Counted from the stretch's first letter, positions 1 to 13,136 are shown. The stretch: 13,136 nt of DNA from Bdellovibrionia bacterium (GCA_045805065.1 JBJMMA010000137.1:1-13136); one strand, 5' to 3'. Notes: generated by a model not told the origin, from the letters alone. Made by a program: numbers and translations.

Positions 1-618
1 AAGCTGGAAGAGATGCCGGGTTGGCAGGCAGAGGACTCCGCTCGTATCCAGACCAAAGCAGATCGCGGCGACCGCGAAGATCGCAAGGCCTGATCTCAAC
101 TTTGCATAACTTCTTGCGGGGCGTTTGAGCGAACCTTTGTATTCACTCAAAAGATAGAGCCCCGTCAAAAGCACAAAAACCACAACGCCCGCTCGTTTAT
201 CAATCAGATTGGGAATCGCAAAAAGAGTCGCAAGCCCAAGCGTTCGCTTCCAGCGGGATCCCGTAGTCCCTCTCAGCCTCTCCCAGTTGAAGCTGATCAG
301 ATAAGCAAAGAGAATGAACTGTGAGGCGTAATCCAGAAAGACGAGTGCGCGGATCTGCGAGGCATGCCCAAGCGATGACGAAATTCCAAGCAGTGTTGCA
401 AGCACTCCGAAGTCACGAAGCGTTCCGTTCTGAGTGCGTGTCCCTTGCGAGTAAAGCGCAATCGCCGCGAGAAAGAGCGCAAGATTCGAGTACGTGTTCA
501 TCGGCTGGCGAACCCAGGCACAAAGTCTTTCTTCACACGTCAGAAGCCTGCCGAGTTCAAATTGCGACCAGGGACAGCCCACCTGGTTAAAGCTGGAAAC
601 AGACGAAACGTCAGGCAA
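1..618 (-). CDS. CREST-superfamily (alkaline ceramidase-like) multi-pass membrane hydrolase, 3'-truncated by window edge
   Basis: Manual translation of an open minus frame from TTG at 618 to base 1 (206 codons, no stop): MPDVSSVSSFNQVGCPWSQFELGRLLTCEERLCAWVRQPMNTYSNLALFLAAIALY...LGISSSLGHASQIRALVFLDYASQF...CFGLDTSGVLCLPTRHLFQL. It has the CEE...NTxSN motif, SxxxH, a conserved Asp and several hydrophobic helices, as in ceramidase-domain proteins. The HxxWH motif is expected just beyond the edge. The start overlaps the lipB stop by 8 nt, with CAGGGA upstream. Confidence 0.8.
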   Translation of the reverse strand, partial: MPDVSSVSSFNQVGCPWSQFELGRLLTCEERLCAWVRQPMNTYSNLALFLAAIALYSQGTRTQNGTLRDFGVLATLLGISSSLGHASQIRALVFLDYASQFILFAYLISFNWERLRGTTGSRWKRTLGLATLFAIPNLIDKRAGVVVFVLLTGLYLLSEYKGSLKRPARSYAKLRSGLAIFAVAAICFGLDTSGVLCLPTRHLFQL

Positions 619-1366
619 GCTGAATCCCTGGATCTGATGCCATGGCTTCCGCAAAAGCCTGCTCGGAAGTGAGCACCCGAATTTCCGGAGAGTGACCGGC
701 GTTACCCGCGCCGCTTTGAGCGTTCATTCTTCGAGCAAAGGCCTGCTCAAGATTCGTGCGCCAGTTTTTTGAATCGTAATCGTTTAAAAGATCTGACATG
801 CGGGTCATCACTTCGGGCGAAAACCCACAAGGTGAAATAAGCTGAAAGTATTTCAGATCGTTCACGCAATTGACGGCCATCCCGTGATAGGTCACCCATT
901 TGCGGATCGCGATTCCCATGGAAGCGATCTTGCGGTTTCCGACCCAGACGCCTGCGGCGTTTTCGCGCGATTCCGCCTGCAGCCCGCGCGCGGCGAGCTC
1001 GTCGATGAATACCTGCTCAAACTTTCTGAGAAAGCCTCCAATATCGTGATTGGGCCCAAAGCCATTCCCATCGAGCTTGACGATCGGATAGATCACCAGC
1101 TGGCCAGGGCCGTGGAACGTAAGATCTCCCCCACGCTCACTTTCGGCAAAGCTTACGCCCTGAGGAAGCTGGATGGGCACCGGCATATGGCGGGGTCTTG
1201 GCGTGCCCGTAAACTGAAGCCCACGCCCCTGAGTGATCACAGGCTCGTGCTCTAAAAACAGCACGGTATCGGGAATCTGATCGGCAGCCCTTAGCTCTAA
1301 TAGTTTAAGCTGAATCAGGCGTGCGTTTTCGTAGGGAGTGAGGCCAGAAAGGGACCAGAACTGCAT
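611..1366 (-). CDS. lipB: Octanoyltransferase (lipoate-protein ligase B)
   Basis: Motifs LEHEPVITQGR, RGGDLTFHGPGQLVIYPI, RKIASMGIAIRKWVTYHGMAVN and ISPCG. Start reassigned to ATG 1366 (MQFWSL...); the ORF-track extension to 1429 runs into the divergent promoter region. Confidence 0.95.
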   Translation of the reverse strand: MQFWSLSGLTPYENARLIQLKLLELRAADQIPDTVLFLEHEPVITQGRGLQFTGTPRPRHMPVPIQLPQGVSFAESERGGDLTFHGPGQLVIYPIVKLDGNGFGPNHDIGGFLRKFEQVFIDELAARGLQAESRENAAGVWVGNRKIASMGIAIRKWVTYHGMAVNCVNDLKYFQLISPCGFSPEVMTRMSDLLNDYDSKNWRTNLEQAFARRMNAQSGAGNAGHSPEIRVLTSEQAFAEAMASDPGIQLA

Positions 1367-1412
1367 ATGCTTCCACCATATTCGACGCAGTTGCGATTGA
1401 AAAGGTCTGAAA

Positions 1413-1436
1413 TTGACAGCGAGCGGCATTTATAAT
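1413..1436 (+). promoter_or_regulatory. Possible sigma70-type promoter elements for the peptidase gene
   Basis: Perfect TATAAT at 1431-1436 and perfect TTGACA at 1413-1418, but the spacer is only 12 nt, so the pairing is non-canonical. Confidence 0.35.
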
Positions 1437-1448
1437 AGTCCACGCTTC

Positions 1449-2288
1449 GTGAAAAACGTCATTTCTGTTTCGATGGTTTCGATCCTTTCCAGCTTGGCTC
1501 TTTCTCTTTCAGCACAGGCCGCGGAGCCCTACCGAATCCTTTTGACGTCTTTTGATCCCTTTGGCCTGAGCGCAAAGAACAATTCGCAACCTGTTGCCAA
1601 GCGTGTGGCTCAGCTTGCAGCTTCTTTGGGCGAAGATGTTCAAGTCGAAGTCTGCAACTTGCCAGTCACTTATGACAACGCTGCCGTAGCAGCACGCGAG
1701 TGCGTGGATCGTCATCATCCGAGCGCTGTTGTGTCACTGGGAGAAGGCTTCTGCGATCTTCGCATCGAAACCGCCGCGACAAACTGGGACGCAGCCACGC
1801 TTCCCGATAACGCAGGCCAGGTTCGCTCCGGACGCCCGATTATTCCAGGCGGCCCTCAGCACACTCCTTTTCAATTTCCTGTGCAGGCCATGTTCTGCGC
1901 GGTCGATGCAGATCATCCTCCTGTCACTGTTTCAACCGATCCAGGGACATTTGTCTGCAACAATACCGCCTATCACCTGAGCCAGGATCTGAGTGCTCGC
2001 GGCATTCCTTTCACTTTCATTCACGTCCCTCACTCCAAATGCTCGGCCTCGCAAAAGGATGTGGAAAAGAACGCGCAAATCATCGCCAAAATGCTTCATG
2101 CCGCAATTCCTGCACTTCGCGCTCCAGCAAGAGCGCCATCCGTTTGGATTCGTCCCGGGTCAGCTGTCTTAAAAATGCCAGCTAGCCGCGCTGAAGCTCA
2201 GACCATCGAGCTTGAGCTCCAAAGCTCGCATGCTCCGGCTTGCGAGCAGAAATTTGCTCATTGGCTGGTTCAGGATTTTCACGAGTAA
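1449..2288 (+). CDS. pcp: Pyroglutamyl-peptidase I family (C15) protein with N-terminal signal peptide
   Basis: ILLTSFDPFG...NNS, VVSLGE, catalytic Glu in LRIETAA, PDNAG, Cys in DPGTFVCN, His in FIHVP. N-terminus MKNVISVSMVSILSSLALSLSAQA|AE looks like a Sec/SPI signal. Start GTG 1449 (alternative ATG 1473). Confidence 0.88.
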   Translation: MKNVISVSMVSILSSLALSLSAQAAEPYRILLTSFDPFGLSAKNNSQPVAKRVAQLAASLGEDVQVEVCNLPVTYDNAAVAARECVDRHHPSAVVSLGEGFCDLRIETAATNWDAATLPDNAGQVRSGRPIIPGGPQHTPFQFPVQAMFCAVDADHPPVTVSTDPGTFVCNNTAYHLSQDLSARGIPFTFIHVPHSKCSASQKDVEKNAQIIAKMLHAAIPALRAPARAPSVWIRPGSAVLKMPASRAEAQTIELELQSSHAPACEQKFAHWLVQDFHE

Positions 2289-2336
2289 TCTGAGTTCAAC
2301 CCAGAGACCTACCGCTCAAGGCGCAAGCGTCGATCG

Positions 2337-2897
2337 CTATACGATGAAGTGACTCATCACCGCACCACTGACGGCGCCGAGAATTACTCCCCCCAGCAGA
2401 TCACTGGGATAGTGCACGCCTAAGTAGTAGCGCGAGAGCGAGACAAACAGCGTCCAAAGCACAATAGGTGCTGCCATAGGATGACCAAGAAGAATCAGGC
2501 ATGTCGCAAACGATGCCGTTGAAGCCGCATGCACGGACGGAAACGATTCGCAGGATGGATGTTTGACCAGCGATTGAAATCCCTCGATGCCCTCGTAAGG
2601 ACGCTTTCGATTGATCACTCGCTTGATGACTTTTCCAACCAGCCAGGCAACAAGAGGTGCAAACAAAGCTTGTAGAAAAATGCGCTCATCGGGGATGAGA
2701 TGAATTCCCAGGCGGTAGAGCACACTGAGCACAAGAGCCAGTCCAAACCAGAATTTGGTCGTACCCGAGTAACTGAAAGCCTTGAGAATGAGCGTCAGTG
2801 TTTGAGTGCGTCTTTCACCCACCCAAATCATGGCCTGGCGATCGAGTTGCGAGATTTTAGCGGTGAACTTTGTATTTGTGTACTTCGTGATGACCAT
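2337..2897 (-). CDS. PAP2-family membrane phosphatase (undecaprenyl-PP / lipid phosphate phosphatase-like)
   Basis: C1 KRVINRKRP, C2 SFPSVHA, C3 SRYYLGVHYPSD; several transmembrane helices. Confidence 0.92.
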   Translation of the reverse strand: MVITKYTNTKFTAKISQLDRQAMIWVGERRTQTLTLILKAFSYSGTTKFWFGLALVLSVLYRLGIHLIPDERIFLQALFAPLVAWLVGKVIKRVINRKRPYEGIEGFQSLVKHPSCESFPSVHAASTASFATCLILLGHPMAAPIVLWTLFVSLSRYYLGVHYPSDLLGGVILGAVSGAVMSHFIV

Positions 2898-2974
2898 TTT
2901 GTTTGAAGACTAGCTTAATTTATTTGGACGGAGCCATTCGATTTTAAGACTTTGTTCCGGATTTCAAACTTCGA

Positions 2975-3007
2975 CGCACCGCTTCGCCGCAGCGGCGAAG
3001 CGGTGCG
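2975..3007. repeat. Perfect GC-rich palindrome, 16-bp arms with 1-nt centre
   Basis: CGCACCGCTTCGCCGC-A-GCGGCGAAGCGGTGCG read directly from sequence. Confidence 0.9.
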
Positions 3008-3011
3008 ACAT

Positions 3012-3048
3012 AAAACAAAAAGGGCACCGTCCAAAGACGGTGCCCTTT
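3012..3048 (-). terminator. Rho-independent terminator of the lipA-E2-lpdA transcript
   Basis: Minus strand AAAGGGCACCGTC-TTTG-GACGGTGCCCTTT followed by TTGTTTT; 13-bp stem about 50 nt after the lpdA stop. Confidence 0.88.
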
Positions 3049-3060
3049 CCATTCTTTTTG

Positions 3061-3094
3061 AGTTTGTCCTTCTGCGGAAGCAGTAGGACAAACT
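3061..3094. other. Stem-loop immediately after the lpdA stop codon
   Basis: AGTTTGTCCT-T-CTGC-GGAA-GCAG-T-AGGACAAACT: 10+4 bp stem with one mismatch. Confidence 0.75.
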
Positions 3095-3095
3095 A

Positions 3096-4547
3096 CTAAA
3101 CCCGAGCCTGAGCCGCTCCAGCCGAAGGCGAAGCCTTCTTCTGGAAAATATGAATCGCATGCCCAAGAGTGGCTTCGGCAGCTTCCATCAGCGTTTCAGG
3201 AAGAGTTGGATGCGCGTGAACGGTCAGAGCAAGATCTTCAACCGTTGAGCCCATCTCAAGAGCGAGAGCGGCTTCAGCGATCAAGTTCGATGCTTCAGCG
3301 CCGACAATGTGAACGCCCAGGAGGCGTCCCGTCTTCTTGTCGCCGATCATCTTCACAAGACCGTCTGGCTCGTTCATAGAAAGAGCACGACCGTTGGCTG
3401 CGAGTGGGAAGTTTCCAACCATGATGTCGAGGCCCTTTTGACGAGCTTCGGCTTCAGAGAGACCCACGGTTGCGACTTCTGGATCGGTGAAGATCACAGC
3501 AGGCATTGCAACGACGTCGTAAACAGTCTTCATGCCGGCAATCGCTTCAGCTGCAACGATTCCTTCTTTGGAACCCTTGTGCGCAAGAAGCGGCTGACCT
3601 GCGATGTCGCCGATGGCGTAAATGCTTGGAACAGAAGTGCGGCGTTGAGCATCGACTGGGATAAAGCCCTTGGCGTCGAGCTTGATGCCGGTCTTTTCAA
3701 GGCCAAGGTTTTCGGAGTTTGGCGTACGACCGATCGTCACCAGGACTTTGTCGAAAACTTGGGTTTCAGCCTTGCCACCTTCTGGAGTCAAAGTCACTTC
3801 GACGCCCTTGGAGGTTGCCTTCGAGAACGCGACCTTGGTCTTGAGCATCGTCTTCATGCCCATCTTATCCATGCGGCGTTGAACGACCTTGGTGAGGTCT
3901 GGATCGACCATTCCAAGCAAGCTTGGGAAGGCTTCCACAACGGTAACCTTGGTTCCGACCTTGGCGTAGAACATGCCAAGCTCAAGACCGATATATCCGC
4001 CACCGATGCAGAGCATGGTCTTTGGAACTTCGTTTTGAGCCAGAGCGCCCGTGCTGTCGAGGATCGTCTTGTTATCGACCGTGAAGCCAGGAAGCGCTGC
4101 CGGGCGGGAGCCCGTTGCAACCACGCATTGATTGAACGTGAGAGCCACGGTGCCTTCAGCCGTTTTCACTTCCATTGCTTTCGCGGAAGTAAACTTTGCT
4201 TCGCCTTTGATCACGGTGCAGCCGTTTGCCTTCAAAAGCTGGGAGACGCCGCCCGTGAGTTTCTTCACGACGGATTCTTTCCAGCTGATGAGCTTAGGCA
4301 TGTTGACCTTAGCGCCGGTGACTTCGATGCCCATATCAGCGGAGTGATTCAAGCGCTCAAAGAGAGTACCTGCGGTGATCAGCGCCTTGGATGGAATGCA
4401 TCCGATGTTCAGACACACGCCGCCCATTTCGCCGCGTTCAACGACGGTGACTTTCTTTCCAAGCTGAGCCAGGCGGATCGCGCAGACGTAGCCTGCAGGG
4501 CCTGCGCCCAGGACGACAACATCAGCGGTTTGCTGTTGAGTAGCCAT
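3096..4547 (-). CDS. lpdA: Dihydrolipoamide dehydrogenase (E3)
   Basis: GAGPAGY FAD motif, GGVCLNIGCIPSK redox disulfide, GGGYIGLE NAD motif, AIGD, HAHPTLPE; AAGGA RBS upstream. Confidence 0.97.
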   Translation of the reverse strand: MATQQQTADVVVLGAGPAGYVCAIRLAQLGKKVTVVERGEMGGVCLNIGCIPSKALITAGTLFERLNHSADMGIEVTGAKVNMPKLISWKESVVKKLTGGVSQLLKANGCTVIKGEAKFTSAKAMEVKTAEGTVALTFNQCVVATGSRPAALPGFTVDNKTILDSTGALAQNEVPKTMLCIGGGYIGLELGMFYAKVGTKVTVVEAFPSLLGMVDPDLTKVVQRRMDKMGMKTMLKTKVAFSKATSKGVEVTLTPEGGKAETQVFDKVLVTIGRTPNSENLGLEKTGIKLDAKGFIPVDAQRRTSVPSIYAIGDIAGQPLLAHKGSKEGIVAAEAIAGMKTVYDVVAMPAVIFTDPEVATVGLSEAEARQKGLDIMVGNFPLAANGRALSMNEPDGLVKMIGDKKTGRLLGVHIVGAEASNLIAEAALALEMGSTVEDLALTVHAHPTLPETLMEAAEATLGHAIHIFQKKASPSAGAAQARV

Positions 4548-4564
4548 TTAGTATTCCTTATCTG

Positions 4565-4585
4565 CGAGGCGGGTACACCGCCTCG
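4565..4585 (-). other. Intercistronic hairpin between E2 and E3
   Basis: CGAGGCGG-N5-CCGCCTCG, an 8-bp GC-rich stem with no U tract, just upstream of the lpdA RBS. Confidence 0.6.
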
Positions 4586-4599
4586 ACTCTAAAACCCGA

Positions 4600-5907
4600 T
4601 CAGATGCTCGAGAGCAAAAGCAGGCTTGGATTTTCGATGTACTTGATGAACTGGTTCATGAACTCAGCTGCGATCGCGCCATCCACGATGCGGTGATCGA
4701 GCGAGATCGAGAAGTACGTCCAATCACGGATCGCGATTTCTTCTTTTCCATCGCGATTGATGACGACTGGCTTACGAGCGATCTTATTGAAGCCCAGGAT
4801 TGCGACTTCAGGATAATTAATGATCGGCGTTGCCAACACGCCACCGATCGAACCTGCGTTCGTCAGTGTAATAGAGCCGCCCTTGAAGTCTTCGTTGGTG
4901 AGCTTGTTTGCACGAGCACGATCAACGATGTCTTGAATGTCGCGAGCCAGTTCAAGGATCGACTTGTGCTCAACATTCTTGACGACTGGAGCGGTCAAGC
5001 CGTCATTGGTCTGAATCGAAAGACCGATATTGTAGTAGTGCTTGATCACGATTTCGCCGCGTTCTTCATCGTAAGAAGAGTTCATGATCGGGAAGTTACG
5101 CAAACACGCAACCATCGCCTTCATGATGAATGGCAAGTAAGTGACCTTGATGCCTTGCTTTGCGCCAATGTCTTTTGCCATTGCGCGAAGCTTGACGAGC
5201 TCGGTTGCGTCCGCTTCTTCAACATAAGTGAAGTGCGCTGCCGTGCTCTTGGAGAGATGCATCTTCTCGGAGATCTTCTTGCGAAGTCCACGCATTGGAA
5301 TGCGCTCTTCCCCGCCCTGTGGAAAGGTGCGAGCTGCGCCCTTGGCAACAGAAGCAGGTCCTGCAGACACTGCACCTGCGCCGCTGAGCCATTTCTCGAT
5401 GTCTTCTTTCATCACGCGGCCGTTCGGGCCGGATGGAGAAATCTGCGCGAGGTCCACGCCTTGTTCACGAGCAAAACGGCGGGTCGATGGAGCCGCTGGA
5501 ACGCGGTTTCCAACGTGCGTTTCCATGGCAGGAGCTGCCACTGGAGCAGAAGATGCCGCTGCGGATGGAACGACTGCGCGAGTTGGCTCTGGAGCTTTTG
5601 CTTGAACAGCGGCCGGAGCTGCAGGAGCTGGAGCTGCGTGAGATGCCGCAGGAGCAGAAGCTTGGGCCGCGCCGCCAACGCCTTCAAACGAAATCATCAG
5701 CTGGCCAACGGTCACAACCGAGCCTTCTTTTGCGTGAATTTCCTGAACCTTGCCCTTGAAGGCAGATGGGATTTCAACCGTTGCTTTGTCGGTCATGATT
5801 TCGCAAAGAGGCTGGTCATAGTTCACTTGATCGCCTGGCTTCACGCGCCACTTGATCAGTTCGCCTTCATGAACGCCTTCGCCCAACTCAGGAAGTTTGA
5901 ATTGCAT
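4600..5907 (-). CDS. Dihydrolipoamide acyltransferase (E2) of a 2-oxoacid dehydrogenase complex (PDH/BCKDH type), single lipoyl domain
   Basis: MQFKLPELGEGVHEG, lipoyl Lys in TDKAT, Ala/Pro linker, E3-binding domain AAPSTRRFARE...SGPNGRV, catalytic DHRIVDG. Start ATG 5907 overlaps the lipA 3' end by 20 nt. Confidence 0.96.
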   Translation of the reverse strand: MQFKLPELGEGVHEGELIKWRVKPGDQVNYDQPLCEIMTDKATVEIPSAFKGKVQEIHAKEGSVVTVGQLMISFEGVGGAAQASAPAASHAAPAPAAPAAVQAKAPEPTRAVVPSAAASSAPVAAPAMETHVGNRVPAAPSTRRFAREQGVDLAQISPSGPNGRVMKEDIEKWLSGAGAVSAGPASVAKGAARTFPQGGEERIPMRGLRKKISEKMHLSKSTAAHFTYVEEADATELVKLRAMAKDIGAKQGIKVTYLPFIMKAMVACLRNFPIMNSSYDEERGEIVIKHYYNIGLSIQTNDGLTAPVVKNVEHKSILELARDIQDIVDRARANKLTNEDFKGGSITLTNAGSIGGVLATPIINYPEVAILGFNKIARKPVVINRDGKEEIAIRDWTYFSISLDHRIVDGAIAAEFMNQFIKYIENPSLLLLSSI

Positions 5908-6937
5908 TTTGTTTAGCTGCCTTTCGTTTTTCGATAACGCCTTGGATGAAAAATTCACCTGCTCTGTAGCTGGAACGGACCATCGGGCCCGAAGCTACGT
6001 ACAAGAACCCATGACTCTCGGCTTGCTTGCCGAGACGCGTGAACTCTTCCGGAGAATAGTATTTTTCCACCGGCAGATGCTGAAGCGATGGGCGCAAATA
6101 CTGCCCGAGCGTCAGCACGTCCACGTCGTAAGTACGCAAATCCGTGAAGGCTTCGTCGAGCTCGGTTTCTTCTTCTCCCAAGCCCAACATGACCGCACTC
6201 TTGGTGAAGAGCTCGTGCCCGATGGATTTTGCGTAGTTTTTGGCCAATCGCAGGGTTGTCAGCGACTGGACATAAGCCGCGCGAGGATCTCTCACGCGGT
6301 ACTGAAGTCTTTCCACGGTCTCGATATTATGTGCGTAAACATCGAGCTTGGAATCGACAATCATCTGAATGGCTTCAAGATCGCCCCGGAAATCTGGAAC
6401 GAGAGCCTCGACAATAATACTTGGATCAAGCCTTTTGATCTCGCGAATGGTTGCCGCGAAATGACCCGCGCCCCCATCCTTTAAATCATCGCGATCCACG
6501 GAAGTGAGAACGACATAGTGCAGGCCAAGCGCCGCAACGCTTTCCGCAATATGATACGGCTCCTCAGGATCCAGCGGTGGCGGCGTGCGAGACGTTTTGA
6601 TTGCGCAGAAGCGGCACGCACGGGTGCAGGTGTCACTTCCCAACATGAATGTCGCGGTGCCACTAGACCAGCACTCAGCCACATTCGGGCAATGAGCCTC
6701 TTCACAAACGGTATGAAGCCCACGCTCACGGAGCAAGCCCTTGATCTGGGTATAAGACTCACCTGCTGGCGGACGAATCCTGAGCCACTCAGGCTTCTTA
6801 CTTGCCATAACCTGGGCCGCCTTGGAGGGCGACATCGGGCGAGCCAAAGGACGAGCAGTCGCCTGCCCTAGAGCCTTTTCGGCTGCGCTAGTGAGTGGAG
6901 GAGTCTCCAAAATGGGAAGCTCTCGAAAAATGGCCAT
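5888..6937 (-). CDS. lipA: Lipoyl synthase (radical SAM)
   Basis: KPEWL, CEEAHCPNVAEC auxiliary cluster motif, CTRACRFC radical SAM motif, TLGQYL, VRSSY. Start set at ATG 6937 because a promoter and terminator lie within the ORF-track extension; a downstream Met start is possible. Confidence 0.96.
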   Translation of the reverse strand: MAIFRELPILETPPLTSAAEKALGQATARPLARPMSPSKAAQVMASKKPEWLRIRPPAGESYTQIKGLLRERGLHTVCEEAHCPNVAECWSSGTATFMLGSDTCTRACRFCAIKTSRTPPPLDPEEPYHIAESVAALGLHYVVLTSVDRDDLKDGGAGHFAATIREIKRLDPSIIVEALVPDFRGDLEAIQMIVDSKLDVYAHNIETVERLQYRVRDPRAAYVQSLTTLRLAKNYAKSIGHELFTKSAVMLGLGEEETELDEAFTDLRTYDVDVLTLGQYLRPSLQHLPVEKYYSPEEFTRLGKQAESHGFLYVASGPMVRSSYRAGEFFIQGVIEKRKAAKQNAIQTS

Positions 6938-6950
6938 AATCGGTCCGACA

Positions 6951-6979
6951 GTTATAGTGACGCGGACCCTAAATTTCAA
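6951..6979 (-). promoter_or_regulatory. sigma70-type promoter of the lipA operon
   Basis: Minus strand TTGAAA (6979-6974), 17-nt spacer, TATAAC (6956-6951). Confidence 0.7.
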
Positions 6980-6987
6980 GAACTCAT

Positions 6988-7023
6988 AAAAAAGCCCGAT
7001 GGAGATAAATCCCCACCGGGCTT
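6988..7023 (-). terminator. Rho-independent terminator
   Basis: Minus strand AAGCCCGGTGGGGAT-TT-ATCTCCATCGGGCTTTTTT. The stem's G.U wobbles form only in the minus-strand RNA, and it ends in a U6 run. Confidence 0.88.
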
Positions 7024-7062
7024 GAGAGAGAGGAGTAGTATGAGCCGCTTCCTGCGGACACT
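6988..7062 (-). ncRNA. Candidate ~75-nt sigma54-dependent small RNA
   Basis: Bounded by a -24/-12 promoter and an intrinsic terminator. Predicted RNA: AGUGUCCGCAGGAAGCGGCUCAUACUACUCCUCUCUCUCAAGCCCGGUGGGGAUUUAUCUCCAUCGGGCUUUUUU. No AUG-initiated ORF inside. Confidence 0.65.
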
Positions 7063-7072
7063 CCCTCGCATC

Positions 7073-7088
7073 TGCAGTTAGAATGCCA
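7073..7088 (-). promoter_or_regulatory. sigma54 (RpoN) -24/-12 promoter
   Basis: Minus strand TGGCATT-CTAA-CTGCA versus consensus TGGCACG-N4-TTGCW, with exact GG-N10-GC spacing; predicted +1 is an A at about 7062. Confidence 0.7.
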
Positions 7089-7198
7089 AATGGTTTCGAG
7101 GCCCTAAATTTAAGCCTTACGCCTTTCCTGACGCCTTTTAAGAGGGCCTTAGAGCGAGCAGAGCGCCGCCCCCTTTCCTTCCCAGCCCCCCACCAAAT

Positions 7199-7231
7199 GC
7201 AAATGAAACGCATTGAGATCGCATTTTGATC
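7199..7231. repeat. Three imperfect tandem 11-bp repeats, candidate enhancer (UAS)
   Basis: GCAAATGAAAC / GCATTGAGATC / GCATTTTGATC, located about -137 to -169 from the predicted sRNA start. Confidence 0.45.
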
Positions 7232-7250
7232 GATCACTGCTTCGGAGCCA

Positions 7251-7280
7251 CCGTTTCGGATCCGCCATAATCCGAAACGG
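7251..7280 (-). terminator. Hairpin downstream of the 7325-7876 gene (terminator or 3' stabiliser; no U tract)
   Basis: CCGTTTCGGAT-N8-ATCCGAAACGG, a perfect 11-bp stem 45 nt after the stop codon. Confidence 0.55.
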
Positions 7281-7324
7281 CATCTACATCGAGGAGAGGA
7301 GAGAGAGTTGGGCAGAAGAACGCT

Positions 7325-7876
7325 TTAAAATACTGAACGACCCACCGAAACCTGAGGGGCTTGAGACTGACCGGCATCCACCAATCCTCCGCTCCCCAGG
7401 CCTGAGCCATTTAAACTATCTGAAATACCAGCCACCTTGGTTTGACCCTGCGAAACAGCGCCACACCAAACCGTCGGTAGATTCACCGAAGGCTGATAGA
7501 CATCGTAGAAAGTCATCGGAAGGACGTTGCAGCCTGAAGAATCGAAATGAAAACTGGGATTAAAGCCTGCCGTCCCGACCGCTCCCGGAAGTTGGCCATG
7601 ACCATCCCAGACCGGGGTCCCTGCCGGAATCCCCGCCAGCATCTGAGACTGAATCTGGTTGAAAAGAGCGTTCATAGGCAAAATATTATTCGGGCTTTGA
7701 AAGGTATTGAGGATGCTGGCAACGTTCACGGAGCCTGGCAGATTGGCGTACTGACCAAAGGCTGCCGCAAGCCCGCGCGTGGCCTGGCGATGAGTCTTTG
7801 CCAGGTGATGCTGTGGAACCGCCACAATAGCCAGAGCGAGAGTCACTAGAGAAATCTGCGCTGCTTTGGTTTTCAT
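7325..7876 (-). CDS. Hypothetical exported protein
   Basis: 183 aa, AGGAG RBS, N-terminal basic+hydrophobic signal (MKTKAAQISLVTLALAIVAV), two Cys, Gly/Ser/Gln/Asn rich, own sigma54 promoter. No family recognised. Confidence 0.8.
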   Translation of the reverse strand: MKTKAAQISLVTLALAIVAVPQHHLAKTHRQATRGLAAAFGQYANLPGSVNVASILNTFQSPNNILPMNALFNQIQSQMLAGIPAGTPVWDGHGQLPGAVGTAGFNPSFHFDSSGCNVLPMTFYDVYQPSVNLPTVWCGAVSQGQTKVAGISDSLNGSGLGSGGLVDAGQSQAPQVSVGRSVF

Positions 7877-7942
7877 GACTGCTCCTGTTTTATTCTGACT
7901 GCGGGGTCGGCCTGAGTGGCCTGACTGAGTCGCGCCCCTTTG

Positions 7943-7958
7943 AGCAAGGCATGTGCCG
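7943..7958 (-). promoter_or_regulatory. sigma54 (RpoN) -24/-12 promoter
   Basis: Minus strand CGGCACA-TGCC-TTGCT, near consensus with exact spacing; predicted +1 about 7932, 56 nt upstream of the ATG. Confidence 0.8.
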
Positions 7959-7982
7959 CGTCAGAAACGAAGATGAGCCCAT

Positions 7983-8001
7983 TAAGTCAGTGAATGACTT
8001 A
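7983..8001. promoter_or_regulatory. Palindrome, possible IHF-like or transcription factor site
   Basis: TAAGTCA-GTGAA-TGACTTA at about -51 to -69 of the sigma54 promoter; partial match to IHF YAANNNNTTGATW. Confidence 0.45.
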
Positions 8002-8028
8002 GCGCCAATTCGCACTCCCCCTTTCCTC

Positions 8029-8049
8029 CCTGTCTAAAGATTGGACAGG
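8029..8049. promoter_or_regulatory. Candidate enhancer-binding-protein site (UAS)
   Basis: CCTGTCTAA-AGA-TTGGACAGG inverted repeat (TGTC-N9-GACA core) at about -97 to -117 of the sigma54 promoter. Confidence 0.55.
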
Positions 8050-8131
8050 CACTCGACCAGTTTACGCCATGCGTCACGCCCTAATCCCTACCTTTCTCCG
8101 CCTGCTATGCGTTACACTTTAAGAATCCGAT

Positions 8132-10243
8132 ATGATGCGTAAAAACGACAAAGGCCAAGTCTCGCTCATGGTCGCCATCATGATGATGACGTTCCTGTTT
8201 TTCTTTTGCTTTGTCGTGAACGTCGGGATGCTCGTCAACGCCAAGATCCAGCTTCAAAATGCCGCGGATCTCGCGGCCTATGCGGGCGCAGCCACTCAGG
8301 CGCGCATTCTCAATCGCATCTCGTTTCTGAACTATGAGATGCGCCGGAACTATAAGAAGTTTCTGTTCCGCTATTATGTGATGGGAAATCGAGCTCAGAA
8401 GAATTTCCCCAAGACAGCCACCGGGACCAAGCCCCAAACACCTAACTTTTGGGCTCCAAACCCAGGTGCGCCAGGTGCACCCAATTTTAACGTCCCCGCC
8501 GTTTGCTTGATCTTTCAAAGCAATGACAACTACTGCCAGGTAAACGTCAATCCTAAGATTGAAATCCCTCCTCCCAGCAGCTTTGACATGATCAACGATG
8601 CGTTGAGAAACCAATTGGTCCAATTGGAAAACTTGCGCCAAAAGAACTGCGGAAAAATCGCGGCAACGAATCTCTATGCGCTGGTCCTTTGGCTTTACAA
8701 TGGGGACCCGAACATCAATCCGGACTTTGGATTGGGAAGCGACCCTGACTTGGCGAAAACCCAAGTACTGGTGGATATGCTGGTCAAAGGGCTGGGATTG
8801 GTCCCTCGCGAGCTTCTCCTTCGCCAACGAATTGAAACGCTTAAAGGCTATTTGAACGAGCCCGCCTCCAACAAATCCGGCGTGACCAAAGACACCGTTG
8901 AGAACTATTTGAAATCCGGGGATCCGCATCGGTACGAAAGAACGATCCAGGCTTTCAATAGCGCATTTTACACTCTGGGCGATCACACCTTCTCAAAAGA
9001 TGGGATCGTCATGGATGAGCTTCAGGCGGATAAGCAAATCGAGCTTCACAATAACAGCGTGAGATTTGATACCTGGGCGATCTATTTTGACGACGCCCCT
9101 CCTCCTCCCCCGGGCACCGACCCTTCGAAAGTCGGGAGCGACTGCGTTCCGCACCTGGTTCCTCAAACCATGATGTCGGATGCGATCGTGGGAGTAGCAA
9201 AAGACCCGTCGGTTCTCACCTACTACGCCGTAAGACTCAAAGCGAAAGCCAAACTCCTGTTCAACCCTTGGGGAGCCGATGGGCTTGAATTGAAAGCCTA
9301 TGCCGCGGCTCAACCCTTTGGAAGCCGGATCGGCCCAAACATCAACTCAGATGGCTGGGTGAGAAAGGCACTTCCTCCGGATACCCTGATCTCCTCGCTG
9401 ATCAACATCACGAACAATGTGATGGTGGGACAGGTTCCAAATCTTCCGATCGCAGAGGACGACTCCCTGGAGAACGGCTGGAACACTCGGGAAGTCTTAG
9501 GCTTGCTCGAATCCACCGGATTTCCACCTAAGGGAGGAGGGGTCAATACGATCGACGAAACGGACCTCGCCAAAGCCTATCAATTGGCGATGGCTCCTAA
9601 TCCTTACGAACAGAAGCTCTACAACATTCCCAATGACCTGGCTGACTACGACCCGAATTCCCGCTTTTCACCTGGGATGTTTGATGGGACACGAGCAGCC
9701 CTTTTATGGGCGCCGCTTGCGCCACCTGACAGCCCAGGCGATCTGGACGCCCAGCTCAAGAGCGCAATTAATGACCTCTTCCATGAGGTCAATCCCAAGA
9801 CGACTCAGATGAAGGATGCTCTGAAAGCCCAGCTCAGCAACTATGTCGGCGGGCTTAAGGGGGCTGACCCGGTTGCATGCGGCGCAGAAAAACTAGCTCG
9901 TGGCTTGGACGACAGTGATTGTGAAAGCTTTAACATGGTGCGCATCACTAATCCCCTGCGGCCTCGTCAGGCATCGGGCGGCAGTAGCTCGGATCTTCTC
10001 AAGCTCCCCGCTTGGTTTATGCCGCAGGAGGCAAAGGACGTTTTAACGTCCTGGAATTCTCCAAACGATCCACCTCCGAAAAGTGACGCAGGCCGTCTTG
10101 GATATAGCGTGAAATACATCTCTTTTGATTCGCTTAAAAACAAAAAAGTGCAACCGGACTCAAAAACCGGCACCCAGCTTGCCAACCCTCCAGGCGCTGG
10201 CGATGATGAAGCCAATATCGATATGAGCTCGATTCAACACTGA
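8132..10243 (+). CDS. Tad-domain (TadG-like) pseudopilin/adhesin with large extracytoplasmic region
   Basis: N-terminal prepilin-like KNDKG|QVSLM plus hydrophobic helix, followed by the Tad-domain signature KIQLQNAADLAAYAGA. 703 aa, several Cys, Pro-rich loops. Confidence 0.85.
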   Translation: MMRKNDKGQVSLMVAIMMMTFLFFFCFVVNVGMLVNAKIQLQNAADLAAYAGAATQARILNRISFLNYEMRRNYKKFLFRYYVMGNRAQKNFPKTATGTKPQTPNFWAPNPGAPGAPNFNVPAVCLIFQSNDNYCQVNVNPKIEIPPPSSFDMINDALRNQLVQLENLRQKNCGKIAATNLYALVLWLYNGDPNINPDFGLGSDPDLAKTQVLVDMLVKGLGLVPRELLLRQRIETLKGYLNEPASNKSGVTKDTVENYLKSGDPHRYERTIQAFNSAFYTLGDHTFSKDGIVMDELQADKQIELHNNSVRFDTWAIYFDDAPPPPPGTDPSKVGSDCVPHLVPQTMMSDAIVGVAKDPSVLTYYAVRLKAKAKLLFNPWGADGLELKAYAAAQPFGSRIGPNINSDGWVRKALPPDTLISSLINITNNVMVGQVPNLPIAEDDSLENGWNTREVLGLLESTGFPPKGGGVNTIDETDLAKAYQLAMAPNPYEQKLYNIPNDLADYDPNSRFSPGMFDGTRAALLWAPLAPPDSPGDLDAQLKSAINDLFHEVNPKTTQMKDALKAQLSNYVGGLKGADPVACGAEKLARGLDDSDCESFNMVRITNPLRPRQASGGSSSDLLKLPAWFMPQEAKDVLTSWNSPNDPPPKSDAGRLGYSVKYISFDSLKNKKVQPDSKTGTQLANPPGAGDDEANIDMSSIQH

Positions 10244-10273
10244 AATCGCGATGATTTTGCATTGCAAAGCCAG

Positions 10274-10282
10274 TGTTACTAT
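10274..10282 (+). promoter_or_regulatory. Possible extended -10 promoter for the histone-like gene
   Basis: TG-T-TACTAT matches TGnTAnnnT; GGAG RBS at 10333-10336. Confidence 0.4.
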
Positions 10283-10346
10283 GGCTATTTCGATTAAGGC
10301 GTCATCAACTTTTTACTTATTTTGATCAAAACGGAGAATCTCAACC

Positions 10347-10763
10347 ATGGCTCGTAAAGCCGCAAAAAAAGCACCTGCAAAAAAGGCAAAGAAAGCTGCT
10401 CCAAAAGCTGCAAAGAAGTCCGCTAAAAAAGCGACCCAAAAGTCTTCAAAGAAGGCAGCTCCAAAGGCAAAGAAAGCAACCAAGAAAGCTGCTCCAAAGA
10501 AAGCCAGCAAGAAGGCTGCTCCAAAAGCAAAGAAAGCTACGAAGAAAGCTGCTCCAAAAAAGGCTGCCACTAAGAAGGCCGCTCCAAGAAAGCCAGCAGC
10601 TCCTAAGGCTCAAGCTTCAGTTGCTCAGCAACAACAACCTGCTGCGAACAACTTCGGTACGGCAGCTTCTGGATTCGCAGGCGGTCTCGCCGGCGGCGCC
10701 ATGGGCTCTGCTTTCGGTTACGGCGGAAGCCGCAACTACGGCAGCGACGAATCCGAAGAATAA
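10347..10763 (+). CDS. Histone H1-like Lys/Ala/Pro-repeat basic protein
   Basis: About 85 residues of KKAAPKAKKAT-type repeats (Hc2/AlgP/BpH1-like composition), GGAG RBS, own terminator, highly expressed-type codons (GCT, AAA/AAG, CCA). Confidence 0.88.
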   Translation: MARKAAKKAPAKKAKKAAPKAAKKSAKKATQKSSKKAAPKAKKATKKAAPKKASKKAAPKAKKATKKAAPKKAATKKAAPRKPAAPKAQASVAQQQQPAANNFGTAASGFAGGLAGGAMGSAFGYGGSRNYGSDESEE

Positions 10764-10785
10764 TCTTCGCTAGCTAAAAACTCAA

Positions 10786-10842
10786 AGAGAAGGCTCCTGG
10801 CGCGATCTTGCATTTGATCTGTGCGGAGCCTTTTCTACTTTT
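10786..10842 (+). terminator. Long-stem intrinsic terminator after the histone-like gene
   Basis: AGAGAAGGCTCC...GCGC-GATC-loop-GATC-T-GTGC...GGAGCCTTTTCT followed by ACTTTT. Confidence 0.7.
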
Positions 10843-10864
10843 AGACCTTTCAGAAAAGATCCCC

Positions 10865-12196
10865 ATGGAAATCAGAGACGTCATTCACGGATCCATTGCC
10901 ATTGAGCCAGGCGAACACGCAGTCATCGACTCGCGCTACTTTCAGCGCCTGCGCGCCATCAAGCAACTGGGCTTTGGAGAGTTCTCTTTTCCAAGTGCAA
11001 CACATAACCGCTACATCCACAGCCTGGGAGCCATGAATACGGCAAGCCTTGCACTGGATGTGATCCTGGGCGGAAAAAACGGAAGAGTCCGTCCTGATTG
11101 TTACGCGCGCTTTCGCGCCGTCACTCGCCTCGCCGCTCTTCTTCATGACGTGGGCCACGGACCTTTGTCGCACACAAGCGAGATTGCGATGCCGGAAGTT
11201 CGCGACCTTGCCGTTCCAGGCTCAAAAGCCAAAGGCCGCAAAGCCACGCATGAAGACTACACTCTCAAGATTCTTTTAGACTCCGGCCTGACTCCGATTT
11301 TGGAGAAATCCGGTGCGCCTTTTGGCTTCAAGCCCATCCACATTGCTTCGCTCATTGAGCCAGAGCTCAAGATCGAGGATGATTTCTTCATCGAAAAGAT
11401 CAACGGAGAGGATGTCGATTTTTCACCCATCCTCAAACAATTGATCTCCAGTGAGCTCGATGCGGACCGGATGGATTATCTCCGCCGCGATAGCCTCCAT
11501 GCTGGCGTCAGTTACGGCCAGTTTGATTTTGACTGGCTCGTGAGCAACCTCACCTCTCACGTCAAGAACGGCAAATGCTATCTCGCGCTTCAGCATCGCG
11601 CGCTCTACACGTTTGAAGACTTTCTGATCTCGCGCTTTCACATGTTCCTGATGGTTTACTTCCATCACAAGAGCATCGTGTATGATTCGATGCTGGGGCA
11701 GTATTTCAAGAGCGAGGATTGTGATTACTTCCTGCCTGCTGATATCGAGAGCTATTGCGAATCCAACGATGCTCAGCTCTATGCGCACTTGGCAAAGAGC
11801 TCCAACGAGTGGGCACGAAGAATCACCGAAAAGCGCCCATATCGGATGCTGATGGAGCTTCATAGCGGGATTCCTGCGACGAAAACTGCAACACTTGAGC
11901 AGCAGCGCCTGCTTGCCCGCACTCAAAAAGACCTTCAGCAGCAGGACATTCACTTTCTCATCAGTGAATCCATGGGAGATCTCTCCAAGTATTTCAGAAA
12001 GCCTGGCGATCCGATCTTTGTCCGCTACGACAATCTTTACAGCGCCCCTGGATTTATTCCACTTGAGCAGTGTACGGATCTTTTCGAAAAATACAGCGAG
12101 AGCCGCAAGATCACTCGCCTTTACGTGTCACCGGAGAACTACCCTCTCTGCCGCAATAAAGGGCGCGAGGAGCCTCTTCGTTACGAAGACGGTTGA
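10865..12196 (+). CDS. HD-domain phosphohydrolase, SAMHD1/dNTP triphosphohydrolase-like
   Basis: IRDVIHG, FQRLRAIKQLG, ATHNRYIHSLG, ALLHDVGHGPLSH, LDADRMDYLRRDS, VYFH. Start set at ATG 10865 because the track's TTG lies inside the upstream terminator. Confidence 0.93.
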   Translation: MEIRDVIHGSIAIEPGEHAVIDSRYFQRLRAIKQLGFGEFSFPSATHNRYIHSLGAMNTASLALDVILGGKNGRVRPDCYARFRAVTRLAALLHDVGHGPLSHTSEIAMPEVRDLAVPGSKAKGRKATHEDYTLKILLDSGLTPILEKSGAPFGFKPIHIASLIEPELKIEDDFFIEKINGEDVDFSPILKQLISSELDADRMDYLRRDSLHAGVSYGQFDFDWLVSNLTSHVKNGKCYLALQHRALYTFEDFLISRFHMFLMVYFHHKSIVYDSMLGQYFKSEDCDYFLPADIESYCESNDAQLYAHLAKSSNEWARRITEKRPYRMLMELHSGIPATKTATLEQQRLLARTQKDLQQQDIHFLISESMGDLSKYFRKPGDPIFVRYDNLYSAPGFIPLEQCTDLFEKYSESRKITRLYVSPENYPLCRNKGREEPLRYEDG

Positions 12197-12249
12197 AGGC
12201 AAAAATCCGATTTACCTACAATTTGTTTATTTTTGACTTGAAGGCAAAA
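12193..12249 (+). repeat. 12-bp direct repeat TTGAAGGCAAAA (two copies, 45-bp period)
   Basis: Copies at 12193-12204 (overlapping the HD gene stop) and 12238-12249, with an AT-rich spacer. Confidence 0.7.
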
Positions 12250-12364
12250 CAATCGCTATCTCTAAGTCTTTGAATTAACTCGCCTTCGACTCGCGCTTGC
12301 CGCGCCCATTTCCTGCTCTCTCAAAGTGACAACCCATTCCCTTTCAGTTAAAAGAGACAAATCT

Positions 12365-12580
12365 ATGGAATCGAAGCAGTTTGAAACACTCATACTAGCC
12401 ATCACCGGCCTGCGGAATGAGATGAAGTCTGAACTTAGGCGCATTGAAACAAAAATGGACACAGGGTTTGCTGATGTCCGCAAAGACCTCAAAGTAATCC
12501 GTGAGCAAGTTGCTCAAACGCACGTCGAGGATACAAGCCTCAAAGGGCGCGTTTATCAACTTGAAGGCCCACGCGCCTAA
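12365..12580 (+). CDS. Small coiled-coil hypothetical protein (71 aa)
   Basis: MESKQFETLILAITGLRNEMKSELRRIETKMDTGFADVRKDLKVIREQV...LKGRVYQLE shows heptad periodicity; purine-rich AAGAGA upstream; converges on the next gene with a 2-nt gap. Confidence 0.7.
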   Translation: MESKQFETLILAITGLRNEMKSELRRIETKMDTGFADVRKDLKVIREQVAQTHVEDTSLKGRVYQLEGPRA

Positions 12581-12582
12581 AC

Positions 12583-13136
12583 TCAGCCCGTTCTGCGCTG
12601 ATCGCCAGACTCTTTCCATTTAATGGAGCAACCCATCGAAGGAACCTGCTCCTGCGAGTACTGGCGTCCAGCCAGGATATCTTCGATCGCTTCAGAAAGA
12701 TCACGACGCTTCACTTGCGACTCATCTTTCCAGTTGTCATCCAAGCGTCCGCGATAGCGAAGCACGAACCGATCACGGTCTCTCTCTCGCTCCGTCTCCT
12801 GATCGGCTTCGCGAAACTCTTCAGCCAGAGAGTTTTCAAAGACAAAGAAATCCGGCGTGCAAACCGCGCCGTAAGCACGAGCCACTTCCTGAGTCTCATC
12901 CCAAAGATAAGGGAACTCGTAGTGCTGCTCGGCGACTTCTTTCTTCATCGCCTCAAAGCTATCGTCTGGATAGCGGACGGAGTCGTTGGAGTTGATGCCG
13001 ATGACCTGGACTTTATGGTTCTTGTAGTCTTTAGCCAGCTGGTTAATGCGGCCCCGGACGGCTTTGACATAAGGGCAGTGGTTGCACATGAAGACCACAA
13101 CCAAGACTTTGGCGTAACGGAAATCGCTCAAATGCT
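12583..13136 (-). CDS. Thioredoxin-like / AhpC-TSA family redoxin, 5'-truncated by window edge
   Basis: FMCNHCPYVK, INSND...YPDDS, FPYLWDETQEVARAYGAVCTPDFF, YRGRLDD, SMGCSIKWK. Confidence 0.93.
   Translation of the reverse strand, partial: HLSDFRYAKVLVVVFMCNHCPYVKAVRGRINQLAKDYKNHKVQVIGINSNDSVRYPDDSFEAMKKEVAEQHYEFPYLWDETQEVARAYGAVCTPDFFVFENSLAEEFREADQETERERDRDRFVLRYRGRLDDNWKDESQVKRRDLSEAIEDILAGRQYSQEQVPSMGCSIKWKESGDQRRTG

Follow-up and report, generated by a model that had tools for sequence, protein, structure and literature searches.

A conserved small RNA gene with a sigma-54-type promoter and a candidate anti-Shine-Dalgarno tract upstream of lipA in Bdellovibrionota

Several bacterial small RNAs (sRNAs) besides Qrr and GlmY/GlmZ are sigma-54-dependent, including Pxr, CrcZ, and NrsZ, and at luxO-qrr1 and glrR-glmY the activator is encoded beside the sRNA. 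Unpaired pyrimidine-rich motifs complementary to the Shine-Dalgarno (SD) sequence are found in the AbcR/'cuckoo' sRNAs of alpha-proteobacteria and in RsaE/RoxS of Firmicutes, where they are C-rich and lie in hairpin loops. To our knowledge, these anti-SD sRNAs are not sigma-54-dependent, and we know of no cyanobacterium with RpoN. Qrr and GlmY/GlmZ are described as sigma-54-dependent (PMC10162802, PMC3045617). The cyanobacterial sRNA Yfr1, 54–69 nt in length, is described as two stem-loops, one at the 5′ end and one acting as terminator, on either side of ~20 unpaired nt with the ultraconserved ACUCCUC...; the conserved motif ACUCCUCACAC lies in the 16–20 unpaired nt between the hairpins (PMC2190773). 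Yfr1 is reported to repress its targets by occluding the ribosome-binding sites (PMC2796815). For Bdellovibrio bacteriovorus, the attack-phase sRNAs APsRNA1-7 and merRNA are given as 98–655 nt long, three of them with FliA promoters; sigma-54 dependence is stated for none, and homologues are reported to be lacking outside B. bacteriovorus (PMC3627812).

The locus described here lies in a 13,136-nt stretch of DNA from a Bdellovibrionia bacterium (GCA_045805065.1 JBJMMA010000137.1:1-13136), which was analysed whole and is called the window. All features of the locus are on the minus strand.

7876-7325, minus strand: unannotated 183-aa gene upstream of the spacer, read in the window sequence
7089-7324, minus strand: spacer stretch of 236 nt between the 183-aa gene and the sigma-54 promoter, without long ORFs
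7216-7246, minus strand: candidate upstream activator sequence (GATCGATCAAAATGCGATC... block), weakly indicated by within-genus BLAST conservation
7088-7073, minus strand: sigma-54 (−24/−12) promoter TGGCATTCTAACTGCA, a motif in the sequence that is kept in relatives
7062-6988, minus strand: sRNA of ~75 nt, AGUGUCCGCAGGAAGCGGCUCAUACUACUCCUCUCUCUCAAGCCCGGUGGGGAUUUAUCUCCAUCGGGCUUUUUU, delimited by covariance model, fold, and BLAST conservation
7059-7044, minus strand: 5′ hairpin with a G-C closing pair, a U bulge, a CCGC/GCGG stem, and an AGGAA loop, from the fold
7044-7024, minus strand: unpaired CU-rich seed CUCAUACUACUCCUCUCUCUC, candidate anti-Shine-Dalgarno sequence, from the MFE and centroid folds
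7023-6988, minus strand: intrinsic terminator, stem 7023-6992 and U6 6993-6988, from terminator prediction
6979-6951, minus strand: sigma-70-type lipA promoter, TTGAAA 6979-6974, 17-nt spacer, TATAAC 6956-6951
6937-5888, minus strand: lipA (lipoyl synthase), ATG at 6937, TIGR00510 390.8 bits
4600-5958, minus strand: E2 acyltransferase, after lipA
3096-4547, minus strand: E3 dihydrolipoyl dehydrogenase, after E2, TIGR01350 559.6 bits

The window also holds genes for a PAP2 protein, a lipoate ligase-like protein, the Tad pilus, and an HD protein, and ARAGORN found no tRNA or tmRNA in it.

As far as the sources describe them, Qrr and GlmY/GlmZ are like this unit in having a −24/−12 promoter, in being short terminated RNAs, and in occurring in genomes with RpoN and many enhancer-binding proteins. 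The unit differs from luxO-qrr1 and glrR-glmY in that its 13-kb window contains no gene for such an activator, and from Qrr, GlmY/GlmZ, Pxr, CrcZ, and NrsZ in the type of seed and in having no match to them at the Rfam gathering score. It shares a pyrimidine-rich seed with AbcR/'cuckoo' and RsaE/RoxS and has no Rfam match to them. In architecture, it is like Yfr1 (RF01116) as published, with two stem-loops around an unpaired ACUCCUC tract. However, only ACUCCUC of the reported Yfr1 motif ACUCCUCACAC is matched, being followed by UCUCUC rather than ACAC; the alignment to Yfr1 reaches 14.2 bits (E = 3.9) versus a gathering score of 38; and the unit belongs to a different phylum and has a sigma-54 promoter. 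We read the likeness to Yfr1 as convergence rather than membership. APsRNA1-7 and merRNA share the phylum with the unit and, by their published description, are different and longer RNAs.

The first-pass annotation had assigned the unit to no named family. Consistent with this, Rfam 15 gave no match at gathering score in the whole window, and the best sub-threshold alignments (NsiR1 17.4 bits, anti-hemB 15.4 bits, and Yfr1) were mostly driven by the terminator. No description of this RNA was found in the openly available literature searched. The unit is a new sRNA family, with sigma-54-dependent and anti-SD sRNAs both already known as kinds of regulator.

The promoter had been predicted to start transcription at A7062. 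The −24 GG of TGGCATTCTAACTGCA falls at 7087/7086 and the −12 GC at 7075/7074, and the sigma-54 rule indeed puts the +1 at A7062, the 5′ base of the sRNA, ten bases from the motif. No sigma-70 promoter for the unit was flagged on the minus strand. The pattern TGGCAY-N6-TGCA has one match in the window, where shuffles lead to an expectation of 0.07, and 21 matches on both strands of the 4.2-Mb genome, where rough arithmetic gives a chance expectation of ~16. The lone match is weak evidence because of this small genome-wide excess, and it is the conservation of the promoter that convinces. At least seven of the other 20 sites lie directly upstream of an SD-ATG, and the pattern is therefore a marker of genuine sigma-54 promoters in this genome.

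The RNA folds far better than shuffled sequence. The 77-nt RNA 7062-6986 has a minimum free energy (MFE) of −32.4 kcal/mol and a z-score of −5.3, and none of 200 shuffles was as good. In the hairpin, CCGC (7057-7054) pairs with GCGG (7048-7045) around the AGGAA loop (7053-7049), closed by G7059-C7044. The unpaired stretch between the 5′ hairpin and the terminator measures from 13 nt in the MFE fold of the 77-nt RNA to 21 nt (7044-7024). The terminator has 14 pairs, eight of them G-C, and is predicted on the minus strand only. Much of the anatomy proposed by the first-pass annotation has therefore held: a strand-specific terminator with six U (6993-6988), a discrete non-coding unit of ~75 nt, here found to be kept as a whole across many genera, and an unpaired tract that proved longer than first stated (CUCAUACUACUCCUCUCUCUC). 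The 5′ hairpin stands in part. Its inner stem and loop are confirmed, whereas the outer AGUGU/AUACU pairing is present in this sequence and fails as a conserved feature.

Conservation of the unit was followed with BLAST and with covariance models. When the region 7330-6940 was compared with 40 relatives by BLAST, 15 of the 24 further family members matched, with alignments that start at 7062-7057 and run to ~7018 at 89–100% identity; the remaining spacer aligns only in the genome of the same genus. The exact 25-mer GCGGCUCAUACUACUCCUCUCUCUC is present in 22 public records, all with Oligoflexia, Bacteriovoracaceae, Bdellovibrionales, or Bdellovibrionota in their titles, and the window is placed by these in a lineage of Bdellovibrionota that is uncultured. 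A covariance model, R1, was built from 24 distinct copies (alignment A1), and its match in the window spans exactly 6988-7062 (80 bits with R1, 77 bits with R2). Within the family, R1 finds the unit in 43/75 genomes, in 28 of the 38 that are of high quality, and in 30 of 48 genera; many of the 32/75 family genomes where R1 has no match are incomplete. In the order as a whole, 48/116 genomes have a match, with other families contributing 2/2 (f5), 1/1 (f6), 1/1 (f8), and 1/2 (f12), and R1 finds nothing in families f10 (0/19) and f2 (0/10).

Promoter and structure are kept together across these genera while their flanks have diverged. TGGCAY-N5-6-YGCA is carried by 46 of 53 distinct copies and ends 8–11 nt before the model match in 43 of those 46, and the bases flanking the motif cannot be aligned between relatives. 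Of the seven copies lacking the promoter, five belong to a hairpin-less variant and one is truncated where its contig ends, which leaves a single copy (L081) in which no promoter can be recognised. A second model, run on a phylum sample of 151 genomes, gave only two matches outside the order. These are short terminated units with the same ACUACUCCUCUCUC tract, at L092:1501-1568 (minus strand) and L093:1501-1575 (plus strand), and both are without the 5′ hairpin and the sigma-54 promoter. The seed may predate, and have spread beyond, the particular arrangement of promoter and hairpin.

Compensatory base changes support both stems. When 66 matches are aligned by fitting to the model, pairing extends to 98.2% of cells and each of the 12 pairs has changed on both sides; this level of pairing was equalled by none of 500 shuffles and fell to at most 65% when partners were slid by one column. 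All four pairs of the inner stem (99% of cells paired) and all seven modelled pairs of the terminator (99.2%) take part in the double changes. A model-fitted alignment leans towards its model, and the raw sequences were read as well; there too the inner stem, CCGC/GCGG here, varies in a compensatory manner in divergent copies, as CUGC/GCAG, UCGC/GCGA, GCUC/GAGU, and CCCA/UGGG. The outer AGUGU/AUACU pairing occurs in this genus and in a small number of others, and variation in the 5′ bases of relatives means that it is not conserved.

The loop has the consensus ANGAW. Among 48 distinct copies that bear the hairpin, it reads AGGAA in 15, AAGAU in 12, AGGAU in eight, AAGAA and ACGAU in three each, and AAGAC in two, with five further variants once each; ACGAC and GAUAA are among the loops without GGA. 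The tract is kept more strictly in sequence: UACUACUCCUCUCUCUC (7040-7024) is invariant in the 24-copy alignment, the CA before it (7042-7041) is retained in at least 90% of these copies, and the core ACUCCUCUCUC, with one mismatch allowed, is present in 51/53 distinct copies. Some copies have extra CU repeats, and the steps in (CU)n length are not multiples of three.

A GTG-started ORF of 449 aa, 5888-7237, is in the lipA frame and spans the whole sRNA and its promoter, so that a caller preferring the longest ORF would hide the RNA, as the first-pass annotation had warned. The coding reading is ruled out and this ORF is over-extended, because the CU length steps are non-triplet and the N-terminus of LipA is conserved at 6937; in most loci, the tblastn alignments of relatives begin at residue 1 of the ATG 6937 reading.

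The relation to lipA is one of neighbourhood. The earlier proposal that lipA has a promoter of its own agrees with the TTGAAA-17 nt-TATAAC arrangement after the terminator, and with the occurrence of the unit away from lipA. In relatives, the interval from the terminator to the downstream gene repeatedly contains a TATAAC or TATAAG box. Here, the TATAAC ends 13 nt before the lipA ATG with no Shine-Dalgarno sequence between, and a transcript from this promoter would have a leader of only ~7–8 nt. In four loci (L071, L074, L075, and L076), comprising second copies and one genus, the unit is followed by an SNF2/SWIM helicase gene, and the SNF2-related product begins MLF(L/I/S)NQI(K/R)KDFQ. A cysteine/histidine stretch in L076 is taken to be a SWIM-type zinc finger on our own reading rather than by a Pfam match. 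An Mrp/NUBPL Fe-S carrier gene lies downstream in L011, and in L072 the unit is convergent with a DUF454 gene. INDEPENDENCE from lipA, the sRNA unit is a gene in its own right, because the downstream gene differs between loci and has its own −10 box after the terminator. Read-through from the unit into lipA is possible.

The genome encodes the machinery that a −24/−12 promoter calls for, with an rpoN gene (PF04552 218 bits, 506-aa open frame) and 17 strong Sigma54_activat (PF00158) genes. Dependence on sigma-54 in vivo is presumed from the promoter and this gene content, as is control by an enhancer-binding protein. The block 7246-7216 is the only part of the spacer 7089-7324 to match the same-genus genome in BLAST (90% identity). 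A[AT]TGCG occurs within 260 nt upstream of the promoter in 17/44 loci of relatives versus 5/33 downstream control stretches, and 7216-7246 is possibly an activator site on this sequence evidence. A search for an upstream motif shared with other genomic sigma-54 sites gave no convincing case, and the C16 candidate is a terminator palindrome.

Public RNA libraries offer a weak hint of transcription. One rhizosphere metatranscriptome run contained a small share of the window's words, and one 176-nt contig from an RNA library covers 6900-7064 at a depth of 3.3, with five mismatches and an 11-nt insertion, and is therefore from a relative. One end, at 7064, is only 2 nt away from the predicted +1, and the contig continues across the terminator into lipA, which hints at a 5′ end near the +1 and at some read-through. 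The hint is weak because contigs show neither ends nor strand and RNA libraries can contain DNA. Beyond two contigs, nothing in the RNA runs covers the stretch, and uncovered parts are uninformative.

That the locus is a genuine sRNA gene, conserved and equipped with a sigma-54-type promoter, is very probable. In the mechanism we favour, RNA polymerase with RpoN would start at about A7062 from the −24/−12 promoter only with an active enhancer-binding protein, and the intrinsic terminator, with its U-tract at 6993-6988, would stop transcription. The 5′ hairpin and the terminator hairpin frame the single-stranded 21-nt pyrimidine tract CUCAUACUACUCCUCUCUCUC, whose ACUCCUC core agrees in polarity and sense with the anti-Shine-Dalgarno end of 16S rRNA. 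The most likely action of the RNA is pairing in trans with ribosome-binding regions (GGAG/GAGAG) of target mRNAs, and this pairing would block 30S binding, such that translation of the targets would be repressed under the inducing signal. Trans-acting anti-SD repression is favoured because of the Yfr1-like design and because the complement of the tract, GAGAGAGAGGAGUAGUAUGAG, resembles an SD followed by AUG. As a whole statement, an independent sigma-54-driven 75-nt RNA gene with trans anti-SD action is held with moderate confidence.

Candidate targets were sought with RNAduplex by pairing the seed against positions −35 to +12 of 3,882 translation-initiation regions from a rough gene set. Across these regions, 66 reach −20 kcal/mol or lower with the real seed versus 43, 51, 75, and 104 with shuffled seeds, and there is no enrichment. 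The top 20 genes ranked by contiguous helix have no functional theme by Pfam annotation. Allowing up to three mismatches genome-wide, the perfect 17-nt complement has four sites besides its own gene, none at a credible start, and the best-placed gene start within the window ranks no higher than 1,310th. Feedback on an activator, in the manner of Qrr and LuxO, was considered with three of the 17 enhancer-binding-protein genes ranked 4th, 29th, and 33rd. It is rejected as chance because the pairing energy of the best of them, the NtrC-type activator C134, is −26.7 kcal/mol here and collapses to −7 to −18 kcal/mol in five orthologues of 72–94% identity. Extended complementarity at the flagellin and hutH (histidine ammonia-lyase) sites is likewise lost in five sRNA-bearing relatives, leaving no conserved target (0/3) among the candidates with orthologues (flagellin, NtrC-type activator, and hutH). 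Two more candidates, C59 and C144, have no orthologue in the five sRNA-bearing genomes searched. Because no conserved target was found, anti-Shine-Dalgarno action is still inferred from the design of the RNA, and any individual target is putative. Two neighbouring genes at C68:19668-24704, of 776 and 783 codons and without a Pfam match, have the start region GGGGAAUGGGGUAGUAU(U)AUGA in common, with partial complementarity to the seed's 5′ half.

Known CsrA sponges carry many GGA motifs each, and in Bacillus, which shares the csrA-fliW arrangement, the antagonist of CsrA is a protein, FliW, and not an sRNA. The first-pass annotation had suggested a dual function with CsrA binding through the GGA loop, and this part of it is not supported. 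Each RNA has a single GGA, which lies in the loop in 26/48 distinct hairpin-bearing copies, and csrA adjoins fliW in this genome (C164:1923-2640). A conserved role as a CsrA sponge is unlikely. Among flagellin paralogues of relatives (L125-L134), several leaders have two GGA-containing boxes, ...CACGGAGGAU...AACGGAGNCUAAU|AUG, a pattern that we take to be the one expected for CsrA-FliW control of flagellin.

A second type of CU-rich RNA accompanies the unit in some relatives. It has no 5′ hairpin, lies 170–500 nt upstream of the sigma-54 copy, and takes the form ...ACUCCUCUCUCUC followed by its own terminator, whose stem resembles CCCGNUUUCUUCC...GGAAGAAAGCGGG. TTAAAAGTTTC often precedes it, and there is no −24/−12 motif.

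L004, L006:1324-1397, L007, L009:~1357-1440, and L028:600-665: hairpin-less type, upstream of the main copy
L034, L039, L067:2010-2090, L070:1326-1389, and L079: hairpin-less type, upstream of the main copy
L078 and L080: hairpin-less type standing alone

CTCTCTC is present in 11/44 upstream regions. The hairpin-less type looks like a sibling sRNA with a common seed and a different promoter. In the window itself, 7314-7249 (minus strand) holds a CU-rich tract, CAACUCUCUCUCCUCUCCUC, located 11 nt past the stop codon that ends the 183-aa gene, and a 13-pair hairpin (CCGUUUCGGAUUA/GGAUCCGAAACGG) without a U-tail follows; this may represent a sibling-type copy that has decayed. A second copy of the unit in the window (7307-7252) was rejected, with 6.1 bits under R2 (E = 3.1), a fold z-score of −1.4, and absence from the same-genus genome.

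Other explanations of the locus were weighed against an independent trans-acting sRNA. One is that the promoter serves as a conditional leader or second promoter, giving sigma-54-driven read-through into lipA-E2-E3 or SNF2, with the terminator acting as an attenuator and the short RNA as a by-product. That the unit is followed immediately by lipA in the same orientation in 34/45 distinct loci, other families included, that a same-strand gene follows in most non-lipA loci as well, and that the RNA-library contig 7064-6900 crosses the terminator all speak for it. However, lipA has a complete sigma-70-type promoter after the terminator, with a −10 box that recurs in relatives, the terminator is strong (14 pairs and U6), and the downstream gene varies between loci and is even convergent in L072. 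No alternative anti-terminator pairing is evident, and a leader gives the invariant 21-nt single strand no role. We consider this explanation unlikely as the main function, and the leader and sRNA roles are not mutually exclusive. The simplest alternative, in which the hairpin and U-tract do no more than end the gene upstream (7325-7876) and the promoter motif matches by chance, could draw on the ~16 pattern matches expected per genome against 21 seen and on the absence of a flagged minus-strand sigma-70 promoter for the unit. It is contradicted by conservation, with promoter, hairpin, seed, and terminator at fixed spacing in 46/53 distinct copies from more than 30 genera, amid unalignable flanks and differing upstream genes, and we regard such a coincidence as exceedingly improbable.

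The RNA might instead act as a decoy for a protein, with the GGA loop capturing CsrA or the CU tract capturing a pyrimidine-binding protein (S1, cold-shock, or KH). The invariance of the seed, over 21 nt or more, is longer than a typical seed needs, and protein binding could account for it. Hfq was not found in the genome, which is 94% complete; this counts against trans base-pairing as well as for a decoy. CsrA is encoded, and this copy has an AGGAA loop. Against CsrA stand the lone GGA per RNA, kept in 26/48 copies, and the fliW gene next to csrA. A decoy is quite unlikely overall. Similarly doubtful is a broader proposal built on the sibling RNAs, in which a lineage-wide pair sharing the ACUCCUCUCUC seed under different promoters, the hairpin-less form lying just upstream in at least 10 loci, mimics the 3′ end of 16S rRNA and retunes strong-SD mRNAs globally, while partial read-through from the sigma-54 copy couples the lipoate/2-oxoacid dehydrogenase operon to the same signal. 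If true, this would be a combined trans and cis device undescribed for any sigma-54 sRNA. The preferred reading remains an independent, sigma-54-driven RNA that would act in trans on ribosome-binding sites.

Bacterial predators are among the Bdellovibrionota, a phylum in which hardly anything is known of post-transcriptional regulation. Published sRNAs found for it are limited to the eight attack-phase RNAs of one species (PMC3627812). The present unit is a computationally well-supported family with a recognisable input, sigma-54 and an enhancer-binding protein, and as such it gives a defined point from which to approach a signalling circuit in bacteria that are uncultured. Its covariance model is ready for use in annotation, and the over-extension of lipA across the unit serves as a warning. 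The repetition of the published Yfr1 design in an unrelated phylum suggests that a hairpin, an ACUCCUC single strand, and a terminator together form a recurrent means of blocking ribosome-binding sites.
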